64,000 nucleotides of DNA, from IMG/VR virus record IMGVR_UViG_3300020195_000020, positions 10,146 to 74,145 of that record; one strand, 5' to 3'. A program made the position numbers and the translations under genes. Source of the stretch: a virus. The notes under the pieces were generated by a model that was not told the DNA's origin, made no database searches, and saw only the letters and a list, made by a program, of their open reading frames with translations. Shown one piece after another: positions 1 through 64,000 of the stretch. How positions within the stretch are numbered: the first letter of the stretch is position 1; the number at the start of each line of letters is the position of its first letter.

Positions 1-268
1 CGCCCTGACGGTGGCCGCGAACGACATCGGCGTGATCGACATCGACATTGTGCTGCGGACGGTCGGCGCCAGCGGCACCGTGATCGCGGGTGGCATGTTC
101 AATCTCGGCGTGCCCGGGACCGCCAGCACGAAGGCCGTTTCCGCGGCCTCGGCCGCGATCGACACCACGGCGGCCTGTGACATTTCGGTCACCGCCACCT
201 GGAGCGCGTCGAGCTCCAGCAACACCTGCCGGCTCGACATTCTCGACGTGACTCGGGTCACGGCCTAA
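1..268 (+). CDS. 3' part of a virion head-associated protein (decoration/cement-like), probably truncated by the window edge
   Basis: Frame is open from the window start to TAA at 268; rich in beta-strand-forming and small residues; lies directly upstream of the major capsid gene. Confidence 0.4.
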   Translation, partial: ALTVAANDIGVIDIDIVLRTVGASGTVIAGGMFNLGVPGTASTKAVSAASAAIDTTAACDISVTATWSASSSSNTCRLDILDVTRVTA

Positions 269-417
269 GAGCCAAGACGGCGTTCGTTTCACGAATTCAC
301 TGAGGACTTGAGGAACACGGGGCCGCCCGACGACTCGGGCGGCAAACCAGATCGAAGGGTTGAAAAGCGGGAGTAGCTACCCGCCAGACAGCCATGAACT
401 GTTGCTGGCCTTTCATG

Positions 418-451
418 GGGGCCGCGCGATCGACGTGCGGCCCCATTTTTT
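418..451 (+). terminator. Intrinsic terminator-like hairpin immediately before the capsid RBS
   Basis: GGGGCCGC...GCGGCCCC stem followed by ATTTTTT, then GAAAGGA SD and ATG at 467. Confidence 0.5.
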
Positions 452-466
452 GAAAGGATTAGCGAC

Positions 467-1456
467 ATGGGAGCTCCCACTACCGCTCTCGGCACTCTCC
501 GACCCGAAATCGCGGCCAGCTTCGAAGAGTTTGGCCTGGAAGAAGATCGCCGCAATTTCATCGGGACGCGTGTCGCCCCGGTGACCGAGGTGATGGAATC
601 GGGCGGCGCCTTTGGCCGCATCCCGATCGAGCAACTGCTGGAAAACCCGGACGTCGCGCGGGCGCCGGGAACCGGCTACCACCGCGGCAAGTGGAAGTTC
701 GAGCCGGACACCTACGTGACCCAGGAGTATGGTCATGAGGAGCCGGTCGACCGCAACACCGCGAAGAAGTATCGCAACTACTTCGACGCCGAACTGATCG
801 CCAGCAAGCGGGCGATGGACATCGTGTTGCGAGCCGCCGAGGTTCGCTGGGCCGCGAAGATCTTCAACACGACGACTTGGAACGGCGCTTCGTTGACCAC
901 GAACATTTCCGTGCCCTGGTCGACCATTGCGTCGGCTGTGCCGATCGCCGACGTGGAAGCGGCCGTCAACAAGGTCTACGACAACAGCGGCGTTTGGCCC
1001 AACACCCTGATCTTGACCAAGAAGGCGTTCCGGTATCTGCGTCGCTGCGACCAGATCATCAGCCTGATCAAGTATTCGGGCAACCACAACCCGACCGCGT
1101 CCGGTATCACGGCGGATGTGCTGGCCGAGGTCTTCGACCTCGAGCAAGTGATCGTCGCCGGCGGCACCAAGAACACGGCGGGCAAGGGTCCCGGCATCGC
1201 GGCCACTCCGGCCTCGCTCTGGGATGCCACCAAGGCCATGGTCTGCTACGTCGCCCCCTCGGGCGAAATGTCGGACCTCTCTCGGCCGACGCTGGCCCGC
1301 ACGTTCCATTGGGACGAGGACGGCAGCTTGATCGGTGGCGCGTTCGAGAGCTACGAGGACCCGGCGATCCGCGGTCAATGGTATCGCTGCCGCCACCAGG
1401 TGGGCGAGAAGATCATGTACAAGGAGCTTGGCCACCTGCTGACCAACGTGACCTGA
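467..1456 (+). CDS. Major capsid protein (HK97 fold, lambda gpE-like)
   Basis: 329 aa; pattern FIGTRVAPV...RAPG...Y...EYGHEEPVD typical of this capsid group; strong SD; heads the morphogenesis block. Confidence 0.7.
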   Translation: MGAPTTALGTLRPEIAASFEEFGLEEDRRNFIGTRVAPVTEVMESGGAFGRIPIEQLLENPDVARAPGTGYHRGKWKFEPDTYVTQEYGHEEPVDRNTAKKYRNYFDAELIASKRAMDIVLRAAEVRWAAKIFNTTTWNGASLTTNISVPWSTIASAVPIADVEAAVNKVYDNSGVWPNTLILTKKAFRYLRRCDQIISLIKYSGNHNPTASGITADVLAEVFDLEQVIVAGGTKNTAGKGPGIAATPASLWDATKAMVCYVAPSGEMSDLSRPTLARTFHWDEDGSLIGGAFESYEDPAIRGQWYRCRHQVGEKIMYKELGHLLTNVT

Positions 1457-1563
1457 TCCACGCTGGTGTGACGGCGTCGCAATCGCAAGCGGCGCACGGT
1501 CGGGAAACCGGCCGTGCGCCCTTTTCCACCTCACTGTTTTGCGCCGACGGGCGCGGGTGCGCA

Positions 1564-1998
1564 ATGGGTCTTTCCGACAAGCTCTGGGCCGGCATCGGCA
1601 TCCACCAGGTGCTTGCGCATCACCGGAAAACCGTTGTGCACTACCCGGGCGGCAAGCTCCCAAATACGAACCTTCCCGCGGGAGTCACGATCACCAATGC
1701 CCTGGTCGCGTTCGACACGATGATGGGCACCAACGAAATGAGCGGCGACGGCGCGATCACTCGAGACGATTCGGGCGATCGTGAGCGCCGCACCGGGCAC
1801 CTGGAGGTGCCGATGAGCGTCGAGGTCACTGAAAAAGACTTGTGGCTGATCGACGGCGACATCTGGACCACGCAGCGCATGGACGCCAAAGACTCGGGAA
1901 CGGACGCACAGATGCAGGGTTGGCGGATCACCAGCAAGCTGGGCCGTCGCACGCAACACGCACTACCGAAGACCGACCGACCGCTGCGTCGGGGCTGA
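1564..1998 (+). CDS. Head-tail joining/closure protein
   Basis: Phage-like part of ORF 877-1998 starts at ATG 1564 (MGLSDKLW); about 144 aa; synteny after capsid. Confidence 0.5.
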   Translation: MGLSDKLWAGIGIHQVLAHHRKTVVHYPGGKLPNTNLPAGVTITNALVAFDTMMGTNEMSGDGAITRDDSGDRERRTGHLEVPMSVEVTEKDLWLIDGDIWTTQRMDAKDSGTDAQMQGWRITSKLGRRTQHALPKTDRPLRRG

Positions 1999-1999
1999 A

Positions 2000-2599
2000 A
2001 TGGCGATCACGCTCAATACCACGAACTTCTCACTGCCGCGGATTCGTCTGTGCGAGCTCGTTGCCGCCTGCCCGTCGTTTCAGCAAGCGGTGGGCGTATC
2101 ACCCAGCTCGAGCACGCCGCAGCTCGATGCCATGGCCCACGTGCTCTCGCCTTTTAGCGACGACCACGTTGTCAATGGCGTCATGGCCAACCCACGGCCG
2201 CGGGCCACGATCAATATCAATCGCTACACGCGGCACAAGCGTGGCACCGCCTTTGGCGCCAGCCAAGGTGGGCTAATTCTGTGCTTTGAGTTTCTCCCCA
2301 AGACTGAGCCCGTCATTATCGCGCCGCCCTTCGGTACAGAAGATTGGAACATCCAGGATCCCAACGAGCGGCTGGCCCACTTCGAAGAGCAGATTGGCAA
2401 GATCCTCGACGAAATGGAGGCGCGTGTTGCCCAGGACAAAGCGCCGGGCGACGCGATCTTCACGGCCAGCGAGAACCCCGCGACCACCCATTTAAACCAG
2501 ATCACGATCGACCTGGTGGCCGGGCCGGCAGAGTGCAACGAGCAGGAAGAAGAGGGCGACTTGTTCATGACCGCGATTTTCCTGGTGGACTACCAGTAA
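2000..2599 (+). CDS. Putative tail completion/terminator protein
   Basis: 199 aa, acidic, tightly coupled to neighbours; synteny. Confidence 0.45.
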   Translation: MAITLNTTNFSLPRIRLCELVAACPSFQQAVGVSPSSSTPQLDAMAHVLSPFSDDHVVNGVMANPRPRATININRYTRHKRGTAFGASQGGLILCFEFLPKTEPVIIAPPFGTEDWNIQDPNERLAHFEEQIGKILDEMEARVAQDKAPGDAIFTASENPATTHLNQITIDLVAGPAECNEQEEEGDLFMTAIFLVDYQ

Positions 2600-2609
2600 G
2601 GGTTACGCC

Positions 2610-3203
2610 ATGCCGCGGATGAGCACACTGCCGAACCTGACCATCACGATCGGAATGTCGGATGGTTTCTATCAATTGGTCAGCGGCGATCGGCTTTGGA
2701 ATATCTACGCGCGGGCGGCGCTGGCGCACCAATTGATCAAGCACCACGAGACCCGCATTCCCAAGCACTTTCGGCTAGGGGCTCGTGGCACTTACCAGTA
2801 CCACCGCCGTCGCAAATCGACGGAGCGGAAGAAGGTCAAGTATTGGCGCAAACCGCCGAACCTTGACTTGGTCCGCAGCGGCCAGACGAGCCTGGCCGTC
2901 ATGCGGAAACGAACGATCACGTTTGCCGGTTCATTCGGTGGCCCGAAAGGGGCCGGCACGTTGCAGGGGCGGCTGAATATGTTCCTGCCCTACCCGTTGC
3001 GGCGCAACGACAAAGTAGGCGGCATTTCGCCCGAGGACATCGCGGCTGAGATCACGTCGACTACCGACCAAGAGGCTCAGGAGATCGCGGAGGGCTATCG
3101 AGACGACCTCGCGCACCAAATCAACAGCTACCACGGCCCGATGCGCGTGCAGCGGCCCGGCGGCGGTGTCAACGGACTGGTCAACGCCCTGATGGGGCGC
3201 TAG
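2610..3203 (+). CDS. Putative neck/tail completion protein (basic)
   Basis: 197 aa, Arg/Lys-rich centre; position before the tail tube gene. Confidence 0.4.
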   Translation: MPRMSTLPNLTITIGMSDGFYQLVSGDRLWNIYARAALAHQLIKHHETRIPKHFRLGARGTYQYHRRRKSTERKKVKYWRKPPNLDLVRSGQTSLAVMRKRTITFAGSFGGPKGAGTLQGRLNMFLPYPLRRNDKVGGISPEDIAAEITSTTDQEAQEIAEGYRDDLAHQINSYHGPMRVQRPGGGVNGLVNALMGR

Positions 3204-3219
3204 CAAAAGGAGTGATGCC

Positions 3220-4185
3220 ATGAGTTTTGATCGCTACGGAATCTATGCGGCTCGGATTGGCGACATCCTGCTGCGCGACCTGTCGGACATAAGCTGGCGC
3301 TCGGCGAGCAAAAAGTCGGTCGTGATTCCTGGCGGCGACGTCCACCCGCGGGCGATTGTCAACTGCTGCGCCGACCCGGTCATGGACTTCTCGACCAAAG
3401 CCCTCGACGCGCTCTTCGCCGGGGCCGCCACCGTCGACCCCTGGATCGGCTACGCCGTCAACACGGCCGGCTCGCCTAGCACCCCCTCGGCCCTGCTGCA
3501 ATTTCAGAAACGGGTGGACGGCTCGACCTTCGCCAGCGGCGCGAATCACATCGTGGGCACCAACACCAAGGGGTTCCTGAACCCGGTCAGTATCTCGGCC
3601 CAGCAGGACGACGAGGCCGGCGTTAAGTGCATGCTGTCCTACTCGATTCTGTCGACCGACGGCATGACACCGCCGATGACATGGAGCAACGCGGCGGCCC
3701 TGACCAGCGTGCCCAACTTCGACGGCATCTGGTTCCTGGGCCCGGCGACGATTGGCGTCGTCGGCAGTGCGGGAATCTTCCTGGGCAGTCTGCAAAGCAT
3801 GGAGCTCCGCTTCGGCATCAATTACCGCTCGCCGCGCGGCGATGGCAACGTCTATCCGGTCAACGGCTCGGTGCACTCGGTCGTGCCGGAGATCCGCTTC
3901 ACGCTCTTGAACTTCCAGACGGACGTGTTTGCCATGGCTTATCCCTGGGGCTCGGCTTACTCCCAGGTCGGCGAGTGCGCCTTCCAGTTTTACCTGCAAA
4001 AGGGCGTGCATGGCGGGGCCCGAGTGTCCAGCGACGTCGCCGAGCATATCGCGATCATCACGCACACGGGTGAGCGGACGCCCGAGACGTGCTCAGTGCG
4101 CGAGATTGACGACGCCCAGGTCGAAATCGTCCTGCGGCCGACCGGTGGCATCTTCATCGCGGTGCAACAGACGATCTCGTTCTAG
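3220..4185 (+). CDS. Probable major tail (tube) protein
   Basis: 321 aa, beta-rich; strong SD AAAGGAG; upstream of chaperone and tape measure genes. Confidence 0.5.
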   Translation: MSFDRYGIYAARIGDILLRDLSDISWRSASKKSVVIPGGDVHPRAIVNCCADPVMDFSTKALDALFAGAATVDPWIGYAVNTAGSPSTPSALLQFQKRVDGSTFASGANHIVGTNTKGFLNPVSISAQQDDEAGVKCMLSYSILSTDGMTPPMTWSNAAALTSVPNFDGIWFLGPATIGVVGSAGIFLGSLQSMELRFGINYRSPRGDGNVYPVNGSVHSVVPEIRFTLLNFQTDVFAMAYPWGSAYSQVGECAFQFYLQKGVHGGARVSSDVAEHIAIITHTGERTPETCSVREIDDAQVEIVLRPTGGIFIAVQQTISF

Positions 4186-4235
4186 CGTTCGGGGGTCGGT
4201 TTCCTCTTTACCAGCTTTCATCACGCGGGGTCGCC

Positions 4236-5555
4236 ATGGCTCTCAATTACACGACGCTGTTCACCAATCGGATCGGCAACGGGTTCTACCTGCTGAACCT
4301 GTGCAATGAATTCCGTGGGGCCGCCGGCAGCGGTGCGATCGCCACTGATCTGGTCACCGAATGGCAGGCGTTCGTCACGACCTACGACGGTGAGAACGCG
4401 CTGCTGCGCGCGGCCCTGGGCGATTCAACTGGCAGGCTCACGACGGCTTTGGGCGGCCTGGACGACATGACGAGTTGGATCGCGACGTCGCTATCGAACA
4501 CGATCATCGAAATGATCGACGCCCAGAATCAGCTCTCCAAGAAGGAGATCAGCGAGGCCATGCAGGGACTGATCGACTTCATGGTCGCGGACGGTAAGAC
4601 GGTCGACGCCAACGCCGTGACCGCCGCGGCCACTGCCGGCACCAACTCGGGCACCGGCACGATCGTGTTGAGCACGAAGGACGCCAACGGCAAGACGCTC
4701 GAGTATTGCTACGACGAGACGATCGACGTCACGTTTACGACCACGACCCAGGCGAAGTTTGTCGGCGAGGCCCGAGCCAAGAGCCTGCTCAGTTACCAGT
4801 TCCCGCTCGGGAGTGGCGCCTCGAAGAGCCTGACGCCGGCCGACGCGGCCAGCACCAGCGGCATCCTGACCAATGGCACATTGGACGCGATTGTCGCCAA
4901 CACGCCCACCGGCTGGACGATCATCAACGGCACCGCCGGCACGAATATCCTGGAAGAGGCGTCGGTTGTCTTCAAGGCCGGCAAGGCCGTAAAGTTCGTC
5001 GGCAACGGCTCGGCCACCCCAGGCATCACGCAGACCATTACCGGGCTCAAGAGTCGGACGCCCTATGCGGTCAATTTCTGGGGCAAAGTCGACTCGACCC
5101 CGGCCGCCGGCGTGATCACGGTCGATCTGTACGACGGCTCCGGCATCATCAACGACGAGGCCGGGAATGCCAACTCGTTCACGGTCGACTTGACCGCGAT
5201 CGGCACCAGCTATGTGCCCAAGGGCGGATTCTTCCGCCTGCCCGAACCGGTGCCGTCGACCGTGACCCTGCGGATCCGCGAGAGCACGGCCCTGTCGAAC
5301 ACCAAGAACTTCTATCTGGACCACGTCCAGATGATCGCCGGCACCCAGCTCTACTCTGGCGGACCGTATGCCGCCGCGTTTGTCGGATCGGTCGCATTCA
5401 GCACCGACGACACGTTTTCGGTGGCCGTCACGAACGACTATGGCGGCGCGGTGCAGACGCTGTTCTGGCGCTGCTTTGACATGCCCACCAAGGGGCTGGT
5501 CCTGCCGAGCAACGCCGCCGGCAGCGAGAACATTCTGGACTCGATTATCGCGTAA
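4236..5555 (+). CDS. Virion structural protein with a C-terminal carbohydrate-binding-like jelly-roll domain
   Basis: 439 aa; LTNGTLD...PTGW...ITQTI...YAVNFWGK...FYLDHVQM pattern resembles CBM4/9-type domains. Confidence 0.45.
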   Translation: MALNYTTLFTNRIGNGFYLLNLCNEFRGAAGSGAIATDLVTEWQAFVTTYDGENALLRAALGDSTGRLTTALGGLDDMTSWIATSLSNTIIEMIDAQNQLSKKEISEAMQGLIDFMVADGKTVDANAVTAAATAGTNSGTGTIVLSTKDANGKTLEYCYDETIDVTFTTTTQAKFVGEARAKSLLSYQFPLGSGASKSLTPADAASTSGILTNGTLDAIVANTPTGWTIINGTAGTNILEEASVVFKAGKAVKFVGNGSATPGITQTITGLKSRTPYAVNFWGKVDSTPAAGVITVDLYDGSGIINDEAGNANSFTVDLTAIGTSYVPKGGFFRLPEPVPSTVTLRIRESTALSNTKNFYLDHVQMIAGTQLYSGGPYAAAFVGSVAFSTDDTFSVAVTNDYGGAVQTLFWRCFDMPTKGLVLPSNAAGSENILDSIIA

Positions 5556-5564
5556 GGAACCGTC

Positions 5565-6269
5565 ATGTCAGCGTATTTACTCTTCGTCGAAGGCGCGTCG
5601 CCCAACACCGCCAACGACTTGCCAAACCAACTGGGCATCGGGCAAATCGTCGGCCGCGGCGAGCCGGGGCTCCTCTGGGTGCATTGCCAGGCTGGCCCGG
5701 GCGGCAAGCCCGGCATGCTGGGCGGCTGGTGCGTTCACGCTGAAACGCCCACTTTCAATCCGGCCAAGCAAGAGTGGCGCCGTGCCCCGAGCGAGAACTT
5801 TTGGGTCGGCCAGTGGCGCGATCGCCCGCTCACGCCCGAGGACATCGTCCGGCAAAACGTCGGCGCAGTCTGCTACAGCGTGCCGCTGGAAGATGGCCAG
5901 AAGTGGCTGATTCCCGCCGCGCGGTGGCTGCCGCACCTCTGGACCATGAACAAGGAGCTGAAGCGCATCCGCGTGCCGGTGGCCGAGTATGTCGAGTTCT
6001 GTGAGCAGGCCGACGTCGTCTTCCAGGCGTTTGTGAAGAATGCCGCCGGCGGCCAATTCGAGATCGAGTGCGAGTGGGAGTTTGTCTGCCGGGCGATCGA
6101 GATCAACTATCGGCTGGCGCCGGAGATCATCGCGACCCTGAAATTGATCGGCGATCGCACGGGCAGCTCGATCCTCACGGCCGTGATCGAGTGGGAAGGA
6201 ATCACCAAGGTGGTCCAGGAAAAAAAAAATGCGGAGTTAGCCACGACCGACGCTACGCCACCTACGTGA
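5565..6269 (+). CDS. Tail assembly chaperone (gpG-like); -1 frameshift product extends to 6379
   Basis: Directly upstream of tape measure; A10 run at 6220-6229 near its 3' end; -1 frame is open to TAA 6379. Confidence 0.6.
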   Translation: MSAYLLFVEGASPNTANDLPNQLGIGQIVGRGEPGLLWVHCQAGPGGKPGMLGGWCVHAETPTFNPAKQEWRRAPSENFWVGQWRDRPLTPEDIVRQNVGAVCYSVPLEDGQKWLIPAARWLPHLWTMNKELKRIRVPVAEYVEFCEQADVVFQAFVKNAAGGQFEIECEWEFVCRAIEINYRLAPEIIATLKLIGDRTGSSILTAVIEWEGITKVVQEKKNAELATTDATPPT

Positions 6270-6382
6270 CCTGGCGTAAGGGGTTGTTGCCCAGGCACGT
6301 GCCGACCTATTTCGACCGTTACTTTCTGCTGGAAGAGCACTCCACCGAAGAGCTGATTCGGCAAGGTGGCAAGGGGTAAGCG

Positions 6383-8125
6383 ATGGGGCAGAAAGTCACC
6401 TTCACAATCGACGCCCAGCACGCTCCTGCGGTGGACGCGTTCCTGAAAGTCGCCCAGGCCGTGCAATTGACCGGCGGCCAGGGGCAAAAGGCCGGCCAGC
6501 AGATGCAGCAGGCCGGCGGTGCGGCCAGCGCCGCTTGGGAGAAGGGTCTCAACATTATCTCCGGCTATCCGGCGGCTCTGGCCCGGATGGTGACCGGAGC
6601 GGCCGGCGTCTACGCCGTGATCGCCCAATTGCGGGCCGAGCTCGAACGGGTCGGCGAGCTGCAGAAGAAGGCCATGACCTCGATCGACACGGCCCAGGAC
6701 CCTTATTACAAGGCCCGCCAGTCGGTCTCACCAGAGTATGCCAACAGCAAGCTGAGTCGCGTGCTCACCCGCGAGGGCATGCAAGCCTATGGCGACTCGG
6801 AGCCGGCGTCCTACCTGAACCTGCTGGCCAGCATGGAAAGTGCCCGGGGCGAATACGGCCAGGTCGGCACGCACCGCGCGGCCAATGTCGTGGCCCAGGC
6901 GCGCGGCCGCATGAACATGGAGAACGAGTCGGCCACGGAGTTTGGCGGTGCCCTGCTGGACGCGATGAACGTCCAGAAGGCCCACGGCAAGAACTACACG
7001 CCCAAAGCTGTGGCCGGCAAGTTCATCAGCATGTACGGCGTGACGCGGTCGACCAATATCCACGAGTTTGCCAAATACGACATGCGGACCATCAACACAA
7101 TGGCCCGGTTCGGCTTCTCGATGGACCAGGCAATCGGCTTTCAGAGTGCGATCGCCGGCTCCAAGCCGGACCCGACCGGTCGAATCTCGGCCACTGGCAT
7201 GGGCTTGCTGATGGGCGACATGGCCAAGGCGTACACCTATGCCCACCAGTACGGGATGGGAATCAAAGGCCTGAACCCGGAAGACTACGAAAAGTCGGGC
7301 ATGGGCATGTTCGACGTCGCCCGCGGGGACACCAAAACCGGTCGCGCGATGCAGGCCTATCTGTTCGGCGCGCGGGCCGGCAATAAGAAGGTCCGCGACC
7401 TGGCCATGGGCCTGCCGGACATGGGCCCGAGTTTCATGGGCCACGCGCGCGGCGAGAGTGGCTTCTTTGAGCTGGCTCGCGAGCTCTTGAACCCCAACGA
7501 GCAACTCTTCGGCCGAGCACAAGAGGCCTCCAGCCGCGTGGTTTCCGACGCCGACGCCGAGAACTATTTCGACGAGATGATCAAGGGCACGCCGGGCGAT
7601 CGGCACGAGGGTTACTACGCCAACCGGGCGGCCAGCCGCGGGGCATTGGCCGTCGGCAAGTGGGAGAACGTCGAGCAAGCGGCCCGCGGCAACGTCGTCG
7701 AGCTGCAGAGCGAGCTGGCCGACATCCTGGGCACGAGCGACATCGGCCAGAAGATCGCCGGGACCCTGACCTCACTGCGGGCCAATGCTGCCGATCCGGC
7801 CATGCTCGGCAATCAGCAGCGCGAAGTGATCCAGGGGGGAATTGAATCGGTGCGGGCCGCCGCGGCCGACCGGGCCCGCATCAAGAAATACGGCGGCGAG
7901 CGAACCGCCTGGCTGCCGGACTACTTCAACCCGATCAGCGACAGTGAATCCAGCTCGCAAATGAACGAGCAGGAGCGGCTGCTTATCCAGACCCTAGAGC
8001 GGCTGATCGAGACACTGGCCAACCAGGAACTGACCGTCAAGGTCGAGGACCCGACCGGCCGCCAGATGGGACGATCGACGTCGCGGCCGCGCGCCCTCGA
8101 GACGTTTAACGAGGACTCCGAATGA
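6383..8125 (+). CDS. Tail tape measure protein
   Basis: 580 aa, Ala/Gly/Met-rich and helical; N-terminal KVTFTIDA motif; follows the frameshifting chaperone. Confidence 0.7.
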   Translation: MGQKVTFTIDAQHAPAVDAFLKVAQAVQLTGGQGQKAGQQMQQAGGAASAAWEKGLNIISGYPAALARMVTGAAGVYAVIAQLRAELERVGELQKKAMTSIDTAQDPYYKARQSVSPEYANSKLSRVLTREGMQAYGDSEPASYLNLLASMESARGEYGQVGTHRAANVVAQARGRMNMENESATEFGGALLDAMNVQKAHGKNYTPKAVAGKFISMYGVTRSTNIHEFAKYDMRTINTMARFGFSMDQAIGFQSAIAGSKPDPTGRISATGMGLLMGDMAKAYTYAHQYGMGIKGLNPEDYEKSGMGMFDVARGDTKTGRAMQAYLFGARAGNKKVRDLAMGLPDMGPSFMGHARGESGFFELARELLNPNEQLFGRAQEASSRVVSDADAENYFDEMIKGTPGDRHEGYYANRAASRGALAVGKWENVEQAARGNVVELQSELADILGTSDIGQKIAGTLTSLRANAADPAMLGNQQREVIQGGIESVRAAAADRARIKKYGGERTAWLPDYFNPISDSESSSQMNEQERLLIQTLERLIETLANQELTVKVEDPTGRQMGRSTSRPRALETFNEDSE

Positions 8126-8556
8126 TCCAATTTGGCACCAGCGTGATTCCAGGCACGCATCAGAGCCCAATCTTCACGGCGCCGGAGCTGCATGCCGTCC
8201 GCAATCATTTCGCGGGCGTTCGCTACGAGAGCGAGATCTTGCTGGGGACCGGCGGCCGGCCGGTGGTTATCCCCATCATGCTGCATAGCCAACTGCAGAC
8301 GGCAATCGCGCTCGAGGGCTTGCTGAAAACGCTCAACACCATGGTCGGAATGCACGAGCTGCTGGAGATTCTCGAGGGTCCTTATGGCGGCGTGCCCATG
8401 GAGTTCCCGAACTGCACCTTCGAGGGATTCACCAAGGACGGCAGCGACGACGCCGGCCCGCTGGCGGATATGGTCGGGCTACTGGACGGCGTCACGCCGA
8501 GCTGGTGGATCAAGGGCATGCTGATGTTCCGGCAGCTATCGACCGAGGAGCTCTAG
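8122..8556 (+). CDS. Distal tail/baseplate protein
   Basis: 144 aa; ATGA overlap with tape measure gene; synteny. Confidence 0.45.
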   Translation: MIQFGTSVIPGTHQSPIFTAPELHAVRNHFAGVRYESEILLGTGGRPVVIPIMLHSQLQTAIALEGLLKTLNTMVGMHELLEILEGPYGGVPMEFPNCTFEGFTKDGSDDAGPLADMVGLLDGVTPSWWIKGMLMFRQLSTEEL

Positions 8557-8557
8557 C

Positions 8558-10576
8558 ATGCCCGGGCTGTCGCGAGAGGGTGTGAAGGTCTCGGCCGTCG
8601 TCGGCGGCTATCGCTCGCGCGCTTTCAAGGTGCTAGACGTCGAAACCTCGTCCGGCGGTGACAAGCTGGACCACGCCGTGATCTTGTTCGATCTGGGCGA
8701 TCCGGAGGTCAAACAATACGTCGCCAATATCGACCTGGCGAAGCTGATCTTCTCAGTGCCAGGCGCCAACCAGATCAACCTGCAAGGCATCGATATTTCG
8801 ATCGTGGCCGAGATCAATGGCGAAGAGCAGGTTTGGCACTGGGGCAAGGCCACGATGCAGGAGCTGGAGATCGGGCCGAACGAGTCGATCAAGCTGATCA
8901 GCCGGCTAGAGAATGCCCACTTCGGCCGGCCGACCGACTTCCGCCGGGTTTACAACCGGGCGTCAGAGTCGCACGAGTACATCGACCACTACATCACGTT
9001 CAACCCCGACGTTAAAGGCGGGATCATCGGCAACCGCAATCCCAACCCAGGTTCGCGGCGGGATGGCATCTACCCGGTGTTTGTCGAGCCGGCCAGCATG
9101 AAGACGGCCAACGCCGCGGCCTATCACGGCGTCGACTGGCTCGACCCCAACGATCCGGCCAATGTTTTCGAGCGCGCGGAGCAAAACTGGAATCTGATCG
9201 AGGCGGTGCTCTACCTCTGCGGCGAGTGCAACCTCGGCCAGACCTATATCAAGAACCCGACCGAAGACGAGCTCGGCTCTATTCTCGACTCGGACCGCAC
9301 GATCCTGAAAAATCACATCATCCGGCCGGGCCTGCATCTGCCCGAGGCGCTGGACCAGCTCCTGAACCCGTACGGCTATCACTGGCGGATCGACTACAAG
9401 AGCCTGACCGAGCGAAAGATCGTGGTTTTCCAGGCCGGCGTCGGCACCGAGCACCCGCTGCTATTGCAGGGCGTCGGCAGCTCGCTGATTCCCTCGCAAT
9501 CCAACACGCTCAAGGTGAGCCTGGGCTATGACGCGTCGATGGCGATCAACCAGGTGCGCGCGACGGGTGGATTCACGGAGCTGGAGCATACCTGGGAGCT
9601 CAAGCCGGCCTGGTCCGCCAGCTTCGACGATTCCACGATCGACATGCTCAACACGGGCGCCCCCGACTGGGAAACCAGGCCCATCTACCACCGCATTTGG
9701 CGGGACTGGGTGCTGGACGAGGCCGGCGACTACGGCCGCGAGTGGGCCGGCATGCCCGCCAACGCCCCCAACCCACTGGTGAGTGCCGCTTTTATCACAG
9801 CGTTCGGCGCTGCCCATTCGATCGTCGTGCCCAAACGCCGCAAGTTCCTGCCCATGCTGACCCGCGGCGACGACAACGTGCCGCTGGGCAAGGTCGGCGG
9901 CTGCGTCGTGGAATGGTTCAACCCCGACGAGGGCGAAGGCGGGTCGTGGGTGCCTCTCGACCCAAACCTGGAATTCTTCACCTGCCGGCTACTCGAGGAC
10001 GAGTGCGGCATCCACTTCGCCGGCTCGGTCCCCCCGATCTTCCTGATGAACCTGGGCACGGCCGCGCGCGTGCGGATTACAGCGACGGTCCAGAGTGACT
10101 ATCGGATCGCGGCGCTCGAGACGCGGAAGACGACCAGCGTCAACCCCGACGTCAACGAGGCCACGCTGGACGTTTCGTCGCGGTTCCATGGCCGGCTGCT
10201 GCATCCGGAGAGCAAGTATTTCGGCGACGTCGCCGGCGGCACGCTGCGGGCGGACACCAGCGATGGCCGCGCGGCGCTCGAGGATTTTGTGGAGGCGGCC
10301 AGGCTGGCATTCGACCGGGCCCAATGCTCTGGCACGGCCGTGATAGCCGGCATCGATTACCCGGAATACAAGGTCGGCGACCTGGTGCCAGAAGTTGTCG
10401 GCCGGGAGGTGCTGTTTGGGCTCAATCACTCGGCCAGCGAAGAGCGGCGATTCCCGCAAATCATGGGCATCGTGCGTGAGGTCCAGTCGCAGCGAACGAT
10501 CATCACGTTGAACGAGTTCAAAGATACGACGGCCTGGGTGGCCAGTTTTCTCCGCAAGACCAAGCGACTCAAATGA
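8558..10576 (+). CDS. Baseplate hub/tail tip protein
   Basis: 672 aa; position after distal tail gene; C-terminal YKVGD...I.GIVRE...RTIITL pattern typical of hub proteins. Confidence 0.5.
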   Translation: MPGLSREGVKVSAVVGGYRSRAFKVLDVETSSGGDKLDHAVILFDLGDPEVKQYVANIDLAKLIFSVPGANQINLQGIDISIVAEINGEEQVWHWGKATMQELEIGPNESIKLISRLENAHFGRPTDFRRVYNRASESHEYIDHYITFNPDVKGGIIGNRNPNPGSRRDGIYPVFVEPASMKTANAAAYHGVDWLDPNDPANVFERAEQNWNLIEAVLYLCGECNLGQTYIKNPTEDELGSILDSDRTILKNHIIRPGLHLPEALDQLLNPYGYHWRIDYKSLTERKIVVFQAGVGTEHPLLLQGVGSSLIPSQSNTLKVSLGYDASMAINQVRATGGFTELEHTWELKPAWSASFDDSTIDMLNTGAPDWETRPIYHRIWRDWVLDEAGDYGREWAGMPANAPNPLVSAAFITAFGAAHSIVVPKRRKFLPMLTRGDDNVPLGKVGGCVVEWFNPDEGEGGSWVPLDPNLEFFTCRLLEDECGIHFAGSVPPIFLMNLGTAARVRITATVQSDYRIAALETRKTTSVNPDVNEATLDVSSRFHGRLLHPESKYFGDVAGGTLRADTSDGRAALEDFVEAARLAFDRAQCSGTAVIAGIDYPEYKVGDLVPEVVGREVLFGLNHSASEERRFPQIMGIVREVQSQRTIITLNEFKDTTAWVASFLRKTKRLK

Positions 10577-13500
10577 CGATCGAACGGAATCCAGACCGTC
10601 CTGGTTCGAACAGCGCCCCGCTCGTGATGCGCTTTCGCCTGCAGGAAACCTTGCAACCTGGTGCGGCCGCCACGGCCAAGATCCTCAAATACAGTCAAGC
10701 GGCCACCGACCTGGTGGAGCTCGCCAGCGCCAACGTCGGCCTGAGCGTGCATGCGACGTTCTTTCGGGCGTTCGGGGCCGAGGGTGAGGACGGCTGGGCC
10801 ATGTGGCATGGCGACAGCCAGCGGTGGGAAGTGGTCTCGATGGAGGGATCGCTACTGCGCCACGGCACCGCGGCTGAGACGATCGCGGAGAACGCTACCG
10901 GCGACGTCGCCTTGTATTGGAACGACGGCGGCAGCGAGGCCAGCCTTGGCATCACGGTCCCAGCTCGCAATATCGGGTCCGAGGTCGAAAACGGCACGAA
11001 GGTGCAAATCTGGTACGAGCCGCACGGCGAAAAGTGGTACGTGGCCAGCGGCTCCGGCTCTGGCGGGGCGATCGTGAGCGTCGAGAGCTCCAGTTTTGGC
11101 GAGACGACTTGCCTGCTGCCCGGCAAGGTGCAGTCGATCGAGGGCACGTTCACGGCCGCGTGCTCCAGCCCGTTTACTCCGGGCGAGGACTGTTGGCTGC
11201 TGGTGCTCAATTCCGATGGCGGCTCGATGGGTTTTCCCAAGAAGCCGTTGAACGTCGGCGAGCTCTATCAGGGCACCCTGGTGACAACGCTCTCGGGCGT
11301 GTCGGTCTACGCGATTCGCGACGGCGGCACGAGCGCCGCGAAGGCCTGGCACGCGCTGGCCGTGGACGCCGTAGATGCCGGCGATTCTGGCACGTTCTCG
11401 CGGGTCGATGCGTCGGAAGTCGTCGCCGAAAACTGGACCAACGACTCGGATATGGCGCCTTACGACAAGGTCGTCATCATCCAGGACCCGATCGATGGGC
11501 AGTATTACGCGTTCATGGGCGGTTCGTCAGCGACGGTCGACGTCAGCACCGGCGTCGACATCATCATCCCCGGAGACACCGGCGACCTGGAGCTTTCGAC
11601 CACCGTCGTCGTCGAAGTCACGAACCCCACCGATCTGTCGATCTTCGCGAACAATAGTGCGATCTCGTTCATGCTCGATGGCGAACGCGTTGTCGTTCCG
11701 CAGGGCACGCATATTTTCCACCTGGTCTGCCCAACGCCAGGCGTCGACGCCGGCGAGACAATTTCGGTAACGCTTCCCGATGGCCGCCCTGTCGACGCGG
11801 TGAACTGGACGGGTTACAAGATCGTCACAGAGCAAAAGATCTTTGTTGGTTTGGATCGGTCGGACGGGATTTGGTACATCTGGCCGAGCACCGACCCGCG
11901 GGTCTGGAATCATTTCCTGACGGAGCTGCAAAACCCCCTGCTCTCCAGCGACGCAAACGCGAACGTCAAGCCTTCGATTCCGTCCTGGAAATACACCGAG
12001 GTGGGCGAGATACCCATCGCACCCTACGACGTGCTGAACCCGCTCGGCCTCTATGGCAATGCCGGCGACAAGTGCATCGTGGCCGAGCTGCCTGGCATCG
12101 CCGACGGAGCGCCGACGGAAACCCGCTGTCGCGTGACCGCGGTTTTCAACCAGCACCGGATTTACCACTCTACGGCGAGCGACGCGATTGCCGCTGGCGA
12201 AGACGGAGCGGTCTTACTCTCAACCGGCGAAGAGGTGGTCGCGACCAATTGGTCCGATGACAGCGACATAAAGGCCGAGGCCAAGATCCTGGTTTATCAG
12301 GACCCGGCGAACGGAAAGTATTATGCCCAGAATCCCAGCGGCAAGCCGGTTCAGATTAAGCGATTCGAGCTCCTTGAGGCGCTTCCGCTCGGCGGAGTTT
12401 CCGTGGCCAACTTTGTGGTCTACGAAGCGGGGGAATGGGTAACAACTGTTGAAGGTGGCATCGTGGCCGACTTCACCGGCAACAGCTTTCGCGGAAGCGT
12501 GGGCGATCGCGGCTGGTGCATCGCGATGCCGGACGACAATGACCAGTACGAGATTCTCTGGCTTCGGGGTGAATTCATAATAACGGAGTGTATTGCCGGC
12601 GGGCCAATTCGAGTGCGGGAAGTTGGTGAAATTGCGGCCATGGGGGACTCGCTGTTTGCGATAAACATCGGTGCCGATCCGATCGAGGTCGGCAACACAG
12701 CTCTCCTAATCGTCGACACATACACCAACGACCAGCTAGTTTTTCGCACCGGCACGCCTTTGCTCATTCGCATGCAGGGCAGCGACTTCGCTCAGGGCCC
12801 GATAAATTCTTATTGCATTGGGGCCATCCAGGGTGTTGAGGCGGCGTCCTATAGCGGATCGGTCGCCGTTAGCGTCCAACCACCAAACGCGACTTTCACT
12901 GGGCTGACGCTGCCTAACCACGTCGGCAATCTCGAGGAAACTCCGGATACGAGCTACGACATTGGTAGCGCCCAGCAGTTGCAGATTGTCCACGTCGTGT
13001 ATGCCGGTGAGACGCCACCCACGCTAGGCGATATGTGGGGCCCCAAGCCAGGCGACACCCGGCTCTACAAGGGGCACCCCGGCTACGTTGCCATCGGAGC
13101 GGATTCTGAGCTGTACTACGGTGTCAATGGCGCGGCCCACACCGCTACCTTTGAGAAACAGCCGGTCCAGCTCCTACTCGTCAAGCTGACGAGCCAGGCA
13201 CTCAACAACGACGCGACTCAGGACTATACGATTCAGTGTGGTAGCCAGGGCGCCGAAGCCGACGGCGGCTGGCCCGATGTCCCGCCAGCTTATAACCGCA
13301 GCGGAAGAGTGCTTGCATCGGATGAAATGTGCGTCGCAATTCGGCTTCCGAGCGGCTGGGAATTGGTGCCGCTACTGGCCGGGTCCACTGCCCTGCGTGA
13401 GTATTGGGGCTTTCTGACAGCCAACATGCTGCGCAGCGATTCCACGGGCGCGGTCGACGGAGTTCTCGCTCTCGACGGTGGCAGCGACCCCGGCATCACG

Positions 13501-13626
13501 ACCGTTACAAACCTGCTCGACCTGGCCGGCTTGGACAATGACCGCTGCCTGATCGGTGAGGATAAATCCAACCCCGAGGAGACGGTCTACTTCTTCAAGA
13601 ACATCATGCACCACGACTGCGATTGA
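10573..13626 (+). CDS. Large tail fibre/spike-like protein built of tandem beta-rich repeats
   Basis: 1017 aa, acidic; recurring ~55-aa units such as AIAAGEDGAV..VVATNWSDDSD..KILVYQDP..GKYYA. Confidence 0.55.
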   Translation: MTIERNPDRPGSNSAPLVMRFRLQETLQPGAAATAKILKYSQAATDLVELASANVGLSVHATFFRAFGAEGEDGWAMWHGDSQRWEVVSMEGSLLRHGTAAETIAENATGDVALYWNDGGSEASLGITVPARNIGSEVENGTKVQIWYEPHGEKWYVASGSGSGGAIVSVESSSFGETTCLLPGKVQSIEGTFTAACSSPFTPGEDCWLLVLNSDGGSMGFPKKPLNVGELYQGTLVTTLSGVSVYAIRDGGTSAAKAWHALAVDAVDAGDSGTFSRVDASEVVAENWTNDSDMAPYDKVVIIQDPIDGQYYAFMGGSSATVDVSTGVDIIIPGDTGDLELSTTVVVEVTNPTDLSIFANNSAISFMLDGERVVVPQGTHIFHLVCPTPGVDAGETISVTLPDGRPVDAVNWTGYKIVTEQKIFVGLDRSDGIWYIWPSTDPRVWNHFLTELQNPLLSSDANANVKPSIPSWKYTEVGEIPIAPYDVLNPLGLYGNAGDKCIVAELPGIADGAPTETRCRVTAVFNQHRIYHSTASDAIAAGEDGAVLLSTGEEVVATNWSDDSDIKAEAKILVYQDPANGKYYAQNPSGKPVQIKRFELLEALPLGGVSVANFVVYEAGEWVTTVEGGIVADFTGNSFRGSVGDRGWCIAMPDDNDQYEILWLRGEFIITECIAGGPIRVREVGEIAAMGDSLFAINIGADPIEVGNTALLIVDTYTNDQLVFRTGTPLLIRMQGSDFAQGPINSYCIGAIQGVEAASYSGSVAVSVQPPNATFTGLTLPNHVGNLEETPDTSYDIGSAQQLQIVHVVYAGETPPTLGDMWGPKPGDTRLYKGHPGYVAIGADSELYYGVNGAAHTATFEKQPVQLLLVKLTSQALNNDATQDYTIQCGSQGAEADGGWPDVPPAYNRSGRVLASDEMCVAIRLPSGWELVPLLAGSTALREYWGFLTANMLRSDSTGAVDGVLALDGGSDPGITTVTNLLDLAGLDNDRCLIGEDKSNPEETVYFFKNIMHHDCD

Positions 13627-13627
13627 G

Positions 13628-16078
13628 ATGGTCGATAAGCTCTACACACAGCATGACCGCCTGGTCACGCCCAATGACCGCCTCACAGCCAGCTCAGTCT
13701 GTTGCTGCCCGAGTTGCATCATCTGCGAGGATTCCTTCGAGCGATCGAACAACAGCAACATCAACACCGGCGCGCCCATGATCTGGGCGGGCGGCACGAG
13801 CGACTTCACGATCAACGGCAATCGGCTGCGGACTGTCGTTAGTGGCGCGGCAGTTACTGGCTGCTCGGGCGATCGCGTCACCGTCTCGATCAAGCGAACG
13901 AACTCTGGCGGCACCTACACCACGAGCCAGGCGAGTGTCAAACTCGGCTCGGTCATTGCGACCATCACGTTCCCGTCCAGTGCCGGCGAGCCCGGACGGA
14001 TTGCCATCACGGGCGGCGGCGTCAACGTAGGAACCGTCAACTACGTTGATGTCCCTGAGATTGTCAATGAGGCCCAGATCACACTCTGCGTGCGGCAGAT
14101 TCGCCCCTACAACGACACCGAGATCGGCTTGCTGGGCGTTCACCTATACTCAGCCCATGGCAATAAGACCGTCTCGGGGTACATCGGCTCGACGGCGTTC
14201 GATCCCGACGCGGGCACCTATGGCACGTCTGGCCTCGGAACTGGCACGATCGACACCACGCATAGCCAGATATTCTTCATCGACTTCAAGGTGCAGCACC
14301 TACGAGGCGCCGAAGGGGACGACTACGAGGCGTGCCCGCAGTGCCGCCCCCGGCCTTGCTACGCCAGCTCGGACGGCGGCTTCGACCCGCTGGGGACCAC
14401 GAGCGAGGGCAAGTGGACAGTCCTCAGTGGAACCTGGCCAGGCGGTCCCATCTCCACCGTCGCCTACTCAACGGTCCAGAGCGATGCCCTGAAGTTCGAC
14501 GGCTACGCCAGGGGCGGGTTCATCGAGTGCACCGTTGCTCACTACTCGACCGACACGAATACCCGCATCTATATGACGCGAGCTGGCGCCGGAAGCGCGC
14601 TATCCGCTGCCGACTACGTTGAGCTGGTTCCTCCGCGTGGGCACCAGCAGGGCTGCGTGCGGTTGATGCGGCAAGCCAGCGTACTCGCGGCCGTGCCGTG
14701 GGAAGATGTGGACTTCCCATCGGATATTTATTGCATCTACGGCGCCGGGGTTTGGTATGTCGCGGTATCGGGAGCCCCTGGCATTCTGATCGGTCCACTT
14801 AGTCTCCAGCCATTTGAGCCGGCCATCGGCGTCGGCGCGGCGCCTGTGTCTGGGGGCGGCATTGAGATTTACGGCGCTACGATCGGCCACACAGCCGAGG
14901 ATGGCTATTCCTACTGCACGAGGCACACGGCGGCTTGCGCCGTCTATGACACGTCTGGGCTCCTTTGGACGGACGCCGCCGCCACGCTGCCCAACTGCCA
15001 ATGGAACGTACTCAGCGGGAGCTGGTCTTGGGTCGACACAGACTCGACCGGCTACGTGGCACCGACCACAACCAGCGCCAACGCCTATATCCAGCGGCAG
15101 CAGCCTTACCCCACACTCGCTGCTGGCGGTTGCTTTGAGGCTACGATCGGCTTCAGAAATGTGAGTGACATTGAGGACCTGTTTGGTGCGGGCCTCAAGT
15201 GGGGATGGGACGGTGGGAATAGCCGCGTCGTGGTCAGGTTCCAGGACCCTGACACCTACCTCCCGCTCGCGCCGCGAGGTATGGAGTTGACGTGCGCCGG
15301 CAACAAGAGCGTGTATACAGCCGAGCTATGGCTAGGCGGCGCGAAGGTTGACGAGGTGGGACCCTTCAGCTTGTGCTGGGGCCTGGACTTCAGGATGAAA
15401 ATCTGCCTGGGTCAGGGCGTGGTTCGGGTCTCGGATGCACAGAACGGAATCACGCTGTTCCGTCACGCCACGGATGACTTCGGCAGCGACCCATACTGGG
15501 GTGTTGGCGTGGAGGATATGCCAGCCGGCGTCAAGTTCCGCGTTGCTGTAATGTCCTTGAATCACACGCGCGATCAGCAGTTCGACTACCTTCCGTCAAC
15601 GATGCCCAGCAACTGCGAGATGGCGTTCACCCCGTACATCATCGCAGGCAGTGTCTGCGCTGGCAGTGACAACCTGCCAACCATGCTGAAGATCGTCACT
15701 ACAGGGATCACGTCCTTTGACCCCATGTCGTGTAGCTGCGACGACGCCAATGGTATCTTCTTCCTGCTGCCGGACTACATCGCCACATACGCCGGCAGCG
15801 GTCAAGCCCGCTACAGCTTTCCGTTACCGCCCAATGACCCAGCGACTTGCACGCGAACGGAAGTGCAGCTCGTAGCCGTGATCGGCACGAACTTTGTCTA
15901 CGCCGGCTTCGAGGGCGTGCTGGTGCCTGGGTTCGCTCAGGAGTGGCAGTACAACGACTTCTCGACGCCACCCTACTCGTGCCTGGAGGACCTCGTTGAC
16001 CTCAGCCTCCCTCCCATCAATTCAAGCGTTAGCTGTGACACCTCGTCCAGCACCCTCAAGGTAACGACGATCCGATGA
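13628..16078 (+). CDS. Cys-rich multidomain virion/receptor-binding protein
   Basis: Likely start ATG 13628 just after the upstream stop; CCCPSCIIC N-terminus; repeated W.VLSG.W lectin-like segments. Confidence 0.5.
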   Translation: MVDKLYTQHDRLVTPNDRLTASSVCCCPSCIICEDSFERSNNSNINTGAPMIWAGGTSDFTINGNRLRTVVSGAAVTGCSGDRVTVSIKRTNSGGTYTTSQASVKLGSVIATITFPSSAGEPGRIAITGGGVNVGTVNYVDVPEIVNEAQITLCVRQIRPYNDTEIGLLGVHLYSAHGNKTVSGYIGSTAFDPDAGTYGTSGLGTGTIDTTHSQIFFIDFKVQHLRGAEGDDYEACPQCRPRPCYASSDGGFDPLGTTSEGKWTVLSGTWPGGPISTVAYSTVQSDALKFDGYARGGFIECTVAHYSTDTNTRIYMTRAGAGSALSAADYVELVPPRGHQQGCVRLMRQASVLAAVPWEDVDFPSDIYCIYGAGVWYVAVSGAPGILIGPLSLQPFEPAIGVGAAPVSGGGIEIYGATIGHTAEDGYSYCTRHTAACAVYDTSGLLWTDAAATLPNCQWNVLSGSWSWVDTDSTGYVAPTTTSANAYIQRQQPYPTLAAGGCFEATIGFRNVSDIEDLFGAGLKWGWDGGNSRVVVRFQDPDTYLPLAPRGMELTCAGNKSVYTAELWLGGAKVDEVGPFSLCWGLDFRMKICLGQGVVRVSDAQNGITLFRHATDDFGSDPYWGVGVEDMPAGVKFRVAVMSLNHTRDQQFDYLPSTMPSNCEMAFTPYIIAGSVCAGSDNLPTMLKIVTTGITSFDPMSCSCDDANGIFFLLPDYIATYAGSGQARYSFPLPPNDPATCTRTEVQLVAVIGTNFVYAGFEGVLVPGFAQEWQYNDFSTPPYSCLEDLVDLSLPPINSSVSCDTSSSTLKVTTIR

Positions 16079-16491
16079 AGCGTTGCATCCCAGTAGTTGT
16101 CAACAAGCAACTCACCTGCCTCGGGTGCGGTATCCCGTTCTCGGGTCCGTTCGCCATCTCCGAGGCCGAGATGATTGCGATCGGCAGCGACCTCAACAAG
16201 ATTCACCGGCCGTGCGGTCACGTAGCTATATTGCGAGTTGCGCAGAGCGCCAACCTACACGCGGCGAATCAAGGGATCACGCAGTCGGCGCCACCGCAAC
16301 CGAGAGTGGACTACGCCGGGTGCGTTCATCGCGGTGAGCCGTCGCGGCTAGAGGAATGCCCGACCTGTAGCGGCAGGGTGCAGGTCAAGGTGTTTAAGTG
16401 CGCCGTCCACGGCGAGTGCCAGCTCGAAGCCAAGATCGGCGGCATCAACGTCTGCGGCAGTAGCTGCGAGCAGTTCAGTCCGCCGACCTAA
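16075..16491 (+). CDS. Small Cys-rich protein
   Basis: 138 aa with CxxC motifs and C-terminal CVHRG..CPTC..CAVHGEC..C..C; overlaps upstream stop. Confidence 0.5.
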   Translation: MKRCIPVVVNKQLTCLGCGIPFSGPFAISEAEMIAIGSDLNKIHRPCGHVAILRVAQSANLHAANQGITQSAPPQPRVDYAGCVHRGEPSRLEECPTCSGRVQVKVFKCAVHGECQLEAKIGGINVCGSSCEQFSPPT

Positions 16492-16720
16492 ACTCGCAGC
16501 CGCAGACCTGACAGCGGTTCAGGTAGGTCGACGGGGCGACGCGGATCGAGGATGCCTCGCAGTATGGGCACGGCTTGCGAGAGAATTCCGGAACCGACGC
16601 GATGACGGGAGCGGACTTGGCCGCTGGCTCATCGCCCGGCAAACGAACGAACAGCATCGCCGCCATCACGATTGCCGCGAAGGCTCCAACGATCCAGATT
16701 AGGGCCGCGCCAGGGTTCAT
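16475..16720 (-). CDS. Single-pass membrane protein with C-terminal Zn ribbon
   Basis: MNPGAALIWIVGAFAAIVMAAMLFV TM segment, CPYC...CQVC; ATGA-coupled to the DUF1559 gene. Confidence 0.55.
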   Translation of the reverse strand: MNPGAALIWIVGAFAAIVMAAMLFVRLPGDEPAAKSAPVIASVPEFSRKPCPYCEASSIRVAPSTYLNRCQVCGCEFRSAD

Positions 16721-17892
16721 GGGATGTCGGTTTCGCTTGGTATGACTGTTGACCATGGCGGGCCGCAGAGAGCCGGCATCCCGCTTTGACCAGCGTACAT
16801 GGTTTCCGTCCCGTGACTCGACATGAGGATCGCGTAGATCGAGTACCTGATGTCCTCGCCGATAAACCTTACCGAGCCATCGGCATAGGCCACATTGAAC
16901 CCGCCTGGATGGTTGCTCGCCGGCCGGGCGAACCACCACGCTTTAATATCGGCCGCAGTGACGGCACCAACTGCCGGCGGCAATATCGGCATGCGGTTGA
17001 CTTGAATCGGCGGAAGATCAGGGCCAGCAGGGGGAACGCCCCAGAGCGCTCCCAGACGCCACTCTTCGTCGCCGTAGTTGCGCCAGGTCATGTTCCAGTT
17101 TACCGTCACCGGGATGCCCAGCGTCTCGCCAATCTCGGCGCCGCGATTCTCAGCGAGCATGATCGTCCGGCTCACGCCATCCTGCCTGGTGAGCGTCGCC
17201 GGGTCCATTTTGACGAACGGCTTCTTGTTGCCCGCGGAGCCCGCGTATGCCTGATTAAAGCAGAGCCCGTTCGCGGGCCAGTCGAGCGGGATTGATTGCG
17301 CGTTGTCCACGTCGGCCATCCCGGCGTTCGGGAAGTAGTTCATGGCCGGGCCTTGCAGCGTGGTTACGGAATCGCTGGGGCACAGCAGGACTTCGATCGG
17401 TCGGTTCGGCAGATTGCCCGTCATGCGATACTGCGTATAGATGTCGTTGCGCTCCATATAAGGCAGCAGAGCCGGCACCCAACCAACGTACCCAGGTGTC
17501 GGCACGCCGGTCGGATTTTCACGGGCGTAGACCAACCCAGGAAAGTAGTCCTTGCTGGTGCAGACCTGGATCATCGCCATCGCGGTCTGCCGGATATTGT
17601 TCGTGCAGGTCGCGCGCCGGCCGGCCTCGCGGGCTCGTTGCACGGCCGGAATCAACAGGCCCATCAGCATGGCGATAATGGCGATCACAACCAGCAACTC
17701 GACGAGGGTGAAGGCGCGCCGTTTCATTTTGTTACCTTGAATTGAAGTGCATGCCCGGCGAAGCGTTGCTCGCACCCAATTCGAGAGGTCCATGCCGGAC
17801 TTCTCGGCTTCGGCAAGAAACGCTTGCTTCTCTTCCTTGGTCAGGCGCAGCTCGCAGCGTGCGGTGCGCTCAGGTCGAATCGTTGTGGCCAT
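16717..17892 (-). CDS. Ribbon-helix-helix domain fused to a DUF1559 prepilin-type N-terminal cleavage/methylation (H-X9-DG) protein
   Basis: N-terminus RTARCELRLTKEEKQAFLAEAEKSGMDLSNWVRATL (RHH), then KRRAFTLVELLVVIAIIAMLMGLLIPAVQRAREAGRRATCTNN and HPGGFNVAYADGSVRF; possible second start ATG 17727. Confidence 0.85.
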   Translation of the reverse strand: MATTIRPERTARCELRLTKEEKQAFLAEAEKSGMDLSNWVRATLRRACTSIQGNKMKRRAFTLVELLVVIAIIAMLMGLLIPAVQRAREAGRRATCTNNIRQTAMAMIQVCTSKDYFPGLVYARENPTGVPTPGYVGWVPALLPYMERNDIYTQYRMTGNLPNRPIEVLLCPSDSVTTLQGPAMNYFPNAGMADVDNAQSIPLDWPANGLCFNQAYAGSAGNKKPFVKMDPATLTRQDGVSRTIMLAENRGAEIGETLGIPVTVNWNMTWRNYGDEEWRLGALWGVPPAGPDLPPIQVNRMPILPPAVGAVTAADIKAWWFARPASNHPGGFNVAYADGSVRFIGEDIRYSIYAILMSSHGTETMYAGQSGMPALCGPPWSTVIPSETDIP

Positions 17893-17895
17893 GCC

Positions 17896-17928
17896 GTACA
17901 GTGTACGTACGACGCGAACTTGATACAA
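17896..17928 (-). promoter_or_regulatory. Sigma70-type promoter giving a near-leaderless mRNA, overlapped by a palindrome
   Basis: TTGTAT-17 nt-TACACT, then 7 nt to ATG 17892; palindrome GTACAGTGTAC (17896-17906) covers the -10. Confidence 0.6.
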
Positions 17929-17958
17929 GCTGCACGCCCGATCAGTCGTAGCGTGCGC

Positions 17959-18162
17959 CTATTGGCTATACCCGAGCTCGCCGCCGGCCGGCTCGCGGGG
18001 ATCGTCGCCGCTCTTCACCTGGTTGATAATGCGCACCAGGGCGCGATCGCCAATATGCGGCGCGTGGGCCCGCAAGATCCGCTCGACCCGGCCATGCTCA
18101 CGCTCTAGCGCCGCGTCGACAGCTTGATCGACTGCCGCTTGAACTTCCTCGTTGGTGGCCAT
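17959..18162 (-). CDS. Small hypothetical protein
   Basis: 67 aa, SD GGGAGG, downstream of integrase. Confidence 0.5.
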   Translation of the reverse strand: MATNEEVQAAVDQAVDAALEREHGRVERILRAHAPHIGDRALVRIINQVKSGDDPREPAGGELGYSQ

Positions 18163-18231
18163 CGTCCAGCCCTCCCATGGCAGATTATCATACCCTTCCG
18201 ATGGCTAGTCTCTGTTAGGGCGGCAGATGCG

Positions 18232-19224
18232 TCAACGACTGAGGCCGGCTTTTCGGCCGAACCAGCGGCGAACCAGTGCGATCGTGCGGCGTGTAAGTCC
18301 AATTCGTGGCAATTCTTGGGTGACTGCTGGCAAGCCTGGCCTGGGAAGTATTTTTGCCGCCGACTGCTGTCCGCAGATGGTGGGGTCGAGGTACTTTCGG
18401 GTCGTCTTGCCGTCCTCGTGTCCGAGCATCAATTGAGGATCGAGTCCCAGCCGCTTGCCGTGCGTTGCGGCGCTCTTGCGGAGACAGTGAAAGCGGAATT
18501 GGCGACTGCTCGGCAGGCCCGCGCGGCGCTGCACTTCGGCGTAGCGATAGTAGATGTGGCTCTCGGAAAATGGCCAAGGAAAGACTTCGTCGCCCTTGGA
18601 GAAGGTCCGCAGCCGCCGCAGTAGCGCCACCGTCTCGGCATGCAGCTCGTAGGTCATGTCTTTGCGTTTGCCTTTGCGGAATTCGGCCGGCACCCGCACC
18701 CAGCCGCCGTCCAGGTCGAACCATTCCCATCGCGATTTACGCAGCGGAGAAATCCGCTCGGCGGTGTCCCAGCCGAGGTTGTGCAAAGTCTCCCACCAGA
18801 GGCCCGCCGGCACGGGACCAATGTAGCCTGGCGTGGCGCGGCAGGCGGCAAACAGCGACTCGAGTTGCGGCATGGTCCAGGCCCGTGGATCGCGATCGGG
18901 CTGCACTTCCGGGTCGACGTCGGGCCATTCCTGCAGAAAGCCTTTGCGGCAGGCAAATCGCCAGATGGCCAGGAGCTGCGATCGCTCCTTGTTGGCGCTG
19001 GATGGGCTCAGGCCGCGGCCCATCATCCACGCCATGAGCCGCGAGACGTTGTCGTCGGTTAGATCGACGAGCAATGCGTCGCGCTGGAGAAAGGTGCTGA
19101 AGTTTCGCACCGAGAACGCGTACAGCCGGCGAGTGTTGTCGGCGCGGCCGCGCAACTTCAAGGGGATGTACTGGTCCTCAAAAAACGACTTTAACGACTG
19201 TCCAGGACAAATCATTGCGTTCAC
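18232..19224 (-). CDS. int: Tyrosine recombinase/phage integrase
   Basis: SAM-like N-domain; catalytic R (TAERISPL), K (RKGKR), HxxR (FHCLRKS), LGH and Y (TTRKYL). Confidence 0.9.
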   Translation of the reverse strand: MNAMICPGQSLKSFFEDQYIPLKLRGRADNTRRLYAFSVRNFSTFLQRDALLVDLTDDNVSRLMAWMMGRGLSPSSANKERSQLLAIWRFACRKGFLQEWPDVDPEVQPDRDPRAWTMPQLESLFAACRATPGYIGPVPAGLWWETLHNLGWDTAERISPLRKSRWEWFDLDGGWVRVPAEFRKGKRKDMTYELHAETVALLRRLRTFSKGDEVFPWPFSESHIYYRYAEVQRRAGLPSSRQFRFHCLRKSAATHGKRLGLDPQLMLGHEDGKTTRKYLDPTICGQQSAAKILPRPGLPAVTQELPRIGLTRRTIALVRRWFGRKAGLSR

Positions 19225-19414
19225 CTGATGCCCCGGGTGCTACCCCGCCCCACCTGGGCGTTGTGCTATCCCGAACAACCCTACCACGGGTTTGGTCTCG
19301 CGCTCCTCGTAAACGACCCATCTTGGGCACTCCTCTCCTAGTTTTTCTGATCGCCAAAATGAAAAACCGGCAAAGTTTTCCAGGCCGACGCCGCATGGAT
19401 CGAACAGCCCTTGC

Positions 19415-19432
19415 CAAGTCCTGTCCTCTCCG
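19415..19432 (+). mobile_element. Candidate attP core resembling a tRNA-Ser 3' end
   Basis: CAAGT-CCTGT-CCTCTCC-G equals T-loop half, T-stem, acceptor strand and G discriminator; non-coding, about 190 bp upstream of int. Confidence 0.5.
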
Positions 19433-19605
19433 TTCGCTATCGCACGTTAATTGGCGAGGAAATTGAAGTCAACAAGTTTGCCGAATCGCACGGGACACAG
19501 TCGCAAATCTCTGCGGAATTCCTTACGTGCTCCGCGCAATCGGCCAGTGAAAACGATCGACGAGTTGATGGCGGCGCCAGAGTAGCCGCGCAGCGAAGTG
19601 TGAAA

Positions 19606-19678
19606 AAGAAAATCGGCGGGGCCGGTGCAAGCCGGGCGGCGCTGCTAACGAGCCGTTTGCAACCCCGCCGATTTTCTT
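19606..19678. repeat. 16-bp perfect inverted repeat (long hairpin)
   Basis: AAGAAAATCGGCGGGG (19606-19621) / CCCCGCCGATTTTCTT (19663-19678). Confidence 0.7.
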
Positions 19679-19680
19679 GA

Positions 19681-19709
19681 TTGAAAAGTCTAATTCTTGC
19701 CTTACAATT
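19681..19709 (+). promoter_or_regulatory. Promoter plus operator O1 for the HTH gene
   Basis: TTGAAA-16-TACAAT, ATG 7 nt later; AAGTCTAA-N8-TTACAATT overlaps it. Confidence 0.6.
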
Positions 19710-19715
19710 GGGGCC

Positions 19716-19955
19716 ATGTCAATGTCCATCGGAACACTGCTAACGACCCAGGAAGTCGCTGACCTGTTAGGGGTTAATACCTCTCGGGTGAGCCAGCTCG
19801 TGGGTGAGGGACGGATGCGGCCCAAGCAACGGGTCGGATCCGCAATGCTGTTTGAACGCGACGATGTGATAGCTTTCTCGAAAATACCGCGGGCGACCGG
19901 TCGCCCGAAGGATTCTGCAAAAAAAGTTCGAAGGTCTATTGCAAAGTCTAAGTGA
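19716..19955 (+). CDS. HTH_17/MerR-like DNA-binding protein (repressor or excisionase)
   Basis: LLTTQEVADLLGVNTSRVSQLVGEG...RVG...LFERDDV; divergent from int. Confidence 0.8.
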   Translation: MSMSIGTLLTTQEVADLLGVNTSRVSQLVGEGRMRPKQRVGSAMLFERDDVIAFSKIPRATGRPKDSAKKVRRSIAKSK

Positions 19956-19967
19956 GCGCTTAGACTT
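19939..19967 (+). promoter_or_regulatory. Early promoter plus perfect operator O2
   Basis: TTGCAA-16-TAGACT overlapped by AAGTCTAAG-N6-CTTAGACTT. Confidence 0.65.
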
Positions 19968-20252
19968 ATCCGCGTTGAGGCCAACCCGGCATGCAAACCG
20001 GCTGGTCTCTGAGTTTCGTTAGCGTCTCTTGCCCACCTCTGGGCATCCGACGCACTGCGTTGCGTTGGTTCTAACCGTCGGTCTAAGGGCTCCCTCATTA
20101 CGCCTTCACTCGGCGCGTGGCTCGTCGCCGCGCTTTAGTTGCCCCCACTCCCGCGGTTGGAACTTCGTTGGCTCGGTTGCCCAGGGGACCCGCATTTGTC
20201 CCCTGGGCCCCGGGTTCGTGTGGAACCGTCAACCGCTTGGAGGACTGCGCCA

Positions 20253-20579
20253 ATGGTTAGCTTTGAGGCGACTCCCGAGGAATTTCAGGCGATGCGCGCG
20301 ATTGCCGTGCGATCGCGGAAGGTACTGACCGGCGAAAACGCCCGGTATGGCGACACGGCCATGGACCTGTCCGCCTGCCACGCCAACGGATGCCCGTTGG
20401 ATTTTGAGAAGTTGCTCGCCGCTCCCGACTTCGACTTCATCCATGACGTGCTGGGCATTCGTCGCCACCTCGATCGGGCGACGGGCAATCTGATGGATTG
20501 CTTTGTGCCGCGGTGCGCCAAGCCGGAGAAGCCGACGCGTGTCCGCCGCCGCCCGTCTCGATCCAAGGTTTCCTCGTGA
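20253..20579 (+). CDS. DUF6874-like phage protein
   Basis: MDLSACHANGCPLDFEKLLAAPDFDFIHDVLGIRRHLDRATG.L.DCFVPR; SD GGAGG. Confidence 0.7.
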   Translation: MVSFEATPEEFQAMRAIAVRSRKVLTGENARYGDTAMDLSACHANGCPLDFEKLLAAPDFDFIHDVLGIRRHLDRATGNLMDCFVPRCAKPEKPTRVRRRPSRSKVSS

Positions 20580-20594
20580 TTCTGGGATTAGATC

Positions 20595-20771
20595 ATGGCC
20601 AAAGTGAGCACCTCCTACGCCAAAGTCGTTGAGCACCTCGAGGAGGCCCGCTCGGTGATTGATGGTGAGGTGGATTGCGAATCGCCCGAATACCGCGCGT
20701 TGGACGAGCTCCACCGTGCGGTCGACGAGCTGCATACGGTCGTCGGGTTGATCGTCAGGGAAAACAAGTAG
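20595..20771 (+). CDS. Small helical protein (58 aa, below ORF track cutoff)
   Basis: MAKVSTSYAKVVEHLEEARSVIDG...RENK, read by hand; phage-like codon use. Confidence 0.45.
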   Translation: MAKVSTSYAKVVEHLEEARSVIDGEVDCESPEYRALDELHRAVDELHTVVGLIVRENK

Positions 20772-20840
20772 GACCAGGTCGGCAGGATTCTTTCGAGCAA
20801 GGAACGCGGGAGCCGGTACGCCGGCCATGGATACGACGCC

Positions 20841-21146
20841 ATGCACTCGACTCAGCAGTTTCTCAATTTCGAAGGAGCGATTCCCCTGGCCCGCGCGACC
20901 GACCATGAGTCGAGCCACGCGGCGGCCGAGCGGAAGGAATCCAGCGGCTGCGCCAAGCAAGACCGGGTGCGGGTGCTGGAATCCCTGCGGAAACTCGGCA
21001 AAGCGGTGACCAGCAAGCAACTCGCGGCCGTGATGGGCGTCGACCGGTACATGACCGCCAGGCGGTTACCGGACCTGGCCAAGATGGGCCTCGTGAAGTG
21101 CGAGGCCTACGAAGGCCGCGAGCTGATGTGGAGTGCGAAGGAGTAG
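20841..21146 (+). CDS. Winged-helix DNA-binding protein
   Basis: ARATDHESSHAAA...TSKQLAAVMGVDRYMTARRLPDLAKMGLV. Confidence 0.7.
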   Translation: MHSTQQFLNFEGAIPLARATDHESSHAAAERKESSGCAKQDRVRVLESLRKLGKAVTSKQLAAVMGVDRYMTARRLPDLAKMGLVKCEAYEGRELMWSAKE

Positions 21147-21210
21147 GGGCCGGCGAACGATTCGCCCGCCAGGACAGGAAGTTTCAATACCGTCAGAGAA
21201 GGAGCGCGTG

Positions 21211-21393
21211 ATGCTGGTTCTATCCAGGAAAAAGAACGAATCGATCGTGATCAATAGCGACATCACGATCACGGTCGTCGAAATCCGCGGTGACAAGGTC
21301 CGCCTCGGCATCGAGGCACCCAAGGACATTCCCGTTCACCGCCGCGAAGTGAAGGACGCGATCGATCGCGAGATCGCCGCCCACAAAACGTAA
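21211..21393 (+). CDS. csrA: Carbon storage regulator CsrA/RsmA homologue
   Basis: MLVLSRKKNESIVINSDITITVVEIRGDKVRLGIEAPKDIPVHRREV; SD AAGGAG. Confidence 0.95.
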   Translation: MLVLSRKKNESIVINSDITITVVEIRGDKVRLGIEAPKDIPVHRREVKDAIDREIAAHKT

Positions 21394-21544
21394 GCCAGTA
21401 TGTGCCGGCCCGCGCGCGATTCTTGCCTGATCTCGCCGCGGGGCTGACGCAACCCAGGGAACCGGGTTGCTCTCACGGTGCCGGGTGAAACAGGACTGTT
21501 GATCCCGGCGACTTTTTACAAACCATCCAGACACGGGGGCGATT

Positions 21545-22489
21545 ATGGCCAAGCGAGCGAAGAAGGACGACAGCGAGCGCAAAAAGAAAAAGGTTTCGAT
21601 CAAGTCACTCGATCGCAAGCCGGAAAAGAAGGGCGACCCACAGCCGCATGCCTATCGAATCCTCGACTTCCTGCTCGAGGAGAAGCACTCAGACCTGATC
21701 AAGGCCGAGGCGCGGATTGCGATCGCCTACCAAATGTCCGCCATTCGCGAGGACATGGATGGCACGATGGGGTTCGGCAAGGTCAAGCTGGGCAGCGATC
21801 TCGATCGAGCCTACGCCGATTACGACTTCGTGTTCATCATCCCCCACGAGCTGTGGCAGCATAGCGACGAGTACCGTCGCCACGCGATCATCGACTACCA
21901 CCTGTGCGCCTGCGCCATTCGCAAGGGGCCCAGTGGCGAAGACCAGGTCGATGATGAAGACCGGACCGTGTTCCGCGTCCGCAAGCCGATCAAGGTCTTC
22001 CCAGAGAACGTCGGCCGGTATGGGCTCTGGCAGAGTGAAAGCGTGCTGGACGCTGTCAAGCGTTACAACGACAGCCGGCGACCGCTGCTTCCCGATGATC
22101 GTCCGCGGGCCCATTCGTTCAGCGAGGGCGCTCCCAAATCGCCCAGCGAGACCAGCACCACCACGCCCGACGGCATTGCTGCCAACGACCCCGACGCCGA
22201 AGTCGACAAGGTCAACGGCAAAGCCCATACCAACGGCCACGGCGGCGCCTGGAAGGCGATCAGGGTCGAGCTGCTCGGCGATGTGCCGGCTCCGTTGCTC
22301 AAGTCGTTGCACTCGGCTGGTCTGCCGACGCTGGGCATGATCGCCCAGTTTGAAGAGTCGAACGGCCGCGAGGCGTTCAATGACTTGAAGGGCATGGGCG
22401 AAGGTCGGGCCAACATGCTCCGCGAGCTGATGGCCGATCATCGCAACGCGAACCCCAAGCTGTATCCCGAGTTGGCCGCGGCCAACTGA
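21545..22489 (+). CDS. Phage putative metallopeptidase-like domain plus C-terminal HhH-like domain
   Basis: GKVKL...DYDFVFII..ELW....RHAIIDYHLCAC...VGRYGLW; C-terminal DLKGMGEGRA. Confidence 0.5.
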   Translation: MAKRAKKDDSERKKKKVSIKSLDRKPEKKGDPQPHAYRILDFLLEEKHSDLIKAEARIAIAYQMSAIREDMDGTMGFGKVKLGSDLDRAYADYDFVFIIPHELWQHSDEYRRHAIIDYHLCACAIRKGPSGEDQVDDEDRTVFRVRKPIKVFPENVGRYGLWQSESVLDAVKRYNDSRRPLLPDDRPRAHSFSEGAPKSPSETSTTTPDGIAANDPDAEVDKVNGKAHTNGHGGAWKAIRVELLGDVPAPLLKSLHSAGLPTLGMIAQFEESNGREAFNDLKGMGEGRANMLRELMADHRNANPKLYPELAAAN

Positions 22490-22595
22490 GCGTATCGAGA
22501 GGCCCCGTTGGCGTCGGACCGGTTTCTATTCACCCGGCTTAAACCCGACGCCAACGGCTCTTTTCTGCCAACCGTCACACGAGGGACTACCGAAC

Positions 22596-23144
22596 ATGCA
22601 ATCTGGCAACACCGCGGCGCCGCTCCGGATGGTCGAGCTGCGCAATATCGAGATCTTCGATATTCCAGAAATCCGCCGCATACACCGGCTGTGCTTCGAG
22701 TCGATCACGTCCGAAGCCGAGCTCATGACCGAGCTCGCGGCGCCCAACCGCTGCTGCATCGCTCTCGATGAGCCGGCCCCGCGGCTGACCCTTTCCATGC
22801 GGGGCTTCCTGGTCTTCGCCCACACGCCCAACGTGCTGACGATCACGGCCATGGCTGTCTCGCCCGAATATCAGCGGGCTGGCTACGGCGCCATGCTGGT
22901 CGGCCACCTGATGCACGCGCTGGCCGAGGGAACCTGGTCGCGGATCGAGGCCTATGTGCGCGAGAGCAACGACCGCGGGGCCTTGTTCCTGCAGCGGCTG
23001 GGGTTCCGCGCGGCCCGACTGATTCCCGGGCACTTTGCCAACCCGGTGGAAGACGCCTACCGGATGGTCTATCGCAAGCCGGCCGTGGTGAAACCGGTGG
23101 TCCGGCCCGCCGACGATGCCTGCGGAGAGGAGGGCGGTTCGTGA
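22596..23144 (+). CDS. GNAT acetyltransferase (RimI-like)
   Basis: MAVSPEYQRAGYGAMLV (motif A); VRESNDRGALFLQRLGF; EDAYRM. Confidence 0.85.
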   Translation: MQSGNTAAPLRMVELRNIEIFDIPEIRRIHRLCFESITSEAELMTELAAPNRCCIALDEPAPRLTLSMRGFLVFAHTPNVLTITAMAVSPEYQRAGYGAMLVGHLMHALAEGTWSRIEAYVRESNDRGALFLQRLGFRAARLIPGHFANPVEDAYRMVYRKPAVVKPVVRPADDACGEEGGS

Positions 23145-23443
23145 GCGAATACTTTGTCGCACCTGCCGACGACCTGTCCGACCAGGTGCACCTCGACGAG
23201 CTCGCCGACAAGCTCCGCGCGTGTGCGAACACCCGCGAAGTGATTCGGGTTCGCGACGAGTACCTGGGCAGCAAGACCCCGCTCAAGCGGAAGCGGGCGA
23301 TCGACTATGCCCGCGATCTCTGTTGGGAGCGTAGCCACACTCTGTTTCCGCCGCCGGCCATCGGCACCCCCGGAAAGGCTGCCGCCGATGCCGCCCTGGC
23401 CAATCGTGAACAACTAGCGCGTGAACAGGAGCCCCGATCGTGA
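23141..23443 (+). CDS. Hypothetical protein
   Basis: 100 aa, GTGA-coupled on both sides. Confidence 0.5.
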   Translation: MSEYFVAPADDLSDQVHLDELADKLRACANTREVIRVRDEYLGSKTPLKRKRAIDYARDLCWERSHTLFPPPAIGTPGKAAADAALANREQLAREQEPRS

Positions 23444-24564
23444 GCACCGATACGAATACCGCCGTCGACAACCCTGACGCCGAGCCGGCCGACGATCTAA
23501 TCGTGCAACCCAAGCCGGAGTTTGCGTTGTCGGCGGAGCTGGAAGACCAGGCCAGCAAGATCGACGCGATCGTCGAAAACTGCGGGCTGGTTGCCGCCGG
23601 AGAAGTGGAGACGTTCGGCCGGGCATTGCGGCTGGCGCGCGGCATGAACCAACTCCGCGAAGTCATGAGCGGGCCGATCCTGCAGGAGCTGATGGCTCTC
23701 AAGGGCAACGTCCTGGGGTTCCGGACCGATCGCGACAAGCTCTCCGAGGAAGACCTGCGCAAGGGGAAGCGGCCTTACGACGACGACGAGATCCGCGACG
23801 CGCTCTGCGTCGGCCTGCTGAAAGGGGCTCATGCCACCAACGACGAGATCAACGTCATTGGCGGCAACTGCTACCTGACCAAGTCGTATTACACCCGCCG
23901 CATTTTGGAACTTCCCGAGCTGACCGAGCTGGCGGTGCTGCCCGGCGCGATCATGTTCAACTCGGACGGGTCTGTCGCCTATGTGACGATCGAAGCCAGT
24001 TGGAAATATCGCGGCGTGGCGGATCGCATCTTGCGCACCCGCGGCAAAGACGAGAAGGGTATTGACTATGACCATCGCATCCAAATCCGCGTCAACCGCG
24101 GCCAGGGTCCTGACGCCGTGCTGGGCAAGGCGGAAAAGAAGGTCCTGGCGGCAATCTGGAGGCTCGTGACCGGGCGACGCCTGGAGCAAGACGCCGACTT
24201 CGACCCACCGCACGACGACAGTGTCGTCGACGCGCCCAGCACTCAGGGGTCGGAGTCGCAAATCGTCCCGGACAACCGCGGGACCTATTCCCAGGATGTC
24301 ACCGAATCGGATGAATTCGGCGAAGGCAATCCGCACTACGAGGTGCTGATGCAATACGGCCAGATGCTCGACCTGGCACCCGAGAGCGAGCGGCCGATCG
24401 TGGCTGCTGGCAAGGCCCGGGCGTGGGCCAGAGACAAGGCCAAAGGTGCCCCGCCGGCCGTGATCTTCAAGATCGACGAAATGCACGACGAGTGCGTGAA
24501 ATTGCTCCGCGAACGGAAGCGCGCACCCGTCGAAAACCAAGCGCAGGGAGCCAACAAACAGTGA
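23440..24564 (+). CDS. Putative single-strand annealing/recombination protein
   Basis: 374 aa; globular core followed by acidic disordered linker; INVIGGNCYLTK and DAVLGKAEKK segments; early-region position. Confidence 0.35.
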   Translation: MSTDTNTAVDNPDAEPADDLIVQPKPEFALSAELEDQASKIDAIVENCGLVAAGEVETFGRALRLARGMNQLREVMSGPILQELMALKGNVLGFRTDRDKLSEEDLRKGKRPYDDDEIRDALCVGLLKGAHATNDEINVIGGNCYLTKSYYTRRILELPELTELAVLPGAIMFNSDGSVAYVTIEASWKYRGVADRILRTRGKDEKGIDYDHRIQIRVNRGQGPDAVLGKAEKKVLAAIWRLVTGRRLEQDADFDPPHDDSVVDAPSTQGSESQIVPDNRGTYSQDVTESDEFGEGNPHYEVLMQYGQMLDLAPESERPIVAAGKARAWARDKAKGAPPAVIFKIDEMHDECVKLLRERKRAPVENQAQGANKQ

Positions 24565-25127
24565 TTGAAACCATCTATCTCGATATGGACGGCGTGCTGG
24601 TCGACTTCGAACGGTCGGCCTGCCGCGAGCACGGGCTCTATGTGGACGAGGTTTACACCCGTCCGGGCTTGCTGGGCTCCTATCCGCTCTCTGCAGGGCT
24701 GAACATGACGCCCGAGGATTTTTGGGAGCCGATCCACCTGGCCGGCGCCAGCTTCTGGACCGACCTGCCCATGTACCCCTGGGCTCCGATGCTGATCGAG
24801 CGGTGCCGCGACATCGCGGAGACCGTGATTCTGAGCACGCCATGTGATCATCCCGGCAGTGCGGCCGGCAAGCTGGCCTGGCTGCATACGCAATTCGGGC
24901 CCAACTTCCGCGACTACATGCTGGGTTGGAAGAAGGAGCTGCTGGCCCGCGAGGCCACGCTACTGATCGACGACCACGAGGAAAACTGTGAAGCCTTCGC
25001 CAAGCGAGGGCAGTCAATTTTATTTCCCGGCCGCTGCAACAAGCTCCACGCGGATCGGGCCAATCCCTGTCCGCGAGTGCTGGCGTTGCTCGATCGCCTC
25101 ACCCGAGGCGAACGATTGGCCGGCTGA
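24561..25127 (+). CDS. HAD-family 5'(3')-deoxyribonucleotidase (NT5C-like)
   Basis: IYLDMDGVLVDF; ILSTP; GKLAWL; LLIDDHEEN. Confidence 0.85.
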   Translation: MIETIYLDMDGVLVDFERSACREHGLYVDEVYTRPGLLGSYPLSAGLNMTPEDFWEPIHLAGASFWTDLPMYPWAPMLIERCRDIAETVILSTPCDHPGSAAGKLAWLHTQFGPNFRDYMLGWKKELLAREATLLIDDHEENCEAFAKRGQSILFPGRCNKLHADRANPCPRVLALLDRLTRGERLAG

Positions 25128-25205
25128 ACAAGCGCGGTGGCCCGTGACGCGAGTTGGCTCGTCGTCAACCGCGTCGCGGGCTGCTTTTAACAAGATCGAA
25201 TCTCG

Positions 25206-27011
25206 ATGTTCAAAATTGCCGACAAACTGTCGCTCCCGCGGGAAGCTCTGACGCAGAAGTTTGCGTTCTTGGGGCGCTCTGGCTCTGGCAAGAGCACCGC
25301 GGCCACCGACCTGGCCGAAGAGTTCTTGGAGCACAACTATCCGATCGCCTGGATCGATCCGACCGGCGTCGCCTGGGGATTGCAGAGCAGCGCCGATGGC
25401 AAGCGGCCCGGCTACCCGGTCGTGATCTTCGGCGGCGAACATGCACACTTGCCACTCGAGGCCACCGCCGGCCGCGTCGTGGCCGACTTCGTGGTCAAGG
25501 AGCGGATGCCGACGATCTTGGACACGTCGCTGCTGGGCGAGAACGACATGAAGCGGCTGGTGGGCGACTTTGTCGACCAGCTCTACCGGACCAACCGCGA
25601 TGCTCTGCACCTGTTCGTCGACGAGGCCGATGAGTTTGCACCGCAGGGCGCCGCCGGCGGCCCGGCCGCCAAGTGCCACGGCGCCATGCAAAACGTCGTC
25701 CGCCGCGGGCGGGCCAAGGGGATCGGCGTGACGCTGATCACCCAACGGTCGGCCGTGATCGACAAGTCGATCCTCTATCAAACCGAGTGCCTGGTGGCGA
25801 TGCAGCTCACCGGACCACTGGACCAGAAGGCGGTCGAGGGCTGGATCAAATATCACGGCAGCACCGACGAGCGGGACCAGCTCATGCGGTCGCTGGCCAA
25901 GCTACCGCGCGGCGAGGGCTGGGTTTCGAGCCCTTCGTGGCTGCAAATCATTGAGCGGGTGAAGTTTAGGGCCGCGCGGACGTTTGATAGTCGACGCACC
26001 CCCGAGGCCGGCAAACCCAAGCCGCTGCCCAAGCGGATCGCAGACGTCGATCTGTCGCGGGTCGAGTCGCAGATGGCCGCCACGGTCCAGGCCGCCAAGG
26101 ACAACGACCCCAGGCTGCTCAAGGCAGAGATCGCGGCCCTGAAAAAGCAATTGGCTGCCAAGCCGGCTCCCCAGCCGGCGCCGGCGCCCGAGATCAAGAC
26201 CGTCGAAGTGCCAATGCTGACCGCTGCCGAGCGGAAGGTGCTGGAGCGGGTTGCTGATCGGCTGGAGAAGGTGCACGAGGTGACCAAGGCGTTCCGTGAT
26301 CTGACCAAGGTTATGGACGACCGGCACGCGACCGCGCAGCGCGAGTCGAATCTGCAGCGGCCTATCTCGACCAAGTTCAACGGCGATTTAGTCCACACGG
26401 GTCGGCTCATGAGCGAAAAACGACCCTTTGCGACTGGCCTAGTTTCGCCGGCGAACACGGTAGGTAGTCCACCGCGGCCGGCGGCCCGTGATCACGAGCC
26501 TGCCGAAGGGGTCTCGGCCCCGCAGCAACGGATCCTCGACGCGCTGGCCTGGTTGGAGTCGGCCGGAATTCACAACCCGACCGGCGTTCAGCTCGGCCCG
26601 GTCGCGATGATCGATTGCTCCGGTGGCTACTTCTCCAACCTGGCAGGCTCACTTTCGAGTGCTGGCCTGATCCAACGCGGCCGCGGAACGACGCAACTCA
26701 CCACTGCCGGCCGTGCCATGGCCAACAAGCCAGAAGCGCCGCCGACGTTGGCGGATTTTCACGAGTCGCTGCGGACACGCATTCGCCAGCTCAAGTCGGC
26801 TGGCGGCAAGACGATCGAAGTCCTGAACGTGATCATCGCCAACCGCGGGCGGACGCTGACCAGCGAACAGCTCGGGGCCGCGATCGGCGTCGACCATACG
26901 GGCGGCTACTTCTCGAACCTGATTGGCCCGCTGGGAGGCCTCGGGCTGATCGAGCGGTCGCGGGGCGAGGTGACGGCGACTGAGCTGCTATTTCCCGAGG
27001 GGCTGCAATGA
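25206..27011 (+). CDS. HerA/DUF87-like P-loop ATPase with duplicated C-terminal winged-helix
   Basis: Walker A GRSGSGKS; WIDPTG; Walker B LFVDEA; RRGRAKGIGVTLITQRSA; two GGYFSNL repeats. Confidence 0.85.
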   Translation: MFKIADKLSLPREALTQKFAFLGRSGSGKSTAATDLAEEFLEHNYPIAWIDPTGVAWGLQSSADGKRPGYPVVIFGGEHAHLPLEATAGRVVADFVVKERMPTILDTSLLGENDMKRLVGDFVDQLYRTNRDALHLFVDEADEFAPQGAAGGPAAKCHGAMQNVVRRGRAKGIGVTLITQRSAVIDKSILYQTECLVAMQLTGPLDQKAVEGWIKYHGSTDERDQLMRSLAKLPRGEGWVSSPSWLQIIERVKFRAARTFDSRRTPEAGKPKPLPKRIADVDLSRVESQMAATVQAAKDNDPRLLKAEIAALKKQLAAKPAPQPAPAPEIKTVEVPMLTAAERKVLERVADRLEKVHEVTKAFRDLTKVMDDRHATAQRESNLQRPISTKFNGDLVHTGRLMSEKRPFATGLVSPANTVGSPPRPAARDHEPAEGVSAPQQRILDALAWLESAGIHNPTGVQLGPVAMIDCSGGYFSNLAGSLSSAGLIQRGRGTTQLTTAGRAMANKPEAPPTLADFHESLRTRIRQLKSAGGKTIEVLNVIIANRGRTLTSEQLGAAIGVDHTGGYFSNLIGPLGGLGLIERSRGEVTATELLFPEGLQ

Positions 27012-27703
27012 CCAAACCGCTCTACCAAATCCTGGGCGCCAGCGAGACCGACGACCCGGCGACTATCGCCGCGGCCTATCGTCGGCTCTCGAAGAGGTTC
27101 CACCCCGACAAGAATCCGGGCGACGATGCCGCGGCCGAGCACTTCAAACAAATCGCCGAGGCCTTCGAGATCTTGAACGACCCGGGGCGGCGGGCCGGGT
27201 ACGACCGCACCGGTGAGATTCCCCACTCGACCGAGCAAGCCGACCGCCGCGAGGCTTTGCGGGTGCTGCAAAGCGTGATCCACCAGATCGTTGGCAAGGA
27301 CCTGAAGCACGGGGTCAGAACCATCCAGCGAAAGCTGCTGGTGGACGTCGGCGAAGTGCTCGATGGCGCGATTGAACACATCGAACACGACCTGGACAAG
27401 ATGCGCCGTGCCCAGACCCGGCTCGAAGAAGTCGCCGGCCGCATTTCATCACAGGACGGCCAAGAGAATCTGCTCGCCGCTCTCACTCTGGAGCCGGTCA
27501 AGAAGATCGAGGCCGACATCGAACAGAGCCAGCGCTATCTGGCAATCCACAAGTTGGCCTGGGAGATCCTCAGGCAATTCAACTTCCGCTCGGACGCCCC
27601 GGCCGCGTCGGTCTGGGCAACTGGCAGGCAGGCGCGAGGGTTCATGCCTGACAGCGCCAACTGGCGGGAATTCGTAAGTGGCGATTTCGGTTGGGGAGAT
27701 TGA
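27008..27703 (+). CDS. J-domain (DnaJ-like) protein
   Basis: LYQILG...AYRRLSKRFHPDKNPGD...FKQIAEAFEILNDP.RR..YD. Confidence 0.9.
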   Translation: MTKPLYQILGASETDDPATIAAAYRRLSKRFHPDKNPGDDAAAEHFKQIAEAFEILNDPGRRAGYDRTGEIPHSTEQADRREALRVLQSVIHQIVGKDLKHGVRTIQRKLLVDVGEVLDGAIEHIEHDLDKMRRAQTRLEEVAGRISSQDGQENLLAALTLEPVKKIEADIEQSQRYLAIHKLAWEILRQFNFRSDAPAASVWATGRQARGFMPDSANWREFVSGDFGWGD

Positions 27704-27707
27704 TCAG

Positions 27708-28384
27708 ATGCCCAAAAAACCCAAATGCCCGCAGTGCAAGCGGCCCGGCAAGAAGGTCTCGGATCGGCGGTACAAGTGCCCGATTCACGGCTATTTCGAC
27801 GACATGCCGAACGAGGGCGGCGACTACGCGGCCAATCCGGCCAAACGCATCGAGCGCCGCGAGGAGCTGGACGAGGCCCGCAAATTCAACGATCGCCGGA
27901 TGGGGAGAAGTTAGCTCAATGGAGGTTTGCCTACGCACCGGGAAAGTTCGGCACAAGACCAAAGCCAAGGCACACAGGGCGCTGCGGAGTTTGAAGCTGC
28001 GCACGAGTCGGGACTATCAGGGCGAGGCCTACCGCTGCCAGATCTGCGGCGATTGGCATTTTGGCAAACAGCGGCCCAAGGCTCGCTAGGAGGAATTGCC
28101 GAGCGATGGGACACCAAGAGATCGAGCTCACGCTGGAGGAGTTCAAGCTGCTATTCGAGCTGCGGGGAATTCCGCAGCGAAACAGTCATTTCATGTACGT
28201 GCACGGCGAGGAGCGAATTGCGGTGGCTGCCGGCCTGGTCAAGCGCGGACTCTTGGAGGAAAGCGAAGGCCTGGAGAAAGGCGATCGGACGTTTCGGCTC
28301 AACAAGCCAGGTCGTGAGGCGCTTAAGACCGAATGGCTGGAGCGCGGCGCGCCCAACTACAAGGACATCTTTGGGGACAAGTGA
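27708..28384 (+). CDS. Three small genes (27708-27914 Zn finger; 27919-28089 C..YRC..C..WH Zn finger; 28106-28384 wHTH-like)
   Basis: CPQC..CPIH; YRCQICGDWH; LVKRGLLE...FRLNKPGREAL; SDs present. Confidence 0.55.
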
Positions 28385-29505
28385 TGGGCGAGAACAGCAA
28401 AATTCAGTGGACCGATCACACGTTTAACCCGTGGCGTGGTTGTACGCACGCGACGCTGGCCGATGGGACAGCTCACCCGGGTTGTGAGCACTGCTATGCC
28501 GAGACGATGAGCAAGCGGAATCCGCAGGCGCTGGGCAAGTGGGGGCGTGACGGCGTGCGGGTCGTCGGTGCGCCTGCCTATTGGAAACTGCCGCTCAAGT
28601 GGAACGCCGCGGCCGAGAAGGAAGTCGTGCGCAAGCGGGTGTTCTGCGCCAGCCTGGCCGACGTGTTCGAGGACTGGCCAACTCTGCTGAATGATCATCG
28701 TGGGTGTATCCTTTCTTCGTGCCGCGAGTGTGGAAAGATCTTTGCAAAAGGTGCTGATCCCGCTTGCGAATGCCACCCCCGAGAGCATGACATTTGTCGC
28801 CTCGCCGACGTGCGTCTCAAGCTGTTTCGTCTTATCGACGCAACCCCCTGGCTCGACTGGCTGCTGCTGACCAAGCGACCCGGCAACATTCGCCGCATGC
28901 TGATGCCGTGGCTGCGAGACCGCATGGGTGCCGGCCGCGAATCTCCGGACGATGCCTGGAAACAGGGCTTGCCGCTCAACAACGTCTGGCTGCTGACCAG
29001 CGTGAGCGATCAGGCCACCGCCGACGCTCTCGTGCCCGAGTTGCTCAGGTGCCGCCACTTGGTGCCAGTACTTGGGCTCTCTGCCGAACCGCTCTTGGGA
29101 CCGATCAATCTCCAACGGACCAACGTGATCTGGTTCGACAAGACGGATGGAGCACCCGTCGAGTACATCGGCAACGCGCTCAACGGACATATTCCCTTCA
29201 ACCGAAGCGGCCACCCCGATAGCTCGCTGGTTGGCGCGCACTTGGATCTGATCATCGCCGGCGGCGAAAGCGGCGGCCATGCGCGGCCCATGCAGCCCGA
29301 GTGGGCCAGGTCGCTCCGCGATCAGTGTCAGTCCGCCGGCACGGCCTTTTTCTTCAAGCAATGGGGCGAGTGGCGCCCGCCGGAGATCGGCGAAGACGTT
29401 TACGGCGCGATCCCCAGACTGAGCAAAGTCGGCAAGTCCCGGGCCGGGCGCCTGCTGGACGGCGTCGAACACAACGGCATGCCCGAACCGGCGAGGGCCC
29501 ATTGA
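28384..29505 (+). CDS. Phage gp37/gp68 (DUF5131) protein
   Basis: SKIQWTDHTFNPWRGC...GCEHCYAE; VFCASLADVF; LLTKRP; SAEPLLGP; GGESG..ARPM; FFFKQWG. Confidence 0.92.
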   Translation: MGENSKIQWTDHTFNPWRGCTHATLADGTAHPGCEHCYAETMSKRNPQALGKWGRDGVRVVGAPAYWKLPLKWNAAAEKEVVRKRVFCASLADVFEDWPTLLNDHRGCILSSCRECGKIFAKGADPACECHPREHDICRLADVRLKLFRLIDATPWLDWLLLTKRPGNIRRMLMPWLRDRMGAGRESPDDAWKQGLPLNNVWLLTSVSDQATADALVPELLRCRHLVPVLGLSAEPLLGPINLQRTNVIWFDKTDGAPVEYIGNALNGHIPFNRSGHPDSSLVGAHLDLIIAGGESGGHARPMQPEWARSLRDQCQSAGTAFFFKQWGEWRPPEIGEDVYGAIPRLSKVGKSRAGRLLDGVEHNGMPEPARAH

Positions 29506-29861
29506 TGCCGCGGAACATGAGCTTCGCCCTGACCACCGAGCAAATTCGCGATCGGTCCAAGACCGAAACGCGGCGAGTCGGCTGGGGCCGCCTGCGGCCC
29601 GGCGAACAGTTTTGGGCGGTCGTGAAGGCCCAGGGTCTCAAGAAGGGCGAGAAGATCGAGCGTATCGCCCTGCTCGAGTGTGTGACCAATAACCGCGAGT
29701 GGCTGACCGCGATGACGCCGGCGGCCTGCAGGCGTGAAGGCTTCCCGGACATGACACCCGCCGAGTTCATCGAAATGTTTTGCCGGAACATGAACATCGG
29801 CCAGCAGCGTGAGATCAACGTGATCCGTTTCAAGTACATCGACGGGCCGCCGGCGCCCTGA
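29505..29861 (+). CDS. ASCH/PUA-domain protein
   Basis: MSFALTTEQIRDRSKTETRR.GW...REGF...FIEMF. Confidence 0.75.
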   Translation: MPRNMSFALTTEQIRDRSKTETRRVGWGRLRPGEQFWAVVKAQGLKKGEKIERIALLECVTNNREWLTAMTPAACRREGFPDMTPAEFIEMFCRNMNIGQQREINVIRFKYIDGPPAP

Positions 29862-29901
29862 CTACGAACCACTAACCCCTGACCACGATACGGAGATTCC
29901 C

Positions 29902-30942
29902 ATGGTCTCAGCCCTCAAACAACTTGAAGTCCGCAACGCCGAAGACGTGATCGCCAAGATCGAACGCGACAACAAGGTCTTGCGCTACGTCTGGAGCACC
30001 GACCACACTCCCGCCGGAAGATGCAATGCCCTGCGGGCCGCCGGCCCGGCACTGGACTCTGGCGACACGTTGCGCATCCAGCCGGGGGACTGGGATTTTG
30101 GCGACCAATACGTCGCGCTGCCCAACGGCATCGTGCTGGCCGGCTGCGGGATGGGCGTGACGCGGTTGATCAATCGGCAACTCGATCAGGCCAACCGCTG
30201 CGGCTTTCAGATCGGTGGCCGCGGGCTGTCGCTGCGGGAGCTGTCGCTGATCTGGGAGCCAGCCGACAAGACCAAGCCGTACGGTGGCCAGACGCTGGGC
30301 ATGACCGGCAACAACGGCATCAGCATGACCGCCGCCTCGGCGACCGAGATCGAAGCGATCAGCTACGGCGGCGCCGCGATCTACTTCTGGAGCGACGGCA
30401 AGGGACACCAATTCAAGGCCAAGAAGTCGAACTTCTATTCGGGCCGCTGGTGCGGTTGCCTGGGCGCTGGCAGCGCTGAGGATTCGGCGCTGCTCACGTT
30501 CGTCGACTGCAACTTCACGACCGATTTTGGCAAATACGGCGGCGCGGGCGGCCTAATGGGGATGCCACCGAATACGGTCGGCTTTGTCAGCCGCGGCGGT
30601 CGGACCACGATCACGGGCGGCAGCATCAACGTCAAGGGTTACCCGGGCAGTGGCGTCGTCGGGGACAACAACAAGGACCCGTTCAAGATGGTCTACGGCG
30701 CTGCCTGCAGCAGCCTTGGCGACCCGGGCAATCCGCTGCCCGAGTACACGTGGGCCTGGCCGTATCTCACGATCGACGGCGTCACGTTCAATATCCAGCC
30801 GAATGGCATCGCCGACTGGGCCGACGTTTGGGCTCACATCGGCACGACGCTGATCAGGGGCGGCCGCGGCTCGGGCCTGAACGGCGCGTACGTGCTGAAA
30901 GGCAAACGCTACTCGCTGGAAGGCGGTGCGATCGCGGCGTGA
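29902..30942 (+). CDS. Right-handed beta-helix (pectin-lyase-like) protein
   Basis: GDTLRIQPGDW...GIVLAGCGMGVT...LSLRELSL; Gly/Asn-rich strands. Confidence 0.55.
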   Translation: MVSALKQLEVRNAEDVIAKIERDNKVLRYVWSTDHTPAGRCNALRAAGPALDSGDTLRIQPGDWDFGDQYVALPNGIVLAGCGMGVTRLINRQLDQANRCGFQIGGRGLSLRELSLIWEPADKTKPYGGQTLGMTGNNGISMTAASATEIEAISYGGAAIYFWSDGKGHQFKAKKSNFYSGRWCGCLGAGSAEDSALLTFVDCNFTTDFGKYGGAGGLMGMPPNTVGFVSRGGRTTITGGSINVKGYPGSGVVGDNNKDPFKMVYGAACSSLGDPGNPLPEYTWAWPYLTIDGVTFNIQPNGIADWADVWAHIGTTLIRGGRGSGLNGAYVLKGKRYSLEGGAIAA

Positions 30943-31016
30943 GTCGTAGGGGCCAGGGACTAGTGGCCGGTGGTTAGTTACGAACGATTCGAGGTTTCGA
31001 CACAAAGGAGTGATTT

Positions 31017-31592
31017 ATGGATTGGATTTTCGATTCGCTGCTCTATTTCGCCGGATGGCTGCTCGCTGGCTTATGTGCATGGCGATGGCTGGTCAGTCTG
31101 CTGGGTTGGTACACGTCTGACCGCGAACTGCAAAAACTTCGCGACAGGTTATGCCGAGAGGGCTACGGACTTTGGGAACCTGACCGACACACCGGCACGC
31201 CGCAATTCGAGTTGCAACCTATTTCTTACGGCGCGCTCAAGCAACACGTTGAGTCGACGGACTCCCGTTACAACTCGCTGTCTAGAACGTACGACAAAAA
31301 TAACCTTGAATTGCAGAAGCTCAAGGCGGATCGCGAGCAGGATATTGCTTGCTCCCAGGCAAGCGACCGGGGGCTCCTGGAAAAGTTGGCCAAGGAGCGG
31401 GACGAAGCGGTCGAATCGCTGGCCGCGACCAAGGCCGAGCTTGAGAAGGCGCTGGCCGACTCATCGATCAATTCATGGCGCCAGGCGCAGCTTGACCATG
31501 TCCTAGCTCAGACCGAGCTGCTCACGGCCCAGGCGGCGCAAACCCGCGGCTTGACGCAGCCCTCTGTCCGTTCACGGCGGAGAGCTTCGTAA
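31017..31592 (+). CDS. N-terminally membrane-anchored coiled-coil protein
   Basis: Hydrophobic N-terminus, heptad-rich C-terminus; SD AAGGAG. Confidence 0.55.
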   Translation: MDWIFDSLLYFAGWLLAGLCAWRWLVSLLGWYTSDRELQKLRDRLCREGYGLWEPDRHTGTPQFELQPISYGALKQHVESTDSRYNSLSRTYDKNNLELQKLKADREQDIACSQASDRGLLEKLAKERDEAVESLAATKAELEKALADSSINSWRQAQLDHVLAQTELLTAQAAQTRGLTQPSVRSRRRAS

Positions 31593-32101
31593 TGCCAGGT
31601 CGCAAGGGCATCGGTGGTCACACTCTGGCGAATCGTGGCGCAAGCGACGATTGGATCACGCCGCGCGCGATCATCGATGCCCTCGGGCCGTTCGACCTGG
31701 ACCCCTGCGCGTGCGATCCCCAGCCGTGGCCAACGGCCAATGCGATGCTGACCAAGGGTGGGTTGTTGGTGCCGTGGACCGGTCGCGTCTGGTGCAACCC
31801 GCCTTACGGACCGGAAACCGGCAAGTGGCTGAATCGGCTGGCGAGCCATGGCGATGGGATTGCCCTGATCTTCGCCAGGACCGAGACGGAAATGTTTCAC
31901 AAGTATGTCTGGGGAGCGGCGACCGCCGCGCTGTTTCTGCGGGGGCGGCTGAACTTCTACACGCCGGCCGGCCAGCGTTCGCGCTACAACGCCGGCGGCC
32001 CGAGTGTGCTGGTGGCTTATGGAGAGTTGAACGCCGGAGCGATCTGGACCGCCGTGATCAGCGGCAAGTTGAAAGGGCACGTTGTTGAAACCAAACGATA
32101 A
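31592..32101 (+). CDS. Phage DNA N6-adenine methyltransferase (small Dam family)
   Basis: DDWITP; FDLDPCA; VWCNPPYG; LIFARTET; FLRGRLNF. Confidence 0.9.
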   Translation: MPGRKGIGGHTLANRGASDDWITPRAIIDALGPFDLDPCACDPQPWPTANAMLTKGGLLVPWTGRVWCNPPYGPETGKWLNRLASHGDGIALIFARTETEMFHKYVWGAATAALFLRGRLNFYTPAGQRSRYNAGGPSVLVAYGELNAGAIWTAVISGKLKGHVVETKR

Positions 32102-32111
32102 GGAAACCGTC

Positions 32112-33094
32112 ATGAAACGTCGTATTGCTGAGTGCGTGTTGGGCGTCGCCTGCATCTTCGCCCTGGCCTTTACACCTGGCCCCGAGCCAGCGCCGCGGGG
32201 GCCATCGCGGCCAGGCCTGCTCAATAGTGGCCTGCTGCACTACGAAGCGGGAACCGACGGCATGCTGACGTCGTACGTGGGCCCGCCGCGCGGCGTCAAC
32301 GGTGAACCGCACGAGGCCGACGACGTCGAGGACCTGTTTCGAGAGAGCGGGCCTGGCGTCGACGACCCGTTTCGCGAGGCCGAAGAGTTGCCCAAACCGG
32401 AGCCCGACGCGCCGCAATTCGAACCGAACCTCGTCGCACGTCCGATCGCGCTGAAATCGATCGGCGACCTAGTTCAAGTCGGCGACGTGTTGTATCAGAT
32501 CACGACCGAGCCGGCAGTGCCCAACCCGCACCGCGGCATGTTCCTGTCCCCGGTTGACAGCCTGCCGCCAGCTCCGCCTGAGCCGCCGGTTGGGATGTCG
32601 CCCATTGCCGGTCCCGAGGAACCCAAGCACTGGTTCACGATTGAAGTCCTGCCAACGCTTCGCGAGGGCCATAGGGACTGGCCGCCAATGGTACTGGTGC
32701 TCGACCAGGTGACCGGCACGATCGACCAGTTTCACTCCCTGCCGGAGGGCAAGATCTTGTGGAAAGGTCGATCCAAGCCGATCTACATACCGCCGAAGGG
32801 GAAGCGATGAGCCCAATGACACCCGAAGACTTTGCCAAGGATCTGGACGTCGCCGGCCACCTTCGCAAAATCGCCCAATTGAACGACCAGATCAAGGCGG
32901 TCGAGGACAACCTCTCGATCCACGTCGTGCTAGTTCGGCCCGGCAGCCTGCCAAACATCAATGTGAATGTGTCTCCCGAGCATCGCGACGCGATTTTGCA
33001 AATGCTCCGGGAAACGCTGGCGCCAGAGCTCAAGACCCAAAAGGAAGCGTTGGACACGGCCCTGGACTCACTTACCACCACGGAACAGAAATGA
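32112..33094 (+). CDS. Two hypothetical genes (32112-32810 signal peptide, Pro-rich; 32807-33094)
   Basis: MKRRIAECVLGVACIFALAF signal; ATGA coupling. Confidence 0.5.
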
Positions 33095-33669
33095 ACTCTC
33101 TCCCCATCGTTGAAAACTGCGACGGCTGCGGCGCCTGCTGCATGGCGATGCGCACGCCGCCGTTTCTCATCTTCTGGCCCCACGGTGAAGATCAGCCGCT
33201 GGCGCCCGACGGCCAGCGCGGCAGCGATCCGGTCGACTACGCGTTTCTGATGGGTGCGCCCGAGGAAGCCCGCCGGATCATGCGTGAGCGGCTGCTGACG
33301 CCGCATGACAGCGTGCCCGACGAGGCCCCTTGCTCGTGGCTGGACCTGGAAACCAAGCGCTGCCGGTTCCACGAGCATCGGCCGGAGCTCTGCCGGGATT
33401 TTCCCGTGGGCGGCGATGGCTGCCTGCGCAATCGCATCTTTCAGGGCGTGGCCGGACCGCTGGAGCCCGCCGCGCTGGCGGACATGGTGCGAAAGGAAGC
33501 GTATTGGGAGAAGAAACGAGTTCGCCAGGTGCCCAAAAAGGAGCGGCTGGCGAGCCGGTCGCGCACCGCACGCGCGATGCGAATGCTGGAGCGCGAAGAG
33601 ATCAACCGAATGGTCGGCAACCCCATGCCGGCAGACCCGAGACCGCGGCCGGACGATCCGGCCAGTTAG
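33091..33669 (+). CDS. YkgJ-family CxxCxxCC Fe-S/Zn cluster protein
   Basis: CDGCGACC...CSWLD...CRFHEHRPELCRDFP. Confidence 0.85.
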   Translation: MNSLPIVENCDGCGACCMAMRTPPFLIFWPHGEDQPLAPDGQRGSDPVDYAFLMGAPEEARRIMRERLLTPHDSVPDEAPCSWLDLETKRCRFHEHRPELCRDFPVGGDGCLRNRIFQGVAGPLEPAALADMVRKEAYWEKKRVRQVPKKERLASRSRTARAMRMLEREEINRMVGNPMPADPRPRPDDPAS

Positions 33670-33789
33670 CACCGTTCGCGGTGGCCGGCCTTACCCGGCG
33701 CCGGACGTTCCGATCGCGGGGGAGTTTGCCCCTCGACCTGCGAAGCCGGGCGGCCGCCGCGTCATTTTTCACTCTGACCGAAAGACAGC

Positions 33790-35481
33790 ATGATCAAACT
33801 CGACCCTAAGTTTCGCTTTGCCGACCTGTTTTGCGGTGCCGGCGGTTTCACCAGCGGCGCCGAGGCCTCGGGCGTGGCCCGCGGCGTGCTGGCCATCAAT
33901 CACTGGCGGCCGGCCGTCTCGACCCACCTGCAAAACCATCCCCACGTGCGGCACGTCTGTGCGTCGATCGATCACGTCGACCCGCGGGACTTCGAGAAGG
34001 ATGGGATCAACCTGCTCTTGGCGTCGCCGGAGTGCGTGTTTCACAGTGTGGCCCGCGGCGGCCGGCCAGTGGATGACCAGCGCCGCGCTACCGCCTGGTG
34101 CGTGCCGCGATGGCTGGAGGCGATCAAACCCAAGTGGGCGATCATCGAGAACGTCCGAGAGTTCGTCGATTGGGGGCCGCTGGGATGCGACGACCGCCCG
34201 CTCAAGAGCAAGAAGGGGCTGATCTTCCAAGCCTGGGTGCAGGCGATCCGGGCGCTGGGCTATCACGTCGAATGGAAACTCTTGAACGCGGCCGACTATG
34301 GCGAGGCAACCAAGCGGATTCGCCTGTTCGTCGTTTGCCGCCGCGGCCGCTCGACCAAGCCAATCCCCTGGCCAACACCCACGCACGCCAAAGAGAACTG
34401 GACGCCGGCCTGGAAGATCATCGACTGGTCCAAGCCCTGCCCAAGCATCTTCGGCCGCAAGCGGCCGCTGGCCGAAAAGACGCTGCGACGCATCGAGCAA
34501 GGACTGCGGAAATTCTGCCGGCCGGAGATCGTCGAACCCTTCCTGGTGAAGATGCGCGGCACCAACAACGCCGCCAGCGTGCACGACCCGGCGCCGACAG
34601 TCACCGCCGGCGGGAATCACCTGGGCGTGGCCATGCCATTTCAACTCAAGGCCGCTGGCCGCTGCCCGGGCCTGACAAAACCGATCACAGACCCTCTGCC
34701 ATCAGTTTTGGGGCGAGAGAACCACGCGATCGTCGTGCCTTTCCTTACGCAGTTTCACAATGGCCCAGACGGCGACCAGCGAAACTATCCGGTCGACCAG
34801 CCGGTCCCGACGCTCGATACGCAGAATCGCTATGGCGTGGTGGCGCCGTTCATCGTGCCCAACTTCGGCGAGCGAGACGGCCAGGCCCCGCGGACCCACG
34901 ACGTCAACGATCCGCTGCCGACGGCCACCAGCCACGGCGCCGGCGGTCTGGTGTTCCCGTTCATGGTCGATACGAATTGGGGTGAAAACCGCGACGGTCG
35001 GAACCGTGTGCACGATCTCAATTCGCCTTTACCAACTGTGACAACGCAACACGGTCAGGCCGTTGTCGCGCCCTTTCTGCTGCCGCGCCAGGGCCACTAC
35101 GACTGTCAAAAGGACAAGCCGGCCAAGGGCGTCGACGAACCGCTGGGAACGATCCTGGCAAATCACTCGCCGGCCCACCTGGTGCTGCCATTCCTGACCT
35201 CTTACTACGGCACCGGGCACGCGATGCCGGTGACCGAGCCGATCACGTCGCTGACCACCAAGCACCGCCACGGCCTGGCCCTGGTGGAAACCATGCGGGA
35301 GTTGGGAATCGTCGACATCGGTTTCCGGATGCTCGACGTCGACGAGCTCGCCGCCGCCCAGGGCTTTGCCAGCGACTATTTCCTGCATGGCACCAAGGCC
35401 GAGCAGGTCAAGCAAATCGGCAACGCGGTCTGCCCGGGAGTGGCCCGGGCGCTGGTCGAAGCCATCGGGAGGGCCGCATGA
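33790..35481 (+). CDS. DNA cytosine-5 methyltransferase with internally repeated variable region
   Basis: DLFCGAGG; SPEC; ENV; RIRLF; C-terminal AQGF...QIGNAV. Confidence 0.95.
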   Translation: MIKLDPKFRFADLFCGAGGFTSGAEASGVARGVLAINHWRPAVSTHLQNHPHVRHVCASIDHVDPRDFEKDGINLLLASPECVFHSVARGGRPVDDQRRATAWCVPRWLEAIKPKWAIIENVREFVDWGPLGCDDRPLKSKKGLIFQAWVQAIRALGYHVEWKLLNAADYGEATKRIRLFVVCRRGRSTKPIPWPTPTHAKENWTPAWKIIDWSKPCPSIFGRKRPLAEKTLRRIEQGLRKFCRPEIVEPFLVKMRGTNNAASVHDPAPTVTAGGNHLGVAMPFQLKAAGRCPGLTKPITDPLPSVLGRENHAIVVPFLTQFHNGPDGDQRNYPVDQPVPTLDTQNRYGVVAPFIVPNFGERDGQAPRTHDVNDPLPTATSHGAGGLVFPFMVDTNWGENRDGRNRVHDLNSPLPTVTTQHGQAVVAPFLLPRQGHYDCQKDKPAKGVDEPLGTILANHSPAHLVLPFLTSYYGTGHAMPVTEPITSLTTKHRHGLALVETMRELGIVDIGFRMLDVDELAAAQGFASDYFLHGTKAEQVKQIGNAVCPGVARALVEAIGRAA

Positions 35482-36202
35482 TCACCGACGCCCAGGCTCT
35501 GACGGCGCCCGCCGGCGATGAATTCGACCGCTGGCTGCACGCCCGAGTGTTCAACCTGAACCCCAAGAAATGGCCCTGGCCCTACTCCAAGGAGGTGCAG
35601 GACGCGTTGGAGTTTATCGGCGGCGAGCTCCGTCGCCAGGGCTGGCTAATCCTGTTGCGTGAGCCGTTCGAGGGGTTTTGGGAATGCCAGTTTTCTAACC
35701 ACACGCGGCACTTGCACGCGACCGGTCACGGCGACACGCCGGCCCTGGCGATCTGCCACACCGCGGCCCTGGTGGTCGTGTTGCACAACAACCAACCCCA
35801 AACCGCACACGCCACCGCAGGAGCAACGAGCCCATGATGGACCCCAACAGCTACTTCTGCCGTGGCGGCCTGCCAATAGTGTCGGACCAAATCTATTGGT
35901 CGCACCTGAGCGTGCCGATCCTGAATTGCCTGATCGGCCAGCCGTGGGACGAAGTGGCACTGGCGCTGGTCGTGGCCCACAAGCCGACCCGGCTACGCGT
36001 GACCACTGGTGAGGTTTTCACCGATTCCTGGTCCGGCCGCGTGACGGTCTACGTCGATCGCCAGCCGAAGCTGATCGGCGTGCCGGCGACCATCGAGTGG
36101 ATCGAGCAGGAGGTGACCCTACCGATGCCGCGGGACCTGAAAAACGGTCACGAGCTGATGATTTACCTGGAAGACCGCGGCGTGAAAATCAGTCAACCCT
36201 AG
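35478..36202 (+). CDS. ABA-sandwich-like phage protein (35478-35837) and hypothetical protein (35834-36202)
   Basis: PYSKEVQDA...WECQF...DTPALAICHTAAL; coupled ORFs. Confidence 0.55.
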
Positions 36203-36214
36203 CAGGAAGCTCCC

Positions 36215-37201
36215 ATGAGTGAGGCGTTTATCAAGGCGGATAAGAAGCTCCCGGCCAGCGTCAAGGTGGCGCTGCTGTCGACGCTCACCGGCATCGATCG
36301 CGACGGCGTGCTCGGCCGGCTGTGGCGGTTCTGGAGTTGGGTGGATGATCACATCAAGCGTGACGGCGCGTTACGCCTGAGCGCCGAACAATTGTCCCAG
36401 ACCGTTATGGTCGAGTTATGCCTGCTCGATGCCATGTCGGACCAGCGAGTCGACTGGTTGCGGGTCGCCGCCGATGGCAGCACGATCATCCCGCGGACTG
36501 ATAAATGGTTCCTTGGCGGCCAGAGGCATCGGAGCAAAAGTGCCCAGCGTCAAAAGGCTTATCGCGATCGTCGTGCCAAGGTCAAGACGACTCGAGCGGC
36601 CGAGCCGGAGGCATCGCCAAGCTCCAACGGCGACGCGCAACGCGTTACGTCACGCGTTACGTCACGCGTTGCGCAACGCGCTGCGTTACGTAACGGCACA
36701 GAGGAGAGGAGAGAAGAGAAGAGAAGAGAAGAGGGGACTACGTCGACGTCAGACCCTGACCTGGCCTCTGACGTTGCCCCTGACACTGCCGCCGAGAGAC
36801 GCAAGGGAGCCAAGACCCGCAAAGCCCACCAGGTGGCGACCGACGCCGTGCGGGCGCTGGCCATCCGGGTCGACGACAAGCTGCGGGTGCCCAAGCCGAT
36901 CTGCGACGAGGACCGCAGCGTCGTGCTCAAGACGGCGTGGCTGGTCGAGGTCGGCCTGATCAGCGAACACGAGTTGTGGGCCTCGATCGAGTCGGTCACC
37001 AAGAAGTTCGACAGCCCTGGGCGGCGCGGCCCGCGCCAGGGAAAACGCATGGGCTACTGGCATGCCACGCTCACGGGAATGCTCGGCGAGCGTGAGACTC
37101 CGGCCAGCTTCAACGCGATGCTGAAAACCGTGACGCTGCCCGTCGATCTGTTCAAGCCGACCCAACCCCACGCGGCCAAACCGGTCGCCGCCGCCTGCTG
37201 A
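36215..37201 (+). CDS. Replication initiator (lambda O/DnaD-like architecture)
   Basis: N-terminal GRLWRFWSW HTH-like domain; AQRQKAYRDR; repeat linker; EERREEKRREE motif typical of phage initiators. Confidence 0.7.
   Translation: MSEAFIKADKKLPASVKVALLSTLTGIDRDGVLGRLWRFWSWVDDHIKRDGALRLSAEQLSQTVMVELCLLDAMSDQRVDWLRVAADGSTIIPRTDKWFLGGQRHRSKSAQRQKAYRDRRAKVKTTRAAEPEASPSSNGDAQRVTSRVTSRVAQRAALRNGTEERREEKRREEGTTSTSDPDLASDVAPDTAAERRKGAKTRKAHQVATDAVRALAIRVDDKLRVPKPICDEDRSVVLKTAWLVEVGLISEHELWASIESVTKKFDSPGRRGPRQGKRMGYWHATLTGMLGERETPASFNAMLKTVTLPVDLFKPTQPHAAKPVAAAC
36633..36736. repeat. Iteron-like repeats and purine tract: candidate replication origin
   Basis: ACGCGTTACGTC x2 plus a degenerate third copy; palindromes; then a GA-only run. 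Confidence 0.6.
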
Positions 37202-37242
37202 GAAGAAGCACCGCCAAGCGCTTGGAACGAAGGAGATTCACC

Positions 37243-38347
37243 GTGGCCGATGTGCTGAAAGTTTTATACCCCGACCCGAACCGGGACTTGAACGCCGTGA
37301 TCAATCAGCACCTGCAATGGCTGCGCGAGGCGATCCAGGGGATGGGTCTGAAAGTGGGCGATGTCGAGTTTATCACGACGCAACTGAAACCGGACCAGTG
37401 GCGTGTCCGAGTGAGCATCAACGGCTCGTGGTGGGTTGTAATCGAGGATACCCGCGACAAAGTGCTGGAGAGCTGCCGGAACCTGCATCGTGACGTAGCC
37501 AATGGGGTTCGCCACTCTGCGGCCAAGGACCGTGATAGCAACGATCCGATGCTCGCTCAGGCGCAATCGCGCGCCGCCGAGACAGCACCGCCGGCGAATA
37601 CGCTGGCCAGTGATGAGTTTGCGGCCTACTGGAAACGGCTGATCACTCTCGGCATACCAGCGACGGGCGAGCCGGGCAGCAAGAAGGCCGAAGACATCCG
37701 GGAGTGGTTGGCCGCCATGATCTCCGAGCGTGACCATCTGGTCATGGCCACGCAGTCTCGCACGCTGCTCATGCACGCGACCATGTGCATCGATTGCGGT
37801 GAATTGTTCGAGCTCGAGACCAAGGCCAAGGATGGCGACAAGCTCCGCGAGGAGATTGCCAGACTGCGGTCCGCGATCGAGAGGCACGACGCCCGGCGTA
37901 AGAACGGCCAAGGCGTTGAGTATCCCTGGGACCACGAGCTTTACACGGAGTTGCGGCCGACGGTAGCGGCCAAATGATCTCGCGGGAGTTTGAATCACGT
38001 CGGTGCCCTTATTGCTCTGGTCGGTGCCAGGTGGCCGAAGTGCGCTGCCCGGACTGTTTGGGCACCGGCGTGGTTTGCAACCTCTGCGGAGAGCCCCGAG
38101 TCAACTGCGAGTGTGCCGTTTACGAACCAATCAGGAGGGATTACACGTGATAGCCAAGATTGAAGCCTTTGAAGCTGGCGGCGCGTGGCTGTGGCAGGTG
38201 CGGGCGATGGACAAAGACAGCGAGGCGACCATGTCCGTCGCCGCAAACTCCGCCCGCGACTATCCCACCGAGGAGGAGGCTCTGGCCGTCGCGCAGGACG
38301 TGGCAAAGAAACTGGGGCTGCAGCTTCCCGAGTCAAAGGAAGCCTGA
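37243..38347 (+). CDS. Hypothetical proteins (37243-37977; 38147-38347)
   Basis: GTG starts behind AAGGAG/AGGAGG SDs; phage-like codon use. Confidence 0.5.
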
Positions 38348-38349
38348 CC

Positions 38350-38754
38350 ATGCCCAAGGAATACCCCAACTGGCCCGGCAAAATCTTCGCCAAGGTCGCT
38401 ATCCCGCGCGTCGGGATGCCGGCGTCGATGTACCTGAGCGAGTTCGGAACGCTCGTCTGGCACGCGTTCGGGACTATGCCCTACCTGGTCGGATCGGCGC
38501 TGCGAACGCGCCAATGGAAAGACGTCGACGTGCGGTTGATCCTGGACGACGAGGTCTATGCGGCAATGGGATTCGGCGAGCCAGGGTATGGCCAGCACAA
38601 CGGCAAGTGGGTCTCGCTGTGCATGGCCTACTCGGCACTGGGTCGGCACATGACTGGGCTGCCAATCGACTTTCAGATTGATCAACAGACCTTTGCAAAC
38701 AATGCCCACGACGGCCCGCGCAGCGCGCTGGGCAGGCTTTTCACGCAAGCATAA
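38350..38754 (+). CDS. Pol-beta-superfamily minimal nucleotidyltransferase
   Basis: YLVGS...WKDVDVRLIL...PIDFQI (GS, DxD, third D). Confidence 0.75.
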   Translation: MPKEYPNWPGKIFAKVAIPRVGMPASMYLSEFGTLVWHAFGTMPYLVGSALRTRQWKDVDVRLILDDEVYAAMGFGEPGYGQHNGKWVSLCMAYSALGRHMTGLPIDFQIDQQTFANNAHDGPRSALGRLFTQA

Positions 38755-38916
38755 GGAGGTCCCATGTTCTGGCGCCTGATCGCCGAGTTCGACACGAGCA
38801 AGATCGATAGTTGGCCGTCGGCCGTGGTCACGTGCGTACTGATCATCGCCGTGGCGTACATCGTTGGCAAACTGTTTGGGTAATTAACCACTCTCACCCT
38901 GATCGGAGTCCTAGCC

Positions 38917-39204
38917 ATGCCCGACAACAAATCGAAGAAGAAGATCGACGGCAAGTTGATCTCACTCAAGGAGCGGCACGAGGTCAGCTATTGGACGCAG
39001 GCCCTCGGCGTCAACCGGAGCCAGCTCGAGGCCGCGGTCAAGAAGGTCGGCCATCGCGCGGTGGACGTGCGGCGGTGGTTGGCGCTGCCCCGCATGAAAG
39101 CGGATCTCAAGGAGATTCGGGCGTCGCTGCGGGAGAATCAATCGCACGCGGCGATGCAGTCGGCGGCCGCGGCGATCAAGTTCTTGGACGCGTGCGGAAA
39201 GTAG
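38917..39204 (+). CDS. DUF3606-domain protein
   Basis: ISLKERHEVSYWTQALGVNRSQLEAAVKKVG. Confidence 0.75.
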   Translation: MPDNKSKKKIDGKLISLKERHEVSYWTQALGVNRSQLEAAVKKVGHRAVDVRRWLALPRMKADLKEIRASLRENQSHAAMQSAAAAIKFLDACGK

Positions 39205-39206
39205 CG

Positions 39207-41224
39207 ATGCAGTTTGAACCGATCCGCTGCGAGCTGTGTGGCGACGTGCTGCTGATCGGCACGATGGGCCTGGTCTGCGGTCGCGGGCATGGGCCCATCG
39301 TTTACTACGGCTACAAGGAAATGCTCAAACACTGCCCCGAGCTGAGAATCGAGCACGAGTTGAGCACCCGCCAGCGGGCGGACCGGCTGAAAGGGATCTT
39401 GGGAGAATAGTTATCCACTCCCGAGCGAAGGCGTCATGAGCGATACCCCAAAACTAGCGGATGAGTGCAAGAAGCTGCTGGACAACGGACATTGCATCGT
39501 GCTCTACGCCAACGCGTTGGGGAGCTATACGGCTGCGACCTTGACGCAGGATCAGGTTGACGAGTTGGACACCGGCGAGTTGACCGATGACTTTGAACCG
39601 TCGCAGGCGCTCTACCGACTGACCGAGAAGGTATTCGGGAATATCGTTTAGCCCCGCCACCCTACGGAGCGAAAGCCATGAGCGGAGACCGAGACTTTAA
39701 CGCAGGTGTATTCTTCGCCGCGCAGTTTATTGCCCTCGATCACGACGAGCCGACTTTGGCGGCTGAGATTCTGAGGCAGGCCGGCTTCGACAGGGAGATG
39801 GCTATCTGCGAAGCGGCGCGGTCTGGATACGAGTACGAGCGGACCAAAGAGTTCCTTGACGAAGAGTTCAAATAACCGACCCCCGCCGCCCCAGCGGGCG
39901 AGCAGACTGAGGGAGAGCGAAATGGCGAAGAAACCGAAAACCATTTGGCTGGTCTGGGATTATCAGGAATACGAGCCATCGACATTACTCGCCACGTCGG
40001 CGTCAGAGCGGAACGCTCGGCGATGGGTGTTTAGGTACATCCGCGATAATGTCGCAACGGCGACCGAGGACCTCAGGAACTACTGGAACTTCACTTGGTA
40101 CGACGGCTTCCCGTCATCACTGTCGATCAAGATTGTGGAAAGCGATTTGGTTTAGCCCCCCTGCGTCCCGCCCCTAACCTGGAGGAAAGAACACGCGATG
40201 GCAGAGAATCAAAGCGTTTATGCCGGTGTCTCTTTAGATCACGAGGTGTTCGCACTTAGGGACCACGAGTCAATCCAACTCTGGAACGAGCGACCGGGTA
40301 GTGGGCGATACATCGCCGTCATGGCCCGCAGTATCGAGATGCCCGATGGACCTCGATCCAAGCTGCGAGTGTGCGACGGTGCGCCCGTTGAGCAGGCCGC
40401 GATTCTGGCGGCGGAGTTCAGCCACGAAAACGAATGTTGGCACTGGCTGCAAATCTCGCCGCCCAGTAAGGAACGGATTGGCGACATGCTGTTCAGCAAT
40501 GCCGCTGACCTGGATCGGTGGTACTACCTTAGCGTGACTGATTTGAAGTCCTGACCCGCCGTCGCGCAGGATCGAGCGAGGAGTGAGGGAAACTGGAAAA
40601 CTTAACCACCTTCAGGAGATACCGATGACCATCAAACGAAAGTACGACATTGGCTCTGGCATCACGATCGAGGATGACGGCTATTCGCTGGTCGCGAAGT
40701 GGGAGCCCGACGACAAATCCGGCCACTCGATCGGCTGCCCGCGCCCCGTCTACATGCCGCCCGGACAGCCCGCGGAATGGGCCGATCGGTTTCCCGATCA
40801 GCTCTCATGCCTGTTCAGTCTGGACGGTCGGCATTTCTATGTGGAGAAGTTCGGTCTTTCGGTCCGCGCGTGGCTGGGAGTTAAAGCCTATGGCTCGCGT
40901 GAAGAGCTGAACGCAGACCTAAAGCCGACGCCGTTCGGTTCGGATGGTGCAGTGTTCGTAGACGAGACCACTGGCGCGCAGCGTTTCCGCTCAGTGCTAA
41001 TGTTCAGCATGTGGAAAGTGCAGCACGAGACGACGCCTCGCTCGATTGCGAGAACAGACGAAGGCGTTGCCGACTACTTGACGCTGGCGCAGCAGTACGA
41101 CAACGAACAAATGGCGCGATTCAACGAGGCCATCGCTTTCAGCGGTCGGACGTTTGCCTGGATCTTGAACAAGATCGGGAAGTGGCACCCCGTGGCGGAG
41201 CTGCCCGTGGTGAAGCTGGCATGA
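39207..41224 (+). CDS. Run of small hypothetical genes (39207-39410, 39436-39651, 39678-39875, 39922-40155, 40198-40554, 40625-41224)
   Basis: Contiguous same-strand ORFs, most with SDs; no recognisable family. Confidence 0.5.
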
Positions 41225-41760
41225 CGCCACCCGCCAAACGTATCCTGGCACTCGACTTGGCGCTGGAAACGGGCTGGGCACATTCGTGTGGCGAGTCGGG
41301 TATCTGGCACCTTGGCATTGGCGATAGCGAGCACGCCGGCAACCGGCTGGTGCGACTCGAGGGCAGAATCATGGCCATGCACCTGGAATGGGGCATCGAC
41401 CAGGTCGCCTTTGAAGTGGCTGCCTACGGCTCGCACCACGCCAACACCCGACAGTTTCACGACCAGGTCATGGGCGTTGTGCTGCTCTCAGCCGCCAAGA
41501 TCTGTGCGCCGTGGGTCGGCTACTCGCCCACCGAGATCAAGAAGTTTTGGACCGGGCACGGCCAGGCCGACAAGGCCGCCATGATCCGGGCCTGCCAGAC
41601 CTTCCTCGGCCGGACAGTGACCAACGACAACGAGGCCGACGCGCTGGCGATCCTGGAGCTGGCCAAGCACCAGGCCACCAGCAAGCTGGCGGCGGCGATC
41701 GAGAAGAAAACCAAACGACCGCGGCCGGCAAAGCAAATGAAGCTCGGGTATCAGCCGTAG
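41221..41760 (+). CDS. RuvC-like Holliday junction resolvase
   Basis: ILALDLALETGWA; VAFE; PTEIKKFWTGHGQADK; DNEADALAIL. Confidence 0.85.
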   Translation: MTPPAKRILALDLALETGWAHSCGESGIWHLGIGDSEHAGNRLVRLEGRIMAMHLEWGIDQVAFEVAAYGSHHANTRQFHDQVMGVVLLSAAKICAPWVGYSPTEIKKFWTGHGQADKAAMIRACQTFLGRTVTNDNEADALAILELAKHQATSKLAAAIEKKTKRPRPAKQMKLGYQP

Positions 41761-41769
41761 CATTTCCCT

Positions 41770-41828
41770 TTACCTATTTGGTAAGAGAATGGGAACGGGC
41801 CCCGGCGAAAGTCTTACCTTTATGGTAA
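41770..41828. promoter_or_regulatory. Pair of TTACC-N5-GGTAA palindromic sites
   Basis: 41770-41784 and 41814-41828, AT-rich, intergenic. Confidence 0.55.
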
Positions 41829-41837
41829 AGAAACCAG

Positions 41838-42287
41838 ATGTCAGCGATCCTCGAAACCCTTTGCGACCACTGCCTCGCCCCGGCCGTGATCATGGTGCCG
41901 GGGCGGGCCCGCTGCCGGGCGCACGACCAGGTGGCGCCGCCACCACCGCCCGCCGAGCGAGACAGTGACCAGCGGACCTATTGGATCATCTGGGCGCGCG
42001 AAGGCGTGGTCGAAGATCTCACCGCCGTGCCGCTGCAGGACCAGCGGACCACGCTCGCCTGGCTGACCGACGACCCGCACATCGCCACGGCGCTGGTCTT
42101 CGACGACGAGACCTTCGCTCGCTGCGTGCACTTCTGGGTTTCTGTCGGCTGGTCCTCGAGCAGCGGCAATCCACACGCCACGGTCAGTGAAGAGACCGCA
42201 TTGCCAGAGTACATCCGCTGGTCGCCAGAGGATGCCCGCTATTTGCGCCGCACGGTCGCCGAGGTGCTCGACCGCGCCGGCTGGTAG
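41838..42287 (+). CDS. Hypothetical protein with N-terminal Zn finger
   Basis: CDHC...CRAH; poly-Pro linker. Confidence 0.45.
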   Translation: MSAILETLCDHCLAPAVIMVPGRARCRAHDQVAPPPPPAERDSDQRTYWIIWAREGVVEDLTAVPLQDQRTTLAWLTDDPHIATALVFDDETFARCVHFWVSVGWSSSSGNPHATVSEETALPEYIRWSPEDARYLRRTVAEVLDRAGW

Positions 42288-42970
42288 CCCGCGCAGAAAA
42301 ATACGCTCTGTCCGTTCTGTCCGACGCTCGGACAGCCTAGGCGCACTTCTGCGGCCGGGCGCACCATACCCTCAAGACACCGATCGAGTCCTCGCAGGAG
42401 GTGCGGACCCGATGAGTGGCCGCAGGAATTCGTATTTCAACCTGGGCTGGCTCGCGGGAAAAGCCGACTGGCCCAAGCCACCGTCACCGCTGGCTCACTA
42501 CCGAAGTTCGCCCCCCGACGAATGCACGCCGGCGCAACTCAGGTGGTGGCAAGAAGGTTACCGAGCATGGCTTTCCGGCCGGACCGACGACCAGCAACAC
42601 CGCCGCTAGACGAAATGGCGCGCCGGCAAACCGTCTGGTTCTGGCTGGCCCTGATCGCCCTGGCCGCCGTCGCCGGCTGGGCGAGCAACCGACCCGAGCG
42701 GCCCACGCTCTGGACCTGGTCGACCCCGGTGCACGTCCGCGAGTTGCACGGCGCCCTGCTGGAATCCGAGCCCAAGGTGACCAATGCGATCGCCAGGCTC
42801 GGCGCCGACCACCGCTACGAGCTGGAACTGAGCCTGCGGAGAACCCGGTAAATGTTCACCTTCACGAATTTGATGTTTTACACCGCGGGAGTGGCCTCGG
42901 GCATCGGCCTGTCGGTTGGCGTCTGGAAATTGATCGACTCCATCCTCAACAACTGGCAGGGCCCCGGCTC

Positions 42971-43345
42971 ATGACGCGCACACGAACCTACCGCTGGCTG
43001 GCCATGGCGCTGGCACTGACCGCCGGCTACCTGGTGGCGCTGGCACTACCGGAGCCCGTGCAAGCCGAGCCGGTCGTGATCGAGTTCTCGGCCCCCTGGT
43101 GCGAATTCTGCCAGGCCGCCAAGAAAGACGTGGCGGGGCTCCAGAAAGAGGGTTTCGACATCCGCATCGTCAACGTCGACGACGAGCCCAAGCGGGTGGA
43201 CGAGTACCGCATCAAGACCATTCCCGCGTTTGTGGTGGTCGAGACCACAACCGCTAAGGAGCTCGAGCGACGCGTCGGGAAGACCGACGGCGCGCAATTG
43301 CGGGCCCTGATGACCAAGCACGCCATGAAACCGAAGGCCAAATGA
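42971..43345 (+). CDS. Exported thioredoxin-family protein
   Basis: Signal/TM segment, then VIEFSAPWCEFCQ...VNVD...IKTIPAFVV. Confidence 0.9.
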   Translation: MTRTRTYRWLAMALALTAGYLVALALPEPVQAEPVVIEFSAPWCEFCQAAKKDVAGLQKEGFDIRIVNVDDEPKRVDEYRIKTIPAFVVVETTTAKELERRVGKTDGAQLRALMTKHAMKPKAK

Positions 43346-43550
43346 TGTTCATCATCCTGGATGAAGAGACCCAGTTGCCGATCACGCACCGCGAATTCGA
43401 TTGCAGCAACCCGCGATCGATCGCGATGTTCGCCAACGAAGATCTGGCCGAGGGGGCGCTCCGCGAGACGATCAACCGCCATAGCCGCCAGCTCAAGGTC
43501 ATGAGCTGGATCGACTGGATGGAAAAAGCCGGGCACGCCAAATCGCAAGC

Positions 43551-43961
43551 ATGAACCAATCGACCGACACCCGCCGTGGTTTCCTGGGTCGCACGCTCGC
43601 AGCGGCCGCGGCAGTGGTCTGCGCCCCGCTGGTGCGGTTTGCCCCGGCGGCTTCGAAGCCATGGAGCGCTGCGGCGGTCGATCACGCCGCCGCTTTGGCC
43701 GATTCTCCTCATTGCCGCATTGTGGTTCGGACGTTCCAGGGCAGGGTCAAAAGCATCGCCGGCGAGCGGGCGCAATTGGTGGCCGAGGATCCGATCACCG
43801 GCGAGGTCACAGAGATCGACGCATTGCTCTGGATGGCCCTGGTGCCAAGCGTGGGCGATGGGGCCATCGCCATCTGGGATCCCACTGTCTCGGACTGGTT
43901 TGTGGTCTTGCAAATCTGGACCAAACCGCCCGTCGCCTACCTCGACCCGGTCAAATCATGA
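43551..43961 (+). CDS. Tat-signal protein
   Basis: TRRGFLGRTLAAAAAVV twin-arginine motif. Confidence 0.6.
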   Translation: MNQSTDTRRGFLGRTLAAAAAVVCAPLVRFAPAASKPWSAAAVDHAAALADSPHCRIVVRTFQGRVKSIAGERAQLVAEDPITGEVTEIDALLWMALVPSVGDGAIAIWDPTVSDWFVVLQIWTKPPVAYLDPVKS

Positions 43962-45010
43962 CTCTCTTCCAACTGCCGCCGTACCACATGAAGGTCGTGA
44001 TGAGCGCCGCCCAGGTTGGGCAGGCGATCGACTGGGGCATCACGTATTTGAAGGCCCTCGAGATTCACAAGACGACCAAGGGCGCCGGCATCAACGTGGC
44101 CGTGCTCGACACCGGCATCGACATGAGCCACCCCGATTTTCAGGGGGCGATCGTCGCGGCGCAGGACTTCACCGGCAGCGTGCACGGCGTGATGGACGCG
44201 AACGGTCACGGCACGCACACCGCCGGCACGATCGGGGCCCGCGACAACGGCGTCGGCAGCGTCGGCATGGCGCCCGAGTGTGGCCTGATCATCTGCAAAG
44301 TGCTGGGGGACGATGGCGCTGGCGACGACGAAATGATCGCCGCCGGCATCCGCTGGGCGGTGACCATGGGCGCCCAGATTCTGAGTATGTCGTTTGAGTC
44401 GCCCAGCCCCTCGCCCGTGATCCGCGCGGCGATCGACGACGCGGTGCAAAAAGGCCGGTTGGTGGTCTGCGCGGCAGGCAACCGCGGCATCGCCGGCAAC
44501 GGTTATCCGGCCGCCTGGGATGACGTCTGCCAGAGTATCGCGGCCAACGATCAGAAGGGGCGGATCGCCGACTTCTCGGGCGTGGGCCCGCAGGTCGACG
44601 TCTGCGCGCCGGGCGTGCACATCCTGAGTTGCTGGCCTGGCGGCAGCTACGCCTATCTCGACGGCACCAGCATGGCCTGCCCGCACGTGTCGGGCGGTCT
44701 GGCTCTGGTGGCCGCCTATCGCCGCGCGAAGGCCCTGCCGCAGATCGCCAGCCAGGCCGAGCTGAACAATGCCCTGCATGCGACGGCCATCGCGCTGGAG
44801 CCGACGCCGCCGCCAAATCAGCGGTGGGGCTATGGCGTGTTCAATCCCACCGCCCTGCTGGACTACGCCACGGCGCCGCCCAATGCTCCGCCCGCCGCCG
44901 CGCCGCGCAAGGCCCGCCGCTGGGCGATTCCTTTCCTGTATGGCTACCAGGACTGTGAATGGGCGATCACCGCCAACCCGATCGTCAAACCCGCGGCCCC
45001 GGCCGCTTGA
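43958..45010 (+). CDS. Subtilisin-like S8 serine peptidase
   Basis: VAVLDTG; HGTHTAG; AAGN; GTSMACPHVSG catalytic motifs. Confidence 0.95.
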   Translation: MTLFQLPPYHMKVVMSAAQVGQAIDWGITYLKALEIHKTTKGAGINVAVLDTGIDMSHPDFQGAIVAAQDFTGSVHGVMDANGHGTHTAGTIGARDNGVGSVGMAPECGLIICKVLGDDGAGDDEMIAAGIRWAVTMGAQILSMSFESPSPSPVIRAAIDDAVQKGRLVVCAAGNRGIAGNGYPAAWDDVCQSIAANDQKGRIADFSGVGPQVDVCAPGVHILSCWPGGSYAYLDGTSMACPHVSGGLALVAAYRRAKALPQIASQAELNNALHATAIALEPTPPPNQRWGYGVFNPTALLDYATAPPNAPPAAAPRKARRWAIPFLYGYQDCEWAITANPIVKPAAPAA

Positions 45011-45046
45011 TTCGTTGTTTCGTTATCCCGTAACTGGAGAACCGTT

Positions 45047-45799
45047 ATGAAGTTTGCTCAAGCGTCCGCGAAAGCGGCCCTGTTCGACCGCTGGAAGAAT
45101 CGTCCGCTGCCCGACCCGAATCGCCCGCGCCCCGTGCTCGATGCGATCAAAGGCGCGTTGACCGAGCTGGTCAAGAATGGCGCCTCGACCATGATGCCGA
45201 TGCTGCTGCAGCTCGCCCAGAAATACCTGAGCGGTCTGAGCACGCCCTCGAGCGCCGAGGCCTCGCTGCATGCGGACACGCTGGAAATGCTCGGCGAAGA
45301 GATCGCCAAGCACGGCAGCAGCGCCGCGAGCACCAGCGCGGATTGGGTTTGGCTCGGTCCCTGGCTGGAAGCTGGACTCAAGCAAGCCGGTCCGGTCGTG
45401 ATTATGGACCTGCTCATGCTCTTGAATCTGACCGGTGCGCCGACCACGGCCGCCGAAGCTGGCGCGGACCCCGCGGCCGAAGCCAGCAGCGCGGCCGACT
45501 AGTCGGCCAGCAACAACAACGCTAACGCTTCGACTTCGCAGGGACGCATGGCGGAGGCGTGACGGATGGACAGATACACGGTGCAGGCGGCGCTCGAGGA
45601 AGCAACTGACGCCCAAGGGGTGTCCGAGGACATACGACAGTTCACGGACCAGGCCCTGTTGGGCGAAATGCTTCGCCGGCGCCGCCTGCATCTGGCGGGG
45701 CGAACCAGCAAAGTCAACGAGCAACAGCTCTTAGACCACTGGCGAGACCTGCTGGAGGGAGTAACCGAACCGTCCAGTCTGCAAGGAACCGTACCATGA
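45047..45799 (+). CDS. Two hypothetical genes (45047-45502; 45566-45799)
   Basis: SDs and coupling with the next gene. Confidence 0.5.
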
Positions 45800-46968
45800 A
45801 AACATTCTCGAAAACTCTGCTCGTCGCGCTGTGCCTTTGCACCTATTTGATTTCGGGGAGCGCCGGCGCCGACGAGCGAGTATTGCTCGCCCAGAAAAAC
45901 GACGAGCAAGTTTCTCAGCCGCAGCCCAAGATCTCGCCGCAGCAGCGGGCACTGGTGACCTTGGGCGAAGCGCTCTACTTCGACACCCGAGTGTCGAGCG
46001 ACAACACCACGAGCTGCAGCAGTTGCCATAGCCCTGAGCACGGGTTTGGCGATGGCCGCGACCTGGCCGTCGGTCGCATTGGCAGCCCCGAGAGCAACGG
46101 CCGCCGAGGTTTCGTCGGCACCCGCCGGACGCAACCGAACCTGAACACAATGCTGCGCGAGTACCTGAAAGACGAGCGAATGTTTTGGGACCTGCGCGCG
46201 GCTAACTCCGTTGCCCAAGCCACGATGCCGATCGAGAACCCGATCGAAATGGGGAACCAGACTGTCGGCCAGGTCGCCGCCCGCCTGAACCAACTGCAGG
46301 GCTACCGGGATATGACCCGGGCAGCCTTCGGCGCCGACGAGCTCACGCCGCGGCGGATGGCCGAGGCTCTGGTGGCCTACCAGCGGACCGAGATTGTGGC
46401 AGTCGACACGCCGCTCAACCGCTATTACCAGGGCAAGGAAGATGCCGTCAGCGAGCAGGGCAAGCGGGGCGCGGCGCTGTTCAAGACCCACTGCATTTCT
46501 TGCCACTCGCCGCCGCTGTTCACCACGGGCGAGGCCTTCAACACCGGGATGGAGGATCGCTTTAGCCGGCAACTCACCGCCGAAGCGGCCGCGCGCGGGG
46601 AGATTCGCCGCGAAGATCTTGGCCTGGAGCGGACGACCAAGAACCCCAACGACCGCCGCAAGTTCAAGACGCCCGGCATCATCGGACTGACTGCTCGCCG
46701 GCCGCCGTTGAACCTCAACCATCACGGCCAGATTCACTCAGTGCGCGACCAGATTGTGCACTATGCCGCCGCGGGCAACTATCGCCTGGGCGGCAACACT
46801 CAGACCTACCGCGACCCGTCGATCGACCCGCGGGTCGCCAAGATCAAGCTCGCTGACAACCCTGCCGCGCTGGAACAGGCCATCTTGGACCTGGAGCACA
46901 CCGTGCTCGTGGACCTGATGCCTGACGATTATCCAACTGGCGTTCGACGCCCGGAGCGGCTCCCCTGA
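45796..46968 (+). CDS. Dihaem cytochrome c peroxidase/MauG-family protein
   Basis: Signal peptide; LGEALYFDTRVS; CSSCH; FWD.RA; NPIEMG; CISCH; FKTP. Confidence 0.92.
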   Translation: MKTFSKTLLVALCLCTYLISGSAGADERVLLAQKNDEQVSQPQPKISPQQRALVTLGEALYFDTRVSSDNTTSCSSCHSPEHGFGDGRDLAVGRIGSPESNGRRGFVGTRRTQPNLNTMLREYLKDERMFWDLRAANSVAQATMPIENPIEMGNQTVGQVAARLNQLQGYRDMTRAAFGADELTPRRMAEALVAYQRTEIVAVDTPLNRYYQGKEDAVSEQGKRGAALFKTHCISCHSPPLFTTGEAFNTGMEDRFSRQLTAEAAARGEIRREDLGLERTTKNPNDRRKFKTPGIIGLTARRPPLNLNHHGQIHSVRDQIVHYAAAGNYRLGGNTQTYRDPSIDPRVAKIKLADNPAALEQAILDLEHTVLVDLMPDDYPTGVRRPERLP

Positions 46969-48104
46969 TGTTTCGCTCACTGTTTGCCACGCTGATACTC
47001 GCGGCCCTGCTGGTGCCAGGCGAGCCCCTGCCGCATATCGCGGCCGATTCTGTCAAACCAGCTTTACAAAACCGCCCGGAGCCTGCGCAGTTTGCGTTAC
47101 AGGACCAGGATGACCTGGCCGCCGACATCGCCCAACGCCTTACCGAGAAGTTCTCGACTGCGTGGGACCTGGCTGGCTGGGAAGTTGCGGCGATTGACGT
47201 GCCGCCAGAGGCCACCGGCGCCACGCCGCAAGCCAGGAAACTGTTCGCCAAAATGCGAGCCGCGGTGGCCGCCGACGGTCCGCCGACCGCACCGGTAGAC
47301 GATGACCTGCCCCCGGCACCGCCGCCGCCGGCCCCGCCTCCACCAGCCGACGCGGCGCCGAAGTCCGAGCCCGCGAAACCGGACCCGCCGAAGCCTGAGA
47401 CTCCCAAGCCGGAGCCAGAGCCCAAGAAGCCCGAGACCAAGAAGCCGGCCGACCCGCCGGTAGTTCGCATCCGGATCAACGGCGAAGACGCCCGCGACAA
47501 CACGGCCACGGTCGACCTGGGAAAGCTGGTCGAGATTGAATTCTCAGAGTCTGGCGGCCCGGTGCGCGAACGGTCGATCACGATCGGCCCCAAACTCGAC
47601 ACTACGCACATGCGCAAGCTCGATACGACGCACGTCATTCTGGCGGCGCCGCCGGGCATTTACGACGTGCGCGTGATCGCGATCGGCACCGAGCGGGGCT
47701 TCTCAGAGCACCGGATCAAGCTGGTCATTCGCGACCCGCGTGCTGCCGAAATGGCAGAGCAAGCTAAGGCCCAGGCTGCCGCGGCCAGCCAACCCAAGAC
47801 GCCGTCCGACCCGTTTGCCGAACTGCGCAAGCTGGCCGCCGGCATCGAGTCGCCCAACCGCTCGATCGAGGCCGCCGAGGTGGCCAAGGCCTTTGCCAGC
47901 CGCACCTCACTGGCCGACTCGATTGGTGCCGCGCGACTCGCCCTGATTGGAATCGGCGCGAACGCAACCAACTGGCAACCGTTCTTTGCGGGTGCCGAGC
48001 GAATCTTCGGCGACGTCCGCACGGAGCTGCGGACCGCTGGCAAGACTGTTGACGAGGGCAGGTTTCTCAAGGAGCTGGCCAAGATGCTGGGCGAAACGCC
48101 CTGA
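46968..48104 (+). CDS. Exported protein with Pro/Lys-rich linker and Ig-like domain
   Basis: Signal peptide; PPPPAPPPP, PKPEPEPK; PGIYDVRVIAIG. Confidence 0.6.
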   Translation: MFRSLFATLILAALLVPGEPLPHIAADSVKPALQNRPEPAQFALQDQDDLAADIAQRLTEKFSTAWDLAGWEVAAIDVPPEATGATPQARKLFAKMRAAVAADGPPTAPVDDDLPPAPPPPAPPPPADAAPKSEPAKPDPPKPETPKPEPEPKKPETKKPADPPVVRIRINGEDARDNTATVDLGKLVEIEFSESGGPVRERSITIGPKLDTTHMRKLDTTHVILAAPPGIYDVRVIAIGTERGFSEHRIKLVIRDPRAAEMAEQAKAQAAAASQPKTPSDPFAELRKLAAGIESPNRSIEAAEVAKAFASRTSLADSIGAARLALIGIGANATNWQPFFAGAERIFGDVRTELRTAGKTVDEGRFLKELAKMLGETP

Positions 48105-48165
48105 CAGTAAGCGTATTCACGGGGCAGAAGAATGCCCCTTTCCCTGTTCGCAAAGGAGGACTGCT

Positions 48166-48543
48166 ATGTTCCGAATTCTGAGCGTTGCGTGCGTCGCGTT
48201 GGCCCTGATGCTGATGGCCAACACGGCCGAAGCCGGTCGGCGCGGCGGTGGCGGTTGCTCGAGTGGCGGGTGCAGCACGGGCGGCGGCGGTTGCAATGTC
48301 GGTGGCAGCAGTGGCTGCAATATCGGCCAGAGCAACACGTCGGCCTCGCAGCGTGATCTGCAGCAGTCGCCGGCGCTGTCGATTCCCGCTCCGGCCGTGA
48401 CGGCCAAGAAGCGTGCCGACGCCGCGATCGCCCAGGCGAAGCGGACCCCCAAGTACGACCTGGCCAAGTGCGAGAAGCTGGCCGGCGCTGTCGACGCGGT
48501 CGAGCCGACTGGTAGTCGTCTCGAGATGCTGGCCCAGCGGTAA
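48166..48543 (+). CDS. Exported Gly/Ser/Cys-rich small protein
   Basis: Signal peptide ending AEA; GGGGCSSGGCSTGGGGCNVGGSSGC; SD AAGGAGG. Confidence 0.65.
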   Translation: MFRILSVACVALALMLMANTAEAGRRGGGGCSSGGCSTGGGGCNVGGSSGCNIGQSNTSASQRDLQQSPALSIPAPAVTAKKRADAAIAQAKRTPKYDLAKCEKLAGAVDAVEPTGSRLEMLAQR

Positions 48544-48646
48544 GCGTGCTTTCCGGCGCGGGTTACCGCGTCTCTGAATCAACCCGAGCGGCTGACGGCC
48601 GCAGTGGAGCTTGCTTTTTTCAACCGCTTTTTGAGGAGGTGCTTTG

Positions 48647-49303
48647 ATGCGTTCGAACCGATTCTTTCCGATGATCCTGGCCGCTGCGGTGGCCATCGCC
48701 ATGGTGGGAACTGCCGTTGCCCAGACCGCCAGCGCGACCGCCGGCAACGGCTTTGCGGCTTCGCAGGCGGGCCCGGCAACGCCGGCCCCGAGTGACGCGG
48801 CCAACCAGTTCGCGGCCCCCGCGGCCACGAGCTCTGCCACCACCACGACGGCCGTCGCTCCGGCGGCGACCACCACGATCGCCGTGGTCCCGGGGGTTGT
48901 TGCCAGCAATGGCTCCAGCCGATCGCGATCGCGGACCAAGACCACGACGACGACCTCGGTCCAGCCCAATGTGAGCACGGGCACGGTCGTAACTTCTCAG
49001 GCTACGGCGCTGGTGCCGCAGACTGTATTGGTGCCTCAGACTGTGATGGTGCCGGTGCAAACCGCCACGATCGCGGCCAACACCGTCGCGGCCAACACGG
49101 GTAGTAGTACCGTGACGAGCACCACAACGACCCGCACGAATAGCCGCGTGAGCCTGGCGGATCGCCTGGCGGCTATGAAGGCGAGTCGCGCGGCGTCGCG
49201 AAGTTCTACCGTTTCGAGCTCGACGTGCAGTACCAACTGCAACACGGGCGGGGCCCGCACTCGGAGCCGGTCGTCCAGCCGGTCGACGAGCCGCAGCTAT
49301 TAG
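48647..49303 (+). CDS. Exported Thr/Ser/Ala-rich low-complexity protein
   Basis: Signal peptide; RSRSRT and poly-Thr tracts; SD GAGGAGG. Confidence 0.65.
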   Translation: MRSNRFFPMILAAAVAIAMVGTAVAQTASATAGNGFAASQAGPATPAPSDAANQFAAPAATSSATTTTAVAPAATTTIAVVPGVVASNGSSRSRSRTKTTTTTSVQPNVSTGTVVTSQATALVPQTVLVPQTVMVPVQTATIAANTVAANTGSSTVTSTTTTRTNSRVSLADRLAAMKASRAASRSSTVSSSTCSTNCNTGGARTRSRSSSRSTSRSY

Positions 49304-49401
49304 TCCGGCTCGATAGCCCTTCGCGCCCGGATCTGTCTACGGCCACGGCGACAGTCCGGTGCGCGAAGGTTCTTTTCTCTCCTTCATCCCGAGGCACCAC
49401 C

Positions 49402-50148
49402 ATGTGGCGCATCCTGGTCCAAAAGCTGCGACGTCGGAAGAAGCGGCCAGTCGTGGAAGTGCTGGGGATGGAGAACGTCGTCGGCGGCCTGGTCCTGATT
49501 CAGGCGGAGCTGCGGATGATGCGTCAACTACTCCGCTTGATCGACAAGAACCTCTCACGTTTGGTGGCGCCGCCGCCCGTGCGATGGTTGAGCTATATCC
49601 AATACGATGAAAGGTTTGCCATGGGAAAGCATTGGCTGATTTACCGCGTCAACTGGGACCCTGTGCCGGCCACGCAGAAAGACGTCGTCAAGCGGGTACT
49701 CAAGATCACATCCGACGGCGTGAGCCAGCTCAAGGAGTATCCGCCCGAAACGACTTTCGTCGACGGCATCGAGCTGCTCAAAGACTCGACCTGCCAACTC
49801 TCGATCACGCAGGTCGACGGCGACGGCAACGCGTCGGAGCCGGTCGCGTCGCCGATCTTTGTCGTGCATGACAAGGTGGCGCCGCCGAGCGTGACCGGGT
49901 TCGGCTTGAATCAGTATTCCGAGCGGTTCGAGGAAGACCCCGCGCCCGAGGAGCCCGCTCCGGAAGAGCCCGCTCCGGAAGAGCCGGCCCCCGAGAACCC
50001 GGCGCCCGAGAATCCGGCGCCGGAAGAGCCCGCGCAGCCCGCGCCCGAGAACCCGGCGCCAGAAGAGCCGGCGCCCGAGCAGCCGCCGAGTGGCGACGGG
50101 CAGCCGCCCGTGCAATCCACCACGCCGCCTGACGAGCTGGTGGACTGA
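49402..50148 (+). CDS. FN3-like domain protein with C-terminal (E-E/N-P-A-P)n tail
   Basis: WDPVP...VDGDGNASEP; about nine 15-bp EEPAP/ENPAP units at 49933-50080; start uncertain (49402 or 49621). Confidence 0.6.
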   Translation: MWRILVQKLRRRKKRPVVEVLGMENVVGGLVLIQAELRMMRQLLRLIDKNLSRLVAPPPVRWLSYIQYDERFAMGKHWLIYRVNWDPVPATQKDVVKRVLKITSDGVSQLKEYPPETTFVDGIELLKDSTCQLSITQVDGDGNASEPVASPIFVVHDKVAPPSVTGFGLNQYSERFEEDPAPEEPAPEEPAPEEPAPENPAPENPAPEEPAQPAPENPAPEEPAPEQPPSGDGQPPVQSTTPPDELVD

Positions 50149-50250
50149 CCCGACCTTCCCGGTCTGACGGTTCCGGGAAACCGCGGCTGGCGCCCGAAGG
50201 ACTGGGAGCCACGCCAGCCGCATTTTTTATCCCCCTGACAGAGAACGACC

Positions 50251-50562
50251 ATGCCAGACAATCGAGAGCGCCGCCTCAAGATCTACACCATGTCACGCCA
50301 CGTCTTGCTGGCCGTGCTCAATGGACTGCCCAACGACGTGCATTGCCTGCCCATCCACGGTGAGATTCCGGAGGGGGCGGAAGTCATTGACGTGCGCGAC
50401 GACTGGTCGCGGCAGTGCCTAACCCTGATCGTCTTTCACGAGAGTTTCCCGATCGTGCCCGACGGCAACGAACTGGAGATCGTAATGGACCTTGGCCGCC
50501 ACCTGGTCAAGCGACCGGTCGAAGCGACACACGAGCTCGTCGAGCAAGCGGCCCTGTTGTAA
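50251..50562 (+). CDS. Hypothetical phage protein
   Basis: IPEGAEVIDV...LIVFHESFPIVPDG. Confidence 0.55.
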   Translation: MPDNRERRLKIYTMSRHVLLAVLNGLPNDVHCLPIHGEIPEGAEVIDVRDDWSRQCLTLIVFHESFPIVPDGNELEIVMDLGRHLVKRPVEATHELVEQAALL

Positions 50563-50596
50563 GGAAGCGACACCATCCAATCAGGAGCCCCGAACC

Positions 50597-50944
50597 ATGA
50601 TGGTCCGAGAGCCCCAAGGCGACCGCGTACGACTCACCATCCCAACGCAGCTCGCAATTGTAGGCCTGGCGCTGGCGATCATCGTTCCACTGGGCGGCGC
50701 TATGGCAACGGCTTGGAGCTGGACTTCGAACGTCGACGTCCGCTTTACGAAGCTGGAGATGACCGCGACGCAGGCCTCTGAGAACACCAAAAACACCAAC
50801 GAAACCGTGAACAAGTCGATCCAGAAACTCGAGACCAGCGGCGAAAAAACCCACGAGCTATCCGAGAAAATCCAGCACGACCTGACCGATCTGAGCAAGC
50901 GCCTCCGCCGCATTGAAAAAGCGGCCGGCACTGCGCAGCCATAG
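50597..50944 (+). CDS. Membrane protein with coiled coil (holin/spanin-like)
   Basis: TM segment, then heptads ending RLRRIE; SD AGGAG. Confidence 0.5.
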   Translation: MMVREPQGDRVRLTIPTQLAIVGLALAIIVPLGGAMATAWSWTSNVDVRFTKLEMTATQASENTKNTNETVNKSIQKLETSGEKTHELSEKIQHDLTDLSKRLRRIEKAAGTAQP

Positions 50945-51190
50945 GAGCAAATTGCCATGCGAATCAATGCCAACGACTTGAGCCCCCGCGAGTGCATTCC
51001 CGCGGCCACCGATCTGCCCATCAACGTGGCCGAGCTCGGCGGCCCGGGCGACCTGGTGGCCGGCGACGTCGCCCGCCTCTCGGCGAGCTGCGAACCCAAC
51101 CGCGACGTTGCCGACCTGCCGCCCGGCACGAAGACGGTCCGGTCCTAACCCGCTCGCCTTGCCAGCACGTCCCGCACTCTGGAGAGCCCG

Positions 51191-54184
51191 ATGACCATTC
51201 GCAATCGCAGCCGCATGCGAGTCCGCCGCCCGGCCCGGGACTTTAACAATCGCCGGCCGGCGGACCGGTCGCGGCTCTACACGGGCCAAGGCGCCTATGG
51301 CAGCGTCCAACCGTTCGGCGACATCTCGACCCGCAAGTTCACGGTGGGCGGCACGGCTAGCTCGAACCTCGGCGTCCTCTGCTCGGTCGAGCGATGCCCA
51401 ATGGTCATCAAGCTCGGCGGCAAGAACCTACTGGAGATCACCCAGGTCTCGCAGGACAACGCCTTCGACTACAGCTTCTCGGCCATCATCGCGCGCAACT
51501 CCACGGACGGCGGCGTGACCTGGGGCGTGGCCAGGGAAATCTTCCGCCTCTCCGCGTATCAGGAAGGCGTCGAGTGGCTTAACGGGTTCATGGCCAGCGA
51601 GGAGCTGGACAACGCAGGCCAGATTCACATCCTGTTCTGCATCTTCACGGGCACGGGGGGCGTGATCGAGCGACCCTATGCGATGAAGCTCACCAGCACG
51701 GACCTGGGGGTGACCTGGAACTCGCCGGCACGATGCACATACTCGGCGGGCTACGTCAATGGCGTGGGTGAGATCAGTCAGCAGGTCATCAAGGTCAGCA
51801 ACGCGGTCCCGGCCGGGATGCCGACCTGCTACACCACGGGCGACCTGAGCCTCGACGCGCCGTGGGTTCACTACGCCTTCGGCCCTGGCAAGATCGTCAA
51901 GAAGGCGGACGGCACGCTCGTCGCCTTCGCCAATCACCGCTACTCGACGACCGGAACCGCGACCCAGAAGCAGTCGTGGACCCACTGCATCTATTCGACC
52001 GACAACGGTGCGACGTGGGCGCTCGGCGGTGGCTACATCGAGCAGAATAGCACCACGCAGTCGAACACGAATGAAGTGACGGCGTGCATCATCGACTCTT
52101 CCGACTCGATCCTGATCTCGTCACGCTGCACGAGTGGCTCGGGCCAGGTATGGCGGGCGATCACGACGATCACCAGCCACACGGCGAACTGGAGTTCCCC
52201 CACGTTCACGACCGACATGGGTGGCGCTGATTGCTGCGGCTCCATGTGCTGCCCGACCAAGGGCGGGCCGATCTATCACTCGCTGGTCAGCAACGTCAAC
52301 TCCAACAACACGTCCCAGCGAAATCACTTGGGGCTCTGGAAGTCCACGGACGCCGGCGCTACGTGGTCGCTGATCCAGACAATCAACCACGAGACGAGCG
52401 CCTACTCGGACCTCATCTACATCCCGGCCAGTCGCAGTTTCCATTGCACATTCGAGCGCTGCCGAGACGTATCGACGTTCCAGGCTTTTGCGGGCGAGAT
52501 CAGCCGCAAGCTGTTTACGAAGAAGTGGGCCGACCTGCCGCAGGTTCGCATGGCCAGCTTCCCATTCAACGAGGATTCGTCTGGGGCGATCCCAACTACT
52601 GGACGACCGTTGATCTGCCACGGAAACATCGACGGCGGGGGCTGGGGCGGTGCTGGTGCGTCCTATAGCGCGACTGGCGCCGTGACCAACGGCACTAGTA
52701 ACGGCATCTTCCTCCAGCTCGTCCAGACAGGAGCCAATGCCGGAGGCGGATACGCCAATCAGCGTGGCGGGCCGTGGGACTGGCCAGCCGGCGAAGCGAT
52801 CACCTTGCAACTGATCGGCATCAAGACCGTCAGCGGCAGCAACCCCGCCCTCGGCAAAACCATCATTGGTAACCGTGATTCCGGTAACGGCACTGGCTGG
52901 CAGATCAATTCCGCTGGCAGCGGCTCGTTGACCGCCACGGCGTTCGATGGCCGCGGTACAGACGCCAGTGGGAGTTCGGGAACTGGCTCGACGGTAAAGG
53001 CTAGTGGCACCGCCGCGCTGAATGGTACGCGGCGAACGATGGCCCTCACTATCAGCGCTGACCGCACCCGCGTGCGCTGGTGGAAGGAAGCGGCAGACGG
53101 GACATTCTCGGCCGGCACAGCCGCTGACTGGAGCCTGCTGACCAAGGGGATCACCGGGTCGGTGTCAACGCTCATCGGCAATCAGCTCTCGTCGCCGAGT
53201 GATACCTTTGTCGCGTCCACTGGCGAGGCGGTGGACATCTACGAGGTGCGGATTGAACATGGCATCGAGCGCGACTCCGGGTTCACCGCATTCGCGTCGC
53301 TGGTCAAGGAGTCGCCGGCAGCGTTCATCAACGCGCCCACCGCACCGAGCATCCCAGCCAACGACCCGACGCTGATCGGCTCTGGGCTCCAGTCGTGGCT
53401 GCTCGCCACCCGCGACAACGGCTACAACGCCAAGGTCGATCCCTACGGCCGACTGCCAGCGTACATGCCGCGACAAAAGGGCTCTGGTGTCCTGAGCTAC
53501 GCGGACATGATCGCCTCGTCGCGCGTGTTCACGGTGTCCAGCACCTCGCGCGGCCTGCACTACGACACTGACTCGATGGTCGGGCCGTGCTACCGCATGC
53601 AGTATTCGTCTGGCGCACACGCCTCGGGATACATGATCGCACCTGCGATCGGAATCGCCGACTGGCAGTTAACGATGGCCTTTAGCTTCGCCGGCATCTT
53701 CTGGTTCAACAGCGAGACCGGATCGAGCCAGGTCATACTTGACTCCTGCCTCGGCGGCAATCTCCATGCCGGTGTTTGGCTCGCTCGGGTCAACAGTACC
53801 GGCAAGATTCAGCTCATCATCTCCAAGGACGGAACCAACACGTCGGCTTACGCATTCGTAGACAGCGCGGTCGGCAATGTCACTATCAACACCGGCAAGC
53901 CGATCTTCCTGGGCCTCAAGTGCGCAGGGTCCGGCAAGGTGCGGGTTGCCTATGGCGAGTACGTCACGCCAGGCGTTGCTCCGACGCTGACCTTCACGGA
54001 CAGCTCGGGCAACATCACCACGGGCGGCTCGCCAATCGCCAGCGACCTGGCCCTGTACGTCGGGGACTCGCACAACACCAACGCCGCCGCCGATCTGCGC
54101 GTTGCCAAAAATCTGTTGTTCTACAACGCGGCCCTGGCCGACGCGGACTTCCAGAGTCTCGCCAGCTTCGGCGCCCAATACTAA
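51191..54184 (+). CDS. Sialidase/BNR (Asp-box) beta-propeller fused to LamG/ConA-like domains
   Basis: Four Asp-boxes (STDGGVTW, STDLGVTW, STDNGATW, STDAGATW); RCP; AYSDL; FER; C-terminal FYNAAL. Confidence 0.85.
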   Translation: MTIRNRSRMRVRRPARDFNNRRPADRSRLYTGQGAYGSVQPFGDISTRKFTVGGTASSNLGVLCSVERCPMVIKLGGKNLLEITQVSQDNAFDYSFSAIIARNSTDGGVTWGVAREIFRLSAYQEGVEWLNGFMASEELDNAGQIHILFCIFTGTGGVIERPYAMKLTSTDLGVTWNSPARCTYSAGYVNGVGEISQQVIKVSNAVPAGMPTCYTTGDLSLDAPWVHYAFGPGKIVKKADGTLVAFANHRYSTTGTATQKQSWTHCIYSTDNGATWALGGGYIEQNSTTQSNTNEVTACIIDSSDSILISSRCTSGSGQVWRAITTITSHTANWSSPTFTTDMGGADCCGSMCCPTKGGPIYHSLVSNVNSNNTSQRNHLGLWKSTDAGATWSLIQTINHETSAYSDLIYIPASRSFHCTFERCRDVSTFQAFAGEISRKLFTKKWADLPQVRMASFPFNEDSSGAIPTTGRPLICHGNIDGGGWGGAGASYSATGAVTNGTSNGIFLQLVQTGANAGGGYANQRGGPWDWPAGEAITLQLIGIKTVSGSNPALGKTIIGNRDSGNGTGWQINSAGSGSLTATAFDGRGTDASGSSGTGSTVKASGTAALNGTRRTMALTISADRTRVRWWKEAADGTFSAGTAADWSLLTKGITGSVSTLIGNQLSSPSDTFVASTGEAVDIYEVRIEHGIERDSGFTAFASLVKESPAAFINAPTAPSIPANDPTLIGSGLQSWLLATRDNGYNAKVDPYGRLPAYMPRQKGSGVLSYADMIASSRVFTVSSTSRGLHYDTDSMVGPCYRMQYSSGAHASGYMIAPAIGIADWQLTMAFSFAGIFWFNSETGSSQVILDSCLGGNLHAGVWLARVNSTGKIQLIISKDGTNTSAYAFVDSAVGNVTINTGKPIFLGLKCAGSGKVRVAYGEYVTPGVAPTLTFTDSSGNITTGGSPIASDLALYVGDSHNTNAAADLRVAKNLLFYNAALADADFQSLASFGAQY

Positions 54185-54214
54185 GAAGTTTTCCGCAAAA
54201 CCGAGGACCCACCC

Positions 54215-55562
54215 ATGGCTCTGACCGAAATCGCCTGCGCGACCAAAATTACCGGCCGTCACTTCGTGCCGACCGCCGATCACAACGACTGGAAAGCGAT
54301 TTGCACCACGCCGCAGACCGCCGACACGGCCGATCTGCTCAAGCCGTTCAATGTCAGTCGCTCCGGTCAGAATCTGGCGCTGCTCGACTACGGGTGCACC
54401 AGTTTTCGCTCGCGAGCTCGCTACACGGCCGGCTCGACTCCAAGCGTCAACCCGGTCGTGCAATTCGTCGGGTTCGACCGCAACAACATTCCCCAGCTTC
54501 TCTCGGATGATGACGGCAACACGAGCTTTACGCTCACGGCCGCGGCCGGCAGTGACCTGAAAGACCTGCAGGTGACGCCGGCGGCCTACTCGGCACCGAC
54601 GGGTCTGATCGACGCCCGCAACTGTGCCAAAGTGCTCTGCCTGGTGGTCACGCCGATGTCTGGCGGCGGCACCCAGGGCACCGACTTTGGCCCGGCGATC
54701 ATGATCCAGTGTGAATAGTCGGCCTGCAGCAACCAACGGCAACCACCATCCACGCCACTCAACCGCAGAAGGAAATATGCCATGTCCACCACGATGAAAA
54801 CCAAGCTGTCCCTCGAAATTGACACGGCCACGCCACTCGAGGCGCTGGTGACGTCGGTCGGCAGTGGCGAGAACAATCTTAATGAACCGATCGCCGCCGG
54901 GCAGACGAACCTGGGGGTGACGTGGGCTTGCGACGTCTCGGCCGTGGTGGGCTTCTGGATGAAAGCCGACTGCGACATGGTCGTGAAGACCAACAGCTCG
55001 AGCGTTCCCATTCAGACGTTGAACCTGGTCGCCGGGCGGGTCTATCACTGGAACCTTGGCGACCTGGCTGCCTTTTTCCTGACGACAGACGTCACGAGAC
55101 TGTTCGTGACCACGGCCGAGGGCGTGAGCGGCACCCTGACGATCAAGTGCTTGTACGACGCCACGCCGTAGAATTGACAGGCGGATGACAGGAACTAACA
55201 CCCGGAGAGTATGACCGATGGCCAAGCTACGCGAAGAGACCGCCGACGATCGGAAATTGCGGCTCGAAGAAATGACGCGGATGGAATCAATGAGTGTCGG
55301 GGACCTGGTCGCCCAGCAAATCGCTAAGTTCCGCGTCGTGAGATTCTTCCGGGAACCACCTCTCGCGTGCTCGATGGGCGACGTTTACATTGTCGAGGTG
55401 ACTAATGGCGGGAGAACCAAAGGATGGCAAGAGCCCGTCGATGAGCGAACCCGCAGCATGTATGCCCACGTTGACGATGCGATCAAGGTCGCCTTAGTCA
55501 GGGCGATCTCGAGAATGGACACAGACGACCGGCTGCGTCAGCCAGAAACGGCGGCAAGCTAA
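54215..55562 (+). CDS. Three hypothetical genes (54215-54718 and 54782-55171 beta-rich; 55218-55562)
   Basis: Clear SDs and codon use. Confidence 0.55.
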
Positions 55563-55591
55563 AAAATTCTGCCGCAAATTGGAAATCGCCT

Positions 55592-55627
55592 AAGGCGCGA
55601 GCTCGAAGTCGGGCTCGTCGCCTTTTT
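55592..55627 (+). terminator. Terminator at the point where + and - gene blocks converge
   Basis: AAGGCG-CGAGCTCG...CGGGCTCG-T-CGCCTT followed by a T run. Confidence 0.55.
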
Positions 55628-56527
55628 CATGCGCGTCGATCTGATGGCGCCGGCACCATGCCGGCCTCGGCACACGGTCGGCAGAGGAAGCACTCGCCTG
55701 GCCACAGCTCGCCGAGGTACTGGGGATGCACGGCCGAGCGGCCGCAGCGGTCGCAGGGCACGTCGATCCGTTGGCCTTGCATGTCGTTCACGAAATCCAG
55801 ACCGGCTTGGCCGTCGCTGCGGCTGAACATCATGAATGTCTCATCTTTGACCAACGCCCTGATCGGCATGAACAGCTCACCACTGTTAAGCATCGGCCGG
55901 CTCACTCTCTGGCGTTTGATCGAAGGGCATGGACTCGGCCGTCGACCGACTCTTCGATCAGGAAATCTCCGCTCGCATGCTCCGCACACAATGGGATGCG
56001 CAGGAAAAACTGCATCGTTCCAAGGCGATGGGCGAGACTGATCGGAGTGTCCCTGCCGTTGACTCTTACCGTGGCCGGTGACGCCTGGCACCCATCGACG
56101 CAGCACTTATCGAGTGGTCGGCTCATGCGGGTTCCTTGTCATGAACGCGCTCCGCTTTCCAGGTCGCCAGGTCCTCGCCACTCCGTTGCCAGCGTTTCAG
56201 ATGGCGGCCGCAGAGTCCGTTGGCCACGTGCGGCGCTCCGCACACCTCACAGACCCTGGGCTCGGTCGGGTTGTTCAGGCGACGCGTCTCGGCCGCCTTG
56301 CGGCCCCGCTGGCGTAGCGCCCCCTTGGTCATGCCCGGCGCCCGCCGCGTGGTCTTGATGCCGGCGGCGGCTCGGGCCTGGCGATTCACGGCCGACACGG
56401 CCGCGGCCTTCCGGCAGATCTCTCGACGCAGCTCGGGCGCGCGGGCCCGACGAAAGGCCTCGATCGCTTCCTCGGCAGCCGCCACGTCGGCGTCGGTCAG
56501 GTTATCCAGATCAACCAGGTTGGACAC
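55627..56527 (-). CDS. Three small Cys/Zn-finger genes (55869-55627, 56126-55902, 56527-56123)
   Basis: CDRC..CFLCRPC; CCVDGC..LCAEH; CEVC..LCGRH; SD AGGAG before GTG 56527. Confidence 0.55.
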
Positions 56528-57020
56528 GATTAGCACTCCTGCGGGTGTCGTTAGGTATCTTAGACAGCCGCGGCAAACTCGGCCACACGAAACCGCCGCA
56601 GACGGGCGGGCCAGAGTAGAAATCGCCGGGCCCGGGGGAGCTGCCCCGAAAGGCAGCACGGGTGACTAGTCCGCGCCGGGACCGGCTGGAGCTTCCCCAC
56701 GGCCAGCAATGCCGGCCGCGGGGTCACGTTGGACAAGGATAGCACGCCCGGCGGCCGCCCGGAAACGATCGCCGGCTGAAAAATTCTGACGTGCCAGGTC
56801 GATCCGTTAGGCGCGCGGGGCAAATCGTCCCCGCCGAACCTGTCGCCGCCGACGGCGCGCCGCCAGATTGCGACACAAGGCTAACAGGGGCCCGCCGTTA
56901 CGCTCTGGCCGGTCCAAAACAGGTGCGAATTATGCACGATCGTATGCACGGGCCAGAGTCAGGCTCTCACTCGGGTGAACCGTAGTGTTCGCGCTTTGTT
57001 CGCGCGCGAACACTTGACAC

Positions 57021-59896
57021 TCAGGCGGCCCGCTGCCAGTTGGCCGCCGCCTGGTCTGGCACTCCCAGCGCTCGCATCACGCGCTCGTGCTCCCGACAAT
57101 AGGCGCTGGAGTCTCCCTGGTTCCAGGTAAAGCGGCCGGCCTTGCGCATACGACGATTGGCAGCATCGATGGCGGCCGAGCGGGCCAGGTGGTAACAGTC
57201 GTGATAGGTGTTCGGCAGGTTGGGGCGCATCGCTAGATTCTCCTCGGGTTGGGGACTTAGGCTGCCGCGCAGCCGGAAAGTATGCTTTTATGACAAAGGC
57301 CTATAAACGGCTCACGCGGCCGCGGACTTCCAGTCGTTGACCGGGTCGGTGGCCGCCAGCTCGCGGGCCGCTTCCATTTCTGCGAAGTAGGCCATCATGC
57401 TGGCCCGCAGCGCCTCGCCTTCGGCCAGGTCGGCCCCGATCGTGGCCTTCTCCGCGGCGGTTGGCTCGAACGCGAGCAGCTCTCGCAGGTTGGCCGCGAA
57501 ATAGTCGACCATGCACTGCAAGCCGTCGTCAGCGTGATTGTTCCAGGGCCCGAAATTCCACTTGCCGGACGATCGATTACTCTGGCCGCCGGTTGCCAGG
57601 GTCCCGCCGCGGTTCGACGCGAACCGGGTAGCAATCCAGTTGCCATAGACCGAGACGCGAAGCGGTCCCGCCGGCGTGGCCAGCTCGTAGCAGCGACACG
57701 CGCCAGACTCTTCGCGGAGCCAGACGGCGCCAACGCGGGCCAGCACCTTGCCGGCTTCGACCACGAAATGACAGCGTGACAGGGCAACCGCCTTGCTCGC
57801 TCCCTTGCTCTTCACCAGGGCGCCGCCTTGCGCATAGTCGGGCTGGGCATAGTACGAGGTGAACACCTCCACCAGGTCGGCGCGCTGGCAGGGCAAACAG
57901 GCCGCCAGATCCTGGCCGCCGATTGTGATGGTGGCCCGCTCGTCGCGGGCGCGAATGGTCTCGTTGCAACAAATGCACTTCATGGTCAGCTCCTTGGGCG
58001 CAGTCACTCGCCAGGTTAAAGGGTGGACTTAGGCTCGATCGACCAGCAGGCGGATCGCCCGCATACGGTGGCCGGCGTACCATTCGGGATAGTCGGTGCC
58101 GTGCTCGATGGCCGCCTCGCAATCAGCCGCGATCGACGCGAGCAGATATTTGGCGGGATTCTTTTCATACATGCCCCAGAGTGCGAGCACAGTAGATTCG
58201 TAGTCGCGTGGGCCGTCGTACGTTTTCATGGTCAGCTCCAGTGGCGCAGTCACGCGCCAGAATAGGGGAAGGGAATCAGAACACGACGCACTAGTAGCCT
58301 TCGACGTCGGACAGCGGCTCGACCGCCCGCCAGTCCCGGCGGTTGTGCTCGCGCTTCTCCTGCATGCGAATAGTGCGGGCCATGACCTTGCGGGAATTGA
58401 ACTCCATAAACTCGACGTCCCAGTCGACCGCGCGGCGGGCCGTCCGGTCAGGGTGCGGCGGCTTGTACTCGATCGACCTGCCAAAACTCATCGTGATGCG
58501 CTTCATGGCTTGCTCCTGGGTTAGTTGTTAGAAACTTCAATGTCCATCGTGATGGCCAGTTCCCAGTCGAGATCCATCGTGCCCTCGCGAGTCTCCATTG
58601 AGTCCGACGCGTCAGCCTGGCCGATCGCAATCAGCTTCTCGATCGTGCGGACGACGTCCTCATGCGTTGCGTCCTCGACCTCTGGCGAAGTAACACGTAG
58701 CGTCACGACCTGGTCGCCGGCCGGCTCGCGCGGCTCGCCGTCGGTAGTGGGCCGCAGGCCGTGCTTGTTGAGCATCCAGGCGGCTTGATCGCAGACATCC
58801 GAACCGCTCCAGTCTTTCTCGTCGCTATAGCTATTGCCGTCGAGATAGAGGGAATCTTGTAGGTCGCGAACGATCTCGGCCAGTTTGGCGTGCGAGAGTG
58901 TGGCGGGGTCTTTCATGGTCAGCTCCTTGGGCGGTCAGCCCATCTTGGGAAAACAGGCGAAGGTAAAAAATTCTGACGTTGGCGCGCGGTCCGTTAGGCG
59001 CGCGACCGAAACTGTTGCTGCCGCCCGATCGCCTGGTGCGGGCCCACTAGAGCGGTGCGGCCGATTGACTACAGGGCCAGGTCAGGGCGCCAGCTATTCA
59101 ATGAGCTTGGCTTCCCACTCGTGCCCATCCTGGCACGTGAGCGTGACGCGGCCGGCATCGTCCACGATCGGCGCGGCGGATTCCCAGTCGACGTCCGACG
59201 ATTGCCAGGCGTTGTACTCGTATTCGCCCCCGCCCTCGTGGGCGAGGTAGTATTGAGCCTGCACGGTCTCAAGGATCCGCTCCGGCCGCTTGCCGCAGCT
59301 CGGACAGGTTGAACGCTTAAACTTCATGGCTTGTACTCCTGGCGCAGTCGGGCGCCGGCTTGTGGTGGAAAGATCGAACGGACACGACGCAAACGGCCGC
59401 CAGGTCATGCGCCCAGCAGCTCGGTTACCCGATTGGCCACGGCCATTGCATTCTCAAGGCCGCGCCAGAGCTTGGCGGAAAACAGCTCGGCATATTTCCC
59501 GTCCGGCTTGAGCAGCGCGACGCGCAGATAGTGCGCCTCATTGCTGCGGCAGGTGGCGAAGACAGCGACCTGGCCCCGCATGTTGAACCAGATCGCATCG
59601 GCCGCGGCCCGATTATCCCACGCGAGCGGGCAGCCGATCGACTCGTCAATCAGACCCTCCCGCTTGAGCACCCGATTCAGCCGGGCCAGGACCTGGCGAA
59701 TCGTCATGTCTTCCCGATACCACGCGGCCCGCAGCGCTCGGCGAGGGTCTTTCTTCTCCGCCCAGAGCCCGCCCGGCTTGCGGCCGTCGGCGTAAATCTC
59801 ATCGCGGGCCTTGCTCGCCTTGAACGCGCAGGCGAACCGCCACGGCTTGCCCGTGGGCTTCTTGGCATCGGGATGGAAACAAAAGGTAGAACGCAT
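57021..59896 (-). CDS. Array of small early-type genes (57230-57021, 57983-57312, 58229-58029, 58506-58291, 58916-58521, 59327-59094, 59896-59405)
   Basis: Each has a GGAG SD; five start directly behind the GAC-loop hairpin leader; no recognisable family. Confidence 0.65.
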
Positions 59897-60002
59897 GATT
59901 AGCTCCTTTGGCGCAGTCACGCGCCAGACTGAGGGAAGCGAAACCAACCGGCCGCCGCGGGTGCGAACCGCGGTCACTACGCATGATCGGCCGGGCATCG
60001 AC

Positions 60003-61397
60003 TCAGGCGGCCCGTTGCAGGGTGACCAAGCACGTGTTCACGTTCGTGCCGGACTCGGCGAACGTGCCGGCGGGCAGATCCCAAAACCGACCGCCCATCC
60101 GCTTGACCAGCTCCCGAAACGCGACGGCTTTAGCGTTCTCGCGGAACTCGACGCCGGCGGACATAACGGCCACCAGCTTGCCACCTGGCGCCAGGAACTT
60201 GACCGCGTGGGCGACGTGGTCAATATCCCGCTGGAGATCAAACGGCGGATTCATATAGACACGATCGAACAGGCCCAGCGAATCGACCGACTCGTCCAGG
60301 AAATCGGCCGTGCGAGTTTGCAGACCCTTGGCCCGCAGTGTGGCCGCCCGCTGGAGATTCACTTCGACGCAAGTAATATCGGCCAGCTTGTAGCGTTCGC
60401 GGACGGCGCAAGCTATGGCCCCCTCGCCGGCGCTCGGCTCCAGGACCGTAAACGGCTCGTCCCAATATCGGGGCGATGCGTTCTCCATCATCCGGCCGAC
60501 GACATCATCGGGCGTCGGGTAAAACGCGCCATTCTTGGCCAGGGTGCGATTCGGATTCGCCAGGGGGTCGCCCTTGCCGGCCACTTCATAGGCCGCGCCG
60601 ATGACGTCGCCGTAATACTCGGCCAGCAGCTTGTTACACTCCCGGACCAGGTCGTCACGCTTGAACCAGATATGCAGATTCCCGTTCGCAAAGATGCGGA
60701 TCCGGAAAAACTCATGCTCGACCACGGCCGGCCGCGACCGGCGCGCGGCGGTTTGCACCCCGGCCACGATGCCGGACTCTCGCTCCGGCAGCTCCTTGCC
60801 GGCCAGACGGCAAAACACCCGCTCGACGTCGCGGAGCGTATCATCCTGCCGGCGGTGGTGGTTCCAATACCCGCCCGCCTCAATGGCGTGGTTCAGCACG
60901 ATTCGTGAGCCGATCTTGAAACCATCGTGCGACCGAAACCGGCGATCCAACGACGAAAACGCCTCGGCAATCCCGCGCTGAAACAGCATATCGGCATCGG
61001 CCAGCAGACCGACCAGAGTAGCGCGGGCCGTGCTGGCGACCAATTCCGGCGGATCCTTTTGCAGTTGGCCGCGGAATTGTTCGCGGGCCTTGCGGTCCAT
61101 CAGCTTCTCGAACCCATGATCTTCGATCAGATGCTGCCAGGCGATGGCGTCAACGTGCTTCTTGACCTTCTCCATAAACCGCTCGGGCTCGCGCTGGTAA
61201 GAACACATGGCCGAGCAAATATCCGAAGTCGGCTTGTTCTCGCCGGGGACCAGATCCATCGCATCGTGCAGCAGGTCGTAGGCCTCGCGGAAACGGGACA
61301 GCGCGGCGTTGCGCTGGCTTTCGGCCCGCTCGATCACGTTCGACTGGATCAAAGCGGCGGCGGCGGGGCGGTCTAGTTCGGCAGTAATAATGCTCAT
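60003..61397 (-). CDS. DUF4942-like domain fused to an N6-adenine DNA methyltransferase
   Basis: FRSHDGFKIGSRIV; FFRIRIFANGNLHIWF; FYPTP; VLEPSAGEG; MNPPF; FAESGTNV. Confidence 0.88.
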   Translation of the reverse strand: MSIITAELDRPAAAALIQSNVIERAESQRNAALSRFREAYDLLHDAMDLVPGENKPTSDICSAMCSYQREPERFMEKVKKHVDAIAWQHLIEDHGFEKLMDRKAREQFRGQLQKDPPELVASTARATLVGLLADADMLFQRGIAEAFSSLDRRFRSHDGFKIGSRIVLNHAIEAGGYWNHHRRQDDTLRDVERVFCRLAGKELPERESGIVAGVQTAARRSRPAVVEHEFFRIRIFANGNLHIWFKRDDLVRECNKLLAEYYGDVIGAAYEVAGKGDPLANPNRTLAKNGAFYPTPDDVVGRMMENASPRYWDEPFTVLEPSAGEGAIACAVRERYKLADITCVEVNLQRAATLRAKGLQTRTADFLDESVDSLGLFDRVYMNPPFDLQRDIDHVAHAVKFLAPGGKLVAVMSAGVEFRENAKAVAFRELVKRMGGRFWDLPAGTFAESGTNVNTCLVTLQRAA

Positions 61398-61478
61398 GGT
61401 CAGCTCCTTGGCACAGTCACGCGCCAGATTGTAGGGAAAGAACGAAACGACGACGACGACGACAGCGACGCGCCAGAG

Positions 61479-61865
61479 TCAGGCGGCGCGGGGAACCTGC
61501 GGGTTCAGTTGATACAGCAGCTTGCGAACCTCGGCGGCCAGCTCGTAGACCTGGCGGGCCTCGGGGTGGTCCGCGTGCCGGGCGTGAAACTCCATATTGA
61601 ACTGCGACCAGTCCCACGCATTGTGAGAACTGACGGACGGAACCTGCCCAGGAGGTTGCCACACCATCACGACCAGCTCTTCAGAGTGTGAGCCCTGACC
61701 GAGCACGATTGCCCGGTAATACCCGGCGCTAAAATCGCCGGCCGGCTGATTGCAGTACAGCAGCCGCAGCGCACGTTGGGCAATGATCCGATCTTGCTCG
61801 ACCTCGCGGCAGGCATTCTCGGCCGCTTCACGTGACGGGAAACGGTATTTGCGACGCTTGGCCAT
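61479..61865 (-). CDS. Hypothetical protein
   Basis: 128 aa; SD GAGGAG. Confidence 0.6.
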   Translation of the reverse strand: MAKRRKYRFPSREAAENACREVEQDRIIAQRALRLLYCNQPAGDFSAGYYRAIVLGQGSHSEELVVMVWQPPGQVPSVSSHNAWDWSQFNMEFHARHADHPEARQVYELAAEVRKLLYQLNPQVPRAA

Positions 61866-62381
61866 TGCTCTATCTCCTCGCTGAATAGGGTTTGAAACCA
61901 GATCCCGAAATAATCAAAAAGTCAAAAATTTCCGGCGCTTTTCACGTTAATCCCCCGGCGGCGCCGCGCCGGCCTGCCGCCGGCCGGGACCCCCGCCCGC
62001 GGTGTCTCCCGCCCGCGACACGTGCACGCGCGGGCGCGCGCGCTCCCCCGCGGATTCGCGCGGCGGGCGGGCCCGCGCGACGTCCAAACAAATCCGGATC
62101 CCCACGCGGCCCACGCGTCGCACCTGGCGACGTGCACGCGGCCGCGGTTTCGCTCCGTCACAAGATCGGGCCCCGCGGCCGATCGCCGGCGGGCCCACGC
62201 GTCACGGGCCAGCACGGGCCCGCAGACGGGCCCGCGTCATGGCGGGCCCCACGAATCAAGAATCGGCCAGACCGGGCCAGCACGGGCCCGCGTCACGTTC
62301 AAGCGGCCGGACGATGGGCCAGCACCTGGCGGGCCCATCGTCGGGCCGCCCTGGCGACGTTCGCCAGGACAGCTCACGACG

Positions 62382-62642
62382 TCAAGCGGCGGGCCGCGGC
62401 GGGCCCACGGTCACCCGATGGCCGGACGATTGCAGCTCGGCCAGCACGCGGGCCCCGTCGACAGCGGACAGCATGCAAAACACCTGGCGACCGCGGCCGG
62501 CGGGCACGGCCCACAATCGGGCGCCAGAGAACAGCGACAAGCGGCGGGCGGACTCCCCGCGGGCCAGATACTGGCCGCGAATCTTCTCCAGACCGATCGG
62601 CCGGCGGGCCGCGGGTTCGCACCGCGTCACGAGACCTAACAT
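62382..62642 (-). CDS. Small hypothetical protein
   Basis: ATG lies at the exact end of the 127-bp repeated leader that also serves the 63876 gene. Confidence 0.45.
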   Translation of the reverse strand: MLGLVTRCEPAARRPIGLEKIRGQYLARGESARRLSLFSGARLWAVPAGRGRQVFCMLSAVDGARVLAELQSSGHRVTVGPPRPAA

Positions 62643-62766
62643 GGTAGACAGCTCCCCGGGCAGTCACGCCCGATAGTAGGACCTGGCGGGCCGTGCGACG
62701 TGCACGGCTTGCGCCCGATCGTGGGCCAGCACAATGGCGGGCCCACGATCGGGCGCCCCCTGGCGA
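62640..62766. repeat. 127-bp exact direct repeat, copy 1
   Basis: Identical to 63874-64000 (offset 1234 bp). Confidence 0.95.
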
Positions 62767-62793
62767 CGTCGCCAGGGGACACCCGCGGCCATG

Positions 62794-63876
62794 CTAGGCC
62801 GCGTCACGGCCCACGATGGCGCCCGTGGTCGCATGCTCAAAGATCAACCCCGGCTCGGCCGCGGGCTCGGACACCTCGACCGCGGCGGGCTCGGCCACGA
62901 TCGGCGGCGCCAGCTCGGCCAGCTTTGCCCCCTTGGTCCGGCGGGTAAACTCCGCCGCGCCCGGATACTTGAACATGCCGCGCAGATCGGCCACCAGCTT
63001 GGCGCCGTCGTATCGGCCGAACGTGTCCGCATCCGCGCAATAGACCGTCACGGCCCGGCAATCATCCGCGACCGCTTCGACCACGGCCGCGGGTTCGGCC
63101 AGCTCCAATCGGGCCAGCTCCTGGCGGACACGATCGGCCATCGTGGGATTCTGCCGCATATCGTGCCGCCAGAATCTGGCCGCGCCGTCGGGCCCATTGT
63201 CGGCCGCCAGCGGCATTAGCACCGATGAACAGATCCGCCCGTCCGGGTGCGCGACCTGCAACGTGCACGCCCGCTCCGGATCTTTGATGAACAGCGTCAC
63301 GCCGCGCGAATCGTCGCTAGTGGCCAGCACGCGCGCGACGTCGCACAACTCCGCCAGGAAACGCGGATCCAACGTGATGGCGGTCCCGTCTGCGACGTCC
63401 GAATAGGCGAAAACGTCGCGCCATTTGGGAAAGCGCCCCATGCCCCGGGCATCGGCAATTGAGAATTCGGCCGCGCCATCGGTCGCACGAATCGGCAAGC
63501 GGCGCTCAATAGGCGCATCTTCCGGCGCCCCCTTGGCCGCGGGGATAATCGGGCCATTTTCGTCGATGAACACAAACCCCAGCTCCGGCCGGCGCTTGAT
63601 CGCCTTACGGTCCAACTTCCACGCGCAGACCTGGCGGACCGCTTCGGCGGAAACCAGCACCGAAAACTCCGGCGAGGGGACCACGCCCGCGGGCGCCAGG
63701 GGGTGCGCTTCCGGCTCGGTCCACTTGTACGCCGTCAGCCGGCGGCCATCGGTGGCGACCGCGACCGCGGATCCGTCGGCGCACCGCTCCAGCAGAATAC
63801 AACCCAGCGCGTATCGGCTGGACGATTGGTCGCAGACCTTGGTCAATTGCTTGAACGTCTCAATAGAAATTAGCAT
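62794..63876 (-). CDS. DNA polymerase III beta-clamp-like protein (partial clamp fold plus C-terminal extension)
   Basis: SSRYALGCILLE; AVATDGRRL; GRFPKWRDVF; ITLDPRFLAEL; SVLMPL. Confidence 0.75.
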   Translation of the reverse strand: MLISIETFKQLTKVCDQSSSRYALGCILLERCADGSAVAVATDGRRLTAYKWTEPEAHPLAPAGVVPSPEFSVLVSAEAVRQVCAWKLDRKAIKRRPELGFVFIDENGPIIPAAKGAPEDAPIERRLPIRATDGAAEFSIADARGMGRFPKWRDVFAYSDVADGTAITLDPRFLAELCDVARVLATSDDSRGVTLFIKDPERACTLQVAHPDGRICSSVLMPLAADNGPDGAARFWRHDMRQNPTMADRVRQELARLELAEPAAVVEAVADDCRAVTVYCADADTFGRYDGAKLVADLRGMFKYPGAAEFTRRTKGAKLAELAPPIVAEPAAVEVSEPAAEPGLIFEHATTGAIVGRDAA

Positions 63877-64000
63877 GGTAGACAGCTCCCCGGGCAGTCA
63901 CGCCCGATAGTAGGACCTGGCGGGCCGTGCGACGTGCACGGCTTGCGCCCGATCGTGGGCCAGCACAATGGCGGGCCCACGATCGGGCGCCCCCTGGCGA
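63874..64000. repeat. 127-bp exact direct repeat, copy 2 (runs off the window end)
   Basis: Identical to 62640-62766. Confidence 0.95.

Follow-up and report, generated by a model that had tools for sequence, protein, structure and literature searches.

Genomic Setting of the Locus

The virus genome considered here is 74,145 bp long, has direct terminal repeats, and encodes a major head protein, a terminase-like protein, DNA methyltransferases, and a tyrosine integrase. The window, i.e., the whole stretch of DNA analyzed, comprises 64,000 nucleotides and corresponds to bases 10146–74145 of this record. On its minus strand, the integrase heads a same-strand block that continues with a 67-aa open reading frame (ORF), a gene in which a ribbon-helix-helix (RHH) domain is fused to a prepilin-like DUF1559 protein, and a zinc-ribbon gene; the block converges on large tail-like genes. 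The features, in window numbering, are as follows.

18232–19224, minus strand: tyrosine integrase, head of the same-strand lysogeny block, 340 nt upstream of the fused gene
17959–18162, minus strand: 67-aa ORF, function unassigned, between the integrase and the fused gene, with GGGAGGG before its ATG
17900–17928, minus strand: promoter-like TTGTAT-17-TACACT (TTGTAT at 17928–17923, TACACT at 17905–17900), a chance-level match
17895–17907, no strand assigned: 13-bp palindrome CGTACAGTGTACG, 2 nt before ATG 17892, candidate RHH operator
16717–17892, minus strand: fused ORF P0001 (RHH, linker, prepilin leader, DUF1559), whose stop codon TGA overlaps the next ATG
17728–17892, minus strand: RHH and 8-aa linker (P0003, 55 aa), with strand RCELRLT and helices at residues 19–32 and 36–52
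17734–17738, minus strand: AAGGT, weak Shine-Dalgarno-like sequence, 6 nt before the inner ATG 17727
17653–17727, minus strand: inner ATG 17727, leader MKRRA, then FTLVELLVVIAII, the start of the pilin helix (N_methyl, residues 56–80)
16849–17640, minus strand: DUF1559 (SBP_bac_10) periplasmic pilin-like domain, residues 85–348, with HX9DG at 325–344
16475–16720, minus strand: 81-aa gene with an N-terminal transmembrane (TM) helix and a CxxC...CxxC zinc ribbon, in ATGA overlap with the fused ORF

The original prediction placed the fused gene beside the integrase. It is near the integrase and in the same block but not adjacent to it, the 67-aa ORF lying between the two. In this complete phage genome, the gene thus occupies the position by which morons are recognized, close to the integrase and outside the structural operons. 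The zinc-ribbon protein is 39% identical to the product of the gene that follows P0019, an unfused DUF1559 relative on contig L082, where the same ATGA overlap is present. DUF1559 and zinc-ribbon genes therefore form a conserved pair, which in the phage lies where lysogenic-conversion genes are usually found.

Domain Organization of the Fused Protein

P0001 is a protein of 391 amino acids encoded on the minus strand from ATG 17892 to the TGA at 16717–16719, and its frame is stop-free throughout. The uninterrupted RHH-to-pilin frame of the original prediction is thereby borne out, no stop codon separating 17892–17728 from the inner ATG at 17727. In order, the protein consists of a NikA-like RHH (residues 9–43), the 8-aa linker, the N_methyl segment MKRRA/FTLVELL, and DUF1559 with HX9DG. 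The membrane and periplasmic parts are recognized by PF07963 (N_methyl, 30.8 bits), TIGR02532 (24.4 bits), PF07596 (DUF1559, 100.7 bits versus a cut-off of 23.3), and the NCBIfam model TIGR04294 (HX9DG, 38.8 bits versus a cut-off of 19). The RHH is recognized by the Pfam model PF21983, for which the isolated 55 residues score 28.6 bits versus a cut-off of 27, and the same domain inside the whole 391-aa protein scores 24.4 bits, under that cut-off. The RHH sequence alone finds no match among PDB sequences; a profile built from its relatives matches NikA (2ba3, E 8e-4) as well as the KacA/TacA antitoxins. No winged-helix match was obtained for P0001 with Pfam or NCBIfam, the DNA-binding fold being that of an RHH.

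The AlphaFold2 (AF2) model of P0001 has an overall pLDDT of 82. The two RHH helices (19–32 and 36–52, pLDDT 72–87), whose intervening turn reads SGMDLS in the sequence, are followed by the linker, a 52-residue pilin helix (63–114), and a globular domain. The RCELRLT strand region is coil in this monomer model, as is expected of the RHH β-strand, which forms only in the dimer. A Foldseek search of the whole model against the PDB gave nothing significant, with weak pilin and RHH rows only. The GC3 of the RHH part is 0.62 and that of the DUF1559 part 0.77, as compared to a phage gene mean of 0.79 ± 0.05. Residues 56–391 are an ordinary DUF1559 prepilin and residues 1–55 an ordinary small RHH; it is the join that is new.

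The predicted cleavage site, A60/F61-T-L-V-E65, is followed by the hydrophobic LLVVIAIIAMLMGLL and conforms to the −1/+1/+5 prepilin pattern. The short basic leader of prepilins (6–30 aa) is found in the inner-start form only (5 aa), the leader of the long form having 60 aa with a folded domain. For this reason, the long form is not filed as a typical prepilin, although it may still work like one.

Reproducibility of the Fusion and a Second Example

In this window of 63% G+C, 38% of all 60-codon stretches have no stop, so that an open frame alone says little. Chance openness also lies behind the view that there is no working fusion at all, the RHH being an untranslated relic or the missing stop an error, and that only the 336-aa prepilin matters. 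The low GC3 of the RHH, its lack of a Shine-Dalgarno sequence, its sub-threshold Pfam score within the whole protein, and the failure to find close RHH relatives are in keeping with this view. Against it stands, first, the recurrence of the same sequence in several independent assemblies. The exact 391-aa protein occurs on four contigs (JGI/IMG, Logan), the exact 336-aa inner-start protein on four further contigs (JGI/IMG, ENA), and the ESM Atlas contains the long form of P0001. Because different assemblies give identical letters, an assembly slip is ruled out, and the ORF is, as originally proposed, a real and reproducibly assembled one.

A search for other RHH, N_methyl, and DUF1559 fusions, as the original prediction had suggested, returned one. 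P0023 (411 aa, five Logan contigs) has the order PF21983, PF07963, and PF07596 and is the sole such case among the 120 best DUF1559 relatives. It aligns with P0001 end to end, from Met1 to the last residues, with 42% identity. The two RHH domains are 38% identical, and 21 of 55 positions are invariant, including the DNA-reading strand R-x-E-L-R-x-T-K-x-E-K and a subsequent G...S...R..L.RA. A 19-residue junction, KMKRRAFTLVELLVVIAII, is identical in both proteins. The linker of P0023 is 7 aa longer than that of P0001, its leader amounting to 67 aa, and this difference in length indicates that the fusion is not one shared recent stop loss. The possibility, raised at the outset, that homologues always have a stop between RHH and pilin is contradicted by P0023, which is fused without one.

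A recognizable RHH in frame, together with the repetition of the whole arrangement in P0023, goes beyond chance as judged from these sequences. The retention of the RHH in frame with the prepilin across such divergence implies that the fused frame is maintained. Moreover, related RHHs normally stand alone and end 5–25 residues after helix B; a working RHH at this locus could hence only be the fusion protein. P0023, with its detectable RHH and open frame at 42% identity, the above-threshold score of the RHH when taken alone, and the profile matches to NikA and TacA-type RHHs make a relic or an error very unlikely. The fusion is, with a high degree of confidence, genuine and selectively maintained, and it lies within the lysogeny block of a temperate phage whose likely hosts are planctomycetes.

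Rarity of the Join

As far as the sequence collections searched can tell, the RHH–prepilin join is rare. Fused relatives sought via the P0001 RHH among proteins of 215–685 aa were not found, and the same search with the P0023 RHH returned P0023 itself only. HMMER with the RHH over 1.84 billion representatives gave 15 weak matches, none of them joined to DUF1559. The ESM Atlas, searched for fused relatives, contained plain N_methyl/DUF1559 clusters only. In IMG/VR, a single-protein search yielded nothing, and an alignment-based search yielded 80 pilin or DUF1559 loci with no RHH in frame or in the flanks. No match was found in GenBank phages by tblastn. A first scan of GTDB genomes was empty, and a second revealed no RHH in frame or in the flanks of the best 80 DUF1559 loci among the matches listed. 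In 401 Pirellulales and 401 Planctomycetota genomes, 802 Planctomycetota genomes in total, around 130 RHH matches were obtained; each is a stand-alone protein or has a fusion partner that is not a prepilin. The long open frames around genomic RHH matches were discarded, being either GC-rich run-ons upstream or other proteins and in no case a prepilin.

Leaders as called in the 115 relatives with a recognizable motif have a median length of 13 aa. The long "leaders" of other relatives (43–89 aa) proved to be low-complexity sequence or mis-called starts, not domains, and two members of the cluster, P0138 and P0139, turned out to be unrelated fragments. The fused clusters known are two only.

Unfused Relatives and the Origin of the Fusion

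In the DUF1559 tree, P0001 falls into a clade of nine proteins with good support (98/97), to which its residues 56–391 are 41–52% identical. Within this clade, P0023 pairs with P0025 (100/100) and P0001 branches, without further resolution, next to P0019; the two fusions are not sisters in this tree. The nearest DUF1559 relative, P0019 (JGI contig L082), is unfused, has an ordinary start after non-coding sequence, and has no RHH upstream. P0020 and P0024 have a 21-aa upstream run that is not an RHH.

The two functions also occur side by side as separate genes. In the Pirellulales genome L169, a NikA-like RHH gene (35.4 bits) ends in TAA and is followed after 28 nt by a DUF1559 gene on the same strand and in a different frame. 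The RHH is 44% identical to that of the phage, whereas the DUF1559 protein is only 25% identical to its phage counterpart. L168 has an RHH closely related to that of L169 and a prepilin 882 nt downstream. An RHH with a nearby prepilin was encountered in two cases in 32 loci, a frequency that is not statistically compelling, and by their gene order these two genomes show RHH and prepilin functions linked as separate genes.

The unfused state of the nearest relative and the two separate genes of one genome make the fusion a derived, rare state. The fusion may be old, with several later losses, or else the RHH–leader module moved between paralogues. The intact inner start makes loss easy; movement could proceed via the almost invariant N-terminal pilin sequence. 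The phage locus itself is close to a two-gene layout. The inner ATG 17727 is overlapped by a TGA of the +1 frame (ATGA) and preceded, at a distance of 4 nt, by a TAA of the +2 frame, such that a single-base indel separates a coupled two-gene arrangement from the fusion.

The Inner Start

Upstream of the inner ATG are AAGGT and a spacer rich in A. The RHH start ATG 17892 has no Shine-Dalgarno sequence. Both fusions retain the inner ATG with an AAGG-type site, and this ATG corresponds to the start of the unfused relatives; P0019 has AAGGA 7 nt upstream of its own start. Some gene callers chose the inner start (P0002, 336 aa). The inner start is therefore plausibly live on sequence grounds, in line with the original suggestion that the AAGGT before ATG 17727 could yield an unfused form, and a plain prepilin from the conserved inner Met may be the main product.

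Such dual starts invite the reading of a nested two-product gene, in which the prepilin is made mainly from ATG 17727 and the RHH is a tolerated read-through after the stop loss of an upstream regulator. The RHH would then work, or be degraded, regardless of prepilin peptidase, and no proteolytic coupling would exist. The conservation of the inner Met with its AAGG-type site, the choice of this start by gene callers, the single indel to the coupled two-gene layout (+1 TGA, +2 TAA), and the existence of an RHH/DUF1559 gene pair in L169 all speak for it. A precedent is available in Geobacter sulfurreducens, where nested starts give rise to two PilA prepilins with different leaders, both of which are cut by PilD (PMC6201914). 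In contrast to the phage protein, the leader of the long PilA isoform has 29 aa and no folded DNA-binding domain (PMC6201914). Survival of the fusion to 42% identity with its RHH signature intact would be unexpected if the fusion harmed the regulator, and this reading leaves unsaid where a membrane-anchored RHH would act. On balance, a nested gene devoid of coupling is a rather unlikely account of the locus.

The Region Upstream of the RHH Start

A dedicated promoter for the RHH start was part of the original prediction. The hexamers TTGTAT and TACACT are present, but the site matches the consensus at 7 of 12 positions, equally good sites occur 3.75 times per kb in the window, and the promoter scanner did not call it. 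Because the −10-like hexamer ends 7 nt before ATG 17892, a transcript from this site would be leaderless. This sigma-70-like promoter, a chance-level match on which the scanner was silent, is not taken as evidence.

The palindrome reported at the start is present and extends to 13 bp; taken alone, however, it is not significant, a match of that stringency being obtained in 38 of 100 shuffles. The distribution of GTAC carries more weight. GTAC is depleted in the window (83 observed versus 215 expected), and the sole cluster of three GTAC within 20 bp includes the palindrome site. The GTAC-rich palindrome is thus a reasonable, if post hoc, candidate operator.

Proposed Release by Prepilin Peptidase

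When a prepilin is inserted, its leader stays inside the cell and its hydrophobic helix spans the membrane; A24 peptidases act on the cytoplasmic side, cleaving after a Gly or Ala in position −1. In P0001, the basic KMKRRA before the hydrophobic helix predicts that the RHH is cytoplasmic, in agreement with the topology first proposed. Ala occupies −1 in 26 of 115 relatives. No prepilin peptidase was found in the phage, and at least one A24 peptidase is encoded in each of the four Pirellulales genomes tested; the planctomycete group that is the likely host has the enzyme, and the reliance on a host enzyme assumed in the original prediction is consistent with these findings. The predicted freed piece has 60 aa, a mass of 6.9 kDa, and a pI of 10.5 and contains the complete RHH, its size agreeing with the ~7-kDa fragment anticipated earlier.

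It is hypothesized that the long product would enter the inner membrane like any prepilin, with the RHH and KMKRRA in the cytoplasm and DUF1559 outside, and that the host A24 prepilin peptidase would cut between Ala60 and Phe61. The freed basic RHH would dimerize and bind DNA, most likely at the GTAC-rich palindrome overlapping the region of its own start, such that expression of the block would be tied to the amount of prepilin made and processed. The mature DUF1559 protein and the coupled TM/zinc-ribbon protein would act as a lysogenic-conversion factor at the host envelope, and the conserved inner ATG would probably also give an ordinary prepilin with a 5-aa leader. As in the original prediction, we infer rather than observe that the RHH represses its own expression, that a folded leader of 60 aa is cleaved, that control is coupled to the processing of pilins, and that superinfection is excluded. 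The full model, in which the host prepilin peptidase frees a phage RHH, is offered tentatively, as the preferred explanation among those considered and one that the sequences permit. Its stricter form, with the prepilin peptidase as a signaling protease, the RHH freed only on host processing, and phage control reading the pilin or secretion state, is more doubtful still.

The weak point of the release model is the size of the leader. Known leaders have 6–7 aa (type IVa) or 15–30 aa (type IVb) (PMC6201914), the same source documenting no prepilin whose leader exceeds about 30 aa or is folded, and a full-text literature search found no 60-aa folded prepilin leader. A folded leader of this size may not fit prepilin peptidase, known leaders having 6–30 aa (PMC6201914), in which case the protein could be an uncleaved bitopic regulator akin to ToxR or CadC. 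The anchored RHH would bind DNA, and the periplasmic DUF1559 would serve as a sensor or partner-binding domain. The order of parts, i.e., an N-terminal DNA-binding domain, one TM helix, and a predicted outside domain, fits this proposal. However, the cleavage and methylation motif (Ala at −1, Phe at +1, Glu at +5) is strictly kept and identical in both fusions, a short linker of 8 aa (13 aa with MKRRA included) joins the RHH to the membrane, and the fold is an RHH, not the winged helix of ToxR and CadC. An uncleaved anchored regulator is accordingly regarded as improbable.

Relation to Known Systems

The fused protein represents a new domain architecture of known parts, as read from two gene clusters. 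It shares with the DUF1559/HX9DG prepilin-like proteins of Planctomycetota the basic leader, [GA]-FTLVELL, the long N-terminal helix, and HX9DG, and it differs from them in the 55-aa RHH ahead of the leader and in being phage-borne. The RHH shares its fold signature and length with stand-alone NikA-like, CopG, and TacA-type RHHs, of which the relatives of 61–107 aa are 44–54% identical over the domain. In stand-alone RHHs (60–120 aa), however, the frame ends soon after helix B, whereas the phage frame continues into a membrane protein. The closest separate-gene counterpart is the L169 pair, in which a NikA-like RHH gene likewise immediately precedes, on the same strand, a gene for a DUF1559 prepilin; there, however, a TAA and a 28-nt spacer separate the two genes, whose frames differ.

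The anti-sigma RsiV pathway is an example of release through regulated proteolysis (PMC4183432). As in ToxR/CadC and RsiV-type regulators, the regulatory part of the phage protein would be held at the membrane by one helix, and its activity or release would be tied to an envelope event. In contrast to these systems, the phage fold is an RHH, and the cut is predicted to be made by an A24 peptidase at the cytoplasmic face, not by a site-1/site-2 protease. A full-text literature search found no case of a regulator freed by prepilin peptidase.

Significance

Prepilin leaders are regarded as short, disposable peptides. If the release model is true, prepilin peptidases would gain a second role, the release of a regulator from a folded DNA-binding leader, and a class III signal peptide would, for the first time, be seen to deliver a transcription factor. 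The route from membrane to genome would be a simple one with a single cut, distinct from site-1/site-2 proteolysis, by which a phage would wire its lysogeny block to a host envelope process. DUF1559 is the largest paralogous family of Planctomycetes, with 68 copies in P. limnophila, two of which are essential (PMC10632474). For this family of unknown function, the fusion would, if the model is true, provide a first experimental handle.

The RHH–Prepilin Junction

In the fused gene, both alternative reading frames close where the ribbon-helix-helix (RHH) domain meets the prepilin part (window 17725-17740, minus strand), one at a TAA 4 nt upstream of the inner ATG and the other at a TGA overlapping that ATG. 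A ribosomal frameshift or a 1-nt indel at the junction would yield a free RHH protein of 50-60 aa.

Downstream, the phage DUF1559 gene is translationally coupled through an ATGA overlap to a small gene encoding a transmembrane (TM) segment and a CxxC...CxxC zinc ribbon (window 16475-16720, minus strand). The nearest unfused relative, on JGI contig L082, has the same coupled pair (counterpart of the small gene at 5274-5522, plus strand). The TM/zinc-ribbon protein is a conserved, previously undescribed partner of this DUF1559 clade.

Other Phage Genes and GTAC Sites

Further genes of the window
19677-19955 (+), HTH_17 (excisionase-type) gene, divergent from the integrase
20841-21146, MarR-like small wHTH gene, directly preceding the CsrA-family gene
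21133-21393 (+), CsrA-family RNA-binding global regulator (PF02599, E 4e-25)
21545-22489, putative phage metallopeptidase, downstream of the CsrA-family gene
33790-35481 and 60003-61397, several phage DNA methyltransferases

The gap of ~450 bp between the HTH_17 gene and the integrase is likely the site of attP or of the lysis-lysogeny switch. GTAC is strongly depleted across the whole window, which holds 83 sites where base composition predicts about 215, with one cluster at 17896-17910; the depletion may reflect restriction avoidance by a methyltransferase-carrying phage.

Pilin-like Genes in Viruses and Planctomycetes

Genes for DUF1559 proteins or for other type IV pilin-like proteins occur on about 80 viral contigs (IMG/VR loci L002-L081), several of which (e.g., L040 and L081) carry two to four in tandem; pilin-like genes are therefore common cargo of these viruses. 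As separate genes, a NikA-like RHH and a DUF1559 prepilin follow one another in a Pirellulales genome (L169, 258-1488, plus strand), the RHH first, with 28 nt between them, and a close relative of this RHH, in another genome (L168), has a prepilin 882 nt downstream. These RHH proteins may be dedicated regulators of some DUF1559 genes.

Follow-up and report, generated by a model that had tools for sequence, protein, structure and literature searches.

In an uncultured, 74 kb phage of Planctomycetes, nine genes of one operon that are unrelated to each other have the same small GC hairpin directly at their ribosome-binding sites. Searching both strands of the 74,145-bp genome with a covariance model (R1), we find nine copies of this GAC-loop hairpin, all on the minus strand and all in intergenic spacers of a single leftward operon, with E-values from 1e-15 to 8e-10; the next independent match in the genome has an E-value of about 0.01. 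Eight of them fall in the window, by which we mean the whole 64,000-nucleotide stretch of DNA that was analysed, and each is where the first-pass annotation had placed it and looks as described there when the minus strand is read. Its total of eight is one too few, as a ninth copy lies past the end of the window, which is also the end of the contig (the record has a 113-bp terminal repeat). Plus-strand genes had been said to have no such leader, and R1 agrees, finding none before structural or replication genes. The full motif GGAG-N0-3-CTGACCATG occurs six times, always on the minus strand of the leftward module and never on the plus strand. Chance GC-rich hairpins precede 7 of 48 other GGAG..ATG sites on the plus strand, and these have no common sequence among themselves. 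The copies and associated features are as follows.

57981 to 58019, minus strand: copy 1, type A decayed, GGCGaGTGACTgCGCC-cAAGGAG, i.e. CTGGCGAGTGACTGCGCCC + AAGGAG + CTGACC + ATG (57983); R1 49.7 bits, E 8e-15; one A-G stem mismatch, hairpin dG -5.7 kcal/mol; before a 223-aa zinc-ribbon ORFan.
58227 to 58265, minus strand: copy 2, type A, TGGCGC GTGACT GCGCCA + ctGGAG + CTGACC + ATG (58229); R1 49.9 bits; hairpin dG -10.2 kcal/mol; before a 66-aa ORFan.
58914 to 58950, minus strand: copy 3, type B, TGGGC TGACC GCCCA + AGGAG + CTGACC + ATG (58916); R1 37.1 bits; stem 5 bp, loop 5 nt; before a 131-aa ORFan.
59325 to 59363, minus strand: copy 4, type A variant, GGCGC CCGACT GCGCC + AGGAG + 8 nt + ATG (59327); R1 35.5 bits; GAC retained despite different flanking loop bases; before a 77-aa zinc-ribbon ORFan.
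59894 to 59932, minus strand: copy 5, type A, TGGCGC GTGACT GCGCCA + aAGGAG + CTAATC + ATG (59896); R1 51.6 bits; before a 163-aa ORFan.
61395 to 61432, minus strand: copy 6, type A with G-U, TGGCGC GTGACT GTGCCA + AGGAG + CTGACC + ATG (61397); R1 51.1 bits; before a 464-aa DUF4942-methyltransferase (Pfam DUF4942 1.8e-46, plus MTS).
61433 to 61478, minus strand: an example (alignment A6) of the pyrimidine-rich tract, with GTC repeats and TTTCCC, that precedes most copies.
62640 to 62679, minus strand: copy 7, type C, CGGGC GTGACT GCCCG + gGGAG + 9 nt + ATG (62642); R1 41.6 bits; before an 86-aa ORFan.
62637 to 62766, minus strand: 130-nt intergenic repeat D1, whose 3' end is formed by copy 7; second copy of the repeat at 63871 to 64000, 99-100% identity.
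63874 to 63913, minus strand: copy 8, type C, CGGGC-GTGACT-GCCCG-gGGAG (63876), leader identical to copy 7; R1 41.6 bits; before a 360-aa, clamp-like gene (phrog_947 processivity factor 8e-6).
L004 1142 to 1182, minus strand: ninth copy, type C; R1 43.5 bits; before a DUF932 gene (2e-39).

Each copy is a GC hairpin of 5-7 bp with a Y-GAC-Y loop, and its 3' foot lies 11-14 nt from the AUG and 0-3 nt from GGAG in every case, so the hairpin does always abut the Shine-Dalgarno sequence (SD), as had been claimed. The GAC precedes GGAG by 10-12 nt and the ATG by 20-23 nt. It was said to be present in every loop, and it is, in 8/8 distinct leaders; the upstream flanks agree in only 3-5/8 and the stems have changed, which suggests that the loop is read by sequence and the stem by shape. 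The CTGACC-ATG that "often" follows does so at four of the nine hairpins, and two leaders at the operon head have it without any hairpin. The pyrimidine-rich 5' stretch TGCGTCGTGT recurs at about 58281-58290 and 59380-59390, but the tract is loosely conserved, with a per-column identity of 3-5/8 against 7-8/8 in the loop. A fragment resembling the 5' arm also occurs after the stop codon at 61476.

The stems differ in sequence while their pairing is preserved, a claim that the three stem types and their compensatory changes bear out. When six distinct hairpins are aligned by hand on their structure, 29 of the 30 cells of the stem are paired, a value equalled by only 40 of 20,000 partner shuffles, and double changes occur at two of the five stem pairs (G-C / T-A / C-G, and C-G / G-C); the outer pair, for example, is T-A in type B (copy 3) and C-G in type C. 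When the alignment is fitted by the model instead, 8 of 500 shuffles do as well, and sliding the register always lowers the pairing, to 36-58%. Some pairs exist in the mRNA sense only: the G-U that replaces G-C at 61397, the G-T that closes the loop and the type C outer T-G. The stem is weakened in two copies, 57983 and 59327. All of this covariation is measured among paralogous copies of one genome, where the three CGGGC copies, lying within near-identical repeats, count as one independent stem type; with just three independent types, the covariation could partly be gene conversion of palindromes. The stretch is contained in 12 microbial-mat DNA runs, with no RNA run among those listed, and the contigs from four runs are identical to the reference, offering no natural variants with which to compare the pairing.

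The leftward module begins at a sigma-70-like TTGACA-17-TAGGAT, where GATTGACAAC direct repeats are the likely operators. A sigma-70-like search found no promoter-like site in 55400-64000, a weak test given that Planctomycetes promoters are poorly known, and no GAC hairpin is among the terminator-like sites (GC hairpin plus U tract), AAGGAG being what follows the hairpins. Without a promoter-like site or U-tract terminator at them, the hairpins should be transcribed within polycistronic RNA. Together with the compensatory stems, the invariant loop, the sense-only wobble and the fixed spacing, this supports a structural element of the sense strand. The first-pass annotation is thus partly borne out: a single-stranded structural element at the SD of unrelated genes is supported, and a regulator's site, a processing site and a capture signal, the roles that it named, are each possible.

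We favor, at a probability of roughly 40%, the reading that each copy folds in the mRNA into a hairpin bordering the ribosome-binding site on its 5' side, where a putative protein would read it for joint control of translation or processing. The element would be a cis-acting signal in the mRNA of one long leftward operon of early or accessory genes. The hairpin would form in the RNA, and its loop would be recognized by some phage or host protein, which might repress or activate translation or be an endonuclease specific for hairpins. As the hairpin directly adjoins the ribosome-binding site, a protein that bound or cut there would govern ribosome access for nine genes at once, a set that includes the DUF932 gene, the clamp-like gene and an orphan DNA methyltransferase. 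Somewhat less probable is a private RNA regulon, in which a putative phage or Planctomycetes protein reads Y-GAC-Y, binds or cuts the foot of the stem and switches nine early genes, with the unit doubling as a plug-in connector for new genes that join.

A short stem of variable sequence with specific loop bases is a familiar design of hairpins that a protein reads beside a ribosome-binding site, used in the MS2 and PP7 coat operators, the thrS operator and the P22 and lambda boxB, and P22 boxB has a GC stem with GAC in its loop. Operator hairpins of this sort number one or two per genome, and boxB acts in antitermination with boxA and N; here, by contrast, there are nine copies and no boxA, and we recognized no N-like or coat-like protein. 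T4 also has single factors that target the translation initiation regions of numerous early genes: RegB cuts within GGAG at the SD, and RegA and the ribosome compete for about 30 mRNAs (PMC3014915). Their sites, however, are unstructured and A-rich and lack a hairpin (PMC3014915), and we detected no homologue of RegA or RegB in the phage. We dropped the idea of a trans-acting anti-leader RNA, as complements of the loop or SD block outside the leaders occur only at chance level and are absent from non-coding hairpins, and a c4-like structure at 322-466 has no complementary loop. Nor does the GAC hairpin suit RNase III, since sites of the T7 R type have about 20 bp of dsRNA and this stem has only 5-7 bp.

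The three CGGGC copies are located inside near-identical intergenic repeats of 130-150 nt. In the D1 repeat a 20-nt palindrome, a 17-bp hairpin and a 7-bp hairpin come before the GAC hairpin, and its RNA fold has a z of -4.5. The 17-bp hairpin is a distinct feature that could itself qualify for RNase III.

It is also possible, though we consider it unlikely, that the repeated leader is mainly a homology patch for the swap, gain and loss of small genes, much like the PeSLs of T4-type phages, with the hairpin at most an attenuator and the regulatory uniformity a by-product. The downstream genes are mutually unrelated and seven of the nine have no family match (Pfam, PHROG), the conserved leader block stops at the ATG, and three leaders lie in the long repeats, whose identity is 99-100%, as expected of recent gene conversion. 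The hairpin and the CTGACC spacer are combined variously among leaders, and the 5'-arm-like fragment after the 61476 stop fits the same picture. PeSLs share this layout: they are repeated intergenic GC stem-loop units in a plastic early region, long enough to act as recombination linkers; each unit finishes on its 3' side with stem-loop, SD and ATG, mostly leading into ORFans, and the units have been shown to recombine, which creates gene gain or loss between sister phages, or mini-circles (PMC2839356). But PeSLs contain a strong sigma-70 promoter and function as terminators, and no promoter-like site or U tract is detectable here; moreover, the position of their stem-loop varies within the unit (PMC2839356), whereas the GAC hairpin is fixed against the SD. 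A homology patch alone also needs neither an invariant loop nor compensated stems. Such a linker role is compatible with the RNA signal that we favor and does not exclude it.

A purely structural cis element with no dedicated factor seems distinctly unlikely to us. Such a hairpin might insulate the ribosome-binding site, stack on the SD-anti-SD helix, stabilize a cut RNA 5' or 3' end, or clamp a weak outer helix in which the SD is masked by the pyrimidine tract upstream. The hairpins have predicted dG values from -5.7 to -10.2 kcal/mol and border on the 30S footprint. Upstream UUCC/GCUUC/UCCU pairs with GGAG around the hairpin when 59896, 58229, 61397 (centroid) and 62642 are folded; in the minimum-energy fold of copy 5 (59896), for instance, GCUUC pairs with GGAGC. 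We rejected masking of the SD by the pyrimidine tract, as these folds are suggestive but without significance: predicted SD accessibility does not differ between the leaders and 34 control phage genes (Mann-Whitney p = 0.28), and whole-leader folds are no more stable than shuffles (z between -0.8 and +1.7). Shape alone would also leave the invariant GAC unexplained.

Decidedly improbable, in our view, is a site that acts at the level of DNA, either a repressor operator or stoperator that blocks the leftward operon in the lysogen, or part of a host-polymerase promoter used with an unrecognized factor. The phage is temperate, encoding an integrase, and many intra-operon sites are known from the L5 stoperators (PMC3203893). 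There is a close likeness to the start-associated sequences (SAS) of Cluster K mycobacteriophages, to which the leaders had been aptly compared: many genes with no relation to each other have an AGGAG-containing block a few bases ahead of their ATG, in one orientation and at non-structural genes only (PMC3203893), just as the GAC copies are all on the minus strand of the leftward module. The SAS is a 13-bp asymmetric consensus, GGGATAGGAGCCC; it precedes the start codon by 3-7 bp and does not occur in the host, and about half of its copies have an inverted repeat immediately upstream (PMC3203893). It shares only AGGAG with the (A)AGGAG-CTGACC-ATG block here, and the host phylum is Planctomycetes rather than Actinobacteria. 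The ESAS repeats are 17 bp and imperfect with a 4-13 bp spacer, and because their departures do not support pairing as RNA, the authors favored DNA-binding sites (PMC3203893); the GAC hairpin differs, as the first-pass annotation had said, in being compensated, and it has 5-7 bp and an invariant loop. Within the GAC copies the half-sites vary by type (GGCGC, TGGGC, CGGGC) while the asymmetric center GAC is kept, which is the opposite of a dimer operator, the stem changes are compensatory, and the wobble pairs would be mismatches on the other strand. The likely operators, as noted, are at the real promoter. As for promoter parts, some hairpins have a loose TAcaAT-like hexamer 1-2 nt on their upstream side, and in three copies a GTCGTG stands about 17 nt beyond it, but the hexamer is not conserved and the promoter search was negative. 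No RNA polymerase or sigma factor is among the Pfam families listed for 80 ORFs (25 of 26 families in the first listing; the largest phage ORF has 1017 aa) or in a separate Pfam scan and a PHROG scan of large ORFs, and for want of a phage polymerase we rejected N4-type and T7-type (hairpin) promoters. A sigma-54 promoter was dismissed as well, as GG and GC are spaced by 9 or 11 instead of 10, an arrangement that types B and C have lost.

Least probable is that a phage-encoded CsrA dimer binds AAGGAG at the foot of the hairpin and silences the leftward genes after the rightward operon has come on. Of the two candidate RNA-binding proteins that had been suggested, CsrA is indeed encoded, at 21211-21393 on the plus strand (Pfam 1.5e-25), and is the sole recognizable RNA-binding protein; ASCH was not seen among the Pfam families listed. 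CAAGGAGC resembles A(N)GGA, the core of CsrA/Rsm family sites. These sites, however, present GGA in the loop of a hairpin and usually have another at the SD, whereas the Y-GAC-Y loop has none and GGA occurs solely in the SD, beyond the hairpin. The base before GGA varies (AAGGA, CUGGA, CAGGA, GGGGA), and since plus-strand genes also have GGAG ribosome-binding sites throughout, CsrA would not distinguish the leftward module from them.

We found no copies of the element elsewhere across IMG/VR, JGI contigs, about 95 terminase or methylase loci and five Planctomycetes MAGs. No Rfam family is matched over the window at gathering thresholds, and at E-values up to 5 only spurious microRNA-type matches appear, on long hairpins. 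The exact 16-mer has 26 single matches in IMG/VR, none followed by an SD and ATG and hence due to chance, and an 18-mer of the second leader has one chance match there. A degenerate loop-arm-SD-spacer pattern is absent from IMG/VR and has 11 single matches in JGI metagenome contigs, none with the 5' arm. Six relatives of the DUF4942-methylase (40-51% identity) are without the hairpin leader, and terminase relatives with identities of up to 54%, 80 of them from IMG/VR and 9 from GTDB, gave no R1 match better than E 0.005. Further terminase relatives, at 52-54%, occur on Logan/ENA contigs. Whole-genome R1 searches of the five MAGs returned chance matches only, the clamp-like and DUF932 genes have no close IMG/VR relatives, these searches turned up no sister phage, and contigs from 4 runs hold no joints between leaders. 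ESM Atlas gave nothing usable on two ORFans.

As a candidate RNA signal for joint control of its genes, the GAC hairpin is of a kind known in other phages, but without a described relative. Repeated start-associated or stem-loop leaders before early or non-structural phage genes are already known (SAS/ESAS, PeSL), and although such shared leaders have been described for fifteen years, a mechanism has been established for none of them. With an unusually clean, small set of copies fixed at the ribosome-binding site, compensated stems and an invariant three-base loop, the element offers a sharp, testable case for at least some such leaders acting as RNA, and the hairpin itself is an obvious bait for finding its factor. 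To our knowledge, the phage biology and gene-expression signals of Planctomycetes are almost unexplored. If the hairpin proves to be a portable translation or processing signal, it may be of use as an insulating part for expression constructs in this phylum.

The first-pass annotation had placed a hairpin with GAC in its loop directly before the Shine-Dalgarno (SD) sequence of eight leftward genes, and reading the minus strand confirmed every one of them in place. A ninth copy, which precedes a DUF932 gene, is at 1142-1182 (-) of L004, the DNA from the record's start, which lies beyond the window and carries the head of the leftward operon. When R1, a covariance model built from the hairpin copies, was run unfiltered on both strands of the whole genome, it returned these nine, which score 35-52 bits with E from 1e-15 to 8e-10, and no other match better than E ~0.01, except the terminal-repeat duplicate of copy 8. 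All copies sit in intergenic spacers of 43-175 nt; the hairpin is absent where a shorter spacer couples a gene to its neighbour (ATG 58506), and it is also missing from the two promoter-proximal genes and from the gene at 61865. The leaders are built from the following parts:

Type A stem: 5' arm GGCGC, 3' arm GCGCC; five leaders, two of them decayed
Type B stem: 5' arm TGGGC, 3' arm GCCCA; one leader
Type C stem: 5' arm CGGGC, 3' arm GCCCG; three leaders, in near-identical long repeats
GAC to GGAG: 10-12 nt
GGAG to ATG: 6-9 nt
GAC to ATG: 20-23 nt

In a loop-anchored alignment the loop G-A-C is identical in 8/8 distinct leaders, and it is followed by T or C and then always by G. Hairpin dG ranges from -5.7 to -10.2 kcal/mol, and 5' of the hairpin there is just a loosely conserved pyrimidine-rich tract. 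On the other side, the genome has six occurrences of the SD-spacer block GGAG-N0-3-CTGACCATG, every one within the leftward module: four after a hairpin, and two in a hairpin-less second leader (CACAAACC..AACGGAGATCCTGACCATG) that precedes the first two operon genes (L004 ~1512-1545 and 1851-1885, minus strand). As the CTGACCATG block is common to this second leader and four hairpin leaders, hairpin and spacer are separable modules.

Is the pairing of the stem itself under selection? In a hand structural alignment of six distinct hairpins, standard pairs fill 29 of 30 stem cells, with the outer pair varying among G-C, T-A and C-G and the third between C-G and G-C; one copy (61397) has changed G-C to G-U, and another holds the single mismatch. 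Shuffling the 3' partners reached 29 paired cells in 40 of 20,000 trials. The model-fitted alignment, which misplaces type B as well as the outer pair of type C, is 90% paired vs 81% in shuffles (8/500 shuffles reach 90%), and every slid register of it is 36-58% paired. This compensation is suggestive of selection for stem pairing, short of statistical proof because all copies are paralogs from a single genome and represent no more than three independent stem types. On the opposite strand the internal G-U at 61397, the loop-closing G-T and the outer T-G of type C would all become A-C mismatches, which suggests that it is the mRNA-sense strand that folds.

We therefore tentatively favor, at a probability of about 0.4, an RNA hairpin recognized by a protein and controlling ribosome access, because a compensated, variable stem is combined with an invariant, asymmetric loop, sense-strand wobbles, rigid spacing to the SD and a position inside a polycistronic unit. 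The protein would recognize the hairpin at a site where occupancy or cleavage decides whether ribosomes gain access. A small part of that probability goes to CsrA as the protein involved; the phage encodes a CsrA homologue:

Window 21211-21393 (+): CsrA homologue, 60 aa (Pfam PF02599, 1.5e-25); its RNA-binding segment is of the usual VHRxE form

The loop was rejected as a CsrA site, GGA being absent from it. A trans-acting anti-leader RNA was also rejected, as complements to the loop and SD block occur at chance level only and none lie in plausible RNA genes.

A linker role like that of the PeSLs of T4-type phages, which would be compatible with a regulatory one, is rather unlikely, even with several features in its favor: the cargo genes are ORFans, conservation ends at the ATG, hairpin and spacer are mixed and matched, and near-identical intergenic repeats (130-150 nt, 99-100% identity) recur at three places:

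Window 62637-62766: intergenic repeat
Window 63871-64000: intergenic repeat
L004 1145-1290: intergenic repeat

In each repeat the GAC hairpin is preceded by the perfect palindrome CCCTGGCGACGTCGCCAGGG of 20 nt and by two further hairpins, of 17 bp and 7 bp; the RNA fold has z = -4.5. We consider a purely structural role, as insulator, stabilizer or clamp on an SD-masking outer helix, to be more doubtful. In four leaders an upstream UUCC/GCUUC/UCCU tract is predicted to pair with GGAG around the hairpin (minimum-energy or centroid fold), but SD accessibility shows no difference from 34 control genes (p = 0.28), and shape alone leaves the invariant loop unexplained. Less probable still is a DNA operator or promoter, since the half-sites vary whereas the asymmetric center is fixed.

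Other candidates were discarded: as a promoter, because no sigma-70-like site was found across 55400-64000; as a terminator, because a U tract follows none of the copies; and as a phage-polymerase promoter, because neither the Pfam families returned for 80 ORFs nor further Pfam and PHROG scans included a polymerase or sigma factor. Two GATTGACAAC direct repeats flank a sigma-70-like TTGACA-17-TAGGAT (10/12 matches) that heads the array, at L004 2218-2190 (minus strand). This site faces the leftward operon from opposite the HTH gene and terminase and is the likely early promoter, with the GATTGACAAC copies as likely operator repeats.

Three further features of the leftward module were observed:

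Window 61866-62381 (-): 516-nt non-coding stretch, ~70% GC, dense in GGGCCCG and GTGACGCGGGCCCG repeats
Window 55542-55574, 56759-56791 and 58946-58978 (-): three copies of a CGTCAGAATTTTTTA-type element
Joint 60013/61957 in two mat-run contigs (X10, X11), skipping 60014-61956

The non-coding stretch, which may be an iteron-bearing origin or an internal promoter region, ends in an AT-rich patch right next to ATG 61865, whose gene has no hairpin. A similar GC-rich stretch with GCGCGCCTAACGG precedes two of the three CGTCAGAATTTTTTA-type copies. One of the three lies where the module ends convergently, and the copies may be terminators or promoters. The joint skips a 128-aa gene and almost the entire DUF4942 methyltransferase gene, and its breakpoints are not at leaders; the evidence for it is weak, since its short side is only 21 letters.

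The virus record is 74,145 bp long with a 113-bp terminal repeat, and the window is bases 10146-74145 of it. On the plus strand a lambda-type terminase (L004 3377-5362) is followed by portal, protease and structural genes, then by replication or accessory genes. Since the two ends of the record join, the minus-strand array runs on into the contig start. The terminal repeat lies wholly within the intergenic repeat family, however, so the closing overlap could be a repeat-induced artifact. This doubt touches only the DUF932 gene as immediate upstream neighbor of the clamp-like gene; the ninth copy stands. The phage encodes an integrase, and its host is a planctomycete, as it carries a DUF1559 prepilin-type gene (Pfam) and 6/9 genome-borne terminase relatives lie in Pirellulales, Planctomycetia and Planctomycetaceae MAGs. 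A 391-aa frame at window 16717-17892 (-) holds NikA-like (ribbon-helix-helix), N_methyl and DUF1559 domains (Pfam), consistent with an RHH-prepilin fusion. Twelve microbial-mat metagenome runs contain near-identical DNA, and contigs from four mat runs had no variants relative to the reference.

No Rfam family matched at gathering thresholds or, in any relevant way, at E up to 5, and in IMG/VR and JGI metagenome contigs pattern scans brought up chance matches only. R1 found no convincing match among ~95 loci holding terminase or methylase relatives and did not find the element in five host-clade MAGs. The closest terminase relatives (52-54% identity) lie outside this set, on Logan/ENA contigs. 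A lone look-alike (a short GC hairpin, AAGGAG, 2 nt, CTGACCATG; R1 E = 0.005) lies at 9621-9658 (+) of L031, a 109-kb IMG/VR contig, 2.2 kb downstream of a DUF4942-methylase homologue. It is probably due to chance; there was no second one in the 13 kb examined.

The closest described elements are the SAS/ESAS of Cluster K mycobacteriophages (PMC3203893) and the PeSLs (PMC2839356), and the closest functional logic is RegA/RegB control over T4 early mRNAs (PMC3014915). In sequence and structure our hairpin leader lacks what defines SAS/ESAS, and it also lacks the promoter that PeSLs carry. It is thus neither of the two, yet it is of the same kind, joining the repeated start-associated leaders of phage early and accessory genes.

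Follow-up and report, generated by a model that had tools for sequence, protein, structure and literature searches.

A folded spacer repeated between the early genes of an uncultured temperate phage, read as a candidate intercistronic RNA module

Near the end of a 64,000-nt stretch of phage DNA (the window), two unrelated genes are each preceded by the same long repeat, which runs to their start codons and contains a palindrome and a long hairpin. The original prediction took these spacers for parts of gene-plus-spacer units that can be added, excised or shuffled, by analogy with integron arrays. The locus raises the question of whether such a spacer acts on DNA, as a site at which single genes are moved, or on the transcript that passes through it. 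The source is a 74,145-bp IMG/VR virus contig, the end of which is also the end of the window; it comes from an uncultured temperate phage of 74 kb that carries an integrase gene, and the host is probably a planctomycete.

Four copies of one spacer in a co-directional gene block

Four consecutive early genes are separated by copies of one folded spacer of ~150 bases (Table 1). The copies, A to D, share one orientation and lie in successive gaps of a single co-directional gene block; there is none elsewhere, and a covariance model scanned over the genome retrieves these four only. In the block, structured spacer takes up the gap between each stop codon and the ATG that follows. The exact repeat from which the original prediction set out was recovered, 62640-62766 being identical to 63874-64000 at a spacing of 1234; with three extra bases the match covers 130 nt at 99%. 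Its length of 127 bp is set by the end of the contig, and hence of the window: when read over the contig junction the exact repeat measures 141 bp, or ~160 bp if two differences are allowed, and the similarity reaches as far as the stop codons. At its other edge the identity does stop at the ATG, as had been remarked, which is explained simply by the unrelated flanking genes. The diverged third copy that had been described is also present (copy D), but the total is four, since a search beyond position 64000, run over the contig junction, found copy C 1.15 kb past copy B. Within the window, copy B comprises the clamp-like gene's pre-gene module, the long hairpin at 63945-63990 and one arm of the palindrome, the left.

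Table 1. Features of the early block and related elements (window positions unless marked as contig)
Feature	Position	Strand	Description
Clamp-like gene	62794..63876	-	360 aa; N-terminal ~230 aa like DNA polymerase III beta clamp/phage processivity factor
86-aa gene	62382..62642	-	no family assigned
Tyrosine recombinase (integrase)	18232-19224		only one found; ~44 kb from spacers
Copy A	62643..62793	-	complete 151-nt spacer, from clamp-like stop codon to ATG of 86-aa gene
Copy B	63874..64000	-	127 nt in window; rest at contig 1-139, up to DUF932 stop codon
Copy C	contig 1145-1289		outside window; between 73-aa gene and DUF932 gene; 94% identical, indels
Copy D	62303..62368	-	diverged; post-gene module only; after 86-aa gene; 77.5 bits, E 2e-11
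Palindrome CCCCTGGCGAC/GTCGCCAGGGG	62757-62778	-	22 bp, perfect; first hairpin of post-gene module
Long hairpin	62711..62756	-	17-bp perfect stem (62711-62727 / 62740-62756), 12-nt loop, 2 extra pairs in loop
Third, small hairpin	62691..62707	-	transcribed strand CCGTGC-ACGTC-GCACGG; then GCCCGCCAGGT box
SD-proximal hairpin	62640..62672	-	CGGGC GTGACT GCCCG, then GGGGAGCT, 7-nt gap, ATG of 86-aa gene
Rest of 516-nt non-coding gap	61866..62302	-	GC-rich array, small GGGCCCG...GGCCC hairpins, RNA fold z -4.2
Short pre-gene module only	57981..61437	-	six genes; ATGs at 61397, 59896, 59327, 58916, 58229, 57983

The unit is a composite: a post-gene part, made of a palindromic hairpin and a hairpin of 17-19 bp, follows four genes, while a pre-gene part precedes three. 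The halves are separable, as the post-gene half stands alone after the last gene (copy D). Both the palindrome and the 17-bp stem of copy A lie exactly where they had been placed, and the loop of the long hairpin reads CGCCAUUGUGCU on the transcribed strand. The two-arm change reported for the stem of copy D holds up as well: 17 of its 18 positions pair, three pairs are altered on both arms, from GATCGT/ACGATC to GACGAT/ATCGTC, while the loop (CGCCAGGTGCT) is retained. The palindrome of copy D retains its arms around a centre of 5 nt instead of 4, a change that is neutral for a hairpin loop and bad for a protein-dimer site. The structure of the spacer is far from chance, because seven of the nine places in the 74-kb genome with a perfect hairpin of at least 10 bp fall inside the units, and because the unit folds with a z score of -7.4 as RNA and -6.9 as DNA relative to shuffled sequence.

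The pre-gene half consists, in order, of a small hairpin, the GCCCGCCAGGT box, a hairpin with a GTGACT loop, a GGAGCT ribosome site and the ATG. Its last hairpin is one of a family (consensus GGCGC-GTGACT-GCGCC-NN-GGAGCT) found before nine leftward genes and before none on the + strand; the short modules of Table 1 comprise a pyrimidine-rich tract, the GGCGC-GTGACT-GCGCC hairpin, GGAGCT and the ATG. Pairing holds in 94% of cells across the family; one pair is compensatory, and one G-U can form on the transcribed strand only. Through this hairpin the pre-gene half belongs to a wider set of hairpins just upstream of the ribosome-binding (Shine-Dalgarno, SD) site, and the presence of that set in front of nine genes suggests that it serves expression. 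Six occurrences of the box GGCCCGCCAGGT were counted, always on the transcribed strand of the early block, and -10-like hexamers (TACTAT, GACTAT, TACAAT) sit 1-2 nt before several SD hairpins.

Scans for transcription signals returned a single sigma-70-like leftward promoter, at the head of the block (contig 2218-2190; TTGACA-17-TAGGAT, 10/12 matches), and a terminator-like site just after copy D, the last unit (62279-62264), beyond which lie an AT-rich promoter-like stretch and a 128-aa gene. It is probably in this remainder of the 516-nt gap that the first leftward transcription unit ends. Between these points no U-tract follows the unit hairpins, and the promoter scan of window positions 56000-64000 found no sigma-70-like site in any unit, on a consensus from which that of the host may differ. 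A promoter in each unit is still conceivable, given that consensus scans do not cover the promoter and terminator rules of the host, probably a planctomycete, and that TACTAT or TACAAT stands before some SD hairpins. Among the 37 proteins scanned there was no phage RNA polymerase or sigma factor able to read the short modules as promoters.

The clamp-like protein matches phrog_947 (E 8e-6), and its relatives match PF00712/PF02767/PF02768 (E 1e-10 to 1e-5); PADLOC and NCBIfam gave no match for the small early proteins. Searches for diverged relatives of the phage returned none, and TerL has no relative in IMG/VR and <30% identity to its counterparts in cultured phages. The DUF932 protein has one relative only, at 33% identity (L009), with a different upstream motif of its own, and at none of 80 metagenome loci with clamp-like relatives was a DUF932 gene, the 86-aa gene or the methyltransferase found nearby, a result that says nothing about the spacer. 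As for the spacer itself, Rfam returned nothing at gathering score and it contains no tRNA or tmRNA; the SD-hairpin motif had no matches in viral contigs and the stem word none in metagenome contigs, and blastn against cultured phages found nothing. The top of the long hairpin (GGGCCCGCCANNTGCTGGCCC) gave chance single matches only, 2 in viral contigs and 104 in genome contigs, none of the 104 with an extended stem. We rejected a MITE or a host REP element, as there are no copies in 185,579 species genomes.

A proposed transcript-level module and its rivals

We consider the chances about even that the repeat serves as an intercistronic module for RNA processing, stability and translation, acting on the transcript and not as a mobile-cassette site. 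Judging from the sequence, the block is probably the first leftward operon and immediate-early. It would start at the sigma-70-like promoter, run through two small ORFs, the 73-aa gene, a unit, the DUF932 gene, a unit, the clamp-like gene, a unit and the 86-aa gene, and close with the half unit of copy D and a structured stretch of 400 nt. At the post-gene half, an RNase III-type nuclease specific for double strands would cleave the polycistronic RNA, or 3' exonucleases would be halted, such that the upstream cistron retains a protective 3' hairpin. Every downstream cistron, for its part, would receive from the pre-gene half a 5' end that is protected and a start of translation that is standard; this half, with its small hairpin, GCCCGCCAGGU box, GUGACU-loop hairpin and GGAGCU-N7-AUG, may also be recognised by a shared RNA-binding regulator. 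Copies A and B may owe their near-identity to gene conversion or recent recombination between spacers, possibly exaggerated by the assembler, and cassette-like behaviour, if there is any, would arise as a side effect when the repeats undergo homologous recombination.

Several observations lead us to action at the RNA level. All copies share one orientation within one co-directional block; the halves are separable and tied to gene ends; and pairing is conserved while sequence changes, in the stem of copy D, in the SD hairpin and in the arms of the palindrome. The confinement of the GGCCCGCCAGGT box to the transcribed strand argues for the same reading, as do the promoter found only at the head of the block, the missing U-tracts, the terminator-like site after copy D and the strong RNA fold of the unit, and there are precedents in the T7 RNase III sites and in SAS/ESAS. 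Against it, perfect Watson-Crick stems fold equally well as DNA, on either strand, and the one G-U alone favours RNA; T7 RNase III sites carry internal loops, which the unit stems lack; a loop-free palindrome of 22 bp also fits a dimeric DNA-binding protein; and the covariation comes from very few independent copies.

The next reading, which we regard as unlikely but worth weighing, is that each unit combines a terminator or attenuator hairpin with a promoter of its own, and that homologous recombination between such PeSL-like cassettes moves, deletes or circularises single genes, a 1234-bp circle with the clamp gene being one product. The layout matches, with stop codon, stem-loop, SD and ATG in a non-structural early region, and the modularity on which the original prediction built its shuffling units is real; likewise, direct repeats of 141 bp flank one gene, and homologous recombination between them could delete or circularise the clamp unit, as had been proposed. 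Nothing that we found, however, shows mobility of this or any other unit. Transcripts from the -10-like hexamers would start with a 5'-terminal hairpin, as this reading would have it, but a decent -10 occurs in only three of eight distinct units and short modules (A and B counting as one sequence) and a -35 in none of the eight, in addition to the negative promoter scan and the hairpins without a following U-tract. One JGI assembly has the clamp gene alone on a 1205-bp contig, with the rest on larger contigs; this is also the expected output of an assembler when both flanks are repeats. In distant relatives of the clamp gene (L014/L015), homology of 80% stops just past an intergenic terminator hairpin and different genes follow. 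The ~6 assemblies that hold the phage itself all have the same genes with identical proteins. Finally, four copies compare with ~50 PeSLs per T4-type genome.

Less probable again is a protein-binding function at the DNA level, in which the palindrome, and perhaps the GCCCGCCAGGT box, would be a stoperator-like operator for a repressor or another dimer and the hairpins would be incidental. The palindrome is perfect and loop-free, a 2.4-kb stretch contains every occurrence of its 16-bp core CTGGCGACGTCGCCAG, four in number, one of which falls in the DUF932 coding sequence, and a half-site lies upstream of the first ORF; moreover, a temperate phage with an integrase must silence its early operon. 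The 12-bp core is found four times in the window against 0.03 expected, but the extra copies are all in frame as GGC GAC GTC GCC (Gly-Asp-Val-Ala) with preferred codons, so codon usage can explain them. Copy D, which keeps the arms and changes the length of the centre, argues against an operator, and such a function would leave unexplained the 17-bp hairpin and its compensatory changes, the constant placement with respect to stop and start codons and the strand-specific box.

Assembly geometry and possible gene mobility

The right-hand exact copy coincides with the terminal overlap of the contig, a feature labelled in IMG/VR as a direct terminal repeat (DTR). Each contig end sits exactly 127 nt inside the 141-bp repeat, and the contig overlap is 113 bp, as expected from 127 + 127 - 141. 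The JGI assembly workflow uses metaSPAdes with k up to 127, and two ends that both lie 127 nt into a repeat are the signature of a de Bruijn graph at k=127; the 113-bp 'terminal repeat' therefore derives from the internal repeat. This geometry led us to reject a physical direct terminal repeat and a plain k-mer overlap of a circle, and equally a MEGAHIT k (141 is a common value) as the source of the repeat length. An assembly artefact or a terminal repeat of the genome had been named as findings that would undo the cassette proposal: the second exact copy is indeed the terminal overlap of the assembly, but it is not a physical end repeat of the genome. Behind the '100% complete, circular' call of the record is a DTR that stems from an internal repeat exceeding the assembler's k in length; a practical lesson is to treat the completeness and termini of this IMG/VR record with care.

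Could the assembler have made the 'exact' copies themselves, or have put the clamp unit between them? We hold this to be very improbable. Near-repeats might have been collapsed or a wrong path taken; the real DNA could then comprise, for instance, a 72.8-kb genome and, apart from it, a 1.2-kb element, or else a genome with extra units between the contig ends. The position of the ends would allow for it, the graph e1-R-e2-R fits one circle and two equally well, bulge removal is able to wipe out small differences between copies, and the 1205-bp contig with the clamp gene alone agrees with it. However, copies C and D were assembled in unique context, from which it follows that the repeat family itself is genuine, and unique sequence lies on both sides where the contig crosses copy A; metaSPAdes would presumably need read-pair support to pass through a repeat of this kind. 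In addition, 5 contigs are on record with a clamp-like protein identical over its 360 aa, and the longest of them is the 74-kb contig.

The same ambiguity of the graph, in which a mini-circle form and a single circle are indistinguishable, bears on a further idea, to us a long shot: that the spacers are recombination modules mobilising single accessory genes, with the clamp unit present in part as a mini-circle, free or encapsidated, or variable among virions. If true, it would extend PeSL-type shuffling to a temperate, probably planctomycete-infecting phage with a junction module that has no recognisable promoter.

An integron-like or other site-specific cassette system, in which the hairpins would be attC-like single-strand sites for the tyrosine recombinase, is barely credible, even though a hairpin follows each gene in uniform orientation and phage-borne attC clusters exist (PMC9892861): the absence of canonical attC boxes is borne out, with no RYYYAAC...GTTRRRY (R''/R') pair 50-160 nt apart on either strand at any of the four units, the stems (17-bp, 10-bp) are perfect, with neither bulges nor extrahelical bases, the unit runs on to the next ATG, its last hairpin being common to genes without the long hairpin, and the distant integrase, at 15.6 bits on the integron-integrase model TIGR02249 (cut-off 265), is by its sequence not of the IntI type, so that the integron analogy of the original prediction fails.

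Comparison with known intercistronic elements

Each of the readings has a counterpart among described systems. Like integron attC sites and phage CALINs (PMC9892861), the units place a hairpin site after each gene in a shared orientation; unlike attC sites, which span 57-141 nt and are bounded by R boxes, they have no R boxes, extrahelical bases or IntI integrase. Stoperators, known from Cluster A mycobacteriophages (mentioned in PMC3203893), are likewise short motifs repeated along the early region of a temperate phage, but those are asymmetric 13-bp sites bound by a repressor, whereas here a palindrome, as a candidate site, lies within a larger folded unit. The PeSLs of T4-type phages (PMC2839356, PMC4122927) come closer: as in our phage, the unit reaches from the stop codon over a stem-loop to the SD and the start codon, in an early region of accessory genes, and direct repeats flank single genes; there the repeats give rise to deletions and mini-circles of cassettes (PMC2839356). 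They differ from our units, in which neither a sigma-70 promoter nor a U-tract terminator was detected, and in their number.

For the pre-gene half, the closest counterpart is the SAS/ESAS system of Cluster K mycobacteriophages, whose sites lie at non-structural start codons, all pointing one way, and have 17-bp inverted repeats on their upstream side (PMC3203893). In both cases an asymmetric motif runs into the SD, 3-8 nt ahead of the ATG of non-structural genes, and keeps one orientation, and a subset of the SAS sites has its 17-bp inverted repeat just upstream. The sequences are unrelated, as GGCGC-GTGACT-GCGCC-NN-GGAGCT does not agree with the consensus GGGATAGGAGCCC, and by this comparison the SD-hairpin motif is an analogue of SAS/ESAS and not a member. 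Furthermore, departures from the ESAS consensus do not support RNA pairing while those in the phage spacers do, and the inverted repeats of the phage form a block of three hairpins right after the upstream stop codon.

The post-gene half recalls the early polycistron of T7, in which RNase III cuts at five intercistronic hairpins (PMC4858673; Dunn & Studier 1973, 1983 cited there). Our phage is temperate and unrelated to T7, and T7 sites have internal loops and demonstrated cleavage, unlike the unit stems, which are perfect, have two other hairpins beside them and are predicted to be cleaved. Yet in both phages the sites resemble one another and hairpins stand between the cistrons of what here would be an early transcript, with a putative host-type promoter at its head and a terminator region at its end. 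Folded repeats of this sort, placed between early genes, are a growing find among uncultured phages. Being compact and cleanly split into a 3' half and a 5' half, the unit would offer a convenient test case for the punctuation and stabilisation of early transcripts where the expression signals of the host are poorly known.

Repeat copies and their folding

A folded intercistronic spacer, the unit, recurs on the minus strand of the leftward gene block, and a covariance model of its palindrome and long hairpin matches at four sites and nowhere else, each of four gaps in a row holding one of them. The exact repeat, the palindrome and the long stem of the original prediction are all present where they were placed. 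Its length of 127 bp does not stand, being a truncation: R, the exact repeat common to units A and B, covers 141 bp when read across the contig junction, and beyond it the likeness of the two copies runs on to both stop codons with two differences. The diverged third copy is equally real (half-unit D), its stem pairing at 17/18 with three pairs altered on both arms and the loop kept, and the suggested check for copies beyond position 64000 turned up a fourth, unit C, which is 94% identical, with indels, and lies between a 73-aa gene and the DUF932/TIGR03299 gene. Downstream of D, ~400 nt of small GC-rich hairpins (fold z -4.2) with a terminator-like site are followed by an AT-rich promoter-like stretch ahead of two genes, one for a 128-aa protein and one for a DUF4942-methyltransferase.

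Coordinates of the units and of associated features
Feature	Position	Strand	Remark
Unit C	contig 1145-1289	minus	after 73-aa gene; first in transcribed order
Unit B	across contig junction	minus	after DUF932 gene (334 aa); second
Unit A	window 62643-62793	minus	after clamp-like gene (360 aa); third
Half-unit D	window 62303-62368	minus	after 86-aa gene; fourth
R	window 62640-62780		141 bp
Identical stretches	window 62640-62766 and 63874-64000		127 bp
Palindrome	window 62757-62778		22 bp
Stem	window 62711-62727/62740-62756		17 bp
Palindrome GGCGACGTCGCC	window 10223, 10900, 51062, 62762; contig 109, 560, 1261		12 bp, 7 copies in genome
Palindrome, 16-bp version	contig 558-573		inside DUF932 gene
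Clamp-like gene	window 62794-63876	
Longest ORFs	window 59405-59998, 59094-59408, 57312-58007		
Internal ATGs of these	window 59896, 59327, 57983		163, 77, 223 aa
66-aa gene start	window 58229		
GCGCCTAACGGA...GTCAGAATTTTT(T)	window 58975, 56788, 55571	minus	related stretch at 61933
First two small leftward ORFs	contig 1863, 1524	minus	L010 (contig start, outside window)
GATTGAC boxes	contig 2096-2220	minus	L010; 3 within 125 bp
TTGACA-17-TAGGAT	contig 2218-2190	leftward	formed by first GATTGAC box
Terminase small and large subunits, portal, protease, major head protein	from contig 2706	rightward	
Tyrosine integrase	window 18232-19224		
Terminator-type hairpins	L014 932-968; L015 1554-1591		metagenome contigs with clamp-like gene relatives
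Phage with related DUF932 gene	L009 342-10347		

On the transcribed strand the stop codon is followed, after 12-15 nt, by a palindromic hairpin, a 17(+2)-bp hairpin and a 7-bp hairpin, and then by a GCCCGCCAGGT box, a 5-bp hairpin with the loop GTGACT, GGGGAGCT, 7 nt and ATG. In the minimum-energy fold a 4-bp helix encloses the three hairpins, and the fold of the unit is much more stable than that of shuffled sequence (z = -7.4 as RNA, -6.9 as DNA). Perfect hairpins of at least 10 bp occur at nine places in the whole genome, seven of them within the units. The GGCGC-GTGACT-GCGCC hairpin with GGAGCT-GACC-ATG, a short module with a pyrimidine-rich tract ahead of it, precedes six further leftward genes and no rightward gene. 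Since this hairpin also fronts genes that do not carry the long unit, the unit is made up of two modules, a post-gene and a pre-gene one, and the former can stand alone, as copy D shows. When the GTGACT hairpins of eight sites are aligned, pairing holds in 94% of cells; a single pair differs on both of its sides, and one G-U pairs on the transcribed strand only.

In three places the longest mechanically called ORF probably has its start too far upstream; each of the three contains an internal ATG that stands after a hairpin-GGAGCT module. AT-rich gaps ahead of leftward genes also hold another repeated element, GCGCCTAACGGA...GTCAGAATTTTT(T), which is a candidate promoter family separate from the GTGACT modules. 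Almost the same leader, CCCACAAACC(C)-N-AACGGAGATCCTGACCATG, precedes both of the small ORFs that come first in the leftward block, so that start regions built to a pattern are a general feature of this block.

An RNA-level reading and its alternatives

We infer, with about even confidence, that the unit is an RNA-level intercistronic element processed as at the early RNase III sites of T7, whose early transcript has five such sites (PMC4858673). Action on RNA is suggested by the shared orientation of the copies and their constant placement with respect to stop and start codons, by the separability of the 3' and 5' halves, and by pairing that survives sequence change together with a strand-specific box. 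It is further suggested by promoter placement: the sole sigma-70-like promoter found on the leftward strand lies at the head of the block, a scan for such promoters finds none in the units, and no U-tract follows the unit hairpins. A double-strand nuclease would cut the long perfect stem, or the stem would block exonucleases; the palindromic hairpin would then shield the 3' end of the upstream cistron and the small hairpins the 5' end of the downstream one. The GUGACU hairpin with GGAGCU would provide a uniform start region, which a shared regulator may recognise as well.

The units are unlikely to be terminator-plus-promoter cassettes shuffled by recombination, in the manner of the PeSLs (promoter-early stem-loop cassettes) of T4-type phages: the layout matches and -10-like hexamers stand directly ahead of the Shine-Dalgarno hairpin in some units, but no promoter within the units passes the scan. 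Gene exchange at intergenic hairpins does occur in the wider clamp-gene pool, which carries no specific information on these units. Between two metagenome contigs with distant relatives of the clamp-like gene (80% identical to each other), homology stops just past a T-tract terminator-type hairpin, a clean mosaic junction with different genes beyond.

It is quite improbable that the palindrome acts as an operator on DNA. Its 16-bp core recurs within the DUF932 gene and its 12-bp core is enriched in the window (four copies against 0.03 expected), yet all extra 12-bp copies read Gly-Asp-Val-Ala in frame and the length of the palindrome centre is altered in copy D. Codon usage may explain the GGCGACGTCGCC copies outside the spacers, the 16-bp version being less easily explained in this way.

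That an assembly effect made the exact copies, or placed the clamp unit, is very improbable, as copies C and D show the repeat family itself to be real; what favours such an effect includes the geometry of the contig ends. The window covers positions 10146-74145 of a 74,145-bp contig that IMG/VR classes as having direct terminal repeats, its first 113 bp being equal to its last and both lying wholly inside R. The contig ends with positions 1-127 of R and starts with positions 15-141. The JGI workflow runs metaSPAdes (k = 33, 55, 77, 99 and 127), and edges of a k=127 de Bruijn graph terminate in just this way, exactly 127 nt into a repeat longer than k, as both contig ends do; the 113-bp 'DTR' is therefore overlap arithmetic (127 + 127 - 141). 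Its basis is an internal repeat of 141 bp that both contig ends truncate at k=127; it establishes neither termini nor circularity, the 100% completeness call shares that basis, and the IMG/VR record should carry an assembly caveat. The graph is read most simply as one 74,032-bp circle that contains R twice; it is also compatible with two circles, of 72.8 kb and 1234 bp, or with more units between the ends, and bulge removal by the assembler could have erased small differences between A and B. Proteins of the phage are found 100% identical on about 5-8 contigs (JGI, Logan, ENA; protein collection), the clamp-like protein on five of these and on a further JGI contig, of 1205 bp, that carries little besides its gene and on which it begins with Leu at codon 6. 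That contig is the expected product of repeats on both flanks in a more fragmented assembly.

Finally, the units are almost certainly not integron-like sites, having neither attC R boxes, as originally noted, nor bulged stems nor an IntI integrase; the cassette or integron interpretation first proposed is supported in part only.

The phage and known systems

Its gene content marks the phage as tailed and temperate; the leftward block and the terminase genes are divergently oriented. If packaging starts beside the terminase genes, this block would come last in packaging and first in entry into the cell; its DUF932, clamp-like and orphan methyltransferase genes are of a kind that early or anti-restriction regions contain. 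A planctomycete is the probable host, since the bacterial matches of the clamp-like protein are DnaN of Pirellulales and Thermoguttaceae. Likeness to beta-clamp or processivity-factor relatives is confined to the first ~230 aa of this protein; its last ~130 aa match the closest relatives only (up to 92% of query, 40% identity).

No close relatives of the phage were found in IMG/VR, cultured phages or 185,579 species genomes. A related DUF932 gene (33% identity) turned up in one phage only, which carries six copies of a 22-nt motif of its own, TCGATTGTTCGGnTTCCCAAAC, unrelated to the unit sequences and placed mostly directly ahead of gene starts. By sequence or by the defining features tested, the units belong to none of the known systems compared; functionally they come closest to T7-type intercistronic processing sites, and in architecture to the SAS/ESAS start-site motifs of Cluster K mycobacteriophages and to PeSLs.
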